From: Octopus sinensis
Lineage: Eukaryota
Reading direction: 5' to 3'
NCBI RefSeq assembly: GCF_006345805.1
Contig: NC_042997.1
Location: forward strand, 171,430,001 to 171,494,000
DNA: 64,000 nucleotides
Each line of letters opens with the position of its first letter. Positions within the stretch are counted from its first letter, which is position 1. The notes beneath the pieces are model-generated. The model was given only the letters and a program-made list of their open reading frames with translations, had not been told where the DNA came from and did no database searches. A program made the translations under genes and the position numbers. Of the stretch, positions 1-64,000 are shown one piece after another.

Positions 1-734
1 TCTTTAAGTTTCTGTCTACCAAATACATTCATAAAGCTTTAGTTGACCCAGGGTTTTTGTAGAAGACATTTGCTGAGTTGGGACTGAACTCACAACCATG
101 TAGTTGGGAAACAATCTTCTCACTACACAGCCATGCCTGCACCTACACATATATACAAATTTTCCTCGGTTTACACACTACCTGATTTGCTTGGTCTCAT
201 TTTGGCACAGTTAGTTTGGATCGATTTTATTCATACTATATGTACACAGAAACAGCATTTCAACATTTCATTTTCATTTTCATTTTTCCTTTCCTTTCCT
301 TTCATCTCATTTCCAAATTGTGTTAGACCGCACTAAACTAACACTTATTTTATTTTCTCATACTTTATTGAATATTTTAGAAGTTGAATAATAGTTTCAA
401 ATGTCAAATAAGTCAATTTGTCAAGAAATAAGAATTGATATATTAAATAAACTTCAAAACGGAAAGAGATAAAAAGAGATGGAGGAATAGTTTAATATAA
501 ATGAAGCAACTGTTAGAAGAACTTAGAAAATATATTGGGAAAGCTCTATTATTTAGGATAGAAGGGGAAACCCCTTGTCATGACAATATATAAGAAAGGT
601 AAATCAGGGCTAGTCTTGACTTATTCACTTACCCAGCTATTTTCATTGTTAATCCATGAGTTGGAGAGTGGCAGTCAACTTGTTAAAATTTCCATCTGAT
701 TCAATACATGATGAAATGCATAACATATGATGGT

Positions 735-1105
735 TAGGCGTAGGAGTGGCTGTGTGGTAAGTAGCTTGCTTACCAACCACATGGTTCTGGGTTCAGTCCC
801 ACTGCATTGCACCTTGGACAAGTGACTTCTACTATAGCCTCAGGCCGACCAAAGCCTTGTGAGTGAATTTGGTAGACGGAAACTGAAAGAAACCTGTCTT
901 ATATATATATATATATAATTTCAAAATAAGGTGATTAAAATCAAAATAAGCAACAGGATATCCTTGTTGCTTATTTTGATTTGAATCACCTTATTTTGAA
1001 ATTGTATGATAATACCGTACTAAATTCTGGTACCTCAACCTAAGTACCATATTCATCTGAATCTATCTATCTATCTATCCATCCATCCATCCATCCATCC
1101 ATCCA

Positions 1106-1146
<41 letters not shown>

Positions 1147-1387
1147 GTATATGTATATGTATATATGTGTGTATGTGTTTGTGTGTGTGTGTTTGTGCTC
1201 CCAACATCGCTCAACAACAGATGCTGGTGTGTTTACATCCCCGTAACTTAGTGGTTTGGCAAAAGAGACCGATAGAGTAAGTACTAGGCTTACAAAGAAT
1301 AAGTCCTGGGGTTGATTTGCTCAACTAAAGGTGGTGCACCAACATGGCTGTAGTCAAATGACTGAAACAAGTAAAAGAATAAAAGAG
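735..1387 (+). mobile_element. tRNA-derived CORE-type SINE (OR2-like; name tentative), full length with internal microsatellite
   Basis: Head ggcgtaggagtggctgtgtggtaag...ggttcagtccc (A/B-box-like), CORE-like ccttgg(g/a)caagtg, tail gaaacaagtaaaagaataaaagag; recurs many times in the window. Confidence 0.8.
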
Positions 1388-1422
1388 TATATATATGTCC
1401 TCTTCTGCATTTTTGTTCCATT

Positions 1423-1480
<58 letters not shown>

Positions 1481-3934
1481 GTGGCATACATACATCCTTG
1501 TGCTCACCTTATAGTAGGTATGTATCTAAATTTTGAATGACTCTTACTTTATCTTTTATTTCCTCTCTCATTTTTCTTCCTTTCTCTCTCTCCCCTCTTT
1601 CACATTTCTTGGTCCTCTCTTTCTTTAACTCCCACTATTTCCCACATGTTTATCTCCCCTGCACCTTTCCCTTTGTTTCTGATTTTTTTTCTAATCCTAC
1701 AATCCCGCTGTCCCCTACCCATCTATCCTCCTTCCATGTAACGGTGTCCGGTCAGCCATGATCTTTCTTTTTTGGCCTGACTGCCAACCATCAGCATGTC
1801 TTGTGTCCATCTCCCATGTTCCTGCCTTTAGGCTTTCACTTCATACACCCCAGCTCAGTTTGAATCGTTCTCAGTTGAAAGACGCCTGTTCTTATTTCTT
1901 GTTGTTGTATTCATAATTGTGTATCATGTTCTCCATTTTTTTTGTTTGTTTGTTTTTTCGTCTTTGTTGCTGTATACAAAAGCGCTAGCTTTTTAACAAA
2001 GGGGTCTAATGCTCTTAGCTTAGACTTTTTTGTGGGTAACCAGATCGAACTATCTCATGTGTAACTGTCCGAAATGGTCATGACTTCTGGTACTTGACTG
2101 ATGAAAGAAAGCCAAATATGACCCGTCTTTTTTTGCCTGTCCTTCTAACTGTTGTTTCTCTTGTCCACCTTTGTATTGTCTATCTGTCCGAACGTTTTAA
2201 TGCCCCCTATTGCGTTTTTGTTTTATTTTTATATAGGTTCAAGACCTATTTCTAATGTCAAGGGCATCCAGCTGTAGAAACACTACCAGATCAGACTGGA
2301 GCCTGGTGCAGCCTCCTGGCTTCCCAGACCCCGGTCGAACCGTCCAACACATGCTAGCACGGAAAACGGATGTTAAACGATGATGATGATGACGTATGAG
2401 CATTCAGTTTTTGCCAAACATCCTGTATAAATGATTTGTTTATAGTGATCAAGTCTTCATGCCGCACATTAGCTCACTCTCTCCATCAAATAGACAGTGT
2501 CATGACAGTAGCACTGTGTACCATGCGTCAGGTATCGAAGTGATCGCAGTACAACGGGAAATGAAGTGTTTTGCTCAAGAACGCAATGCACCACCTGGGC
2601 TAGGAATTGAAATCACTAGGCCACCATATGCATGTGCAGTCACCAACAATAATCACATTTACTATGATTTCAATCAAGAATTGTTTTGTTTAAACTTTGT
2701 CCTTTTCCATTTATCAATTGCTAGCAAGGACAGTATTTGGTTTTGCTACCTTAATATAATACCCAGAATATTAAAGGCTTGCAAATCAATACTGTGCGTT
2801 ACTTTTGTGTTTGCAGGGCGATTCTCATTTTAAAGTTTATTTCTGTATATTTTCTACAGAATTCAGAGCCTGCTCTGAAAGTTATGACATTTCATATATG
2901 AATACGTCTATGTAAGTAATGCGATTGAAGACAGAAAATAAGGCAATGAGTGTATATGCACATTTCAAGTGTTATTGCTCTTTCATCAGCACTACATCCA
3001 ACTCATCAACGATCCACGAGCACATTGCTTAAATACCCAGTAAGTTTAACAGTGTAACACTATTGGGTTGACCAATTTACATATTAAACACATTCCTGGC
3101 AACTGGTACGTAAATATTAATTGCTAGTATGGAAGCAATATTTCGTTTTTCAACCATAATACACTCCCAAGTATATTGAAAGTTTACTAGTCAATATCAT
3201 GTCTTACATTTTTTGTGTTAGCAGTGTGATATTCTCATTTTTATTTTTGCTATCTTTGATTGCATTGTTTACATAAATGTATTTGAATATGAAAGGTAAC
3301 TTTCAGTTTTGTCTCTGAATTCGATAGAAAATCTGTAGAAATAAACATTAAAATTTTTATCTTGTTTCATTAAAAACATATTTTCTTTGTTGAACATGAT
3401 TTTGATTTGTACGGTGATTTGTTGGATCAATCTACTGGGCAAACAGAGAGAGAGACAGAGACAGACAGACAGACGGAACAGAGGTGTGTGTGTGTGTGTG
3501 TGTGTGGTGTTTGCGTGAGTAAGGTTGAGTTAAAAATTATCCAATGACAGACATGCTGAAAATAGAATTTCTAAATAACAAAGACTAGGGTTCAAGACCT
3601 ATTTCTAATGTAAACTGAGTTTATTAAATTGATTTATCTTATTTTACCGATGAAATGCTAGACCGTATCTAGCAGGAATTTGAACCCATTACCAGTAAAG
3701 AAAGTATATGAAAGACCTACGAGATGAGTTCAATAAATTCACTTGCCGTGGGGAGTGAAGAATCTAATATTCCTGGCTGTTGCCCACAGCCATGCAACAA
3801 CCTCTCTTTCTCTGTCTCAGACCAAAGGTTATGCTTCGAATATTTAGGTTTTGAATTCTCACAGGAACTCAAAATTTTATGTTAATTCAAGAACAGACTT
3901 GTAGGTGATAACTCAAGTTTCCTAATTGTTCTAT

Positions 3935-4255
3935 ATTTAAGAGATGAGGAATTATGTACATTATATGCCCATGGGCATATGGCATAGTGGTTAAGAGTGT
4001 GCGCTACTAACACCAAGATTCCGAGTTCAATTCCAAGCAGTGACCTGAACAATAACAATAATAATAATAATTATAATAACAATAATAACAATAATAGTAA
4101 TAACAAGATCAAAAAATACTTTAGAAATAAGAACCCAGGTTTGAAATTTTCCCAAGACACCTGAAGAAGGCTGGAGGGTATATCAGCCGAAATGTTGTGT
4201 TAATAACAAACAAGATGAGGACAAATGTCTGTTGAATGTAAATAATGCAAATAAT
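3935..4255 (+). mobile_element. tRNA-headed SINE-like element with a hammerhead-like 3' module
   Basis: A box TGGCATAGTGG (3980-3990), B box GAGTTCAATTCC (4023-4034), (AAT)n spacer, then an HHR-like motif at 4156-4201. Confidence 0.6.
4156..4201 (+). ncRNA. Minimal type I hammerhead-ribozyme-like motif (degenerate)
   Basis: GACAC-CTGAAGA-A-GGCTG(10-nt loop)CAGCC-GAAA-TGTT-GTGTT. Stem I is GACAC/GTGTT and stem II is 5 bp; stem III would be the palindrome ACGT but carries C>T. Confidence 0.6.
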
Positions 4256-4754
4256 GTCAAGTTCTTGAATTTTACTTGAAAGGAAGTTTCTATTTCACTG
4301 AAATGGAATAAATTCTGCTGCTTTATTTCAGCATTTTCTGACCAGGATTGCTCAAGAAAGCACTAGATATTCCTCTGGAAAAAGTGCATTTTCGAGTAAT
4401 TATTTTGTGTTTAATTCGATGCTTGCAGTTTTATTGTACTATCAAGTCAGATTCCTTGGTAGTAAAGAGATTCTTAAGGGAAAGGTCAAGAAGTTAAAAC
4501 ATTGATAAACAAAGTTCCTCAAAAGTGAAATGGTTCCAAGAGGCTGTTGTATTCCTTCAGTTTGTATATATATTCTTTTATTCTTTTACTTGTTTCAGGC
4601 ATTAGACTGTGGCCATGCTGGGGCACTGTCTTGAACTTTTCAGTCGAATTGACTTCTTTTTTTAAGCCTAGTACTTATCCTATCAGTCTCCATTGCTGAA
4701 CCGCTAAGTTATGAGGACATAAACACACCAACACTAGTTGTCAAATGGTGGTGA

Positions 4755-4789
<35 letters not shown>

Positions 4790-5986
4790 GAGCTTCTTTC
4801 AGTTTCCATCTACCAAATCCACTCACAAGGCTTTGATCAGCTTAGACTTTTTTTGGGGACAACCAAATTGAACCATCTCAAGGTGCCTTGCAGTGGGACT
4901 GAACCTGGAACCATGTGGTTGGGAAGCAAGCTTCTTTCCACACAGTCATGCCTGCGCCTCTATATACTGTATATATATATCACACACATAGAGTCTCTCA
5001 CACGCATGCATGCACATACAAGTGAGTATACAAACAAAAGGAAGTAACACTGTACTCAGTAAGAGTTACTTATATTTTATAGTAATAGTTTGACTCAGCT
5101 CCATCTGACTTAATGTTTTATGGGCTGATAGGATGAATCTATCTCATCGGTTCATGAAATATTTGTGGTGACTTGGTGCTTTTATTCAGTTTCTTTCTTC
5201 TTGATAGGACATTGTCCGTTGTCAAAATACATAATTTTATACAGAAAGTATTTATAATTTATGCCTACCATGAATAAATAAATAAATAAATAAATTAAGT
5301 AATTAATAAATAAATAGATATATATATAAAAATTATAGAAAAATCACTATTCCCTCTAAGTTTGGAGTTTTATTATTACTATATATATATATATATATAT
5401 ATATAAGGAAGAGAGAGAGAGAATGCACTTTGTAGAGACACTATGAAAACGACTGTCTGATACAGACTATATAAATAATAATTGACAGACAGACAAACAT
5501 ACAGATGAATAGATAGATAGAAGGAATTCTGTGTGTCTGTGTTTGAATTAAGAGAGATGTTGGTAGAATTGAGTAAATAGAAACCAAAATAAAAAATAAA
5601 AAATCCGAACAATTTTATTCAGAGAAATATTGGAGAATTCTGTCTGTGAAATGTCGTTAGTGTTATTAGCAAAATGCTATGATCGTCTGTTTAATAGACT
5701 GTGCTCGTCTGTTTTTAATAGAACTGTGATCGTCTGCCTTTTCACCATTATTCAAGCAGACGACACTCAAGTATATACTTCGTTGTTAGATGTCTAGCAC
5801 TGCATCAGTCAATGGTTCGTGCCACCAATAACATCGTTTAGATGTGTACAAAACACACACACACACAATTTTATTTCTATCATGTATTACTGCACTTCAC
5901 TTAAGAATTTTTTAGGCAATGTGTGAATGCAGTTGGGGCAAGGTTTGTGAACTTAACTTTAGCTTGAAATTCTACGTTCTTTCCTC

Positions 5987-6410
5987 GGATCTTTTCGGTT
6001 TGAATGGCAGTTTTTAACATAATTTCTAGGTAACAAAAAAATTTTAAACTTTGTATAATGGTAGAATGTGTTTATAAAGCATCTTTTTCTCTTGGCTTTA
6101 TTGAGAAAATTCTATAGTTTGTAAGATATTTTTTGTTTTCCTTTCTTCAATTTCTGCAATTTCAACCAATCACTGACGTCTATTGAGTTAAAAAACATTG
6201 TGCCGTATGAATATGTCCCTCGTTTAAAAACAGATTGGGTTTATTTACATTTTTGAAGAAAAAAAGATACCCTTCCCCCCACCCTAACCCTAACTAACCC
6301 TAACCCTAAAACAGATTGCTATGCAATAGATCAATACTAGGGTCATAATTATGGGTGACAATTTCATATGACACCACTAGAAAAAACTGCCGTTCAAACC
6401 GAAAAGATCC
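5987..6410. mobile_element. MITE with ~30-bp TIRs and 8-bp TSD, carrying a short (TAACCC)n tract
   Basis: GGATCTTTTCGGTTTGAATGGCAGTTTTT ... AAAAACTGCCGTTCAAACCGAAAAGATCC; CTTTCCTC at 5979-5986 and 6411-6418. Confidence 0.88.
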
Positions 6411-6798
6411 CTTTCCTCCGTCAGTGTTGCTTGCCATGGATATATACACACAGTTATTCCATTTTAGACTTACTTCCTTAAAAAAAAATTAGCCTACTGA
6501 GAAACATTTTCATCTGTTGTACGACTTTCATAACTGCCAGCAATTTTGAGGAGTCGGTTAATCGATTAAATCAATCCCTATACTTGACCAGTACTTTATT
6601 TCATCAACCCCGGAGGGATGGAATGTAGAATTTGACAATGCTTGACAAAACAATAATTCCTCGTATAAACTGTTTTATCCAAATATATGACAAAATATCA
6701 ATAACTGATCCATATTTCTAATGTCAGAATTCTCATTCAATTGAATGGTAAATTTAATACTTTTGGCAGTTATTTCAATAAACTGCTGAAATTAGTTA

Positions 6799-7463
6799 CA
6801 GGTCCTTGTCGACTTACGACCTATCCGACTTACGACCGATTGACTTTACAACGATTGATGCGCCAGCTTCCAGTAGCAATAATAGATAGTTCAGTTGAAA
6901 TCTAATGAGTTTAATTTCTTAGCAATTAACCCATCTATGGACGATGTCAGCTAACAAACGTTTCCCCTAGGTTTGGTTATTGATCGTCACTGTGTTGGAT
7001 GACTATCCTGTCACGGAGATATTGAAGCACCACGTATTTTTTTGTAAGACGACCGCTTCAGACTCTGAAATTTTTGACTAACACCTTTATAATAGTATAA
7101 TACAGAATGATGTGTGTAACCATTACCTGTGAATGTACCTTACCCTTTTGTTACTGTATTTATTTTGAGATGCTCTGTGTTTCTTCCAATTATTTTAAAT
7201 ATAACAAAGAATTTAGTAAAATAACATTGTTATCATTAAGCTAGTGTTAGGAACATAAATTGTGACTAAGATTTAGTGGAAGATTTGAATTCAAAACTTA
7301 TGAAAACAAGACATTTATACTAAAGAGCCAGAGCCGGTTTCAGCCGGGTTGGTAATGAAAGGGTTAAGAATGTAAAATTATAAAACAAAGCTATGTAGGC
7401 CTATAGGTCGACTTTCAACCAGTCAGTCAGAACCAATTATGGTCATAAGTCGATGACAACCTG
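6799..7463. mobile_element. pogo/Tigger-like MITE (TA TSD) containing a nested piggyBac-like MITE (~7080-7367)
   Basis: TA-CAGG...TCGACTTACGACC and GGTCATAAGTCGA...CCTG-TA termini; the inner element ends ...GAAAGGG-TTAA. Confidence 0.65.
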
Positions 7464-8663
7464 TATTACGAATTTCTGTGAGTCGTTTGCAAATACCATA
7501 TCTGCCAATAGTGGAATGTCTCTTATTTTCCTTGCACGAATTTTTCCGTGAAAAATTCATGATTTTACTTGCCGTTGGCAATAAAAATTCATTACCAGTT
7601 TTGTGATTGGTTTCTTAGTTTTTGTAATTAAGTATACAGTTTTGTATGATAACTCTATATTTTACTCCAACCAGTGTTTATTTTTCAAAATATTGTTTTG
7701 TCCTTTCAAAAAATTCAGCAATTTTCTTTGAAGTTATAATGATTTGTTTTGCCTAAGAAGCATGTCTACTATTGAGATGTTTTAATTTAGAAAGATTTCA
7801 TATTTTCATTTGCCTAATATTCGTTACAATTAAAGTGACTGGACGGTGTTCTTCATGCCTAAGAGCTAAAGTAAACCGATATTGGGAGAGAGAGAGAGAA
7901 AGAGAAAGTTCGGTCGTAATTTTAATTTTGTGCAGCATTATTCAGTCACTTTCAGATTCAGGTCACTGCTTCCAGCTTCTGAAAGAACTACCACTTCAGC
8001 CTTTTAAATGTCATGTTCTTCTTTGACAAATTTAACCCCAATGAAAGTTAGTCAAGATGGCATTATTACTTGTGTAATAAATTCAAAATTGAAATATTTA
8101 AAACCTCGTTTTTTTTTTTTTATACATTTATTAAAATAATTAGATGCGATATAAAGTTATGCTGGAAAACGGAAAAAAATTGCTTAATTTGTTGATTTTA
8201 CATAAAAATTATACAATTACACACAAGTTACAATTAAATTAACTCAATGATACAGACTGATGCGACAGTTCAATCTACTTTCAGATTGAGAATTCAAAAT
8301 CATGGCTGTAAACACACATCCTGTTAACAACACCATTCGCAAATAAACATTTTCCTCTTTTAGTAAAACATACAGCCTGATCATAAGTCAAGGTGCAAAG
8401 TATTGCGAAGCACAATACCAAAAACACAACTAATCATTAGAAAATGTTACTAAAGGTACGGAAATTAGTATTGCTTACAAAATATACAAATATCTTGTTT
8501 GTATGTGCTCTGTTACTCTATTGACATGGGTCGTGTTTCTAGTGGAAATGTATATATAAAATTATGTACATACAGCTCATTTCCCTCAGAAGGTGATAGA
8601 ATGAGAAGTATGAAAGTGATAATGCTTTTTATACGCTTTAGCATTACCACAATTCTTAAAACT

Positions 8664-8902
8664 TATTTCTTTATTGCCCACAAGGGGCTAAACACAGAGG
8701 GGACAAATAAAGACAGACAAAGGGATTAAGTCGATTACATCAACCCCAGTGCGTAACTGGTACTTATTTAATCGACCCCGAAAGGATGAAAGGTAAAGTC
8801 AACCTCGGCGGAATTTGAACTCAGAACATAACAGCAGACAAAATGCTGCTAAGCATTTCGTTGGCATGCTAACATTTCTGCCAGCTCGCCGCCTTAAAAA
8901 GT
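8664..8902 (-). mobile_element. Second tRNA-derived SINE family (OK/OR1-like; name tentative) with a 21-bp TSD
   Basis: Head aaggcggcgagctggcagaa...gagttcaaattcc; central catcctttcggggtcgat; TSD ATTACCACAATTCTTAAAACT at 8643-8663 and 8903-8923. Confidence 0.85.
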
Positions 8903-10544
8903 ATTACCACAATTCTTAAAACTGCCAGAATCTACAGACCTCAGCTGAAAATTCAAGAAAACTCAAATGTCATCTGTTGGAGAAACACATTGAATCCGTA
9001 ACCAAGAATCGAAGCCTTGGTCTTTTATGTTTCGGTCTATTGTTCTTGGTATCTGCATTTGGAATTTATTATTTCAACCTGTCAAATTGGTGAACATCTT
9101 AGGTGAGACAGAGTTCAGTTTAGATGTCCCGATCAATTCTGTTGTTATTGACTTAATTCAACTTTAGCACAGCTATAAATTCGAGTTACCTATAGAAACT
9201 CATTCTCTTTTCTCAGGAACTTTTAGAGAATTAACTTCTCTCTTTCTCTTTTCCACATGGTAGAGAATTAACTTGTCATTAATGACAACCACGCGTGAGC
9301 AGGCTGCTACAACAACTGAAAAATTCTCTATCAAAACTAACATTTTTATTTACTTTCAAGCCGTTGTAGTTGTGAAAAACTTTGTTACGATTGAGCAAAA
9401 TCTATGGTAATCATAAACTATTTCTTTCAATACATCTGGAAATGGTAAACTATGCAACACGCAACCTCTCCTCAAATGCTTCCTTTCTCAGCCTTTTCTA
9501 TAACTTGCAACGCCTCCTCTGTGCTACAACCTGCCAATCACAATTATGCCATTATATTCAATGACCTCTACATATCACATTTAACTGCTACAGTTGGTAA
9601 CTCTGATGCTTCCAGCATGCTACATATCTCTCAGGGGTAGAACATGAAAGACCATGGGATTGCACCTAGAAAGTTATCCTCGGAGGCACAAGTCCGAGCA
9701 AGGTTATTTATGGAAGACCAGCAGTCGCCCATAACATTCTCTCCTCTCCACATCACCGATGTTATCCAAGCAAAAGGCAAAGGCTGATACAGCTTAGCAC
9801 CAGTGACGTCACAAATCATTTCTACAGTTAAGTGAACTCGAGCGACATGAAATAAAGTGTCTTGCTCAATAAAGCAACATACAGCCCAGTTCAAGAATCG
9901 AACTCACTACTTCATGATTGTCAGCTCGACACTCTAGCCACTGAACCAAGTGCCTTCATATAGGGTAATTAAAAGCAGTAACGTTCATATACTGTTGACT
10001 CAAATGTTGCTGAAGGTGAGGTGTGTGCATGTTTATTTATATACACATTTCAATACATATGTATATTTACACACAAACACACCTATGCCCAGGTAAAGGT
10101 TATATACAATGTGTATGTTTTATTGTACTTCGATTACGTATCATTGCGTTTAATCTCTATCACTCTCCCCTTTCTATTTATAAATGAGGGTGTGTGTATA
10201 ATTTTTACAAGGAAAAGATTGAAAGTTACGTTTATTGAAAGTTTGTCTAACCTTACATATACTTTTTAGTTCAGCTTGTGGGTAAAGCAATGTGGTTGCA
10301 AAGTTGGTGTGCATACACAAACACTTGCAAAAACGCTTGTGCAAAACCATTGTCAATATTGTTAGTTTTAAATAAACATGCATAAATACATAGTACATAC
10401 AGTCTTTTGTCTATGTATGTAGCTACAAAACTACTCACACACAGACCAATGTTTCCCAGTAGCTCGTATCAAATCTTTCCTACTTATTAATATATATATA
10501 TAATCAATATATATATATATATATATTTCATTATATAGGTCTCA

Positions 10545-11228
10545 CTGAGGAAATGACTAGAACCGAGACCTCTGGAAGTGTGCTGTGCGCGAGAAGACCC
10601 GCAGGACAAGTGAGTCCATAACCCATGGCCTTCTACATGGGATGGAGCCAGCCTACGTATGCATACCTTCCCTTCTTGGGACACAAACTCTACTTGTGAA
10701 GACGTGATGAGGCAAGTGAGGATCAGAATCGAAATCGATCAATGGAAATGCGGATGTGCTACCAGTGCCGGTGGCATGTCAAAACTCTGCTTGTGAAGAC
10801 CCGTTGAGGCAAGTGACGATCAGATCGAAATCGATCAATGGAAATCGATCAATGGAAATCGATCAATGAAATTGCAGATGTGTTACCAGTGCCGGTGGCA
10901 TGTAAGAGAACTTTCCGTTTCGCGACCGTTGCCAGCACCGCCCCGTTTCGTGTCCGTTGCCAGCCTCGCCTGGCCCTCGTGCCGGTGGCACATAAAAAGC
11001 ACCATCCGTTCGTGGCCGTTTGCCAGCTCTGTCTGGCACCAGTGCGGGTGGCACGTAAAAAGCCCCACTACACTCACGGAGTGGTAGCGTTAGGAAGGGC
11101 ATCCAGCCGTAGAAACACTGCCAATTTGACTGGGCCTGATGAAGCCTTCTGGCTTCACAGACCCCAGTAGAACCGTCCAACCCATGCTAGCATGGAAAAC
11201 GGACGCTAAACGATGATGATGATGATGA
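10545..11228 (+). mobile_element. SINE-like element of the 'aggaagggcatccag' family with an internally repetitive hairpin module and (GAT)n tail
   Basis: Shared 3' block ggcgttaggaagggcatccagc(c/t)gtagaaac...ccaacccatgctagcatggaaa...cggacg(c/t)taaa(c)gatgatg. Relatives lie at ~2255-2392, 27750-28680, 32290-32640 and 43390-44480. Confidence 0.7.
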
Positions 11229-11609
11229 TGAAATTAATCCGCTTAAAATATAAGAAAACATCATTTATTTCAATAAAACATATGATATATAATTAATCCC
11301 GAATGTTTAATGAAAAATGAATAATAAAAATAAAACAAAACAAAAATTTTTCCATAATTATAGCCAATTCAACGAATTGTCCAATTTTAATCATCAGTAT
11401 CTTGTGTTTAACGGCATTTTTTCTGGCTCTATGTTTTTAGAACCAGTTAAGTACTGAGGTCGGAGGGATCGACTTGTTCCCTCTTCCTAAAATAACTGGC
11501 CTTGCGCTAAAGTTAGAAAATTTTGTTTGTAAGATGTTGAGACATCTTCTTCCCTTTCTCTTCCTTATCTTCTTTATTTTTTTCGAATCTTTTCTGTTTG
11601 GCTGCATTC

Positions 11610-12413
11610 GCATTTAAGTATAGTATATTAATACCCCAAAATGAATACTGTTGGAAAAATTGAGATAATAAGGATTGATTCATCATTAAAAGATATACCC
11701 ATACCAACCAAGGACTATTACATCAAAGAATTAATATATAAGATTAATGAATTTATAAGATATATATATGTATGCTATTAAGGTTCTCATTTTGTTAAAT
11801 GAATAAATAATCCAACATTCTAATATCAAAAGTTGATGAACAAACTAAATTTGTTTCTCTATTTTCTTATTTGTATTATAAATTAAAGGTAAAAATATTT
11901 CTTTACCTTCATCCGTTTAATACAATAAATGAGTTAATTGCATTGCAATTAAAAGCATTTATGTATTAAGAATCTGGGTACTTTACCAACAGTATATTGG
12001 ATAAATACTATCCTTAAGTGGGTTACACCCATAACCCCTAACTTACTTTGTGTTATAAAATTAATTATTTGAGGAATATCTATTGCTAATACTTGTATAT
12101 GTATGAATTATCTATGCAATATTTGGAGTATTGCTACTATAAGTGAATGCATTTAAGTATAGTATATTAATACCTCAAAATGAATACTGTTGCAAAAATG
12201 GAGATAATAAGGATTGAATCATAACTAAAAGATATACCCATACCAACAAAGGACTATTACATCAAAGAATTAATATATAGGAGAATTTATAAGATATATA
12301 TGTATGCTATTAAGGTTCTCATTTTGTTAAATGAATAAATAATCCAACATTCTAATATCCGAAAGCTGATGAACAAACTAAATTTGTTTCTCCATTTTCT
12401 TATTTGTATTATA
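11610..12413. repeat. Local ~270-bp direct duplication (11610-11880 and 12149-12413)
   Basis: Both copies begin gcatttaagtatagtatattaatacc and end ttcttatttgtattata, with scattered substitutions and indels. Confidence 0.9.
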
Positions 12414-15400
12414 TATATATATATATATATATGTAGGTCCTGGGTTGAGTCGGGATTAACCACAGTAAATAAGGTACTCAATACATAGCAGAGTAAATTT
12501 CCTTCTATAAAATAAAATATATATATATATGTATGTGTGTGTATGTTTGTGTCTGCATTTGTCCCCCCAACATTGACAACCGATGCTGGTGTGTTTATGT
12601 CCCCATAACTTAGCGGTTTGGCAAAAGAGACCAATAGAATAACTACTAGGCTTACAAAGAATCAGTCCTGGGGTCAATTTGCTTGACTAAAGGTGGTGCT
12701 CCAGTCAAATGACCGAAACAAGTAAAAGAGTATACTGCTTAGAACACATTCAGATAATTTTTTTTTTTTTTGGTTTGGTTGTTGGAAATGGAGATCTTTA
12801 CCATTTGGTGCCCTGTGCTGAATTCCCGAAATTTTCTGCATAAATGTAGTTTTGCATGCTAATTACGAAAATCACGTTTCTTTGTTTTTCTTTTTTTTTT
12901 CTTAGCAATACTTTCCAACTTTTGCTCAGAGCCAACAAGTTTGAAGAGAGAGAAAAATCAATTTTATATAAATCAATACTCAACTAGTACTCATTTTTTT
13001 CTACTCCGAAAGGATAAAAAGCATAGTTGACCTAGGCCACATTTGAACTCGGAACGTAAAGAGCCGGAAGAAATGTCACTGAGAGTTTTGTCTGGTGCAG
13101 TAATGATTCTGGCAGTCCACTTATGGCAGCCATTTTGGGGAGGGAATGAAGTTGAGTATATTGACCCCAGTGTTTCACTGGTACTTAATTTATCGACCCT
13201 GAGAGGATGAAAGGCAAAGATCAACTTTGCTTTTCATCTTTTCGGGGTCGATAAATTAAGTACCAATGAAACACTGGGGTCAATGTACTCAACTTCATCC
13301 CTTCCCCCAAAATGGCTGCCATAAGTGACAAAATTTGAAACCATTATCATGATTATTATTATTATTATTATTGCGACATAAATAATAAAAACAATATCAA
13401 AACAAACCTTTTAACATTGAAATTATTGTTAATTTTAGCCCAACAGAGAAGCCTCAATAACCGACATGTCAGAAATTGTAATGTGTTTTCCTAGCAACAC
13501 AGTACAGGTAGGTTGCCTCAAAACAATTGTGGAAGCAGATGAAATGGTGTTCTCAAGGATACTTTTAGGGTTTGGCTTCTGTGGTAGTTAATTTCTTTTA
13601 TTTGGAACTGGCGTACTCATTGAGCTACATTACCTTTTGCTTTGCTGTATAAATTAGTTTCGTGATGTCTGTTCAGACTTCATGCCAAGATGTCACAGTT
13701 TTATAAGAAACGACCTGGAAATCCAAGACAAAATGTAAAGTTTCTTTACAATCAGTATATTTCTTTCTCAGCTCACATTTAACTACTCTTTTACTCTTTT
13801 ACTTGTTTCAGTCATGTGACTGTGGTCATGCTGGAGCACCGCCTTTAGTTGAGCAAATCGACCCCAGGACTTATTCTTTGTAAGCCTAGTACTTATTCTA
13901 TCGATTTATTTAGCCGAATCGCTAAGTTACGGGGACGTAAACACACCAGTGTCGGTTGTCAAGCGATATTGGGGGGACAAACACAGACACACAAACATAT
14001 ACACACACACATACATACATATATATATATATACATATATACGACGGGCTTCTTTAAGTTTCCATCAACCAAATCTGCTCAAAAGGCTGTGGTCGCCTCG
14101 AGGCTATAATAGAAAACACGTGTCCAAAGTGCCACGCTGTTTGATTGAACCCGGAACCATGTGTTTCGAAGCAAACTTCTTATCAAACAGCACGCCTGCG
14201 TTGTGATTAGTAAAAAAAAAACCCTACAAATCTTAATACACTTTCAAGAATAAACGAGTTCTTTTAACCCTGTACTATTATAGCATTCAAACATATCTTG
14301 ACAAAAGAAAATATAGCCATTGTTAGCATCGCTTTCATATTATCATTTTTTCATTTAATAATTCATTTTTCATAAATTTAATTATAATGTTCTACGTCCC
14401 CAATGTCTTGTGGTGTCCCCTCTGTGTCGCCCCTAGTGGGTAATAAAGAAAGAAGAAAATATAGCCATTGTTTGCACAGTTAACTCAAGATACGATTTTC
14501 CCCAAACTGCAGACTTGGGACTTTCTAAATGGCACCCTTAACGAAAAATTACCTCGAAATTTTTTAGCAGTGCGCCCACCGAATCCAGGTAAAAAAAAGT
14601 TACAGGAAAAAAAAAATGGTAACGTTTAGCACTGTTTCTGCATCTTTCTCTAATAGAGAAGTTAACTGTCGAATTCTCACCTTTTTAAGCTTAATGTGTC
14701 AATCAGTTTCTAAAGGAATATGCAGAACTGATGGTAAATTAATGATTTTCTTTCCTAGCCAAAATTGCGACTTTTTTCTATGTGACTTTATTACCGGCCA
14801 CTGCGCTAACCTGATGATGAACGATGTCCCATGTTGCCCGCTTTTCGAAAAACGTAACTCATTCTTAGTCTAACGAAGTCAAACCGAAAGAATACGTTAG
14901 GCAACGATGTAATTCTAGATAAAATGAGATGATGGCAAGAGTTAGAATGTTAAATTACGGATACAGTTTATTTTGTATTATAGCTTAAATGGCTAGACAC
15001 GGGAATCATTAATGTAATTATCAAGATGAAATTTACGTGACACTGTGTATAATAAGGTTTAGTAAAATCCATCTTGCGTTAAAATATTAGTAGCTAAATA
15101 TTCCACGGGTATTCGTATAATTAGAGTAATTCTCAAATAGCTATCTGCGTCACCCAAAGTATACAAGGTCATGGCTTTTACATTAATACAGATCCCTTTG
15201 TTCATTTTATATTCTATTTTTATTTTTAAATTCCAATTATCTTCCCAATTTCACTCAAATAACTTGGGTCTACCCTATGTCACGGTAGAATACATTTGCC
15301 CAGTTATTGGTTTATGACAGCGAATCGACTTCTGGAGCATTCAACCATGCTTACGTTCGAGATTTCCTGTTTTTCTTTATTGGGTTTTTCTTTTATTTTG

Positions 15401-17764
15401 CTATTTTCTTATTTCAATAAATTGTATTATTTTTTTCTTTCAATTGCTGTTGCTTTCCCGAGTTTTTATTGAAATATTTCCAGTGTTAAAAAAAAAATTA
15501 TAAAAAGAAGCACGTGTGTGTTTGTTCGTTTTTTTTTTTTGTATGTGTGTAATAAATACACACATACAAAAATACAACTACGAAGTCAAACCGAACACGA
15601 CACGCAATTATACAAAACCAAATACATTCGCATCCATACAAACATACACAGCACGAGCTAATAAGGATCCCCTTTACTGAACGTTATCGATTGAATTACA
15701 AGAAATAACAGCCAAATTACCTTCCCCGTGATCCCAACTGTCTTATAATAGGAAGTACCCTTTAGAAAATATGGTCCTAGACAGAACATCTGTAAAAACA
15801 AAGACATGTCAACCAGAGCTAGCCTGGGCATAAAAAAAACGCATATACATTAAAGTCGCGCACACATACAACGTAGATAAGAATTCTCATACATATTTAT
15901 ATTATCATGCATACATATATTACATCCACATGCATGCATTATCAACCATAAAGACAAACATTCATTCACTTAATTTTCGTTTAATGGATAGAGTTTTGGA
16001 ATAGTTCTTCCTGGAAGTCTTATACCTGATAGAAAAGAAAAAGGGTACGGTAGTAAGGATGCAAAAGTTTTTATTAAAAAAATAGAAATTTTTTCGAACA
16101 AATTTCTTCTGCGTTTAATTTCCACTGTATAAAACAATACTAAAAATATTACCCTTTTCCTTTCACATAAGGTATGGAACTTCGAGGGGGAAAAACTACG
16201 CCATTAAATGTAGGTATTCATTCAATTTTAGTCTCGCTACGAAAACAGATGTTTATTGCAAAAAGAAGAAAAACGAGAGAAAGAAAAAAATTGGGGATCG
16301 TATATTTTGGAAAGATATACAAACATTTGTTTACATCTTGCAGTGAGGCTAAAATTGCAGAGATACCAGAATAAAATTCGAATTATCAATTAAACGGTGT
16401 GTATCGCATAATTAATGAATTAAATACCCCTCTTCGTTGTCAATGAATGCACTATTGTGCAAATTAGACCGGTCATATCAGCTGAATTCTAGTTTGTGTT
16501 TGATTTAAATATATAGCAATACCCTATTAATCTCTCCGTGGGTAGAAAATGCAGATATTTGTTGTTATATACGATGAAATAAATAGACAGGGCGATCCCA
16601 AATTCTTCTCTCTGCCCACGAAGTGATAAAAAAAAAAACATTTGCTTATGCCCAAATTGTTGGCATTAGGTGTTTACCGACGTTAGATTTCAGATTATGC
16701 AATAAAATGCTGTATATTGCATTATTAATTAATGAATTAGACATACATAGTCATTTCCACATGTTACATTCGGCAATGTACACCCACACGAAAGCGCAGA
16801 CACACACACACACACACATAACTAACCTCGAAGCCGACTACACAAACACACAGCAGATACAATGGTACACATACGCACGCATACGTGACCAAGGAAATAA
16901 TTACGAATAACACAATTATCCAAAGAGGCAATCACTGGCACGCACACATACCTGCCTGTCATAAATATATATATACACACACACACACACACACGTTCAC
17001 GCTGTATAGATAGATACACGCATCCAGGATGTGCGGATACAAACATACACATACATCCATAGACTGCGAACACACATTTCCGCTGTGTAAATGCATACAT
17101 ACACACATCAAAAACGTGCTGAGGCAATCACTATCACATATCCAAACTCTGCACTCACGTATACATCCATTATATGCACACACACACATACACACAACCA
17201 CAAATTATATATATCGACACATACATAACACTATTTGAGCCACGCTATACACTATACCAATCTTTATATCTCCTAAAGTACACATACAAACACGCACGCA
17301 CGAACACACTCATGTCATCCTAACAATGGAAACAGACACTACATTGAACTAAGCGTGTGTGTATGTGTGTGTGTCAATAAAGCGAATAGCAAATTGTACC
17401 ACGTATATATATATGTGAATGAGTGTGTGTGTGTGTAGAACTAACTGTATTGCGTATATAGAGTAAATTACATTATGTGTATAGGTGACTGAGTGCGTGT
17501 GTAGAGCGAATTATACTGTGTACATATGTGAGTGCGTTTACAGCGAATTGTATTGCATATGTATATGTATGTGCGTGTGTGTACAGAACTGTTGTAATGA
17601 CTGTCTAGAAATTATACTGTACGTGAACGAAGCTTATTATATCGTGTATGTGTTTGTGAATGTATCGTTATTGTAACTGCGTGTTTCTGGTGTGTAGTGC
17701 TTTATTGTTTGTTACTCGATGTGAATCTGTGCATTTGTTTTGGTATGTGTGTAAGGTTGTAATG

Positions 17765-17846
17765 CTATCTATCTATCTATCTATTTATTTATCTACCTTC
17801 CTACCTACCTACCTATCTATCTGTCGGTCTAAGTATCTATGTCTGC

Positions 17847-17877
<31 letters not shown>

Positions 17878-17902
17878 TCTGTCGGTCTATCTTTTATCTA
17901 TG

Positions 17903-17941
<39 letters not shown>

Positions 17942-18042
17942 GTCGGTCTAAGTATCTATGTCTGCCTGTCTGTCTGTCTATCTATTTATCTCTCTGTCGG
18001 GCTATCTAAGTATCTATGTCAGTCTATCTATCTATCTATCTA

Positions 18043-18099
<57 letters not shown>

Positions 18100-18346
18100 A
18101 TCTATCTGTCGGTCTAAGTATATGTCTGCCTGTCTGTCTGTCTATCTATTTATCTATCTGTCGGTCAATCTAAGTATCTATGTCTGTCTGTTTGTCTATC
18201 TATCTGTCGGTCTAAGTATCTATGTCTGCCTGTCTGTCTATCTATTTATCTATCTGTCGGTCTATCTAAGTATTTATGTCTGTTTGTCTATCTATCTATC
18301 TATCTACCTATCTATCTTTCTGTCTATCTATCTATCTATCTCTCTG

Positions 18347-18390
<44 letters not shown>

Positions 18391-18450
18391 ACATATCATC
18401 TTCATATCTGCTTATCACCACCTTTCTATCTTTCTATCTTTCTATCTTTC
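17765..18450. repeat. Compound (TCTA)n microsatellite with recurring punctuation motif
   Basis: TCTA arrays are repeatedly interrupted by tgtcggtctaagtatctatgtc-like cassettes. Confidence 0.9.
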
Positions 18451-19096
18451 TATCTATCCGTTTATATTTAACTTGTGAGTATATGATTTATATATGTGTG
18501 TGTGTGTGTGTGCTAATATTTTCGTATGTTGTGTCAATATGTTCATTTATACGTAAGGCGCCCCTTATTTGTACGAATATATTATATGTGTGTGTATAAC
18601 GTAAAGTGCGTACTGATATGTTCGCAACGGGCAAGTAACCCATTAAAACAAATATTTACAAACACCAGAAACAAATAAAGGACAAATAAAGCAATTGCAA
18701 ACAAATTAATAAACTAAACAACATTCGCGTATAGCTAGATATATCCCCATATCTATCAGTGTACTTATATGTATATACGTGTATTCATAAGCATATTCGC
18801 ACGCACATACGTACGTACATATATGCGAAGTAACAAAGTGGGTCTCCGTCGGTTTCAACAATAGGAAGTCTGTTATTCGATATACTGAACTTGTGTATAA
18901 ACGAACGAACAAGCGACTTAGTATCCCACGACAGTAATACCCTTTTCCCCCCTAGGGATAGGATTGGCTGTGTGGTTAAGAAACCAGTTTTATCACGAAG
19001 TGGTTTCGGGTTTAGTCACACTGCACGGCACCTTGGTGAGTGGTTTCTACTATAGCGCTGACCAATGCCTTCTGAGGGAAACCGCAAGGAAGCTCG

Positions 19097-19157
<61 letters not shown>

Positions 19158-19251
19158 AAGAGAGAGAGTTTACGAAAAAAACAAAGGACGAAGACAGGTG
19201 GTGTAGAAAACAAACAGATGTATTAGTATAACGCTCAGGAATAGAAAAAGT

Positions 19252-19287
19252 CTTTTACGTTTCGAGCCTACGCTCTTCTACAGAAAG
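19252..19287 (-). ncRNA. Minimal hammerhead-like motif (core variant)
   Basis: Minus strand CTTT-CTGTAGA-A-GAGC-GTAG-GCTC-GAAAC-GTA-AAAG; stems I, II and palindromic III are intact, and core A6 is replaced by U. Confidence 0.5.
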
Positions 19288-20443
19288 GGACACAGAAAAA
19301 ACATGGAGAGAAAAAAATGTGTGTAGTGGCTAACGATCTTATATATATATATATTTGTGTATCTCTGTGTGCAACCATGTAGTAAATATATAAACAGGGC
19401 AACTTAATAAGTTCTCCGGAGATTGAAAAAAATAATGATAATAAATAATCGATGACCAGTCATAATTAATTTTCGAATTTTATTGAATTCTTATCAGTGG
19501 GAACTTTCATAAATTAGATCTACATTACGATAGTGAGTTGCTAAGCTGTTTATATACTAAACAAATACATTAGTTACAAAGAACTGGGCCTAGTAATTTT
19601 TATATTACAAGTGTTTAACACTCTCTTAAATATCAAGAGCCTGTCAACGAGGATCTCAGTTCAGACAGTACCAAGGTATGATATATGGAACCTCTGTGTG
19701 TGTGTGTGTGGGGGGGGGGTGCCACACTACAACCACTTGATAACCAGTGTTGGTATGTTTATATTCCTGTTACCTAGCAGTTCAGCAAAAGAGAACAATG
19801 GAGTAAGCACCAGATTTTAAAATGAATCCTAAAATCCTAAAAAATGAATTTATTCAAATCTAGATTTAAAAATGAATCCTAAAATCCTAAAAAATGAATT
19901 TATTCAACTAAACAAGTGGTTCTCAACCAAGGCTCATATGACCCTTGGAGGTCCACATAAGATTTTGTTGTTAAAATTTATGAGCAATGAATAGGCGCAT
20001 GAGTGGCTGTGTGGTAAGAAGCTTGCCTCCAAACCACAGGGTTCTGGGTTCAATCCCACTGCATAGCACCTTGGGCAAATGTCTCCAACCAAAGCCTTAT
20101 GAGTGGATTTGATAGATGGAAACTGAAAGAAGCCCATATATATGTATATATATATATACAGGGCCATGAATGATCTTATCCCATATTTTGGATTTATATA
20201 TGTATATATATATATATGTATTTGTGTGTCTGTGCTTGTCCCCCCACCATTACTTGACAACCAATGTTGGTGTGCTTACGTCCCCATAACTTAGCGGTTT
20301 GGCAAAAGAGACCAATAGAATAAGTACTAAGCTTACAAAGAATAAGTCCTGCATAGATATATATACAGGCATGCGTACACATGCATATATGTACATCCAT
20401 ATATACATGCACCTATATATCCATACATACATGCACATACATA

Positions 20444-20659
20444 TTAGGGTGTGCTGAAAAGTTCCTGACTTTAAGGGTGTCATGAAAGGTCTGGTTGGAG
20501 GCTCAACCTTCTGAGTTTTTTGCAGGGCTTAGAAAAACTGAAGGGCCGCTGCAATAAGTGTGTGAGTCTGAGAGAGGAATATGCTGAATAAAATCATAAT
20601 TAGCTGATCCTCCTGTATTTTCTTTTAACCAAAGCCCGGAACTTTTCAGCAATCTCTTG
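20444..20659. mobile_element. mariner-derived MITE
   Basis: TA flanks; TIRs gggtgtgctgaaaagttcc / ggaacttttcagc; internal KLKGRCNKCVSLRxEYAE-like transposase tail. Confidence 0.75.
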
Positions 20660-21260
20660 TACATATGGAGGTGCATGGCTTAGTGGTTAGGGTGTACGCA
20701 TCATGATCGTAAGATTGTGGTTTCAATTCCTGGACCGGGCAACGCATTGTGTTCTTGAGCAAAACACTTCATTTCACGTTGCTCCAGTCCAGGCAGCTGG
20801 CAAAAATGAATAACGTTGTGATGGACTGGCATCCCGTCCAGCTGGGGAACGCATGCACCATAGAAACTGGGAAACTGGGCCCATGAACCTGGCTAGGCTT
20901 TAAAAAGGGTGCAATGGCGGTGCATCAGCATGGCTGCAGCTCTGAGCTGAAACTAGAGAGAAAAAGAAATGTACACTCATGGATATACATATCCTTCTAT
21001 CTATGCATACACATATATATTCACATACATTTATGCATATTTACATACAAGCAAACTCAGATGTCATAATGGAGATATTTTAAATGCTTCCTCATCACAT
21101 GTATGTACATAAACTGCTTTTATTATGTGTGTCCAGGACTGTCATAGTTGTAGAGCTTGTTGCCTAGCCTGAGGTCAACTGATCAAGTAAAATATTGATC
21201 AAAGGCACTCCAACTGTGACAATCCTGTCTATATTATCAAATGTTCCCTTTAAGATAGAA

Positions 21261-21498
21261 GTCACCAGCATCAAAGCCATGCTGTTAAAGTTACAGTCAC
21301 ACTGGGCAGGACACATTTCCTGAATGGAAGATTATCTTTGAGACAAGATTGTGCTGTAGGGCGAACTCTCCACATTTGACAGAAGGCTGCCAAAGAAAGA
21401 GTATAATAGGCACTTTGAAGAACTCCCTTGATGTCTATTAAATTGACTATTGACAATTGTCTGCTATTGCTTCCATTTGTGATGTATGGTGATATACC
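21261..21498 (+). mobile_element. RTE-BovB-like LINE 3' fragment
   Basis: Translates (with stops and frameshifts) to TSIKAMLLKLQSHWAGHIS*MED...KIVL*GELST, matching the RTE C-terminal WAGHVxRM motif. Confidence 0.75.
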
Positions 21499-21504
21499 GT
21501 TTAC

Positions 21505-21983
21505 CTATTTCTTTATTACCCACAAGGGGCTAAACATAGAAGGGACAAACAAGGACAGACATAGGTATTAAGTCGATTACATCGACCCCAGTGCATAACT
21601 GGTACTTAATTTATCAACCCCAAAAGGATGAAAGGCAAAGTCAACCTCGGCGAAATTTGAACTCATAACGTAACGACAGACAAAATACGGCTGCGCATTT
21701 CGCCCGGCGTGCTAACGATTCTGCCAGCTCACCGCCTTGTGATATACCTATTTCTTTACTACCCACGAGGGGCTAAACACAGAGTGGACAAACAAGGACA
21801 GACGAACGGATTAAGTCGATTACATCGACCCCAGTGCGTAACTGGTACTTAATTTATCGACCCCAAAAGGATGAAAGGCAAAGTCGGCCTCGGCAGAATT
21901 TGAACTCACAACGTAACGGCAGCCGAAATACCGCAAAGCATTTCGCCCGACGTGCTAATGATTCTGCCAGCTCGCCGCCTCTG
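21505..21983 (-). mobile_element. Two head-to-tail copies of the second SINE family
   Basis: Copies at ~21505-21738 and ~21749-21983 with nested TSD-like tgatatac motifs. Other copies lie at ~24695-24895, ~47290-47505 and ~38020-38330. Confidence 0.8.
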
Positions 21984-22517
21984 CCTTCTGATATACTGTT
22001 TACCTGTTTGTCTCCTGCAAGACTGTATGTAGGGCTGCCTTTAAGGACAAAAGAAGACTAAGGAAGACTGTAACACGGATTGGTGCTGAAACTTGAACCG
22101 AATTTCTTTTGCAGCTGCTGTGACTTGGTTTGCTTATTCTGTATTGGTTTATTTTACCATCCTTGAGCCTGGAGAGTTGAAGCCCAGTGGTGACTAAATG
22201 GTGAACCCTCATTTGTGAAGCCAAGGAAAGATGATGAGGGTGTTATTTGAAGGAAACTCGGTTGCTATGTCTAGCAGGTTGAAGGACCATGTAGAGGTTA
22301 TCTTGTTAGGTAGAGCATATGAAATAATGGGAAGGGGGAATGTATTAGACAATGTAGTCCTAAATATACTATTTATATATCTGTCTATGCCTGTCTGTTT
22401 ATCCATGTACCTATCTGTCTGTCCATCCATCTGTTCGTCTGTCCATCTTGCCATCCGTTCATCTGTCCATCCATCCATTTGTCTCTTCTCTGTGCTAAAC
22501 TAATTTAAAAAAGAAAA

Positions 22518-22931
22518 GGTGATCTTTCGTCTCTAGTAGACCTTTCCGTCGATTTCCGTAAAAAAATTTCTTTTTTTTTACATATGGGTTGCGGGAACTT
22601 TTGAAGTAATGAGAGCGAAAGAGACTAAGAGAAAGCGATTGTATGACGAGGGAAGTTCTTTTGAAGTTACCGTGCATGGGAGCATTGATGTGTGTGTGTG
22701 TGTTTGATGGGGTGTGGGAGACAGACAGTATGTTGTGTAAGTGAAGTGCTTCTGTTAGTGTGTGTGAAGAGACAGAGTAATGTGTGAAAGAAAGAGATAA
22801 CTGAAATTTTTTACTCGGTGTATGTGTATATGTATGTATATTACTTCAAAAGTTCCCGCAAGCCCATATGTAAAAAAAAAAATTTTTTTACGGAAATCGA
22901 CGGAAAGGTCTACTAGAGATGAAAAATCGCC
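22518..22931. mobile_element. MITE with ~100-bp TIRs and 8-bp TSD (MULE/Merlin-like)
   Basis: GGTGAT..TCTAGTAGACCTTTCCGTCGATTTCCGTAAAA...CTTTTGAAGTAAT is inverted at ~22840-22931; AAAGAAAA flanks both sides. Confidence 0.85.
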
Positions 22932-23244
22932 AAAGAAAAAAATGGTTTGACCGATTGATTATATAAAATATCCAAAGCAAAAATTCAAAAGCCAGCACAT
23001 GTGAGAAAAAGTATACCACGTCACCTTATATACAAAATTCACCACAATTACGGAGATGTACTTGCATAGCAAGTGACTTGATCTGAGATCGTGTGCTGGA
23101 ACAAAAACAATTGCTGTGTGGAAGTTGTTTATAAGCCATTTAAGAAATACACAAAACTGTTAGATTCACTTCAACATTCAAATTTAATTTGTCAAAATAT
23201 TATCGTCGGTTTGAGATCGCGACCTGTTCACTGACAATTTTCTC

Positions 23245-23670
23245 TCTATATATAAACGGCAGTTTGTCTGTCTGTGTGTCTGTGTGGCTGTCAGGTTGTA
23301 CCCTCACCCTGACCACGGCTTTCAACTGATTGTGATGAAACTTGACACACACATAGCCCAATGTCATAATTCAAAACTAACGCAGCGAAAATTTTGAAAA
23401 GTTCCCCCATTTCTGAAAGAAATCGATAAATTCGACATGGGGTCAAGAATCTAAGCTTTTTATATGCAACACATTTTCTGTTGTAGTTTTCACAACTTGC
23501 AATCGGGAGACAGCTAGGAACATCATATACATAGAAGTATTCGAGTTAAGAGAAGACATTGCAACCTACACATGCGCCTTCGTTCCCTAGAGGGAAAGAA
23601 CTAGATTGGGATTAGTCGTTGCCTACTAGGGGTTCTTACATACCCGGGCAACGCCGGGCTATGCTGCTAG
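23245..23670 (+). mobile_element. Non-autonomous Helitron-like element
   Basis: 5' TCTATATATAAA; 3' GC hairpin CCCGGGCAACGCCGGG followed by CTAG|T. Confidence 0.7.
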
Positions 23671-25362
23671 TTTTTTATAAAATATGATATCCTGATTTCC
23701 TTTCTCCCATCGTTCCGTCTTCTTTTCTTTGTTTGATTCTTTTCTTTTTTCCTTCTCTATTCATTTTCATTTTCTTACTTTTTCTTCCCTCTTCTTTCCT
23801 TCGGTTTTTCTTTCTTTTTCTTTTTTTCTTTTTTTTCATTCTTCCTCCCTGCTCTCTCACTCTTTTCGCTCTCACTTTTTTTTATTTCATTTTATTTTAC
23901 ATTCCCTAAATATGTCACAATGTTCAATAGTTAGAATAGTAAACTTATTTGCATAATGGGCCATAATTAAATATTTACAACAAATGAATATAATTGTCTT
24001 TACTAAGATTACATAGGTTTCTGAATTTCACAGACGTTATAACGAAAACACAGACTCATTATGTTTTGTGCACTAGTTAACGATAGATCAATCAAGATAA
24101 TTGATACTTTGTACTTGAAATGTTTTCTTTAGAAATGGTAAGATGGTCAAAATCTGTGGCAGGTGAATGGCAAGCTTAGTAGATCATAATGCAAATACCA
24201 TGTGGTGTTTGGTTACGTTCCTTTGTTTTTTTTTTTGTTCAAATCCCACTTAGATTTATTTTTACCCTTCATCCCAATTGAGGTCAATAAAATAAGTTCC
24301 TAGAAACTCACTTTGAAACCATGTGATTTCTGGTTCATTCCCACTGTGTGGTACCTTGGGCTTGTGTCTTCTATGATAGCATCTGATTGACCACTGCCAT
24401 GTGAGTGAATTTTATTGATGGAAACTGTGTGGAAGGCAGGCATACACATACATACATACATACATACATACATACATACATACATACATACATACATACA
24501 TACAAATATACATACATGCACACACACATATAGGTGCAGGCATGGCTGTGTGGTAAGAAGCTTGCTTCCCCACCCACATGGTTTCAGGTTCAGTCCCACT
24601 GTGTGGCACCTTGGGCTAGTGTCTTCTACTACTGCTTCAAAGTGGATTTGGTAGACAGAAACTGAAAGAAGCCTATCAGGCTTCTTTCAGTTTCTTAAGA
24701 CGGCAAGCTGGCAGAAACGTTAGTGCGCTGGGTGAAATGCTTAGTGGTATTTTGTCTACCGTTATGTTCTAAGTTCGAATTCAGCTGAGGTTGACTTTGC
24801 CTTTCATCCTTTCGGGGTCGATAAATAAAGAACCAGTTTCGCACTGGTTTGTCCCCTCTATGTTTAGCCCCTTGTGGGCAATAAAGAAATAAGAAACTGA
24901 AAGTAGCCTGTCTTAATGTCTGCTTTCCATACGGGCATGGGTTGGATGGTTTGACTGAAAACTGGTAAGCTGCACCACATTTCAAGCTGATTTGGCATAG
25001 TTTCTACAGCTGAATGCCCTTCCTAACACTGACCACTCCAATAATGTAGTGGGTGCTTTTCATATGTCACCACCTCAGTGAGGTTTCCATGTGCCACCAG
25101 TTACAAAACACCAGCATCAGCTACAACTATGATCTCACTTGGCTTGATAGTCCTTCTCAAGTATGGTATACTGCCAAAGGTCTCTGTTACTTGTCACTGC
25201 CTCTGTGAGGCCCAAAGTTCAAAGGGTTCTTTTTATGTGCCACTAGCATGGGTGCCAGGTACGTAACACTGGCATTGGCCACAACTATGATTTCACTTGT
25301 CTTGAGAGGTCTTCTGAAGCACACCATATCACCCAATGTTCGAAGGGTGCTTTTTATATGTG

Positions 25363-25393
<31 letters not shown>

Positions 25394-28192
25394 ATATATT
25401 TTTGTATACATATATCTATGTATCTGTCTTTGTGCCCCCATTATCACTTGACAACCCGTGTTGGTATATTTACATCCCCATAATTTAGCAGTTTGGCAAA
25501 AGAGACCAATAGAATAAGTACTAGGTTTAAAATGTAATTCATGGGGTCAATTTGTTTGACTAAAACCCTTCAAGGCAGTGCTCCTGCATGGCCACAGTCA
25601 AATGACTAAGACAGCTAAAAGAATAAATGAATAAAAGAATATATATATATATGTATATATCATCATCATCATCATCATCGTCATCATCTTATGTCTGTTG
25701 TCCATGCTGGTATGAGCTCGATTGTTCGACTGGGCTGGCATGCTGGAAAGCTGCACCAGGCTCCAGTCAGATTTGGCACGGTTTTCTAAAGCTGGATGCC
25801 CTTCCTAACACTAGCCACTCCGAGAGTGTAATGGATGTTTTTATGTGCCACTGGCACCGGTGCCATTTACATGACTCTGGCATCTGCCACGACTGCAATT
25901 TTGCTCAGTTTGATGGGTCTTCTTCTCAAGTGCAACATAATACCTAAAGGTCTTGGTCATTGCCCTCCATAAGGCCCAACACTCAAAAGACAGTGCTGGC
26001 TGTCTAATTAAGACACACTCCTTTTCTCGATTAAAGTGAATGTAAAAATCTACCAAAAGTATCATTTTAGATTGATCTTCCTATCTGTCAACCAACAAAG
26101 TATAAGTCTTAGGATAGAAGGCGGTACGTATGATCCTTACAGGGCCTCCAAGGTTGATGAAAGGGAAGGAGCCAGATATCCTCTAGCATGAACTTCACTA
26201 AAGGTACTCAAAGTGACAAGTGGTGATTTTAAACCTGGCAATGGATTAAGTTTGTGACCCGAGTAGGCCTTGGTTGGATTAGAACACAGAGCACAAAGAG
26301 CTAGAACAAATATCAAGGCATCTGGTCCTGAAGTTCTTCAGTTCTGCCTTGAAGATGGTGTCCCAGCATGGCTACAGTCCAATGACTGAAACAAGTAAAC
26401 GATGAAAAATAAAACCTTGAATTGTATTTGTAAAAGTCTTCAGTCTATGATACCCCATGCTGCACACTTGTGCACTGCAGCTCACTGTTTGAGAACCACT
26501 GCTCTAGACATCCATTGTGGCATGTGCAAGCCTATATTTTCCAGCTGGGGTTTCCCTCAACCTCAAGTTTATCCAACACATCTCTAGAACTTTTGCGAAA
26601 CAGTGATAAATAAAGTAATTATATGTAAATGCATTTTGGTATTTAAATCTATATTCATAATTTTATTAAACACACACAGCAGAAGATCTAGATGTAGACC
26701 ATGAACAAGATGGTTGGATAATAACTTAAACTGATGGTGCTTTTTGAGAGGATCTTTTAAAGGCCTTGTTTACAAACTCTGTTCTCACAACCCTCACATG
26801 AAAAAGTGGGTAATGAAGAAGGATAGGTGAATGGACTAGCATGGAATATTCCTGACAGTAAGAAAATCCGGTATTGGTAGATAGTAAGATGACCCTACAT
26901 GGAAAATTGCCTCTTGATAGAAAATTGTAAGGAAAATTATTTTAAATAAGTTCTTGAGTAAAGTGAAATTTCTGAAAGCATCTTGGTCATGTCTGATAGA
27001 TTTAGGCTGCTGAAATTTGGCATTTAAATTCTTCTGTGAAATATAATGTTTATTCATTCACATTGTTTTAAATTAAGCATGCATTATCTTGTAGCTTCAA
27101 GATTTTGATGATATGATTGTTTGTTTTTAGAATGACATTGTAGGGTAGGTGTGAGAAGCGAAAGCTGACCAGTTTGAGCATAAAACAGGCAGAATATTTG
27201 GGCCAGATATGGCTAGTTTAAATGCTAAAGAGTTAAAAGCGAAAACAGTTTTATGATTCAATATCTCATGAAATTTAAAATTTATGAAAGAGAAAGAAAG
27301 AAAATGATTAATAAAGATATTATAATAATTTTTATCTACGAATCCCTTAAGACATGGTATTGTATTTCAAGGGGTTTCCTAAGACAAAGTATGTGGAATG
27401 CTGCCTTAGAAGGTGATATCCAAGCTTGGCAATAGTTGTGTGGCTTAAATCTGTAAAAGAGTGTTAATAACTAATAACCCATTTATGTTTGTATACTCTT
27501 TTACTCTTTTACTTGTTTCAGTCATTTGACTGCGGCCATGCTGGAGCACCGCCTTTAATCGAGCAACTCGACCCCGGGACTTATTCTATTGTAAGCCCAG
27601 TACTTATTCTAGCGGTCTCTTTTGCTGAACTGCTAAGTAACTGGGACATAAACACACCAGCTTCGCTTGTCAAGCAATGCTAGGGGGACAAACACAGACA
27701 CACAAACACACGCACGCATATATATATATATACATATATAGATGAACATCAATGGAATTTGTATCTTGTGGTACCAGTGCCTGTGGCACACAAGAAATCC
27801 ATCAGTGCCGTAGTCAGTGCGGTGGGCACATGACAAACACCATCCGATCGTGGCCGTTCGCCAGCCTCATCTAGCACCTGTGTCGGTGGCACATAAAAAC
27901 ACCATCCGAAGACCCGGCAAGACTAGTCAGGCCATAACCCATGGCCCCTACCTGGGACGTAGTCAGTCCACCTGTGCATACCTTCCTTCTTGTGACACTT
28001 GTGAAGACCTGTTGAGGCAAGTGAAAATCAAATCAAATCAAATCAAAACAAATCAAAATAGATGAACATCAATGGAATTTGTATCTTTGTGGTACCAGTG
28101 CCGGTGGCACGTGGCACATAAGAAGACCATCCGAACGTGGCCGTAGCCAGTACCGCATCGACTGGCCTCCGTGCTGTGGGCACGTAACAAGC

Positions 28193-28503
28193 ACCATCCG
28201 ATCGTGGCCGTTTGCCAGCCTCATCTGGCACCTGTGTCGGTGGCACATAAAAACACCATCCGAGCGTGGCCGTCTGCCAGCCTCGTCTGGCACCTGTGTC
28301 GGTGGCACATAAAAACACCATCCGAGCGTGGCCGTCTGCCAGCCTCGTCTGGCACCTGTGTCGGTGTGGCACATAAAAACACCATCCGAGCGTGGCCGTC
28401 TGCCAGCCTCGTCTGGCACCTGTGTCGGTGGCACATAAAAACACCATCCGAGCGTGGCCGTTTGTCAGCCTCGTCTGGCACCTGTGTCGGTGGCACATAA
28501 AAT
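28193..28503. repeat. 62-bp GC-rich tandem repeat (5 units) inside a SINE-like element
   Basis: cgtggcc recurs at 28203, 28265, 28327, 28391 and 28453. Confidence 0.9.
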
Positions 28504-31500
28504 CACCCACTACACTCTCGGAGTGGTTGGCGTTAGGAAGGGCATCCAGCTGTAGAAACACTGCCAGATCTGACTGGACTGGTGCAGCTTTCGGGCTCCC
28601 CAGACCCCAGTTGAACCGTCCAACCCATGCTAGCATGGAAAGCGGACGTTAAATGATGATGATGATGATGATGATGATGATACGACGGGCTTCTTTCAGT
28701 TTCCGTCTACCAAATCTACTCACAAGGCTTTGGTTTGCCCGAGGCTATAGTAGAAGACACTTGCCCAAGGTGCCATGCAGTGGGACTGAACCCGGAACCA
28801 TGTGGTTGGTAAACAAGCTACTTACCACACAGCCACTCCTGCACCTATTAATAAAGATATTATAATAATATATATACATTTTTTTCTAAAAAGTAGATTG
28901 CCCATGTATTTATTTCAATTAATTTTCAATATAATGAGGAGTTCGGAAAGGTTAAGTAAAAAAAAATATCTGTAATTTTATGTATTGGTTAAATATTGAT
29001 CTATTGAAATCTCGGGTCATTGTTCCCTTAGTAATGAGATTTTGATATTGATTTTAGAATGAATATGGTAACTTGAGTAATAGCTGACTCTGGTGTACTG
29101 AAATATACACACACAGCAAGAATGAAAATACTGTTTCAATTATGAGGTCTAGAAATAAGAATTAACCCTATCATGGTTAAATTGCCAAACTGCAAAAAAA
29201 AACAAAACAAAACCCCCCCCAAAAAAACAGAAAATGAAAAAATTCTAAAATTATAACTGAAAAAGTTTCAATAGCTGTCACATAGTACAATAGTTTGCAT
29301 GCAATAATGTTGTACAAATGTAAGGAATCCTTAGAGCTCATCTAAGCTTTCAATTTTGCAATTTTCTTTCCATAATAGCATATTATTTGAAGCGTTAAGA
29401 ATTATTAACAATTGGTATTGTAGGTCTAAAAAAGGTGTTATTGCCAGGTATACAATCAAAAGTGTCAGCCTTTGATCATGTGGCAGAAACCGTTATAATT
29501 TTCATTTTTTTATCCTTCATTATAGCACTAGGCTGAGTATTTTTGTGAAAGGATATACCAAAACCAATGAAACAAATATTCTGTATAGATATTGCAAGTC
29601 AGAATTATTAGAGCACTGGAAAAAGTGCTTTGCTGTTATTCTTTTGGTGTTTTATAAACTGAGTTCAAATCCCACTGATATAAATTCTGCTTTTCATCTT
29701 TTTGGGGTCAAGAAAATAAAGTACCAGTTAAGTATTGGGGGTTCATGGTACTGACTAGTCCTTCCTCCCTGCAAATTTGTTGCCATCTGCCTATATTAGA
29801 AACAACAAAAACAACAACTACTACCACCATCACCACCACCACTACCACTGTTGCTGCCACTACCACCACCACCACCACCACCACCGCCACTGCCATTGCC
29901 ACTGCCACTGTTGCTGCTGCTACTACTGCTACCACCACCACCACCACCACCATATATATATATACATTATGTTTTCGTTTCTCATTGTGTTCAGCATTTT
30001 TTTTTGATGTCCTGTACCCATATATGCATGTATATATACATATAGATGTAGGTATATACATATATGTATCTATATATATGCATATATTTATATATCATTT
30101 ATATCATTATATGATCAAACACCACGCATCCTTTTCCAAGTAAGTTTTATCTTAATAATTATGATGCGCACTCTTCTTTACTATTTCTCTGGTCTATCTC
30201 TCTCCCTCTCTTGTTCTTCATCCTTTCTGTTTTTCTCTCCCACCCTTCTCTATTCTTCTCCTCTCCCCTTCACTGTTTCCTCTCTCTTACTCCTCCCCCC
30301 CCGACTCTCTCGTCACTGACACGTGATCAGAGGGAAGCCATCTTTCCAACTGCTATCTTCACCAAGACCAGACCGTTTATCCTGTCTCTCATAATAAGCT
30401 GTCTCCTCAAGCATTCAGAATAATTTTCCATCGTCTTGACTTAACAGCCCTCATCATTTGTTTTTACCGTGTTATTCTCCTTGTCCTGTCTTTAACTGTT
30501 TTACTTTTATTGTTTTACTGTCTTGTTCTGTTCTCACTGTCCTGTTCTTGTTACCACTTTTTCCCCTCCGCAAAAAATCCCAAATTTTATTTAATTTGCT
30601 TTGCGAGAAGGACTGTTTCAACGAAGTTACGTCTTGTCCTTACGTGAAGTAGATGAAACAGAGACAACTGAAGAAGGGGAATATTCCTTGTGTTGTATGT
30701 CTTGTACTCTGTTTTTTCGTTGTTTGAAAAAGTTTGTTTCCATGTTTTTGTTTTTATGTTTTCGTTTCTCATTGTGTTCAACGTTTTTTTGATGTCCTGT
30801 ACCCATATATGCATGTATATATACATATATGTAGGTATGTACGTATATGTCTGTATATATGCATATATTTATATATTATTTATATTATTATATGATCAAA
30901 TGCCACGCATCCTTTTCCAAGTAAGTTTTATCTATATATATATATATGTGTGTGTGTACACACACACATGCATGCACACACACACACATACACACACACT
31001 CACACACACATATGTAATTTCTGAAGTAGCCTGCAGATTTTAACACTTCTACAGTTTAATATCTTATTGACTTTGTTTTCCTTCACTTCTGCTGCTAATA
31101 TCTCTAGAAAAGACATGCTTGGTAATGCTTTTCCTGTCTTTCATCTTAGAAGAAGGATACATACTGTCATGTTAACCAGGTAGATTAAAATTGCCATAGA
31201 GATATATCATAACTCATTGAAGTCATTCCCTATTTGAGTGTTAATTCTGCATCTCAATGGGTTATGAACTAATCACAACTTCCATACTTTTGATACTCTT
31301 ACCAATGAAGAAACTGGTAAAATACTCTCTGAAGACATTGGAACCTTTGATGAATGACTGAGTACTGACTGAAAAATATCTACACATAATAAATATCGTG
31401 TTAATGCGTATCTCATCTGAGTTTGCTTTCAGTAACTCTCATTGTCAGTACTGACTGATGAGAGGTAATCTGCAGAAGATAATTGCATTAGTCATCCATT

Positions 31501-32640
31501 GATGGATTTGGTGTTATTAAATTAGAAGAAGTCATAATTGATTTGTCTATCCAAAAACACCTCTGTAGATTTATTCCCCAAAATCATTAGTGGCAAAGTA
31601 CCAGTGGCATTTCAAAGATTCTTAGTTCTTGATAACCCATTTTACCGAACTTTAAATAGGCATCAGTGGAATATGTAGAATTCTCTATTAAGTAGATATT
31701 GCTTGCTTTTCAATTAGGTAGAAACACCTACTGTGTTGGTGAATAAATAGATGGAACTGCAGTGTTGCCAGAAAAATGAAAATAAAATTAGGCATTGACT
31801 GCAGTGAACTTCCAAAATGAGGACATCTGGAATAATGGAGGTCCTAAGTTAATGGAAATAGTAGCCAAATTTTCCTCAAATCACATTTTGTTATTGTGAA
31901 AAAAGAACACATTAAATGATGTAGTTCAAGATACATTATGTCCGAGGAAGTCATTGGCTACATAATGTCATTATTCTGGATGTCATTATAATAGGAGTGC
32001 TAACCTAACAGAAATAGCAGCTAAATTTCCCTCAAATCACATTCTATTATCGTGGAAACAGAAGACTACATTTGGTGATGTAGCCTAAGAGCTGTAGGTA
32101 ATGTAAGTTATGAAGAATAAAAATATTCTGCTGATGTGAATAAAGAAAATTTTGCTGGAACATGGGGCAGGTCAAGTGACAACTAGGCTTACATAAGGAT
32201 AATGATGGTATTGTAGTTGATGGTGGTGGTGGTGGTGGTGGTGTGATGGTGGTGAAAGCGATGAGGATGATAATGATGATGATGATGATGTCATCATGGC
32301 CAATGCCAGTGTCACATAACAAGCACCCATGCCAGTGGCATGTAAAAAGCACCCTTTGAACATGGGGCCTCACAGAAGCAATGGTAAGTGACTGAGATGA
32401 CCAAGACCTTTTGTGAAATGCTGTACTTGAGAAGCCTTGTCAAGCCAAGTGAAAGCTTAGTTGTGGCCAATGCCAGTGTCACGTAACTGGCACCCATGTG
32501 GGGGTATGTAAAAAGCACCCATTACACTCTTGGAGTGGTTGGGCATTAGGAAAGGCATCCAGCCATTGAAACCATGCCAAATCAGACTAGAACCTGGTGT
32601 AGTCCTACAGCTTACTAGTTTCAGTCAAACCGTCCAACCC

Positions 32641-33020
32641 ATGATGATGATGATGATGATGAGAATGAGGATGATAAAGATGATTCTGTTGATAATGACA
32701 ATGATCATGATGATGAGGAGGATGAGGATGCTGCTGCTACTGCTGACGATGATGATGATGATGATGCTGATGATGATAATGACGACAATGATGGTGATGA
32801 TGATGATGAGAATGAGGATGATAAAGATGATTTTGTTGATAATGACAATGATCATGATGAAGAGGAGGATGAAGATGCTGCTGCTACTGCTGACGATGAT
32901 GATGATGATGCTAATACTGATGCTGATGATGATGATGGCGACAATGATGGTGATGGTGATATGATGAATAGACTGCTGATACAGTTGCCGATAGTGATGA
33001 TGTTGATGATGTTGATGATG
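32641..33020. repeat. (GAT)n-derived degenerate tract with an internal ~147-bp duplication
   Basis: gagaatgaggatgataaagatg at 32661 and 32808; continues the (ATG)n tail of the upstream SINE. Confidence 0.85.
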
Positions 33021-33594
33021 TCATATCATCATTTTGCTTTAAAACAAAACTCCATCAATCTACCTTAGAATGTGTGTACCTTTGAGGTTTATTTTTTTTT
33101 TTTATACATATTTTGGGGTCAGAAGGAAGAGAACATTTTGCTTTTTCCAATTTAATTTTTAAAAAAACTTATTTTCTTTTTCAAAAACGATAACCGAAAA
33201 AAAAAAAAGAAATTATTTAAAATAAAGTTATTTAAAACTAAAACTGCTTTCTTTCACTTTTTATATTTTAGTTATGATATTTTTGCATAACAATATATTT
33301 GTTTGGTTATTGATGAAGCTACTATTGATTTGTGAAAACTCACCTAAGGAAACTGACTGCATCAGAACCTTAGCAGACAGTTCCATGGCATTATTCACCA
33401 TTTGTTTTGTAGCAGGTAAAAATAAATCAATTATCTCCAAGTATTTGCTACCCCTGTCTCACCCCTTACTCGTTTCCATTGTAATTCAGACATGTTTGGA
33501 TGTATAACTAGTTTCTGTGTAAAAATGAGCGCATGCCTGTGTATGTATGTGTTTATATGATGTGCATATGTTTGTGTGTGCATGTCTGTGTGTA

Positions 33595-33598
33595 TGTG

Positions 33599-33643
<45 letters not shown>

Positions 33644-33655
33644 TGTGTGTGTGTG

Positions 33656-33686
<31 letters not shown>

Positions 33687-34075
33687 TCATCAGATTTCTC
33701 ATGAATATTAGATGCTTGTATAATTCTGATCTGTTTGAATGTATTGCCTCCTTTTCTGTGTAGGATGTGTATATGTGCCTGTACTGTGTGTGTGTGTGTT
33801 TGTGTTTTTGTTTTTATGTGTGTGTTGTTTTGAGCCTTTGTGAGTGTATGCAATCCTGCATGTACATGTTTGTGTAAATATATATCGAAACACAAGTGCT
33901 CACATATAAACACACTCTCCTACATACATACATACATACATACATACATACATACATACATACATACATACATACATACATACATACATACATACATACA
34001 TACATACATACATACATACATACATACATACATACATACATACATACATACATACATTCATACATACACACATAC
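33595..34075. repeat. (GT)n and (TACA)n microsatellites
   Basis: Direct inspection. Confidence 0.95.
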
Positions 34076-34956
34076 ACATGTATGTCTGTACTGATTTTGT
34101 CTTTCTCTGTGTTTCTGTCATACCTTTTCCAAACACATGCATACACAAAAACACACACACATACAAACGTACATTTGCGGCTTTTCTCTATGCATCCAGC
34201 TTGTTCATGATTTTGTATAGAGCTGCAATCTTTGTACAGCTCAGATACACAGGGGAAAGACACATTCTTACATTGCAGCTTGCTGTCTACAGTTACAAAC
34301 TAGAACCTCAGATTGTTTTATAAAACAAGGTCCAGTCCTTGTTGTGGTGTGGTAGTTTGTGTACCACAATGATTCTAAGAGCAATGCCAATGGAGCACAA
34401 ACACCTGGTAGGGTCTCCCATAACATATAACATCGCCCTTTTCAAGCCTAGCCAGACTCGTGGGCCCGGTTTCCCGGTTTCTATGGCATACGTGTTCCCC
34501 CCAGCTGGACGGAATGCCAGTCCATCACAGCATTACTCAAGAAACAGGAAGAGAGAGTGAGAGAAAGTTGTGGCGAAAGAGTACAGTGGAGAGGTATAGC
34601 TCCTTTTCCCAGGTGTGCAATATATGAATAGTTATGATGATGAGGGTTCCAGTTAATTAGATCAATGGAACAGCCTGCTCATGAAATTAATGCGCTCCAT
34701 AGATATGCGTGCCCTTAATGTAGTTTTCAGTGGGAGTCAGCCTGAAATACAGGCACTACTCATTTTTATCAGCCAAGTGGACTGGAGCAACATGAAATAA
34801 AGTGTCTTGCTCTAGGGCATAACACGCTACTGTGCATCAACCTCATGACCTTATGACTGTAAGCTGAATGCCCTAACCATTAAACCAAGCACCTTACAGT
34901 GCAGTTACCTGTAGAGAGGTATAGCTTCTTTTCACAGATGTATAATAAATCATATA

Positions 34957-35173
34957 TGAAGGTGTACCTAACAGTTCCTGGCTTTAAGGGTATCACGAAA
35001 GGCCAAGTTGGAGGCCTAGCCTTCTGAGTTCTTTTACCTGGCTTGGAAAAACTGGAGGACCACTGCAGTAAGTGTGTGAATCTAAGAGGGGAATATGCTG
35101 AATAAAATCATAATTAACTGATCCTCTTGTATTTTCTTTTGCCCAAAGCCAGGAACTTTTCAGCACACTCTTG
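34957..35173. mobile_element. mariner-derived MITE, second copy
   Basis: Homologous to 20444-20659 with TA flanks. Confidence 0.75.
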
Positions 35174-35876
35174 TATGAATAGTAAGAACTGAAGTAAGCC
35201 ATGTATTCAGCCTTGTAAGACCAATACATTTTTGAATGACTGACAGGAAGATTGATCTAAAACAGTGCTTTGCAACCATTTTTTGCCTATGGACCCTTTT
35301 GATTCTTCCTTTACTCTACTGGACCTCCATAGCCATTTGATGTATATAAAAAAAAACCCAAAATATTTTTCATCATCATCATCATTTAGTCTCTGCTTTC
35401 CATGCTGGAATGAGTTAGACAGTTTGACTGGAACTGGTAAGCCAGAGAGCTTGCACAAGGTTCTAGTCTGATTTGGCTTGGTTTCTATGGCTGGATGCCA
35501 TTTCTAACTCCAACCACTCCAAGAATGTAAGGATGCTTATTATGTGCCACCAACATGGGTGCCATTTACATGGCACTGGCAATGACCATGACTAAGGTTT
35601 TACTTGGCTTGATGATTTTTCTCAAGCACAGCATTTTACCGAAGGTCTCAGTTACTTGTCATTGCTTTCATGAAGCCCAACATTCATGGATCATGCTTCA
35701 CCACCTTGTCCCTTGCCTCTGTGACGCCAATATCCGAAGACATCACTACCAGCAACAACCATGATTACGATTTCACAGGTGTCATTTATATGACACTGGC
35801 AACAGCCATAACTAATTTTCTAATTAAATATTATTAGAAATTGTATAAAAATTTTTTTTAATATTTTGTGTATGGT

Positions 35877-36041
35877 ATAGGCGTAGGAGTGGCTGTGTGG
35901 TAAGTAGCTTGCTTACGAACCACATGGTTCCGGGTTCAGTCCCACTGAGTGACACCTTGGGCAAGTGTCTTCTACTATAGCCTCGGGCCGACCAAAGCCT
36001 TGTGAGTGGATTTGGTAGACGGAAACTGAAAAAGCCTGTCG

Positions 36042-36101
<60 letters not shown>

Positions 36102-36320
36102 TATATATGTTTATGTGTCTGTGTTTGTTATCCCAACATCGCTTGACAACCGATGCTGGTGTGTTTATGTCCCTGTAACTTAGCGGTTCAACAAAAGAGA
36201 ACGATAGAATAAGTACTAGGCTTACAAAGAATAAGTCCTGGGGTTGATTTGCTCGACTAAAGGCAGTGCTCCAGCATGGCCACAGTCAAATGACTGAAAC
36301 AAATTAAAAGAGTAAAAAGA
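35877..36320 (+). mobile_element. Same SINE family, full-length copy
   Basis: Same head, body and tail as 735-1387. Confidence 0.8.
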
Positions 36321-37674
36321 GGTAGAAATATAAGCAATTTATTGCAGATAAATTTTAACAACAAAATCCTATAAGGACCCCCAAGGGTCATATGGACCCT
36401 GCTTGAGGACCACTGCTCTAAAATGATACCTTTGATAGATTTTACAATCGCTTTAGTAGTTTCCAGAGTATCTCTTTGGATTTCAGAGTTCTTTTGAACC
36501 ATACTCTGCTAGAAGTGATACATACTCTTCTAGGACTGTGACACATACTTTATAACTATCACAGTAAAAATACCTGTTGTGCTGGGATTTGGTCCGAATC
36601 CAAATTGTCTTTTAGAAATATCTAGATTTTCTTCAATCAGTAACTTTATTGTTGTTTCTTGACTGTTGATTTCATTACTTTGATGTTGAGTGATGATCAG
36701 TATTTCGGTGGCTCAGTTCTAGAATTCGTCTTGCCTAGAGGTTTTATAAAACAAGGTCCAGTCCTTGTGGTGTGGTAGCTTGTGTGCCACAATAATTCTA
36801 AGAGCAATGCCAATGGAGCACAAACACCTGGTAGGGTCTCCCATAACATATAACGTTGCCCTTTTCAAGCCTAACCAGGCTCATGATCCTGGTTTCCCAG
36901 TTTCTGTGGCATATGCGTTCCTCCCAGCTGGACAGGATACCAGTCCATCGCAGCATTACTCAAGAAACAGGAGGAGAGAGTGAGAGAAAGTGGTGGCGAA
37001 AGAGTACAACAGGGGTCACCACCACCCCCTGCTGGAACCTCGTGGAGCTTTTAGGTGTTTTTGCTCAATAAATACACACAATGCCTGGTCTGGGAATTGA
37101 AACTGCGATCCTCCGACTGCAAGTCCGCTGCCCTAACCACTGGGCCATTGCGCCTCCACATACTGGAGTAAAACAGTAAAAAGAGTAAGAGTAATCCCTA
37201 AAATACTACCATGGGCCCAAAAACGTTTTATATGAACCTCCCCAGGGTTCATATGGACCCAGTTGAGAACCACTAGCTTAAGTGTAAAATAAATATTATA
37301 AGTGAGGTTTTCAACTTATTTAGAATAATACTGCAAATAAATCAAAAATTGAAATAGGGAAAACTAGGAGCAGTTTGCTCCATAGTGTTCCTTCACAATT
37401 TTTATTAAAATCTGGAAAATTTTTTGCAGTTTGAATTCCTGTTTTCAATTTGAATCTTAATGATATTTTCTGTTTTCAAGATGATGTTCCATAGCATTGT
37501 GTCAGATTGTCAGATGTTTTGTGGTTGGCCGTCAGCTTTCCATATTTGATACTGGCAAAACACATTGACTTCACCATTTGTTGTCAAATGTGCAGTTGTG
37601 TAGTGTTTCTTGATGAGGACATGAATGTGGTCTGTTGTGCCAGAGAAAGGAGAGAGAGGGAGGAAGAGCAAGAG

Positions 37675-37689
37675 ATAGATAGATAAATG

Positions 37690-37752
<63 letters not shown>

Positions 37753-37899
37753 GGATGGATGGATGGATGGATGGATGGATGGATGGATGGATGGATGGAT
37801 GGATGGATGGATGGATGGATGGATGGATGGATGGATGGATGGATGGATGGATGGATGGATGGATGGATGGGTAGGTAGGTAGGTAAGTAGGTAGGTAGG

Positions 37900-37953
<54 letters not shown>

Positions 37954-37955
37954 TA
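37675..37955. repeat. Compound (GATA)n-(GGAT)n-(GGTA)n-(GATA)n microsatellite
   Basis: Direct inspection. Confidence 0.95.
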
Positions 37956-38689
37956 GTGTGACTGATTGGGTGAGTTTACAAGGCTCTACAATTCTTGTTA
38001 ATATTGTTGCTTCTTAAGATGATGAGCTGGCAGAATTGTTGACCCACCAGACAAAATGCTAAGGGTCATTTTGTTTGCCTATACATTCTAAGTTCAAATT
38101 CTATGGTCGACTTTGCCTTTCATCTTTTCGAGGTTGATAAAATGAGCACTAGTTAAGTATTGGGGCTGATGTAATCAACTAGGCCCTTTCCCTGAAATTG
38201 ATGGCCTTATGCCAAAATTTGAAATCAATATTGTTGCCTCTGAATTGTTATTGCACCAGGCAAAATGCTTAGTGGTATTTCGTCTGTCTTTATACTTTGA
38301 GTTCAAATTCTGCCATGGTTGACTTTATCAGTTGAACACTGAAATTTTTGGCCTTTTGCCAAAATTTGAAACCAATATTGTTGCTTCTTGATTATTTCAT
38401 TCACTTAGTTTTCATCGTGCTTTGTTTCCACCTAATTCTCTGCCACAATGTATTATGGATTTGCTGAAGAAGAAATATTTGTTCTTTGAAGTAATACACT
38501 TCTTTAACTGAAAGAGTTTCATTCCAGTGACTGGTCTGTATTTGCCTTTGAACCAAGCTTTATAAGTGGATTTTTTTCACCGTTGACTTTGTTTGCAATG
38601 CAAATGTGCATAATTTTGTAAACAATTTCTCTAACTAAAATCCAGATTTTCCTATGATGTTTCTTTTAAATAATACTTATACACTCTCA

Positions 38690-38701
38690 CATGTATGTAT
38701 G

Positions 38702-38735
<34 letters not shown>

Positions 38736-39063
38736 TGTATGTATGTATGTATGTATGTATGTATGTATGTATGTATGTATGCATGTATGTATGTATGAAT
38801 GTATTGTATGTATGTATGTATGTATGTATGTATGTATGTCATTGCTCAGTTTTATTTCAAGATTTCTTGCCAATAGAGAATGAGCTGGTTTCTAGCCTAT
38901 ATCCAAGGCTCCTTCATTGGAATTTCAACATCAGCAATAAGGTATTTTGTATGTATGTATGTATGTATGTATGTATGTATGTATGTATGTATGTATGTAT
39001 GTATGTATGATTGCATGCATGCATGCATGTATGTATGTATGTATGTGTGTGTGTGTATGTATG

Positions 39064-39097
<34 letters not shown>

Positions 39098-39099
39098 TG

Positions 39100-39131
<32 letters not shown>

Positions 39132-40245
39132 CATGCATGTATGTATGTATGTATATGTGCAGATTTGTATTTCTTGCTTTATGTATGTATTCTCATGCAT
39201 ATAGTTGCATATCTAGACATGGTCATATATATTTAAATGATAAACTTCTGAAAAGTTTACAGATTTTCACAGTTCCAGTAATGGATTGGATCTGTAGTCT
39301 TCAGATTAGCTTTCTCCTTTCTGGTTTTGAGAAGCCTAATTTCTCAAGATTATTATTTAGGTAGTGTGTGACATATCCCGAGGCCCAAAAATTACAGGTA
39401 TAAACTTGAAATTGCAATCTGGATAGAGTAACTGCAGATTTCTCAATAGTTCAGCATAGGTGTTCTCTTTTTCACTGATCTTCAGCTTTATGTTAACATC
39501 AGCTGGGCAGCTAATTTCCACAACTGTGCATAGTTTTTTTCTCTGTCTCAAATCACTATATCAGGTCTATTGTGCTTACAGTTATTGAGGTCTTCACTGA
39601 GACAGTCTACTAATACTCCTTTTTATTATGAGTGGTTATAGCTTCTACCATAATGTGGGTTCATATTTCTTTGTCTTCGGAGTTATCCTTCTGATGGATT
39701 TCATTATAGAGTGTCCTAGCTATAACATCAGGTCTCATCGGTAGATAATACCATGATGATATTTTCAGACAACTGCTTATGATGAGGGTGATATCTTCAG
39801 TGTTAACTCCACAAAGTCTGCAACAGTTGTCACATTTTACTGCTTTTCTTTTATGTATGTATGTATGTATGCATGCATGCCTGCATGTATGTATGTATGT
39901 ATGTATGTATGTATGTGTGTATGTATGTATGTATGTATGTATGTATGTATGTATGTATGCATGTATGTATGGATGGATGAATGTATATATGTATGTATGT
40001 GTGTATGTATGTATGTATGTATGTATGCATGTATGTATGGATGGATGAGTGTATATATGTATGTATGTATGTGTATGTATGTATGTATGTATGTATGTAT
40101 GTATGTACGTATGTATGTACATGTGTATGTATGTATGTATGTATGTACGTGTGTATGTATGTATGTATGTATGTATGTATTTATGTATGTATGTATGTAT
40201 GTATGTATGTATGTATGTATGTATGTATGTATGTATGTATAGATT
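38690..40245. repeat. Three (TATG)n microsatellite blocks (~38690-38840, 38945-39160, 39850-40245)
   Basis: Direct inspection; source of the spurious MYVC/HTYI ORFs. Confidence 0.95.
38860..39850 (-). mobile_element. RLE-type (R4-like) LINE relic broken by (TATG)n expansions
   Basis: CRLCGVNTEDITLIISSC...RPDVIA (CCHC region) and CTVVEISCPADVNI...KENTYAELLRNLQLLYPDCNFKFIPVIFG (RLE region). Confidence 0.7.
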
Positions 40246-40257
40246 GATGTATGTACA

Positions 40258-40650
40258 TGCAGGGTGTCCAGAAAATCACAAGAGAAAAGGAAACATTTGC
40301 TGAAATTGCAACAAAAACTGGATACTGTTGAAATTTATCTATAATATGAAGTAAAAAGTGAAGTTTATACACAAATATTTTATAAATTTGTATTTGGCCC
40401 CTATCCATTGCATGAAGGACATCTAAACAATATTCAATTTTTGTCCCATGTCCTTCTTGACACACCCTCATCAATAGTCACAATGGCAGCAGTGATTCTT
40501 TGCTTAAGTTCATCCAAGTCCTTTATGCTAGTTTGGTTCATGATATGTTTTGTACAGCCCCACAAGTAAAAAGTCCATGGGTGTTATATCTGGGTAATGA
40601 GGAGGTCAAGTAATCAGGCCACTTTTTCCTATCCAGCAATCTGGAAACCT
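40258..40650 (-). pseudogene. Tc1/mariner transposase C-terminal relic
   Basis: Reverse strand reads ...PPHYPDITPMDF... and IDEGVSRRTW...IEYCLDVLHA, matching the WPxxSPDLxPxDF and IEYRLDVLRA motifs. Confidence 0.65.
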
Positions 40651-41419
40651 TTCATTTAAAAATCTGCAGATGGTAGCACGTGAAAAAAATTTGAGTGAGG
40701 TCGTTGCCAGTGCTGCTGGACTGGCTCCTGTGCAGCCCTGTCAGTTTGCTGATCAAATGTGGTCAAAGATAGTTCTGTTAATGTATCAGTCTGCTTTCAG
40801 TGTTTTACTCTGTCTTTCTCCTAAGCGGCACAGTGATGAAGCTAGTTCCCATACACAATGACTATGGAACCAGAAACAAATATTCTACCACATCTACAAA
40901 AAGCTGTATATACACAAACAACTCAATGCAGCTGTATATTTCACACGGTGGTGGAAAAGTGTAGCTGACAGGGCTGTTAGAGATAAGAAACGGGCCTGGA
41001 GCTTCTAACAGTTTCATGTGGACATATATTTAGGCATGTTTTTATAATACACCTAGTGTCTCTAAACAATATTTAGGCCCTGAGCACATGGTTTGTTCTG
41101 TTTGAAAATCTGGATGCAGGTACATGAGAAATCACAAGAAAAAAAAAGAAGGTTGATGCAAAAAACCAAAATGGGGAAAGGAAAGAAAGAAAATTTTACT
41201 GTAGAAACCATAGTTTAACTAGTTGTTATAGAATAATTAATAATTCGATGGAGAGGCATCCAAACTCTGCATGACAGCTGCTCAATCTGGAGAGAGTGGT
41301 GTGCTCCAGTTTGCCAAAAGAAATTTATCTAAATGCTTGCATTTTCCTGAAAATTTCAGTTTTCCAATTAAGTAATGCAGTAGAATTCTTAGATCTAAAA
41401 GGAATGTGTGACATTTTGG

Positions 41420-42192
41420 TTATGCATAAGCTACATTTTCAGATCCATTTACATCTGACATGGATTTTTCGACAATTTCCCACTTGATTGTATGTGGTGT
41501 GCAGTTGATCTTCAAACTCAATACGCAGCTAGCCAACTTGGTGGCTTTACTTTTGTCAATGTGCTGGAAAGAAGATTGATGGTTTGCATAACATTTTTTG
41601 AAATTGCTTTCACATACACTGATGTAATTTTTCTTTTCAGTTAGCTTATCTTGAAGCATTGCTGTGACTTCTGTCTCATAGCCAACGGAGTTTACCATAC
41701 ACACCTAATCTAGTGGGCTAGCAGTGTCTTGACAATTGCAGATGGGAATAGGCTCTTGGTGATGCTTATGAGTGATTATGTTTTTCATATTGGCGCAGCA
41801 GCTGTATAATATTTTGAGTGTCTTTTAAAAATCTTCCTATATTTATGGTTTACTGGGAAATGCTTATCTAAAAGAGACAGATATTTATTGCTTGCATTAG
41901 TTTTAGCTTTTTGGGAGAAAGGCGGGGTGAAGCGTATTACTTTCTTAGACCTATTTTTTGGTGTAATTTTATGACAGATGTTTTTATTTGAAGGGTTGTA
42001 ATATATTTTAACTTTGAAGCCAGTGTTAGCTAGAGCATTGTTATAGTAGGAGACTGCCATATCAAATATTTCTTTAAAAGAGAAGAGATTAAACATGCTA
42101 TTACTGATGTCAGCTATCAGATTAAGTATTATAGAGGACTGACTTCCCAGTAAACCATAATAAATACAGGAAGATTTTTGAGCTTCCATCAC
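41420..42192 (-). mobile_element. Penelope-like element relic (RT C-terminus + GIY-YIG endonuclease)
   Basis: RFTPPFSQKAKTNASNKYLSLLDKHFPVNHKYRKIF (typical PLE linker) and YISVCESNFKKCYANHQSSF...WEIVEK (degenerate GIY-YIG). Confidence 0.8.
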
Positions 42193-43428
42193 AATTTCTT
42201 GATAATTTATGTTCCAGTCACTAGCTTGATAATGACAAAGTTATTTCTTCAATATTTTCAAAATTAATGGAAACAAAGACAATGTATTTTAACATGTATT
42301 TCAAATATGGTAACAAAAAAGGTTCTTCTATGTTCCAAATACCAGTCTATAAATGACAGTTATTTTACTAAATTGTTCATTATTTTTCAAAACTTTAATT
42401 GAAATAAAAGCAATGTATTTAAACAGAAACAGGGCATTTAAAGAGTTAAGACAGACCAGAAAAACAGATTAGGGTCACTGACAGGATCTGAACCACAAAC
42501 CACCATATAGTTGTCTGCTTACCAAGGAGACAAGTGATAGATTTGAGGTTCAGATCCTTTCAGTGAGACAGTGGTCTTCCTCTGTCTGAAAAATGGTTCT
42601 TATAATACCTAATATAATTTTACATGAAAATAATTCTTTCCTTCATAAGTATTATTCTAAAAACTTTAAAACTTTAAAAACAATCCCTCAAGTGGTAAAA
42701 AAAATCAAAGAGGAAAAAAGAAAAAAATCATCAGAATCTATAAAAACAATTAAATAAAATTATTTTTACAACTGTTTCTTTTCCTAATATATTTTATTTT
42801 AATGTTTTTCTTACTGCTATTTTTGTTAGTTATTTTTTTATCAATGTAATTCTTATTAGTGTTATTTTTGTTGAAATTTATATTAGTATTATTTTAATGT
42901 AATTTATATTAATTTTTTTTATGATAATGCCATTTTAATTAATATTATTTTTGTTAATTTTATCATAATTAATATTGGCTTTATCAATGTTATTTTTATT
43001 ACTGCTGCTTTTTGTAAATTCTATATCCATTAATCTTATTTCTGTTAATCTTATTTTTGTTAATTTTATTTTTGTTAATATTATTTTTATTAATGTTATT
43101 TTAGCCAATGTTATTTTTGCACTTTAACAGAAAAATCAAGAAATAATTTTATTATTAGCTCTGTTGAAGATGGTGATCTGGCAGGATTGTTACTGCACCA
43201 GACAAAAAAATGCTTGTTGGCATTTCTTGTGGTCCTTTATATTCTGGGTTCAACTGCCACTAAGGCTGACTTTGCCTTCATGTGTTTGGGATCAATAAAA
43301 TAAATAACAGCTGTGCACAGAGGTGATGTAATCAACTTACCTCAAAATTGCTGGTCCTGTGCCAAAGTTAGAAAGAATTGTTAGCACTGCCATGTAAAGA
43401 ACACTGGTGCTAGCATCACTTCGAATGC

Positions 43429-44247
43429 ACTCATGCCTATACCATGTATAAAATGAACTCATGCCTATACCATGTATAAAATGAACTCATGCCTGTACCA
43501 TGTATAAAATGAACTCATGCCTGTACCATGTATAAAATGAACTCATGCCTGTACCATGTATAAAATGAACTCATGCCTGTACCATGTATAAAATGAACTC
43601 ATGCCTGTACCATGTATAAAATGAACTCATGCCTGTACCATGTATAAAATGAACTCATGCCTGTTCCACGTATAAAATGAACTCATGCCTGTACCATGTA
43701 TAAAATGAACTCATGCCTGCACCATGTATAAAATGAACTCATGCCTGTACCATGTATAAAATGAACTCATGCCTGTACCATGTATAAAATGAACTCATGC
43801 CTGTACCATGTATAAAATGAACTCATGCCTGTAACATGTATAAAATGAACTCATGCCTGTACCATGTATAAAATGAACTCATGCCTGTACCATGTATAAA
43901 ATGAACTCATGCCTGTACCATGTATAAAATGAACTCATGCCTGTACCATGTATAAAATGAACTCATGCCTGTACCATGTATAAAATGAACTCATGCCTGT
44001 ACCATGTATAAAATGAACTCATGCCTGCACTATGTGTAAAATGAATTCATGCCTGTACCATGTATAAAATGAACTCATGCCTGTACCATGTATAAAATGA
44101 ACTCATGCCTGCACTATGTGTAAAATGAATTCATGCCTGTACCATGTATAAAATGAACTCATGCCTGTACCATGTATAAAATGAACTCATGCCTGCACTA
44201 TGTGTAAAATGAATTCATGCCTGTACCATGTATAAAATGAACTCATG
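43429..44247. repeat. 28-bp minisatellite (~29 units, CATGTATAAAATGAACTCATGCCTGTAC)
   Basis: Direct inspection shows a 28-bp period; the variant unit recurs every 84 bp at the right end. Confidence 0.95.
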
Positions 44248-44479
44248 TCAGTGTCATGTAAAAGGCACTTGTGCGGATGTCATGTAATAGCATCCATGCC
44301 AATGCTGTGTAAAAAGTACCAAGTACACTCTGTAAAGTGGTTGGTGTTATGAAGGGCATCCAGTCATAGAAACCATACCAAAAGAGACATGGAACCTGGG
44401 CAGCTTTCCAACTGGTCAACTGCTGTCAAACCATCCAGCCCATGTCAGGATGGGAAACAGACATTACATGAAGATGATA

Positions 44480-44683
44480 CTCTTTTTACTTTATGTTTCA
44501 GTCATGTGACTGTGGCCATGCTGGAGTACCGCCTTTAGTTGAGCAAATTGACCCCAGGACTTATTCTTTGTAAGTCTAGTACTTATTCTATCGGTCTCTT
44601 TTGCTGAACTGCTAAGTTACAGGGACGTAAATACACCAGCATCAGTTGTCAAGCGATGTTGGGGGACAAACACAGACACACAA

Positions 44684-44746
<63 letters not shown>

Positions 44747-44905
44747 CGATGGGCTTGTTTTAGTTTCTGTCTACCAAATCCACTCACAAGGCTTTGGTCG
44801 GCCCGAGGCTATAGCAGAAGACACTTGCCCAAGGTGCCCCGCAGTGGGACTGAACCCGGAACCATGTGGTTCGTAAGTAAGCTACTTACCACACAGCTAC
44901 TCCTG
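44480..44905 (-). mobile_element. Same SINE family, reverse copy
   Basis: Reverse complement of the family. Further partial copies lie at ~1-143, 4570-4960, 12530-12732, 13785-14200, 19990-20350, 24300-24690, 27490-27740 and 28680-28845. Confidence 0.75.
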
Positions 44906-45871
44906 ATGATGATGATGATGATGATGATGATAATGATGATGATTATGATGATGATGATGATGTATCAACTAACACACCCCATAATATCCCTATGTTTCTC
45001 ATATTTCAAAGAAGGGTTACGTGCAAAGTTTCTTTTTTTTTGTTTTTTGTCTGCAAAGCTTCCAAAACTCAAGACAGAAATAGAGGAAGACACAAGTCAC
45101 TGACTACTGTGGTCAGATGTTGAGCATGAAAGTAATGAGTCACTCTAAGATGAGAAGACTGGTTTGAATGCTTACAAGAGGTCAACTTATTCTCCTTAAT
45201 TTCTGAGTGCAGAAAGGCAAAAACAATAGACTGAAGTTTATCTATTTGATGAAGTTTAAAAACTGTGGATTGGGTTTCAAATCTTAGTTTAGCTGTTTTG
45301 TAGCTGTTTCTGACACTGTCACCAACCCACACCTGTTTCCAAGTAAGGCAACGTTTCCCATGAGCAGTCCTGTTATCAAGGAATATGGGGAATGAAGGAC
45401 ACCGCTTATATGATCGTGACACTCATTTACATCTATCGCATAATTTCAAGGCAAGTAAACACACACACACACACACAGATATATACACACATGACAGGTT
45501 TCTTTCAGTTTCTGTCGGCCAAAGTCGTCATTCACAAGGCATTAATCAGTCTGGAGTGTTAGTAAAAAAAAAGCACAGTGGGATTGAACCTGAAGCTGTG
45601 TGGTTTAGAAAACAAAATTTCTTAGTGTACAGTCTCGCTTGCACCATGTAATTTAATAAATCAATCTTCCAATAAATTCTCATTTCTTTCCATTTCCATT
45701 TTATTTTATTTTTAAATCTCTCATGAGACTATTTCTGATTCTGCTGGAATATTTCTTAAATTAATGACACTTGACCATTCTATGAAATACCACAATATTG
45801 ATGGTGTTAACTCCATTACATGGTTTCTATAGGTCAGGTTTTAAATCGATATCTCTGATGGTGTTGTTCGA

Positions 45872-45919
<48 letters not shown>

Positions 45920-46574
45920 TGATGATAATGATAATAATATATTATCAAAATGAGAAATTTCTAAACCTCATATCAAGTTCCATTTGATAATGTTGTCTTT
46001 GATAATAACGATGATACACTCCTTAATTAAGTTAACTTCCTTATTTTGATATTAGTGAATTCAATTTCTTTTTTTTTTTTAGAATTATCTGATTTATCTC
46101 TCTATGTGTAATGGAACTTTCACTGACTTTCATATGATCATATATATATATAGCTAACATGATGAACAAAAGCCAAAAAGGAACCGCTGCATGTTCAATA
46201 GATCTGCTTGAAATAGCAGCCAAATTTCTTTCAAATGACACTTTGCTAGCTTAAAAAAGAAGACACATTTGCTTGTGCTGTCCAAAATAAACACTATAAC
46301 TGAAAAAAATTCTTATGATGGCCATGGCTATGATGCTCCTCTGCTACTCCAGCTCATGCTCAGAGATACACATATTATCAGCCAACAAGGGACATGCTGG
46401 ACTGGTTAAGGTCAAACAGCTGACAAGCAAAGTTGTATTGAGCACAATATTTGCTCTCGTCCATCTTTTATACTAAGACAAAGCATGTACATGATAACAC
46501 TTCCAATCATTTAATATCAGAAGCCATGGGAGCCAGTGCCTGGTATTTATTGCTATTATTATTATTATTATTCA

Positions 46575-46987
46575 GTAGTTTTATTTTTATAGCGTGCTTT
46601 CACTTCACTACCGAGCGCAGCTCTGTGTGCCTTGGGTATGTGCAAGAGACAACAAGTTGGAAGTTCATGTTGGTGTCATGCTTAGGGTGCCATATATTTG
46701 GTTTTGAACATAGTGTTGTTCTAGAGAATGTTTAAGAAATCATATGAAAATTATGTTTGTTTTAAAACTTGAGATTACAAAGAAAGTATTTTGCGTAGGA
46801 TATGAGCAGTTCCCATGAGCACTATCTTTTGAATTTCTGCCATTTTGGGGTTTCCTGGTATCTGAGCCAGGTAGCAATCAGCCCCTTTTGCTATCATTCC
46901 CAGGGCACCTATGACAACAGGTATTGTTTTAGTCTTCAGGTTCCACATTTTGCTAATTTCTATTTCAAGATCTTTATATTTGCTCAG

Positions 46988-46990
<3 letters not shown>
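46575..46990 (-). mobile_element. Dong/R4 LINE 3' fragment
   Basis: KLSKYKDLEIEISKMWNLKTKTIPVVIGALG...TAHILRKILSL plus 3' UTR; flanked on both sides by (ATT)n. Confidence 0.85.
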
Positions 46991-47040
<50 letters not shown>

Positions 47041-47514
47041 GCTCCTCCCTTTGACGGAGCTGCCGTCCTGCATGAAGAAAAGATTGAAACTGGGAGCCTG
47101 ACACTTAGAATGTTGTCAGGCACTTACAAACCTCCACCAGTCAGGCAATGGCATCAGTGGATGTTCTACTTTAGAAATTTATAGCGTATTAGTGGTGGGG
47201 AAGTGCAACAATGTTCTCAGGAAGACTCTGGCTGGCAACAAAAATGAACTGGCTAGTCTGCTCCAGAGGACTTTCTGGTCAGAACTACCACGGCAAGCTG
47301 GCAGAAATGTTAGCATGCCATGCGAAATGCTTAGAGGTATTTCATCTGTCTTTATGTTCTGAGTTCAAATTCCACCGAGGTCGACTTTGCCTTTCATCCT
47401 TTCGGGGTTGATAAATTAAGTACCAGTTATGCACTGGGGTCGATGTAATCGACTTAATCCCTTTGTCTGTCCTTGTTTAGCCCCTTGTGGGCAATAAAAA
47501 AATAAGGAACTACC

Positions 47515-48300
47515 ATGGATGATTTCCAGATGTCCTTGAACTGGCAGTGCTACCAGCTCAAGATAAACTCTACAGGCATGGATGTGCTATCAGACAGGCT
47601 TGTCCAAGGTGCTCGCAGAGTGATGAAACTGTTCTGCATGCACTCATTCAGTGTCTGGGCATTGCTGACTTGTGGGGTTATGTCAAACAGCTGCTATCAC
47701 ATGTGGGATGGTTCCATCTATCAGTTGAGTCTGTAGTAATGGTTTCCCTACCTACCTCCTTCAATCAGGCAGGCAAGGCAGTTTTCCTTTGCTTAGTGGC
47801 TGTGGTAAAAGAGGTTGTTTGGTGGACAAGGCTGAAAGGCACGGGAACAGATACATTCCTCTTTGGTAGAGCTCTCACTGACTTCTTCAAGTTTCACTTG
47901 AAAAAAAAATTGTGAGTGGAGCATGAAGTGCTGTTTGCAAGTGAATTTATTGAAAGATGGGTGAAAGTTGTGAAAATGGCAAGAGTGGGTGAATCAGAGA
48001 GAAGGAATTGGAGTGGGCACTTGCTCTTGGTGTTCGGGGAAATCTCAGATAGTGGGGTTGCTCGATTATCCCTAAAGGTCATTCTGTATAAGGAAGGCTA
48101 TCATCCTCTCCTCACTTTTGTTTTTAACCTTTGTATACTGTGTATATATCCCTTCCCTTTCATTGTATAGTGTATACTTACTTTTTTTATAATTATTTTA
48201 TCATTTCATCATATGTAAATCCCCATACTTTATGTCTCTCTTTGTATTGTATCCTTCACCCTTCATCCTTCACCCTAGTGACTAATAAATGAAATCATTA
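47515..48300 (+). mobile_element. Tx1/L1-clade LINE 3' fragment
   Basis: LPAQDKLYRHG...CPRCSQSDETVLHALIQC (zf-RVT/CCHC C-terminus), 3' UTR, AATAAA and an (ATC/ATT)n tail. Confidence 0.8.
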
Positions 48301-48315
48301 TCATTATCATTGTCA

Positions 48316-48357
<42 letters not shown>

Positions 48358-48559
48358 GTTATTATTGTTGTTATTATTATCATTATTAGTATTATATTCA
48401 AATTCTGTTGAGGTCAACTTTGCCTTTCATTCTTTTAGGGTTGATAAAATAAGTACCAGCTGAACACTGAGGTCGATATAATCAACTAGTCCCTTCGCCC
48501 AAAATTGCTGCACTTGTGGCAGAATTTGAAACCATTATTATTATTATTATTATTATTAT

Positions 48560-50790
48560 AATTTTCCTTATTTCTTGCCAGGTGTCTGTATCATTGGTAG
48601 GCCATTAAAATAAACACACCGGATTGTTCATTTAGAAAGTCATGTGATAGAGAAAAAGGGAAAAATAAAGAGGTAAGCTAAGAAAATAAAGGGGAAAAAA
48701 AGGAAAGAAAATTTACAACGACAATGCTCTTCTCAGTACATGCAATGAATCAGTTAAGACAATCTTTTGTACTTCCTGCATGGATGGTACACCAGGGATG
48801 ATTCTTAAATAATTTCCAGTTCCATTTTTGATCATTCCAAGTGCTCCTACAGTCACTGGTATTGTAACCGTCTTGAGATGCCACATCTTTTCAATTTCAA
48901 TTGGCAAATCTTTATATTGTCTGAGTTTATCAAATTCTTTTGCCGAGATATTATGCTCACAGAGTATGCTCATGTCAATCAATAAACAAGCTTTAATGTT
49001 TTGGTTTTTCACAACAATATCTGGTTTATTTGCTTTGATGGTTCAGTCTGTACATAAACAAGCTTTAATGTTTTGGTTTTTCACAACAATATCTGGTTTA
49101 TTTGCTTTGATAGTTCAGTTTGTACATACCTGAAAGTCTCAAAGAATAGTTACATTTTCTCTCTCAGTTACAGCCTCAGGGTGGTGCTTGTACCATTTGT
49201 CAACAGCTTTGATTTTATATTGCCGACACATTATCCAATGTGGATATTGGCCAACTGTCATGTCTTAATTTGTACTCTACAGGTGCTAAAACCTTACACC
49301 TAAAGATTAGGTGGCCCACTGTTTCTATCCCATCATTGCAGTATTGGAACTTTGGGTCTATTCCATTTTTCATCAAACTGGCTTGATATTTCCATGTCAA
49401 TAACCTCTAATCTTGAGTAGCCAAGATAAAACCTTCACTCTCTTCCTTTAGGCCTGAGCTCTGTAGCCACTGATGGGTCTGCTTCAGGTCTACATTAGCT
49501 TGTTTGTTATGGACCACATATTTGCATGCTGAGGCTTTTGTTCCCACTTATCAGCCAATTATTCAAACGCATTTTGTTTTGCTATTGATTTCACCTTCTT
49601 TGCAACTACACTTGAAAATTTTTTTGCTTTCCTTCGTAAGAGAATGAAGCTTATTTCTTTCATAAGTTTCAACAAACTTTAACATCCAATTGTTAGATGT
49701 TTCAAGATATTTTGCCAGTCCAATAGCTCTGGGTAGGTAAAGATGATCTGCATCTGCCTTTGGGTGGTGCATCTTATTGCAAGTCAGCAGCTTACAAATT
49801 TTCGTGTCAATCTTCCTTATTTCACTCATATTCCAGTTCAACACATTGAAACTGTAAATAACAACTGGAACTGCTAAAGAATTTATAGCCAACACCTTGT
49901 TATGTGAATTTAATTCGGATTTTAGGACTGCTCAAACTCTCCTGTCACATTCCTTCCTGATCTTCTCTTTCATGCTTGATGCTGAATGCCAGAGCCCTAA
50001 TTTATTCCGAGGTATTTGTAAGTTTGTTCCTGCTCAAGTTCTTTTATGTCTGTGTCAACATCTAACACCACTGAATGTGAGGTCTTCAATTTACCTTCCT
50101 GGAAAGTGGCTTTGGCACATTTATCAAAACCAAATTCCATCCAGATGTCATCACTGAATGCTTTTACAATATGTAGTAGTCCTTTAAGCTCATTATCACC
50201 TTTGCCATAGAGTTTTAAGTCATCCATATAAAATAGATGACTTATTTTCTTGTCACCAATTTTATATTCATACCCTGTTCTGTTAAGGTCACTTGAAAGG
50301 CGTATTACGGCTCTACAGAAAATTAAAGGTGAAAGTGAGTCACCTTGGGAAATGCTGCAGTTAATATTAATATTTTTTGTGGTCAGTACTCCATTAGAGT
50401 GATATAATTGGGGATTTGTATTCCACATTGACATATTGTGCTTCAGGAAGTTTGAAATCATAGGAGAAATTTTGAAGATATCCAGCAATTTCAAGATGCT
50501 TGAATGCAGTATGTTGCCAAAGGCCATTTTATAGTCAATCCATGTGGAACTGAGATTTCTGCATTTGTTATAACAGTTCTCAAGGATCATGCGATTTTGC
50601 ATCCATATGAATCTCACTGGCACCCTTTTTCTTCAGTGGGGAAAATATTGTTCTGTTCCATAAATTTATGTTTTCTCCATGAGGATGGATGTTGAAGTTT
50701 TATACGTAGTAGATAGACATGTTATAGGTTAATAGTTTTGGGAAAATTTTGTTTCATTATTCTGCAAGAGGTAAGTAATACCTCTTGCTA
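48560..50790 (-). mobile_element. 5'-truncated, frameshifted Dong/R4-clade (RLE) LINE
   Basis: RT motifs SQGDSLSPLIFC and HLFYMDDLKLY; CCHC-like QYCNDGIETVGHLIFRC; RLE tail LLIDMSI...KYKDL/QYKDLxIEIEKMWHLKTVTIPVTVGALG. The 3' end abuts (ATT)n. Confidence 0.9.
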
Positions 50791-50805
50791 ACCAATCAAG
50801 TGTTT

Positions 50806-50990
50806 TTTTTAACCTTTGTATACTGTGTATATGACCCTTCTCTTTCATTTTATACAGTGTATACTTACTTTTTTTAAATAATTATTTTATCATTTCATCA
50901 TATGTAAATCCCCATATCTTATGTCTGTCTTTGTATTGTACCCCTCATCCTTCACCCTGGTGGCAAATAAATGAAATCCTTATTATCATC
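50806..50990 (+). repeat. Second copy of the Tx1-like 3' UTR
   Basis: Closely similar to ~48120-48300 (tttaacctttgtatactgtgtatat...cttcaccct(g/a)gtg...aataaatgaaatc) followed by (ATC)n. Confidence 0.75.
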
Positions 50991-51209
50991 ATCATCATCA
51001 TCATCATCATTAAAGTCAAAATTAAAAGAAGAGTGCCATTGTCATCTAGTGAAGGATATTTCAACATCTTGTGTGTCTTCAACATGCTCAAAAAATAATT
51101 TTGTCAATCTACTTCATTTTGGTTTATATATAAGTAACTCCTCCAGAAGATAAAAACTAAAAGAAGAGCGCCATTGTCATCTAGTGAACGATATTATTAT
51201 TATTATTAC

Positions 51210-51249
<40 letters not shown>

Positions 51250-51251
<2 letters not shown>

Positions 51252-51790
51252 ACATTTGATAGTTTCAGGCAAATTTCTACTGCATCACCTGCTACACTTA
51301 TGTATTGCTGGGATGTGTGCAGCATTGTGTGTTCTCTTCTGTTTTTAGGGGAGTGCATACTCTTCCTGATATAGTATTGCATGCATTTGTTTTGTTATGG
51401 GGCCTAGTTGTCATGTTTTGTTGCATTAGCATTTGTATTGTGTTGTGTATGTAATGCAAGCTATTTTCTTCTGTTGGGTATCTATCTATCCTGTAGAGTA
51501 CATGTTGTGGTGGTTATATATTTTATTAGATATTTACTGCATAGAGTGGGTCTTGTTTTTGTGGATTGTTTTGTTTGGGTAATATTATTGAATTGATAGT
51601 GTCTTGCGTAGGATGTGGGCTGTTGCTACCAGGGCTATTTTTTGGATAGTGTGTAGTGTTGAGGGTCCAGGTATAGTTTCTACATTTTTGTCCATGTGTT
51701 TTTTTATCATACTCAATGTTCCATTATTACAGTTATTGTTTTCACTTTCATGCCCCACAGCTTGAATACTTCAATTTAGAGGTCTTTATA
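51250..51790 (-). mobile_element. Dong/R4 LINE 3' fragment (degenerate)
   Basis: Reverse strand gives SKYKDL...KLWGMKVKTI and ATAHILRKTLSI; the 3' UTR runs into (AAT)n at ~51192-51248. Confidence 0.75.
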
Positions 51791-51834
51791 CTTTGACAAT
51801 TCCTCTACTTCTTTTTGGTCAGAAGGGACTGCAA

Positions 51835-51939
<105 letters not shown>

Positions 51940-52139
51940 GCCTGTCTGCCTGCCTGCCTGCCTGTCTGTTTGTCTGTCTGCCTGCCTGCCTGCCTGTCTG
52001 TCCGTCCATCCATCCGGCCAGCCGGCCAGCCAGCCAGTCACCATCATCATCATCATTATTATTATCATTGTTATTATTATTATTATCTTATAATAATTCT
52101 GCTTGCCATTACATTACTTAGCCTGTCAGAAACGCTTTC

Positions 52140-52940
52140 ACATGATTAGAGAAAAAGAGGGAGACAGAAAAGAGAGAGAGAAAAAAAGAAAGGGGAAAAA
52201 GAGGGAGGGAGAAAAAGAGGGAAGAAGAAAAAGAGGGAGGGAGAAAAAGTGGGAGAGAGAAAAGTGGGAGAGAGAAACATCCATAATGTGAAGTAGAGAG
52301 AATGTAATTGTAATGCTTCCATATGATTGGTTGAAGGGAAAGAGAGGAGAGAGAAAAAGGAGAGAGTGAAAAAGAGGATAAGGCGAAGGGTGAAAGAGGG
52401 AGTAAGAGAAAGAGGTAGAGAGAAGCATCCATGACATGAGGTAGGGGGAATGTAATATCTACTATGTGGTTAAAAAAGTTAGTTGAAAGTAAAGGAGGAG
52501 AGTTAAAAATACTGTTTTAGCAGAGGTATGATATTTTGATGGTAAGATTAAAGAAAGGCACAGAGAGAGAGAGAGGAAGAGAGAGAGAGAGGAGAAAGAG
52601 AGGAGGGGAAGAGAGAGGAGAGAGAGAGGAGAGAGAGAGAGAGAGGAGTGAAAGAGAGAGGAGAAAGAGAGGAGGGGAGAGAGAGGAGAGAGAGGGAGAG
52701 AGAGAGAGAGAGAGGAGTGAAAGAGAGAGGAGAGGAGAGAGAGGAGAGAGAGAGAGAGAGGAGAAAGAGAGGAGGGGAAGAGAGAGGAGAGAGAGAGGAG
52801 AGAGAGAGAGAGAGGAGTGAAAGAGAGAGGAGAAAGAGAGGAGGGGAAGAGAGAGGAGAGAGAGGGAGAGAGAGAGAGAGAGAGAGGAGTGAAAGAGAGA
52901 GGAGAGGAGAGAGAGGAGGAAGGGAGAAAGAGAGAGATGG
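52140..52940. repeat. Polypurine (GA-rich) tract with higher-order units
   Basis: Mostly A/G on the plus strand (broken by a mixed stretch at ~52400-52550); gagagagaggagtgaaagagagagg recurs several times. Confidence 0.9.
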
Positions 52941-53138
52941 TGATGGTGATGGTTGTAGTGGTGGTGGTGGTGGTGGTGGTGATTGGATAGTAAAAAGTGT
53001 AGTTTTTTAAAGAATTGAACTAATTTTTTTTTTTATATCACCTATCACTTAATGCATGTGCGTAAGTGCAATTCCATGAAATATTCAAGATTATTTGCAT
53101 GGCAGATATATGCAATTTAACTAAAGGTTGTATCATAT

Positions 53139-54403
53139 TGTTACGGAATCACCCGTCGTCGCCCGTCCCGAACGGCTCACACAAGTTCCGCCACGGAACC
53201 CAAAGAGGCGGAGAGAGGAGATACAGATAGATACTGCCACAACCTCAACAGCACAGAGATACAGAGGCACAACCCGAGATACAACCCAAAGAGGCAAGGC
53301 AACAACTGGCAACACTGGCTTATATTCAAACAACAGTTTATACGACAATTACAATGGTTACAACATCAAAGCATTTAAGGCAAACAACAAATCAATACAT
53401 CATACGGTATACCACAGATCAAAGCATTTAACAACATGCATATAACAATATAACAGTGTTCAGTAACGACACAACAAGTCCAGATCAAATAATGTTCACG
53501 ATACGTCACAGTCCAATCAGAACACTTCGATACATTATACAATGTTCGTATCACAACAATTCACGTTACAATTCAACAAGTCCTTTACTCAATTCACAAT
53601 GTTCTTTATCGACTACATCGACAGAGTCCTTCTTTTTCTCTCTTCTTTCTCTTCTTTTCTTTTACATCGTGACACGTATCAATACACAATCACATACCTT
53701 AATTCCTAACTGAATCGCCAGTGTCCCATTCTGCACTCATCCCTCAATGCTGCCAAATCCAGCCTGCCAAACTCCTGCATCCCAACTTGCTTGCTCCTAA
53801 GTTTCCACCTACTCGCTCTGATTTCCAGAATCCGACTGTCCTTCTTCGACGACCGACTCCAACTCCAAGATCCGTCTGTGTTCCTCGACGACCGCTCAAC
53901 GACTGCCCTTCTTGACGACCAGCTACCAATTACACAGATCCGTCCTTCCTGACGACCAACTGCGAACTACCAGACCTCACTTCGTCTCTGTCCTTCTTCC
54001 ACTCCCCTCATCTCCCTCTGTCTATATCGCTCTTACCCTTTCTAACTGCCCTGGTCCTTATACCCTATCTATATCGCCTGCTGTCTCTTAGCCTTTCTAT
54101 TTGCTATCTGATTCCTTACTCTATCTATATCACCTGCTGTCTCTTAGCCTCTCCATCCGTCCCCTACTGCTTATACTCTATCTCTATCTGCTCTCAGATT
54201 CCCTTAATCTGTCTTCCTCTTCACTTCTTCACTGACCCTTTCTCGACCGGCACAAGGGCAAAGGTCCTTCCAAAACCCATTAGTCCTCCATTAGACAAAA
54301 GACTGTCACATTTTCACCAGACATGATGGTGCCATTATTCCTATGTGGGTCAACAGAAACACTACACTAATTAAACCCGAAATGCACTTAGCCAACCGTA
54401 ACA
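53139..54403 (-). repeat. LTR copy 1 (3' LTR of the element), 1265 bp
   Basis: TGTTACGG...CCGTAACA; adjacent to the PPT on its internal side; near-identical to LTR2 and LTR3. Confidence 0.93.
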
Positions 54404-54416
54404 CTACCCCCTACCT
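54404..54416 (-). promoter_or_regulatory. Polypurine tract (AGGTAGGGGGTAG) abutting LTR1
   Basis: Purine-rich tract immediately 5' (minus strand) of the TG of the LTR. Confidence 0.8.
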
Positions 54417-54518
54417 AAGCTTTTGTCGACCCGACAAAGCATAACAAAACTCGCACCTCCGAGCAGCAGACTCTCCAGGGGCTGGGGGTTCCCTTGGGTG
54501 GTTTCTCCTCCGGGGGTC

Positions 54519-56339
54519 TCACCTCCCACGGCACCACTTCAGCACCAGCCACAGGTTGGCACCTTCCCTCTGCGGCTTGGGTAACACCTCCGCCAACGCC
54601 ACCAGGCTTCCTACTAGCCGCCCACAATAGGCGCACTGTCCAAGGAAGTTCCTCAAATCCCTCACACAAGAAGGGTCCGGCCAATCCTTCACAGTGGCCA
54701 TCTTCCTCAGGGCTCTATAGCCCACGTAGCATCTTGCTGTACCATCTCCATTCCGCGCAATTATCGCCGACGACCAGGGACCATTCCGCTTTTCCACTGT
54801 TCCCCGTCGCCGATATCTCCTCTTGCGCTGCTGTACGGAGACCTTCCTCCGGCCTCGCTGCTTCCTCAAGCGACAACCGCCCTGGTCGACGAAACATTCT
54901 GCCAGGTCCGTGCGACCAGCATCCAACAACCCTCGCGACCAACGTCCTGCGCTCTTCACCAATGGTTGCTTCTTCCGCAACTGCATCAGCGGACCACGAT
55001 CTCCCTTAACTTCATCACTGCACCGGCAGAACTGACCCCGCCGCTGGTTTACCGTCTGGCGCAGTACCACGATTTGCCCTCTGCAAATCGCCTGCGCAGC
55101 CTTCAATAAATCGGCCGACCCACCCAGCGCTCTGTCAGCCTCTGCCTCCACCAGGGTCCAGCCGACCCTCAATTGAGTTCCTATTCCGCACTGCATGTCG
55201 GGCTCCACCGGCCCCACGCAACCATCGAGCACAGCGCTCCCCCAAGTGCCAACAAAGCACCAGCAACTCCTTGCGGACCGCTTCCTCAACTGCATCCGTG
55301 GGCCACCACCTCCTTCAACTGCGTTGCCGTATCGGCAGAGCTGGCCCCACCACTGGTTCGCCATCTGGCACGATTCCTCGATTTGCCTTCTGCAAATCGC
55401 CTGTGCCACTTCCAAAAGATCGGCCGACCCAGCCAGCGCTCCACCAGCTTCTGCTTCCACTAGGGTCCACCCGACCCTCAATCGAGCTTTCACTAGGCAC
55501 TGCCTGTCGGGCTCCACCGGCCCCAAGCAACCATCAACCACAAAGCTCACCCAACGCTGAAGCAGTCTTCCTGGACTCGGTGGACCCACCACCGTTCGCA
55601 GCCGTCTCGCCTCGTCAACGGGCCTGGTCCTTTTCCTCACCAGCTTCCGTACCGCAGGCCTCACAACACGCACGCTCGGCCGCCAGTCCATCCACGCCTG
55701 TGGCCTCTCCACAGTGGGAACCATACAGTCCCTCTGGGCCCCAAGAGACAGGGGTCCAGACACCAAAGGACCCGCACACGGCATAGCACCTGCCGCGACC
55801 ATCACACACAGAGCCGGAACCTCGGACTCAGCGACATTCGCCCCAGACCTTGCCAGCTCTTCGTCCTGAGCTCCGAGAGACAGGGGTCGAGATGCCAAGG
55901 GCTCCAGACACGGAACAACAGCATCAGCTATAACACCTTCCACAGGCCTTTTGGTTACTTCAACCTCTACGGGTTCCAAATCACAAGATTTCTTGGGTAC
56001 AGCGTCACAAATTTCGGCAACCAGCCCAGGTTCCGCAAACACAGCCGGTCCAGCATCACAGATTTCGGCAACACTTCCTTCACTATCTGTTTCCCTCGAT
56101 GCTTCGTTCGACGGGCAGTTTCTGCCCACAGGACCGTCGCTATCCCTGGTCCAACACCGATCCTCCAAAGCTGACCCATCCGCAACCTCAAGCTCCCGCT
56201 GATCTGCCCACAGGCCCTGTCGCCTCTCGTCCATCCTTTCCATGAACGCATCCGTCTGCGCCATCTGGCCCCTTAACATCTCCACAATCAGGGCAAGCGA
56301 AATCCCCTCGTCTCTGGTCTGACAGCCAGACAAATCCAT
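54519..56339 (-). CDS. Second copy of the ORF (606 aa from ATG), C-terminus altered by a 1-nt deletion
   Basis: Translation is identical to the other copy until LVLKW. The sequence is CACGGCACC at ~54527-54535 versus CACGGCCACC at ~57787-57796. Confidence 0.6.
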   Translation of the reverse strand: MDLSGCQTRDEGISLALIVEMLRGQMAQTDAFMERMDERRQGLWADQRELEVADGSALEDRCWTRDSDGPVGRNCPSNEASRETDSEGSVAEICDAGPAVFAEPGLVAEICDAVPKKSCDLEPVEVEVTKRPVEGVIADAVVPCLEPLASRPLSLGAQDEELARSGANVAESEVPALCVMVAAGAMPCAGPLVSGPLSLGAQRDCMVPTVERPQAWMDWRPSVRVVRPAVRKLVRKRTRPVDEARRLRTVVGPPSPGRLLQRWVSFVVDGCLGPVEPDRQCLVKARLRVGWTLVEAEAGGALAGSADLLEVAQAICRRQIEESCQMANQWWGQLCRYGNAVEGGGGPRMQLRKRSARSCWCFVGTWGSAVLDGCVGPVEPDMQCGIGTQLRVGWTLVEAEADRALGGSADLLKAAQAICRGQIVVLRQTVNQRRGQFCRCSDEVKGDRGPLMQLRKKQPLVKSAGRWSRGLLDAGRTDLAECFVDQGGCRLRKQRGRRKVSVQQRKRRYRRRGTVEKRNGPWSSAIIARNGDGTARCYVGYRALRKMATVKDWPDPSCVRDLRNFLGQCAYCGRLVGSLVALAEVLPKPQREGANLWLVLKWCRGR

Positions 56340-56376
56340 AGCGAAAAAGAACCGATCGAAACGCAGCAATCAGGAC

Positions 56377-56395
56377 AATCCCACTTCTGACACCA
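56377..56395 (-). promoter_or_regulatory. Second copy of the tRNA-Leu PBS
   Basis: Identical 19-mer, 2 nt from the LTR2 end. Confidence 0.9.
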
Positions 56396-56397
56396 GT

Positions 56398-57663
56398 TGT
56401 TATGGCGGAATCACCCGTCGTCGCTCGTCCCGAACGGCTCACACAAGTTCCGCCACGGAACCCAAAGAGGCGGAGAGAGGAGATACAGATAGATAATGCC
56501 ACAACCTCAACAGCACAGAGATACAGAGGCACAACCCGAGATACAACCCAAAGAGGCAAGGCAACAACTGGCAACACTGGCTTATATTCAAACAACAGTT
56601 TATACGACAATCAATTGCTACACATCAAATACATTTAAGGCAAACAACAAATCAATACATCATATGGTATACCACAGATCAAAGCATTTAACAACATGCA
56701 TGTAACAATATAACAGTGTTCAGTAACGACACAACAAGTCCAGATCAAATAATGTTCACGATACGTCACAGTCCAATCAGAACACTTCGATACATTATAC
56801 AATGTTCGTATCACAACAATTCATGTTACAATTCAACAAGTCCTTTACTCAATTCACAATGTTCTTTATCGACTACATCGACAGAGTCCTTCTTTTTCTC
56901 TCTTCTTTCTCTTCTTTTCTTTTACATCGTGACACGTATCAATACACAATCACATACCTTAATTCCTAACTGAATCGCCAGTGTCCCATTCTGCACTCAT
57001 CCCTCAATGCTGCCAAATCCAGCCTGCCAAACTCCTGCATCCCAACTTGCTTGCTCCTAAGTTTCCACCTACTCGCTCTGATTTCCAGAATCCGACTGTC
57101 CTTCTTCGACGACCGACTCCAACTCCAAGATCCGTCTGTGTTCCTCGACGACCGCTCAACGACTGCCCTTCTTGACGACCAGCTACCAATTACACAGATC
57201 CGTCCTTCCTGACGACCAACTGCGAACTACCAGACCTCACTTCGTCTCTGTCCTTCTTCCACTCCCCTCATCTCCCTCTGTCTATATCGCTCTTACCCTT
57301 TCTAACTGCCCTGGTCCTTATACCCTATCTATATCGCCTGCTGTCTCTTAGCCTTTCTATTTGCTATCTGATTCCTTACTCTATCTATATCACCTGCTGT
57401 CTCTTAGCCTCTCCATCCGTCCCCTACTGCTTATACTCTATCTCTATCTGCTCTCAGATTCCCTTAATCTGTCTTCCTCTTCACTTCTTCACTGACCCTT
57501 TCTCGACCGGCACAAGGGCAAAGGTCCTTCCAAAACCCATTAGTCCTCCATTAGACAAAAGACTGTCACATTTTCACCAGACATGATGGTGCCATTATTC
57601 CTATGTGGGTCAACAGAAACACTACACTAATTAAACCCGAAATGCACTTAGCCAACCGTAACA
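56398..57663 (-). repeat. LTR copy 2 (shared middle LTR), 1266 bp
   Basis: TGTTATGG...CCGTAACA; flanked by a PBS on one side and a PPT on the other. Confidence 0.93.
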
Positions 57664-57676
57664 CTACCCCCTACCT
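57664..57676 (-). promoter_or_regulatory. Polypurine tract abutting LTR2
   Basis: Identical tract; the ORF stop codon (TAG, 57675-57677) overlaps its start. Confidence 0.8.
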
Positions 57677-59600
57677 AAGCTTTTGTCGACCCGACAAAGC
57701 ATAACAAAACTCGCACCTCCGAGCAGCAGACTCTCCAGGGGCTGGGGGTTCCCTTGGGTGGTTTCTCCTCCGGGGGTCTCACCTCCCACGGCCACCACTT
57801 CAGCACCAGCCACAGGTTGGCACCTTCCCTCTGCGGCTTGGGTAACACCTCCGCCAACGCCACCAGGCTTCCTACTAGCCGCCCACAATAGGCGCACTGT
57901 CCAAGGAAGTTCCTCAAATCCCTCACACAAGAAGGGTCCGGCCAATCCTTCACAGTGGCCATCTTCCTCAGGGCTCTATAGCCCACGTAGCATCTTGCTG
58001 TACCATCTCCATTCCGCGCAATTATCGCCGACGACCAGGGACCATTCCGCTTTTCCACTGTTCCCCGTCGCCGATATCTCCTCTTGCGCTGCTGTACGGA
58101 GACCTTCCTCCGGCCTCGCTGCTTCCTCAAGCGACAACCGCCCTGGTCGACGAAACATTCTGCCAGGTCCGTGCGACCAGCATCCAACAACCCTCGCGAC
58201 CAACGTCCTGCGCTCTTCACCAATGGTTGCTTCTTCCGCAACTGCATCAGCGGACCACGATCTCCCTTAACTTCATCACTGCACCGGCAGAACTGACCCC
58301 GCCGCTGGTTTACCGTCTGGCGCAGTACCACGATTTGCCCTCTGCAAATCGCCTGCGCAGCCTTCAATAAATCGGCCGACCCACCCAGCGCTCTGTCAGC
58401 CTCTGCCTCCACCAGGGTCCAGCCGACCCTCAATTGAGTTCCTATTCCGCACTGCATGTCGGGCTCCACCGGCCCCACGCAACCATCGAGCACAGCGCTC
58501 CCCCAAGTGCCAACAAAGCACCAGCAACTCCTTGCGGACCGCTTCCTCAACTGCATCCGTGGGCCACCACCTCCTTCAACTGCGTTGCCGTATCGGCAGA
58601 GCTGGCCCCACCACTGGTTCGCCATCTGGCACGATTCCTCGATTTGCCTTCTGCAAATCGCCTGTGCCACTTCCAAAAGATCGGCCGACCCAGCCAGCGC
58701 TCCACCAGCTTCTGCTTCCACTAGGGTCCACCCGACCCTCAATCGAGCTTTCACTAGGCACTGCCTGTCGGGCTCCACCGGCCCCAAGCAACCATCAACC
58801 ACAAAGCTCACCCAACGCTGAAGCAGTCTTCCTGGACTCGGTGGACCCACCACCGTTCGCAGCCGTCTCGCCTCGTCAACGGGCCTGGTCCTTTTCCTCA
58901 CCAGCTTCCGTACCGCAGGCCTCACAACACGCACGCTCGGCCGCCAGTCCATCCACGCCTGTGGCCTCTCCACAGTGGGAACCATACAGTCCCTCTGGGC
59001 CCCAAGAGACAGGGGTCCAGACACCAAAGGACCCGCACACGGCATAGCACCTGCCGCGACCATCACACACAGAGCCGGAACCTCGGACTCAGCGACATTC
59101 GCCCCAGACCTTGCCAGCTCTTCGTCCTGAGCTCCGAGAGACAGGGGTCGAGATGCCAAGGGCTCCAGACACGGAACAACAGCATCAGCTATAACACCTT
59201 CCACAGGCCTTTTGGTTACTTCAACCTCTACGGGTTCCAAATCACAAGATTTCTTGGGTACAGCGTCACAAATTTCGGCAACCAGCCCAGGTTCCGCAAA
59301 CACAGCCGGTCCAGCATCACAGATTTCGGCAACACTTCCTTCACTATCTGTTTCCCTCGATGCTTCGTTCGACGGGCAGTTTCTGCCCACAGGACCGTCG
59401 CTATCCCTGGTCCAACACCGATCCTCCAAAGCTGACCCATCCGCAACCTCAAGCTCCCGCTGATCTGCCCACAGGCCCTGTCGCCTCTCGTCCATCCTTT
59501 CCATGAACGCATCCGTCTGCGCCATCTGGCCCCTTAACATCTCCACAATCAGGGCAAGCGAAATCCCCTCGTCTCTGGTCTGACAGCCAGACAAATCCAT
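57675..59600 (-). CDS. 641-aa (from first ATG) gag-pol-derived ORF lacking catalytic cores
   Basis: Open from just after the PBS to the PPT. It carries a degenerate zinc knuckle (CWTRDSDGPVGRNC, CX2[R]X4[P]X4C) and an RT N-terminal remnant (GPWSSAIIARNGDGTARCYVGYRAL, cf. SPWSSPxVLVxKKDGxxRFCVDYRxLN). This is fused directly to an RT thumb/connection remnant (WPDPSCVRDLRNFLGQCAY, cf. WPxPxxxxxLRxFLGLxxYY). No YxDD, DSG/DTG, RNase H or DDE motif was seen. Confidence 0.7.
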   Translation of the reverse strand: MDLSGCQTRDEGISLALIVEMLRGQMAQTDAFMERMDERRQGLWADQRELEVADGSALEDRCWTRDSDGPVGRNCPSNEASRETDSEGSVAEICDAGPAVFAEPGLVAEICDAVPKKSCDLEPVEVEVTKRPVEGVIADAVVPCLEPLASRPLSLGAQDEELARSGANVAESEVPALCVMVAAGAMPCAGPLVSGPLSLGAQRDCMVPTVERPQAWMDWRPSVRVVRPAVRKLVRKRTRPVDEARRLRTVVGPPSPGRLLQRWVSFVVDGCLGPVEPDRQCLVKARLRVGWTLVEAEAGGALAGSADLLEVAQAICRRQIEESCQMANQWWGQLCRYGNAVEGGGGPRMQLRKRSARSCWCFVGTWGSAVLDGCVGPVEPDMQCGIGTQLRVGWTLVEAEADRALGGSADLLKAAQAICRGQIVVLRQTVNQRRGQFCRCSDEVKGDRGPLMQLRKKQPLVKSAGRWSRGLLDAGRTDLAECFVDQGGCRLRKQRGRRKVSVQQRKRRYRRRGTVEKRNGPWSSAIIARNGDGTARCYVGYRALRKMATVKDWPDPSCVRDLRNFLGQCAYCGRLVGSLVALAEVLPKPQREGANLWLVLKWWPWEVRPPEEKPPKGTPSPWRVCCSEVRVLLCFVGSTKA

Positions 59601-59637
59601 AGCGAAAAAGAACCGATCGAAACGCAGCAATCAGGAC

Positions 59638-59656
59638 AATCCCACTTCTGACACCA
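59638..59656 (-). promoter_or_regulatory. Primer-binding site complementary to the tRNA-Leu(CAA) 3' end
   Basis: Minus strand reads LTR-AC-TGGTGTCAGAAGTGGGATT. The plus strand AATCCCACTTCTGACACCA matches the 3' end of metazoan tRNA-Leu(CAA) including CCA. Confidence 0.9.
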
Positions 59657-59658
59657 GT

Positions 59659-60924
59659 TGTTATGGCGGAATCACCCGTCGTCGCTCGTCCCGAACGGCT
59701 CACACAAGTTCCGCCACGGAACCCAAAGAGGCGGAGAGAGGAGATACAGATAGATAATGCCACAACCTCAACAGCACAGAGATACAGAGGCACAACCCGA
59801 GATACAACCCAAAGAGGCAAGGCAACAACTGGCAACACTGGCTTATATTCAAACAACAGTTTATACGACAATCAATTGCTACACATCAAATACATTTAAG
59901 GCAAACAACAAATCAATACATCATATGGTATACCACAGATCAAAGCATTTAACAACATGCATGTAACAATATAACAGTGTTCAGTAACGACACAACAAGT
60001 CCAGATCAAATAATGTTCACGATACGTCACAGTCCAATCAGAACACTTCGATACATTATACAATGTTCGTATCACAACAATTCATGTTACAATTCAACAA
60101 GTCCTTTACTCAATTCACAATGTTCTTTATCGACTACATCGACAGAGTCCTTCTTTTTCTCTCTTCTTTCTCTTCTTTTCTTTTACATCGTGACACGTAT
60201 CAATACACAATCACATACCTTAATTCCTAACTGAATCGCCAGTGTCCCATTCTGCACTCATCCCTCAATGCTGCCAAATCCAGCCTGCCAAACTCCTGCA
60301 TCCCAACTTGCTTGCTCCTAAGTTTCCACCTACTCGCTCTGATTTCCAGAATCCGACTGTCCTTCTTCGACGACCGACTCCAACTCCAAGATCCGTCTGT
60401 GTTCCTCGACGACCGCTCAACGACTGCCCTTCTTGACGACCAGCTACCAATTACACAGATCCGTCCTTCCTGACGACCAACTGCGAACTACCAGACCTCA
60501 CTTCGTCTCTGTCCTTCTTCCACTCCCCTCATCTCCCTCTGTCTATATCGCTCTTACCCTTTCTAACTGCCCTGGTCCTTATACCCTATCTATATCGCCT
60601 GCTGTCTCTTAGCCTTTCTATTTGCTATCTGATTCCTTACTCTATCTATATCACCTGCTGTCTCTTAGCCTCTCCATCCGTCCCCTACTGCTTATACTCT
60701 ATCTCTATCTGCTCTCAGATTCCCTTAATCTGTCTTCCTCTTCACTTCTTCACTGACCCTTTCTCGACCGGCACAAGGGCAAAGGTCCTTCCAAAACCCA
60801 TTAGTCCTCCATTAGACAAAAGACTGTCACATTTTCACCAGACATGATGGTGCCATTATTCCTATGTGGGTCAACAGAAACACTACACTAATTAAACCCG
60901 AAATGCACTTAGCCAACCGTAACA
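59659..60924 (-). repeat. LTR copy 3 (5' LTR of the element), 1266 bp
   Basis: Appears identical to LTR2 by eye; outer end followed by the ATAT TSD. Confidence 0.93.
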
Positions 60925-61059
60925 ATATGTATAGGATATTTATTTTGTTTATGGGAAAAATGGAAAAATAAGAGTGAATATATATTTTACGAGCACTGTG
61001 TTTTAAGTCTATAAAATTGTATATAAGTATATAAAATGTATAAATAAAATGCATAAAGT

Positions 61060-62130
61060 AATCATCATGAGTAGCAGATGAGTGACTATCTTCCCATACA
61101 GACACATAACAGGCTACGCTTTCAGGTTGTTTGGATAAAGTTCTCAGAAATAACCCAATAGGTTTACCTTTAATTCTGTGAAATATCCATGGGTCCCGCT
61201 AGTTATTACTATTATGCTGGTGCATGCTAATTTAGTTAGCAAGTATTTTGTCTTGCAGTCTGGTAACAACAAGTCTCCTCAAATCTCAGGAATTTTCTAA
61301 GGATCCTTGTAGAATATAGTATGGTAATTTTCAGCAGGTCAACCTTGAGAGTTTCAATTCCAATTTCTATCAGTCTTTTTGGTAGCATTTTGGGTGTTGT
61401 GCCAAATGCACCTATTATTACAGGAATAATTGTAATCTTGGTCTTCTACAATCTCCTTAGTTCTCTAGCTAGATCCTGTTATTTCTTATTTTTTTCCATT
61501 TCTCTGGAATCAATTCTGTTATCATAGGGAATTGCAAAATATGTAATCTTGTATTGTTTGTTTATTTTGTCCTTTATAATTCTGTCTGGCCTTCTTGCTT
61601 CAATAGTATGGCCAGCCGTTATGGCAAAATCCCACCAGATCTTGTAACTCTCATTGGTTCGTGCTCATACCTCTTTCCTGTTGTTTTGAAGCCACATACT
61701 CAACTAAGAATCCAATGCACTCTTTTGCCTACAAACTCATGCCTGTGCTTGTATTCTTTTTGTGCTACTACACTGCACTCACTCAAAAGATGAATGATAC
61801 TTTCATCACCTTTTCTACAGATTCTACATTTGCTGTCTGACTGAGTTTTGTTGATCTTTGCTTTATCAGGTTTATTCTAAGGGCTTGTTCCTGAGCAGCT
61901 GTAATTAGTCTTTCTGTTTCTCATTTCAAATTCCTGTTGGTCAACCAAAGCGGGCTTTACTTTACTGGCAATTGCACCTTTGTATGTCCATAGCTTGCTC
62001 TAGGTACACAAGTATGGAATTTCTACCTCTACCTTTTCTATACATCAAGCAGGATCATTTTCTTGAAGGAAGCAGAATCCCATGTTTTCCTACATATTAG
62101 GCCTTTGGTCTTTGCTAGGTTAACTTTAAG
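61060..62130 (-). mobile_element. Dong/R4 LINE 3' fragment
   Basis: Reverse strand reads CRICRKGDESIIHLLSECSVVAQKEYKHRH (CCHC) and IPVIIGAFGTTPK...STRILRKFL. Confidence 0.8.
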
Positions 62131-62311
62131 GCTTTTTGGTCCCAGGTTTCCTTTTACAACTGAAATTTTTTCCTAATTCTATAACAGGAAGCGGGGCATT
62201 AGCCCATAGCTGTTTCCTAGGATAACCAGACTTAAATTCCTGTGTTATGTTCTGCAGACCTATAATAAATAAACAGGGTCTGAGAACTAAATGTTGGCAA
62301 ACTAATTCACA

Positions 62312-62590
62312 CTGTTGTGTCTGGGGAGAGTCATTTTCTTTTTGTGTCTTATAATGTAACACACTCACTGGTAAAATTTCCACTTATTTCTTATTTTTAT
62401 TTTCCTAAAATTTTCGTTGCATCTTGCCACCTTTTCAATAGTCAAGACAATAGTCAAGACTATTGAAAAGATTGCAAGACGCAACGAAAATTTTAGGAAA
62501 ATAAAAATAAGAAATAAGTGGAAATTTTACCAGTGAGTGTGTTAAATTATAAAAGCACAAAAAGAAAATGACTCCCCCCAGACACAACAG
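62312..62590. repeat. Foldback/palindromic element (~132-bp arms, 14-nt spacer)
   Basis: Arm 62312-62443 is the near-perfect reverse complement of 62458-62590. Confidence 0.9.
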
Positions 62591-62987
62591 AATATGCTTC
62601 AACACACAAACTCATATGAAGAATCTTGCAAACCAAATCCAAAAACGAAATAATTCACACTAATTTACTGCTATATTCATTACAAATTCTCACCTTACTG
62701 ATGACACCCCTGTACATGGTTTGCATGGCTCTCACAAGTCATTGATCTACTCTCTTGGTTTTTCAGTGACCACCAGATCACAGAGCGAGGAAGATTTGTT
62801 GATTTTGTTTTGTAGATTAACATTTTCTAGAACTACAGTTATGGAAATTTAAAATAAAAAAATTTAAATTGAACTTCATAACTCCCCTGCCCCACTCTCC
62901 TTCTCTCACTACACACACACTTCAGCAATGTAGCTATACACATGCTGTGGGCGACTCCTTTCCCTTCTTTGAACTTTTCCCTTCCTC

Positions 62988-63022
62988 CTTCCTGATGAAG
63001 TGCAATGCTCGAAACATCAAAA
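62988..63022 (+). ncRNA. Degenerate hammerhead-like motif
   Basis: CTGATGA-A-GTGC-AAT-GCTC-GAAAC-ATC-AAAA; canonical core with one stem II mismatch and a G>A change in stem III. Confidence 0.45.
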
Positions 63023-63132
63023 ACACTCTCTTTCTATCAAACGCCAAACTAATATATTCCTTGCGCATGTCCTCTTGTTGTCTGTCAATTTTATTATTCA
63101 TTTATATTGAAATGATTATTTATATGAATTGA

Positions 63133-63169
<37 letters not shown>

Positions 63170-64000
63170 CTCTTATTATAAAAGGCAGATTTTATCTGCC
63201 TCCCTTTGGGAGTTATACAAATCTACAATATAGGATTTCTTCAATTACAATTTACCCAGCATTTTTAAGAGTACAATGCATCGCGTCATGCCAGGTCCAG
63301 TTTTTAAAATTTAAACTCCAATTAAGCAAAATTTACAGAAAACTCACATTCTGGTGTGTGTGTCAAATGCTTTTCTTAGTCTGGTTTACACCACACGCAA
63401 ATGCACACACACAGTGGGCAACGAATAAAATGAAAGTAAATAGCGACAGAGTGATTTGAGGAAGACTAAAGTGAAAGTATTCTGTCTATGACGCTGATAG
63501 ATACATGAGTAAAATGTATGGGAAGCTAAGAGCTAAGAGTGAGTGAAAATGTTCTTGGAAGAGAGTAAATAGCGAGAGAGAGAGTGATTTGAGGAAGACT
63601 TTCATTAAATAACCGTAGTGGCTTGTGTTAGTAATAAAGTAAACATACACTCATACATACATACATACATACATACATACATACATACATACATACATAC
63701 ATACACACATACACACACACATACATACACACACACATACATACATACACACATACATACATACATACATACATATACATACATACATACATATACATAC
63801 ATACATACACACACACACATACACACACACACAGTATTGAAGCTTGAGAACAATCAGATACATTTGCAACACATCTGTTGAAAATATTATTGTTCACACA
63901 CATACATATACATATATACATACAGACAGACAGATAGACACACACACACACACATGATCCAGCATGGCCACAACCTCAAGGCTGAAACATATAAAAGAAT

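Follow-up and report, generated by a model that had tools for sequence, protein, structure and literature searches.

Non-autonomous LTR retrotransposons are usually seen as non-coding passengers or decaying wrecks. Some of these elements have known partners, and BARE2 and BARE1 in barley as well as ETn and MusD in mouse form parasite/helper pairs. In plants, non-autonomous LTR elements with gag or decayed pol remnants have been documented, decayed pol remnants being found in 15 of 115 sugar-beet families (PMC13570524, where the BARE pair is also cited). A further plant group, the TR-GAG elements, comprises non-autonomous families with recent copies, in which LTRs, a PBS and a PPT surround a single enzyme-less open reading frame (ORF) (PMC13570524). 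Finally, tandem LTR-internal-LTR arrays occur among non-autonomous LTR families (PMC13570524, its reference PMC7215508).

Here we analyze an element of this kind in a window of 64,000 nucleotides from Octopus sinensis (NC_042997.1, 171,430,001 to 171,494,000), to which all coordinates refer. A first-pass annotation had singled out its long ORF as the best candidate for an undescribed system, a view that is not supported in light of the documented plant elements. We estimate a probability of roughly 60% that the ORF represents what is left of the coding sequence in a non-autonomous Octopus LTR family of Ty3/Gypsy derivation, the frame of which is kept by selection. All enzymes have been lost from the octopus lineage, but one continuous frame has persisted across as much as 29% divergence, and selection is measurable on this frame and on a portion of the protein. 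If this is true family-wide, it would provide a concrete case for what a retrotransposon parasite must encode itself.

Architecture of the tandem element

The element occupies 53139-60924 on the minus strand, where LTRs and internal regions alternate in a tandem LTR-internal-LTR-internal-LTR arrangement flanked by a 4-bp target-site duplication. The sequence ATAT directly abuts the outer ends of both terminal LTRs, at 60925-60928 on the upstream side (in element sense) and at 53135-53138 on the downstream side. Three direct LTRs of 1265-1266 bp with TG..CA ends identify the structure as an LTR retrotransposon. The 5' LTR (59659-60924, minus strand; 1266 bp, TGTTACGG...CCATAACA) and the middle LTR common to both tandem units (56398-57663, minus strand) are identical at 1266 of 1266 positions; the 3' LTR (53139-54403, minus strand; 1265 bp, TGTTACGG...CCGTAACA) differs from the 5' LTR by 14 mismatches and two small indels, and its ends, TGTTACGG/CCGTAACA, form an 8-bp terminal inverted repeat. 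A small-RNA-derived element of the Cassandra, Helenus or Ajax type was considered and rejected, as Rfam (E up to 0.1) detected no 5S rRNA-, tRNA- or small-RNA-like sequence in the LTR. At the same threshold, the stretch 52500-61500 gave no Rfam match, nor was a tRNA-like gene found there.

The internal region (57664-59658, 1995 bp) contains an 18-nt putative PBS that begins with TGG 2 nt past the 5' LTR (59639-59656, minus strand), and a polypurine-rich tract before the next LTR, which holds the stop codon of the ORF (57664-57683, minus strand). The identical PBS is present in four other copies of the family, two of which have LTRs without a blastn match to the window LTR. No tRNA gene was found in the window or the copy loci, and the tRNA-Leu primer suggested in the first-pass annotation is putative.

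Between these two sites lies an intact mosaic gag-pol ORF of 641 sense codons (57675-59600 including the stop, minus strand), which runs from an ATG at 59600 to a TAG at 57677-57675 and occupies 1926 of the 1995 bp. The ATG is located 38 nt beyond the PBS, and the stop falls inside the purine-rich tract just ahead of the LTR; the coordinates thus bear out the layout outlined in the first-pass annotation. The start given in the bacterial-code ORF list is an in-frame TTG 10 codons upstream of the ATG. At the composition of the sense strand, stops would make up about 4% of codons in random sequence, and with a probability near 1e-11 for 641 open codons, a chance origin of the frame is excluded. 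The longest open stretch in the remaining sense frames of the internal region measures 94 codons. Because the element is a two-unit array, a second ORF copy is found in tandem unit 1 (54415-56339, minus strand), identical except for one frameshifting 1-bp indel.

A mosaic of gag and pol remnants

A Pfam search of the ORF (E up to 10) returned no domain or family, and in a PDB sequence search the sole match was the Ty3 reverse transcriptase (RT) 4OL8. This match consists of two blocks, which link query residues 520-557 to RT residues 97-135, and query residues 545-583 to RT residues 274-312, and this pol similarity relates the element to Ty3/Gypsy (Metaviridae). An exhaustive HMMER search yielded 136 library matches, including about 120 long Gypsy pol proteins that match both RT blocks. 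The matched complete pols carry RVP, RVT_1, RT_RNaseH, Integrase_H2C2 and rve, and P0020, P0025 and P0028 proved in Pfam to be complete pols of the Gypsy type, in which the integrase domains come after RT and RNase H. When the entire ORF or only its last 191 residues served as query in a word-index protein search, each retrieved one octopus protein only. By the HMMER matches, the ORF pieces fall in Ty3/Gypsy order, and all those named in the earlier proposal of a retroviral gene order are present, including a zinc knuckle of preserved spacing with two ligands replaced.

Near its N-terminus, the product has a long helix (residues 15-55; 59436-59558, minus strand), the sole confidently modelled segment (AlphaFold pLDDT 84-97) and also the most constrained one. 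With hhalign, a stretch of 25 residues weakly matched the capsid region in a crab Gag (E = 0.087), which is graded a lead only, and a profile of the N-terminal segment found only chance-level matches in the PDB. The helix is followed by a decayed CCHC zinc knuckle of the form C-x2-R-x4-P-x4-C (residues 62-75; 59376-59417, minus strand), which retains the spacing and has substitutions at two of the four ligands. Family members retain three ligands, and the crab relative P0139 features an intact knuckle at the corresponding place with the same C-W-T beginning.

Alignments with P0024 and P0072 delineate a relic of the protease C-terminus and the linker after it (residues 202-265; 58806-58997, minus strand), a region also covered by a phmmer match (query 231-316/333). 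The subsequent post-protease module is duplicated, its two units of approximately 274 nt (58542-58815 and 58233-58506, both minus strand) lying 309 nt apart and being 79% identical; autonomous relatives carry one homologous module, and the second unit is missing from copies L004 and L006. Next come the pre-RT linker and the first RT residues up to a deletion junction (residues 450-546; 57963-58253, minus strand), with a strongly basic stretch at residues 489-513 according to charge count, and, fused to the RT start, a relic of the RT thumb (residues 547-600; 57801-57962, minus strand). Query residues 459-546 align with residues 253-345 of P0025, where RVT_1 begins at 328, and query residues 546-583 align with P0025 499-536, the thumb homology ending where RT_RNaseH_2 starts in the relatives. 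The proposed junction, YRALRKM/ATVKDWP, is present in the ORF, and about 154 residues of the RT core are missing from it: complete relatives, including a crab one, separate the two RT blocks by this distance, and a gap of roughly 150 residues had been quoted for Gypsy RT in the first-pass annotation. No homology was detected for the C-terminal tail (residues 601-641; 57678-57800, minus strand), which varies among copies.

The ORF lacks a capsid domain, the protease active-site region, RNase H and integrase. The earlier assertion that no protease, RNase H or integrase core is recognizable needs correction for the protease, a C-terminal relic of which can be discerned. The arrangement PR-RT-RNase H-IN with intact catalytic cores, which characterizes autonomous members, is absent, and the order of the relics fits PR-RT; downstream of the thumb, copy L004 retains a relic of the integrase zinc finger. 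These comparisons show that successive deletions eliminated the capsid domain, the active-site region of the protease, about 154 residues of the RT core, and both RNase H and integrase, and that one module was duplicated. The remainder still forms one frame from just past the PBS to the PPT, as initially noted.

AlphaFold (15-row alignment) modelled the protein with a mean pLDDT of 43.7 and predicted most of it to be disordered, and Foldseek found no match of the model in the PDB at E up to 0.001. The poor model and the lack of a fold match give no evident sign of a functional protein with a defined fold, and fold-based conclusions are limited to the N-terminal helix.

Copies in two Octopus species

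Eleven further copies were retrieved from Octopus vulgaris and O. sinensis, and the 12 copies analyzed are a small sample of the family. All copies outside the window were reached via predicted proteins or gene models, and the sampling thus favours open stretches. Full frames are present in 4 of the 12 copies (641, 637, 631 and 614 codons), in all of which the frame stays open to 0-39 nt from the LTR. The LTR pairs of the further copies are 96-99.8% identical and the two LTRs flanking the ORF in the window 100%; such multiple insertions with young LTR pairs fit a non-autonomous LTR retrotransposon. The RT junction is common to every copy spanning the site, including the most divergent (up to 29%), and hence the open frame is not a recent accident. 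Between copies, the internal regions are 89-96% alike versus 70-84% for the LTRs, so that a recent spread of the internal cassette by recombination is possible; in this case, the frame would have had to survive for a shorter period.

Gene predictors pick up the G+C-rich open frame, which thus contaminates cephalopod proteomes; in O. vulgaris, the ORF forms the start of at least nine gene models. The chimeric models were rejected as evidence of expression, as they may come from gene prediction on coding-like sequence. Likewise, a domesticated Gag-derived host gene was rejected, because the ORF is embedded between LTRs with a target duplication, resides at many unrelated loci and is often broken.

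Evidence for selection on the reading frame

Several lines of evidence indicate that the frame has been maintained. The frame has undergone 43 indel events, 27 of which are multiples of three (63%) and 16 frameshifting, as opposed to 3/16 and 21/135 multiples of three in the LTR controls (16-19%; Fisher p = 0.003 and 8e-9, respectively). The first-pass annotation had named breaks in most copies and a dN/dS near 1 as arguments against selection. At least one break does occur in 8 of the 12 copies. The number of in-frame stops is about one fifth of that expected. For instance, copy L003 is 19% divergent, and the length of each of its 6 indels is divisible by three; it has 2 internal stops and a frame that ends earlier, compared to about 15 stops expected.

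Because kappa amounts to 4-9, Nei-Gojobori dN/dS (0.47-0.73) was replaced by a codon model that allows for transition bias, with shifted frames as controls. In the true frame omega is 0.62-0.74 (including 0.62 with p = 2e-4, 0.66 and 0.67), whereas the shifted control frames give 1.0-1.7. Omega is lowest, at about 0.3, for residues 1-58, and reaches 0.8-0.9 in the closest copy pairs, which is not different from 1. Counted per codon column, variants shared among copies comprise 37 silent and 48 replacement changes, compared to 32 and 96 for private variants (p = 0.007), a contrast missing in the shifted frames. Constraint is weak overall, and for the amino acids of the second repeat unit the pattern looks neutral.

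Taken together, the lineage has avoided frameshifts and stops, and has taken fewer amino-acid than silent changes while diverging. The indels, the stops, omega and the shared and private variants uphold the selection postulated initially; the specific roles suggested for it, i.e., helper-parasite, dominant-negative factor or NMD avoidance, are not supported. The pattern supports selection on the protein more than on bare translatability, and the purifying selection is weak.

Alternative explanations

The frame could be kept for its translatability alone, if ribosomes must cross the internal region, e.g., to counter early-stop decay, and the peptide itself plays no role. This explanation accounts for a frame that spans the internal region from 38 nt past the PBS into the PPT, for a C-terminal tail that varies yet stays open almost to the LTR (0-39 nt), and for a second repeat unit with an omega of approximately 1.1-1.4, which is nevertheless unbroken in open copies; a mostly disordered protein is also in keeping with it. 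However, frame-keeping alone would predict neither a deficit of amino-acid changes that is confined to the true frame nor an omega of about 0.3 in the first 58 codons. Moreover, a short 3' untranslated region would not be attained, since according to LTR anatomy the RNA past the stop would retain U3 and R of the 1.27-kb LTR, and we consider this explanation rather unlikely. A scenario without any selection, in which a recent in-frame deletion derivative spread fast and the apparent constraint is due to sampling bias as well as to recombination with a parent that was coding, draws on the very young copies (LTR pairs 99-100% identical), the near-neutral omega of the closest pairs, the internal regions that are far more similar than the LTRs, and the discovery of copies via gene models. 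Yet, the RT junction is common to copies that are 19-29% divergent, indels are biased towards multiples of three in comparison with the LTRs of the same copies, and the constraint vanishes in shifted frames. In L003, L008, L009 and L011, the expected stops are likewise missing from the parts not covered by the gene models through which these copies were found. The scenario is improbable.

Gag-derived restriction factors are established in mammals, such as Fv1 in mouse and enJS56A1 in sheep. With this precedent, a protein that retains a Gag-derived helix and has lost all enzymes might interfere with the helper or related elements and be kept because damping the helper benefits host or parasite. 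The mammalian factors, however, are single fixed host loci, whereas the octopus ORF resides in many recent insertions bounded by LTRs and target duplications, most copies are decaying, and Pfam detects no capsid domain; an interfering factor is thus very doubtful. An assembly artefact, either a mis-join or the collapse that had been named earlier as a possible cause of the missing domains, might be suspected from the tandem array, since assemblers are able to generate structures of this type, in which two LTRs are identical. The same architecture and RT junction recur at 10 separate loci on at least nine chromosomes or contigs in two independently assembled species, however, and an artefact has practically no credibility.

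Possible mode of propagation

Returning to the preferred reading, i.e., a selected coding remnant of a non-autonomous family, the element belongs to a parasitic lineage that has been long-lived, and the purifying selection acting on its largely disordered protein is weak. Since the ORF encodes no enzyme, the element would copy itself only via the proteins of an autonomous element. Such a partner was found neither in the window, nor in 258 kb of octopus DNA, nor among the annotated proteins; the RT ORF at 49997-50623 was rejected as a helper, as it encodes a LINE-type RT without similarity to the Gypsy set.

As the most likely mechanism, we propose that the protein, with its conserved Gag-derived N-terminal helix, acidic first half and arginine-rich stretch, acts on its own RNA during translation and would link that RNA to helper particles. 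Element lineages whose RNA yields the protein would leave more copies, and translation through the entire internal region might additionally stabilize the RNA. It is conceivable, albeit with the odds against it, that a new, mostly disordered hitch-hiker protein arose from gag/pol scraps, is kept by element-level selection and steers the element's own RNA into helper particles.

Comparison with known systems

The closest relatives of the pol-derived part are autonomous Ty3/Gypsy elements of decapods, with which it is colinear at 30-48% identity (Petrolisthes cinctipes P0024, P0026, P0038, P0138 and P0139; Homarus americanus P0018). Features common to these elements and the octopus ORF are the position of the second CCHC knuckle, the end of the protease and the module that follows it, the pre-RT linker, and the start and thumb of RT, but the decapod family has complete RVT_1, RT_RNaseH and rve domains, none of which is found in the octopus ORF.

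As is supposed for the octopus element, the defective members of the BARE2/BARE1 and ETn/MusD pairs multiply with the proteins of a related autonomous element. The helpers of these two pairs are known, and LTRs or internal sequence are common to both partners, in contrast to the octopus element, for which no helper was found in the DNA and proteins searched. Furthermore, the internal region of ETn is non-coding, unlike that of the octopus element.

The TR-GAG elements resemble the octopus element in that LTRs, a PBS (putative in octopus) and a PPT surround one enzyme-less ORF, and recent copies exist. However, TR-GAGs possess a recognizable Gag, whereas the octopus ORF is without a Gag family in Pfam, consists of short gag, protease and RT remnants strung together, and resides in a cephalopod instead of a plant. 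Membership was rejected, since in place of a complete Gag there are only a weakly crab-capsid-like helix and a decayed knuckle. A hitch-hiker protein would, tentatively, make the octopus element an animal counterpart of the TR-GAGs that goes one step further. With sugar-beet families with decayed pol, LARDs and TRIMs the element shares the nature of a deletion derivative that would depend on a helper, and partners of such families are often untraceable. For these families, fragmented ORFs and patchy, partly decayed domains are described (PMC13570524), whereas the octopus element is distinguished by one continuous frame and measurable purifying selection.

Open frame and element architecture

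The open reading frame (ORF) extends on the minus strand from an ATG at 59600 to a TAG at 57677-57675 and comprises 641 sense codons. G accounts for 38.5% of the sense strand and A, C and T for about 20% each, a composition at which about 4% of random codons would be stops; the run is therefore not due to chance, and the longest rival sense frame within the internal region covers 94 codons. Size and placement as given by the first-pass annotation (1926 of 1995 bp, from the primer-binding site (PBS) to the PPT) agree with the mapped long terminal repeats (LTRs), PBS and stop. Antisense ORFs of 171-195 codons (plus strand, 57683-58270 and 58532-59047) recur in the adjacent tandem unit 1, and are explained most simply by the C-rich, stop-poor antisense strand.

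Around the ORF, a 3261-bp unit is repeated 2.4 times, forming a tandem LTR-internal-LTR-internal-LTR array (53139-60924). On the minus strand, this array consists of the 5' LTR (60924-59659), the 1995-bp internal region of unit 2, which carries the intact ORF (59658-57664), the middle LTR (57663-56398), a second internal region (56397-54404) and the 3' LTR (54403-53139). The LTRs start with TGTTACGG and end with TAACA, and ATAT is found at both outer ends of the array. The TGG-initiated, 18-nt PBS begins 2 nt past the LTR and is spaced 38 nt from the ATG, and the stop codon lies inside a purine-rich tract directly ahead of the next LTR. The 5' and middle LTRs show no differences, the 3' LTR deviates from both by 14 mismatches and two small indels (about 1%), and the internal regions of units 1 and 2 differ by one 1-bp indel only, which disrupts the frame of the second ORF copy (54415-56339). 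Such near-identity points to one LTR-plus-internal unit having been duplicated very recently, or else to an assembly effect.

Across the whole element including its LTRs (53139-60924), and in the copies at loci L001-L011 (octopus except for crab locus L005), G far exceeds C on the sense strand. The plus-strand GC skew is -0.2 to -0.5 in the element versus about 0 in the flanks, and its G+C content is 50-63% versus 30-40% for the genome. Between copies, A/G mismatches are 1.5-2.3 fold above C/T mismatches, an excess that base composition accounts for only in part; it may stem from strand-specific mutation at the RNA stage. A GA-rich microsatellite (52336-52967) lies about 170 bp from the 3' LTR, and an ACAT/AC microsatellite (63607-63976) 2.7 kb outside the 5' LTR. 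A 208-codon ORF (49997-50623, minus strand) matches RVT_1 (E = 1e-16), is not similar to any of the Gypsy pols and has the appearance of a fragment, unrelated to the gag-pol mosaic, of a LINE-type reverse transcriptase (RT).

Composition of the predicted protein

A Pfam scan of the ORF returned no family at E up to 10. The PDB sequence search matched a single entry, 4OL8, the Ty3 reverse transcriptase/RNase H; two blocks align, residues 520-557 with RT 97-135 and residues 545-583 with RT 274-312. An exhaustive HMMER search over 1.84 billion representatives yielded 136 matches; some twenty of them represent pieces of this octopus family, and the remainder are long pol proteins aligning along two separate stretches (residues about 450-575 and 545-595). 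Among three long pols submitted to a Pfam domain check, P0025 and P0028 harbour RVP, RVT_1, RT_RNaseH_2, RT_RNaseH, Integrase_H2C2 and rve, and P0020 contains RT, RNase H and integrase zinc-finger domains. ORF residues 459-546 correspond to P0025 253-345 and residues 546-583 to P0025 499-536, with RVT_1 occupying P0025 328-487; therefore, about 154 residues, almost the whole of RVT_1, are absent from the ORF. Homology to P0025 stops at the start of the RNase H domain, and the 154-residue gap is seen also at the DNA level against the crab element L005.

Alignment with relatives places a relic of the protease C-terminal end plus linker at residues 202-265. The post-protease module, single in relatives, is present in two copies (58542-58815 and 58233-58506, minus strand; 79% identical), and the pre-RT linker has become very basic, with 16 of residues 481-520 being K or R and a net charge of +13 over this stretch. 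The knuckle relic at residues 62-75 reads C-WT-R-DSDG-P-VGRN-C; three of the four ligands are retained in the octopus family proteins P0015 and P0101, and the crab protein P0139 carries an intact C-WT-C-x4-H-x4-C at the matching position. AlphaFold is confident only for residues 15-55, a single long helix (pLDDT 84-97; mean over the whole protein 43.7), which weakly matches the capsid part of a crab Gag (hhalign E = 0.087). The alignments, the 4OL8 blocks, the knuckle relic and the P0025 mapping bear out the segment map proposed earlier from sequence alone. Its statement that no protease, RNase H or integrase core remains holds for the enzyme cores, which are absent by Pfam, but overlooked the surviving protease end-piece. 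A second small duplication (59127-59174 and 58995-59042) comprises the 16-residue segments PCLEPLASRPLSLGAQ and PCAGPLVSGPLSLGAQ, which lie 44 residues apart in the acidic half of the protein.

Copies of the element in octopus genomes

Ten further octopus loci with a copy, nine on eight Octopus vulgaris chromosomes and one on an O. sinensis contig, were reached via gene-model look-up and together with units 1 and 2 form a set of 12, in which the predicted-protein route favours open stretches. The copies share between 71% and 96.5% identity with the window ORF. Four of the 12 copies are open: unit 2 over 641 codons from the ATG, L002 over 637, L008 over 631 and L009 over 614, with L002 and L008 each containing one pair of small, mutually compensating frameshifting indels. 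The other eight are broken or partial: unit 1, L001 and L011 have one frameshift each, L003 two internal stops and no frameshift, L006 two frameshifts, L010 one frameshift, one stop and an incomplete 5' end, and L004 and L007 are partial with several breaks.

LTR pairs within copies are 96-99.8% identical, and therefore several subfamilies were recently active. Four copies carry the 18-nt PBS unchanged; in two of them, the LTRs have no blastn match to those of the window. Compared between copies, the LTRs are 70-84% identical and the ORF, in the same comparisons, 89-96%. Recombination may have spread one internal cassette among different LTRs, in which case the frame would have had to survive for less time. 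Even the most divergent copy, L004 (13798-15127), has the RT junction, along with one post-protease module and an integrase zinc-finger relic beyond the thumb relic; L004 thus looks like an earlier stage of a stepwise deletion series. In L007 (3970-6699; LTR pair 96% identical), shrinkage has gone further: about 770 bp of internal sequence are left, with the first third of the ORF only.

At least nine O. vulgaris gene models (L001 10001-26315; P0001, P0003, P0004, P0009-P0014, P0150) start with the first 120-185 ORF codons spliced to unrelated host exons, e.g., of a RING/Death-domain protein or a choline-transporter-like protein. Such models might represent chimeric transcripts driven by the LTR, or else artefacts of gene prediction.

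Selection on the frame

Relative to the window copy, 27 indel events in the ORFs of 11 copies are in-frame and 16 frameshifting. Multiples of three make up 3 of 16 within-element and 21 of 135 between-copy indels in the LTRs of the same elements, which served as controls (Fisher p = 0.003 and 8e-9, respectively). In L003, which is 19% divergent, all six indels are multiples of three. Since a stop would result from 4.2% of single-base changes in the ORF, the 356 window-L003 differences predict about 15 stops in the absence of constraint; two internal ones and an earlier frame end are observed. Given that the window copy is open, about 7.5 stops are expected on the L003 side alone, which makes the result weaker, although its probability (about 0.02-0.06) remains low.

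When a codon model allowing for transition bias and codon frequencies was fitted to pairs of copies, true-frame omega was 0.62 for window-L003 (likelihood-ratio 13.5, p = 2e-4), 0.50-0.74 for other divergent pairs and 0.8-0.9, not significant, for the closest pairs; the two shifted frames gave 1.0-1.7 on the same alignments. Omega is about 0.3 for codons 1-58 (p = 0.005-0.007), 0.5-0.6 for most other segments and 1.1-1.4 for codons 348-450, mostly the second repeat unit. Counted on codon columns without an inferred ancestor, variants shared by at least two copies comprise 37 silent and 48 replacement changes, and variants private to one copy 32 and 96, the ratio expected without constraint. 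This contrast (Fisher p = 0.007) is absent in shifted frames, where 20-23 stop variants occur versus three in the true frame. Pairwise comparisons among the 12 copies share history. Taken together, the indels, stops, codon model, segments and shared/private contrast indicate that, as the element propagated, purifying selection acted on the frame and also, though weakly, on the amino-acid sequence. They thereby support the selection postulated earlier.

Origin and possible function

The family is a non-autonomous, Gypsy-derived LTR retrotransposon, whose internal region consists of colinear gag and pol leftovers in one frame that was kept over substantial divergence. The LTRs, the target duplication and the large number of decaying copies rule out a host-domesticated gene. 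Assembly collapse, envisaged earlier as a source of the missing domains, is excluded by recurrence of the same architecture in two species.

Family fragments are gene models of O. vulgaris and O. sinensis, and the nearest autonomous-type relatives in the libraries searched stem from the decapods Petrolisthes cinctipes and Homarus americanus (30-48% identity). None of the closest ones (P0018, P0024, P0026, P0038, P0138, P0139; locus L005) is from a mollusc, a pattern for which an unusual history or the masking of repeats in mollusc annotations may be responsible. Neither the window nor 258 kb of fetched octopus DNA nor the annotated proteins revealed a complete-pol octopus element or the autonomous Gypsy partner sought.

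The enzymes would be supplied by a helper element, and translation of the frame would raise the element's own success. Selection for an open frame as such leaves unexplained why the depletion of amino-acid changes is confined to the true frame; nor would it leave the 3' untranslated region short, since the stop is followed by U3 and R of the 1.27-kb LTR. The most likely, albeit unproven, model is that the frame encodes a largely disordered protein, in which a conserved helix of Gag origin is combined with an acidic half and an arginine-rich stretch, and which would tether its own RNA to particles of the helper.

Comparison with known non-autonomous elements

The element contains no Rfam family or small-RNA-like LTR insert, which sets it apart from Cassandra, Helenus and Ajax (PMC10886601). 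Documented cases include the TR-GAG elements of plants and non-autonomous families that retain parts of gag/protease or a decayed pol; in sugar beet, such remnants are found in 43 of 115 families, and tandem arrays occur (PMC13570524). The octopus family belongs to this broad kind, and thus the "undescribed system" proposed from the sequence has precedents in plants. In contrast to the plant families, however, the octopus family lacks a recognisable Gag domain, its remnants are fused into one continuous frame, and this frame is under measurable selection.
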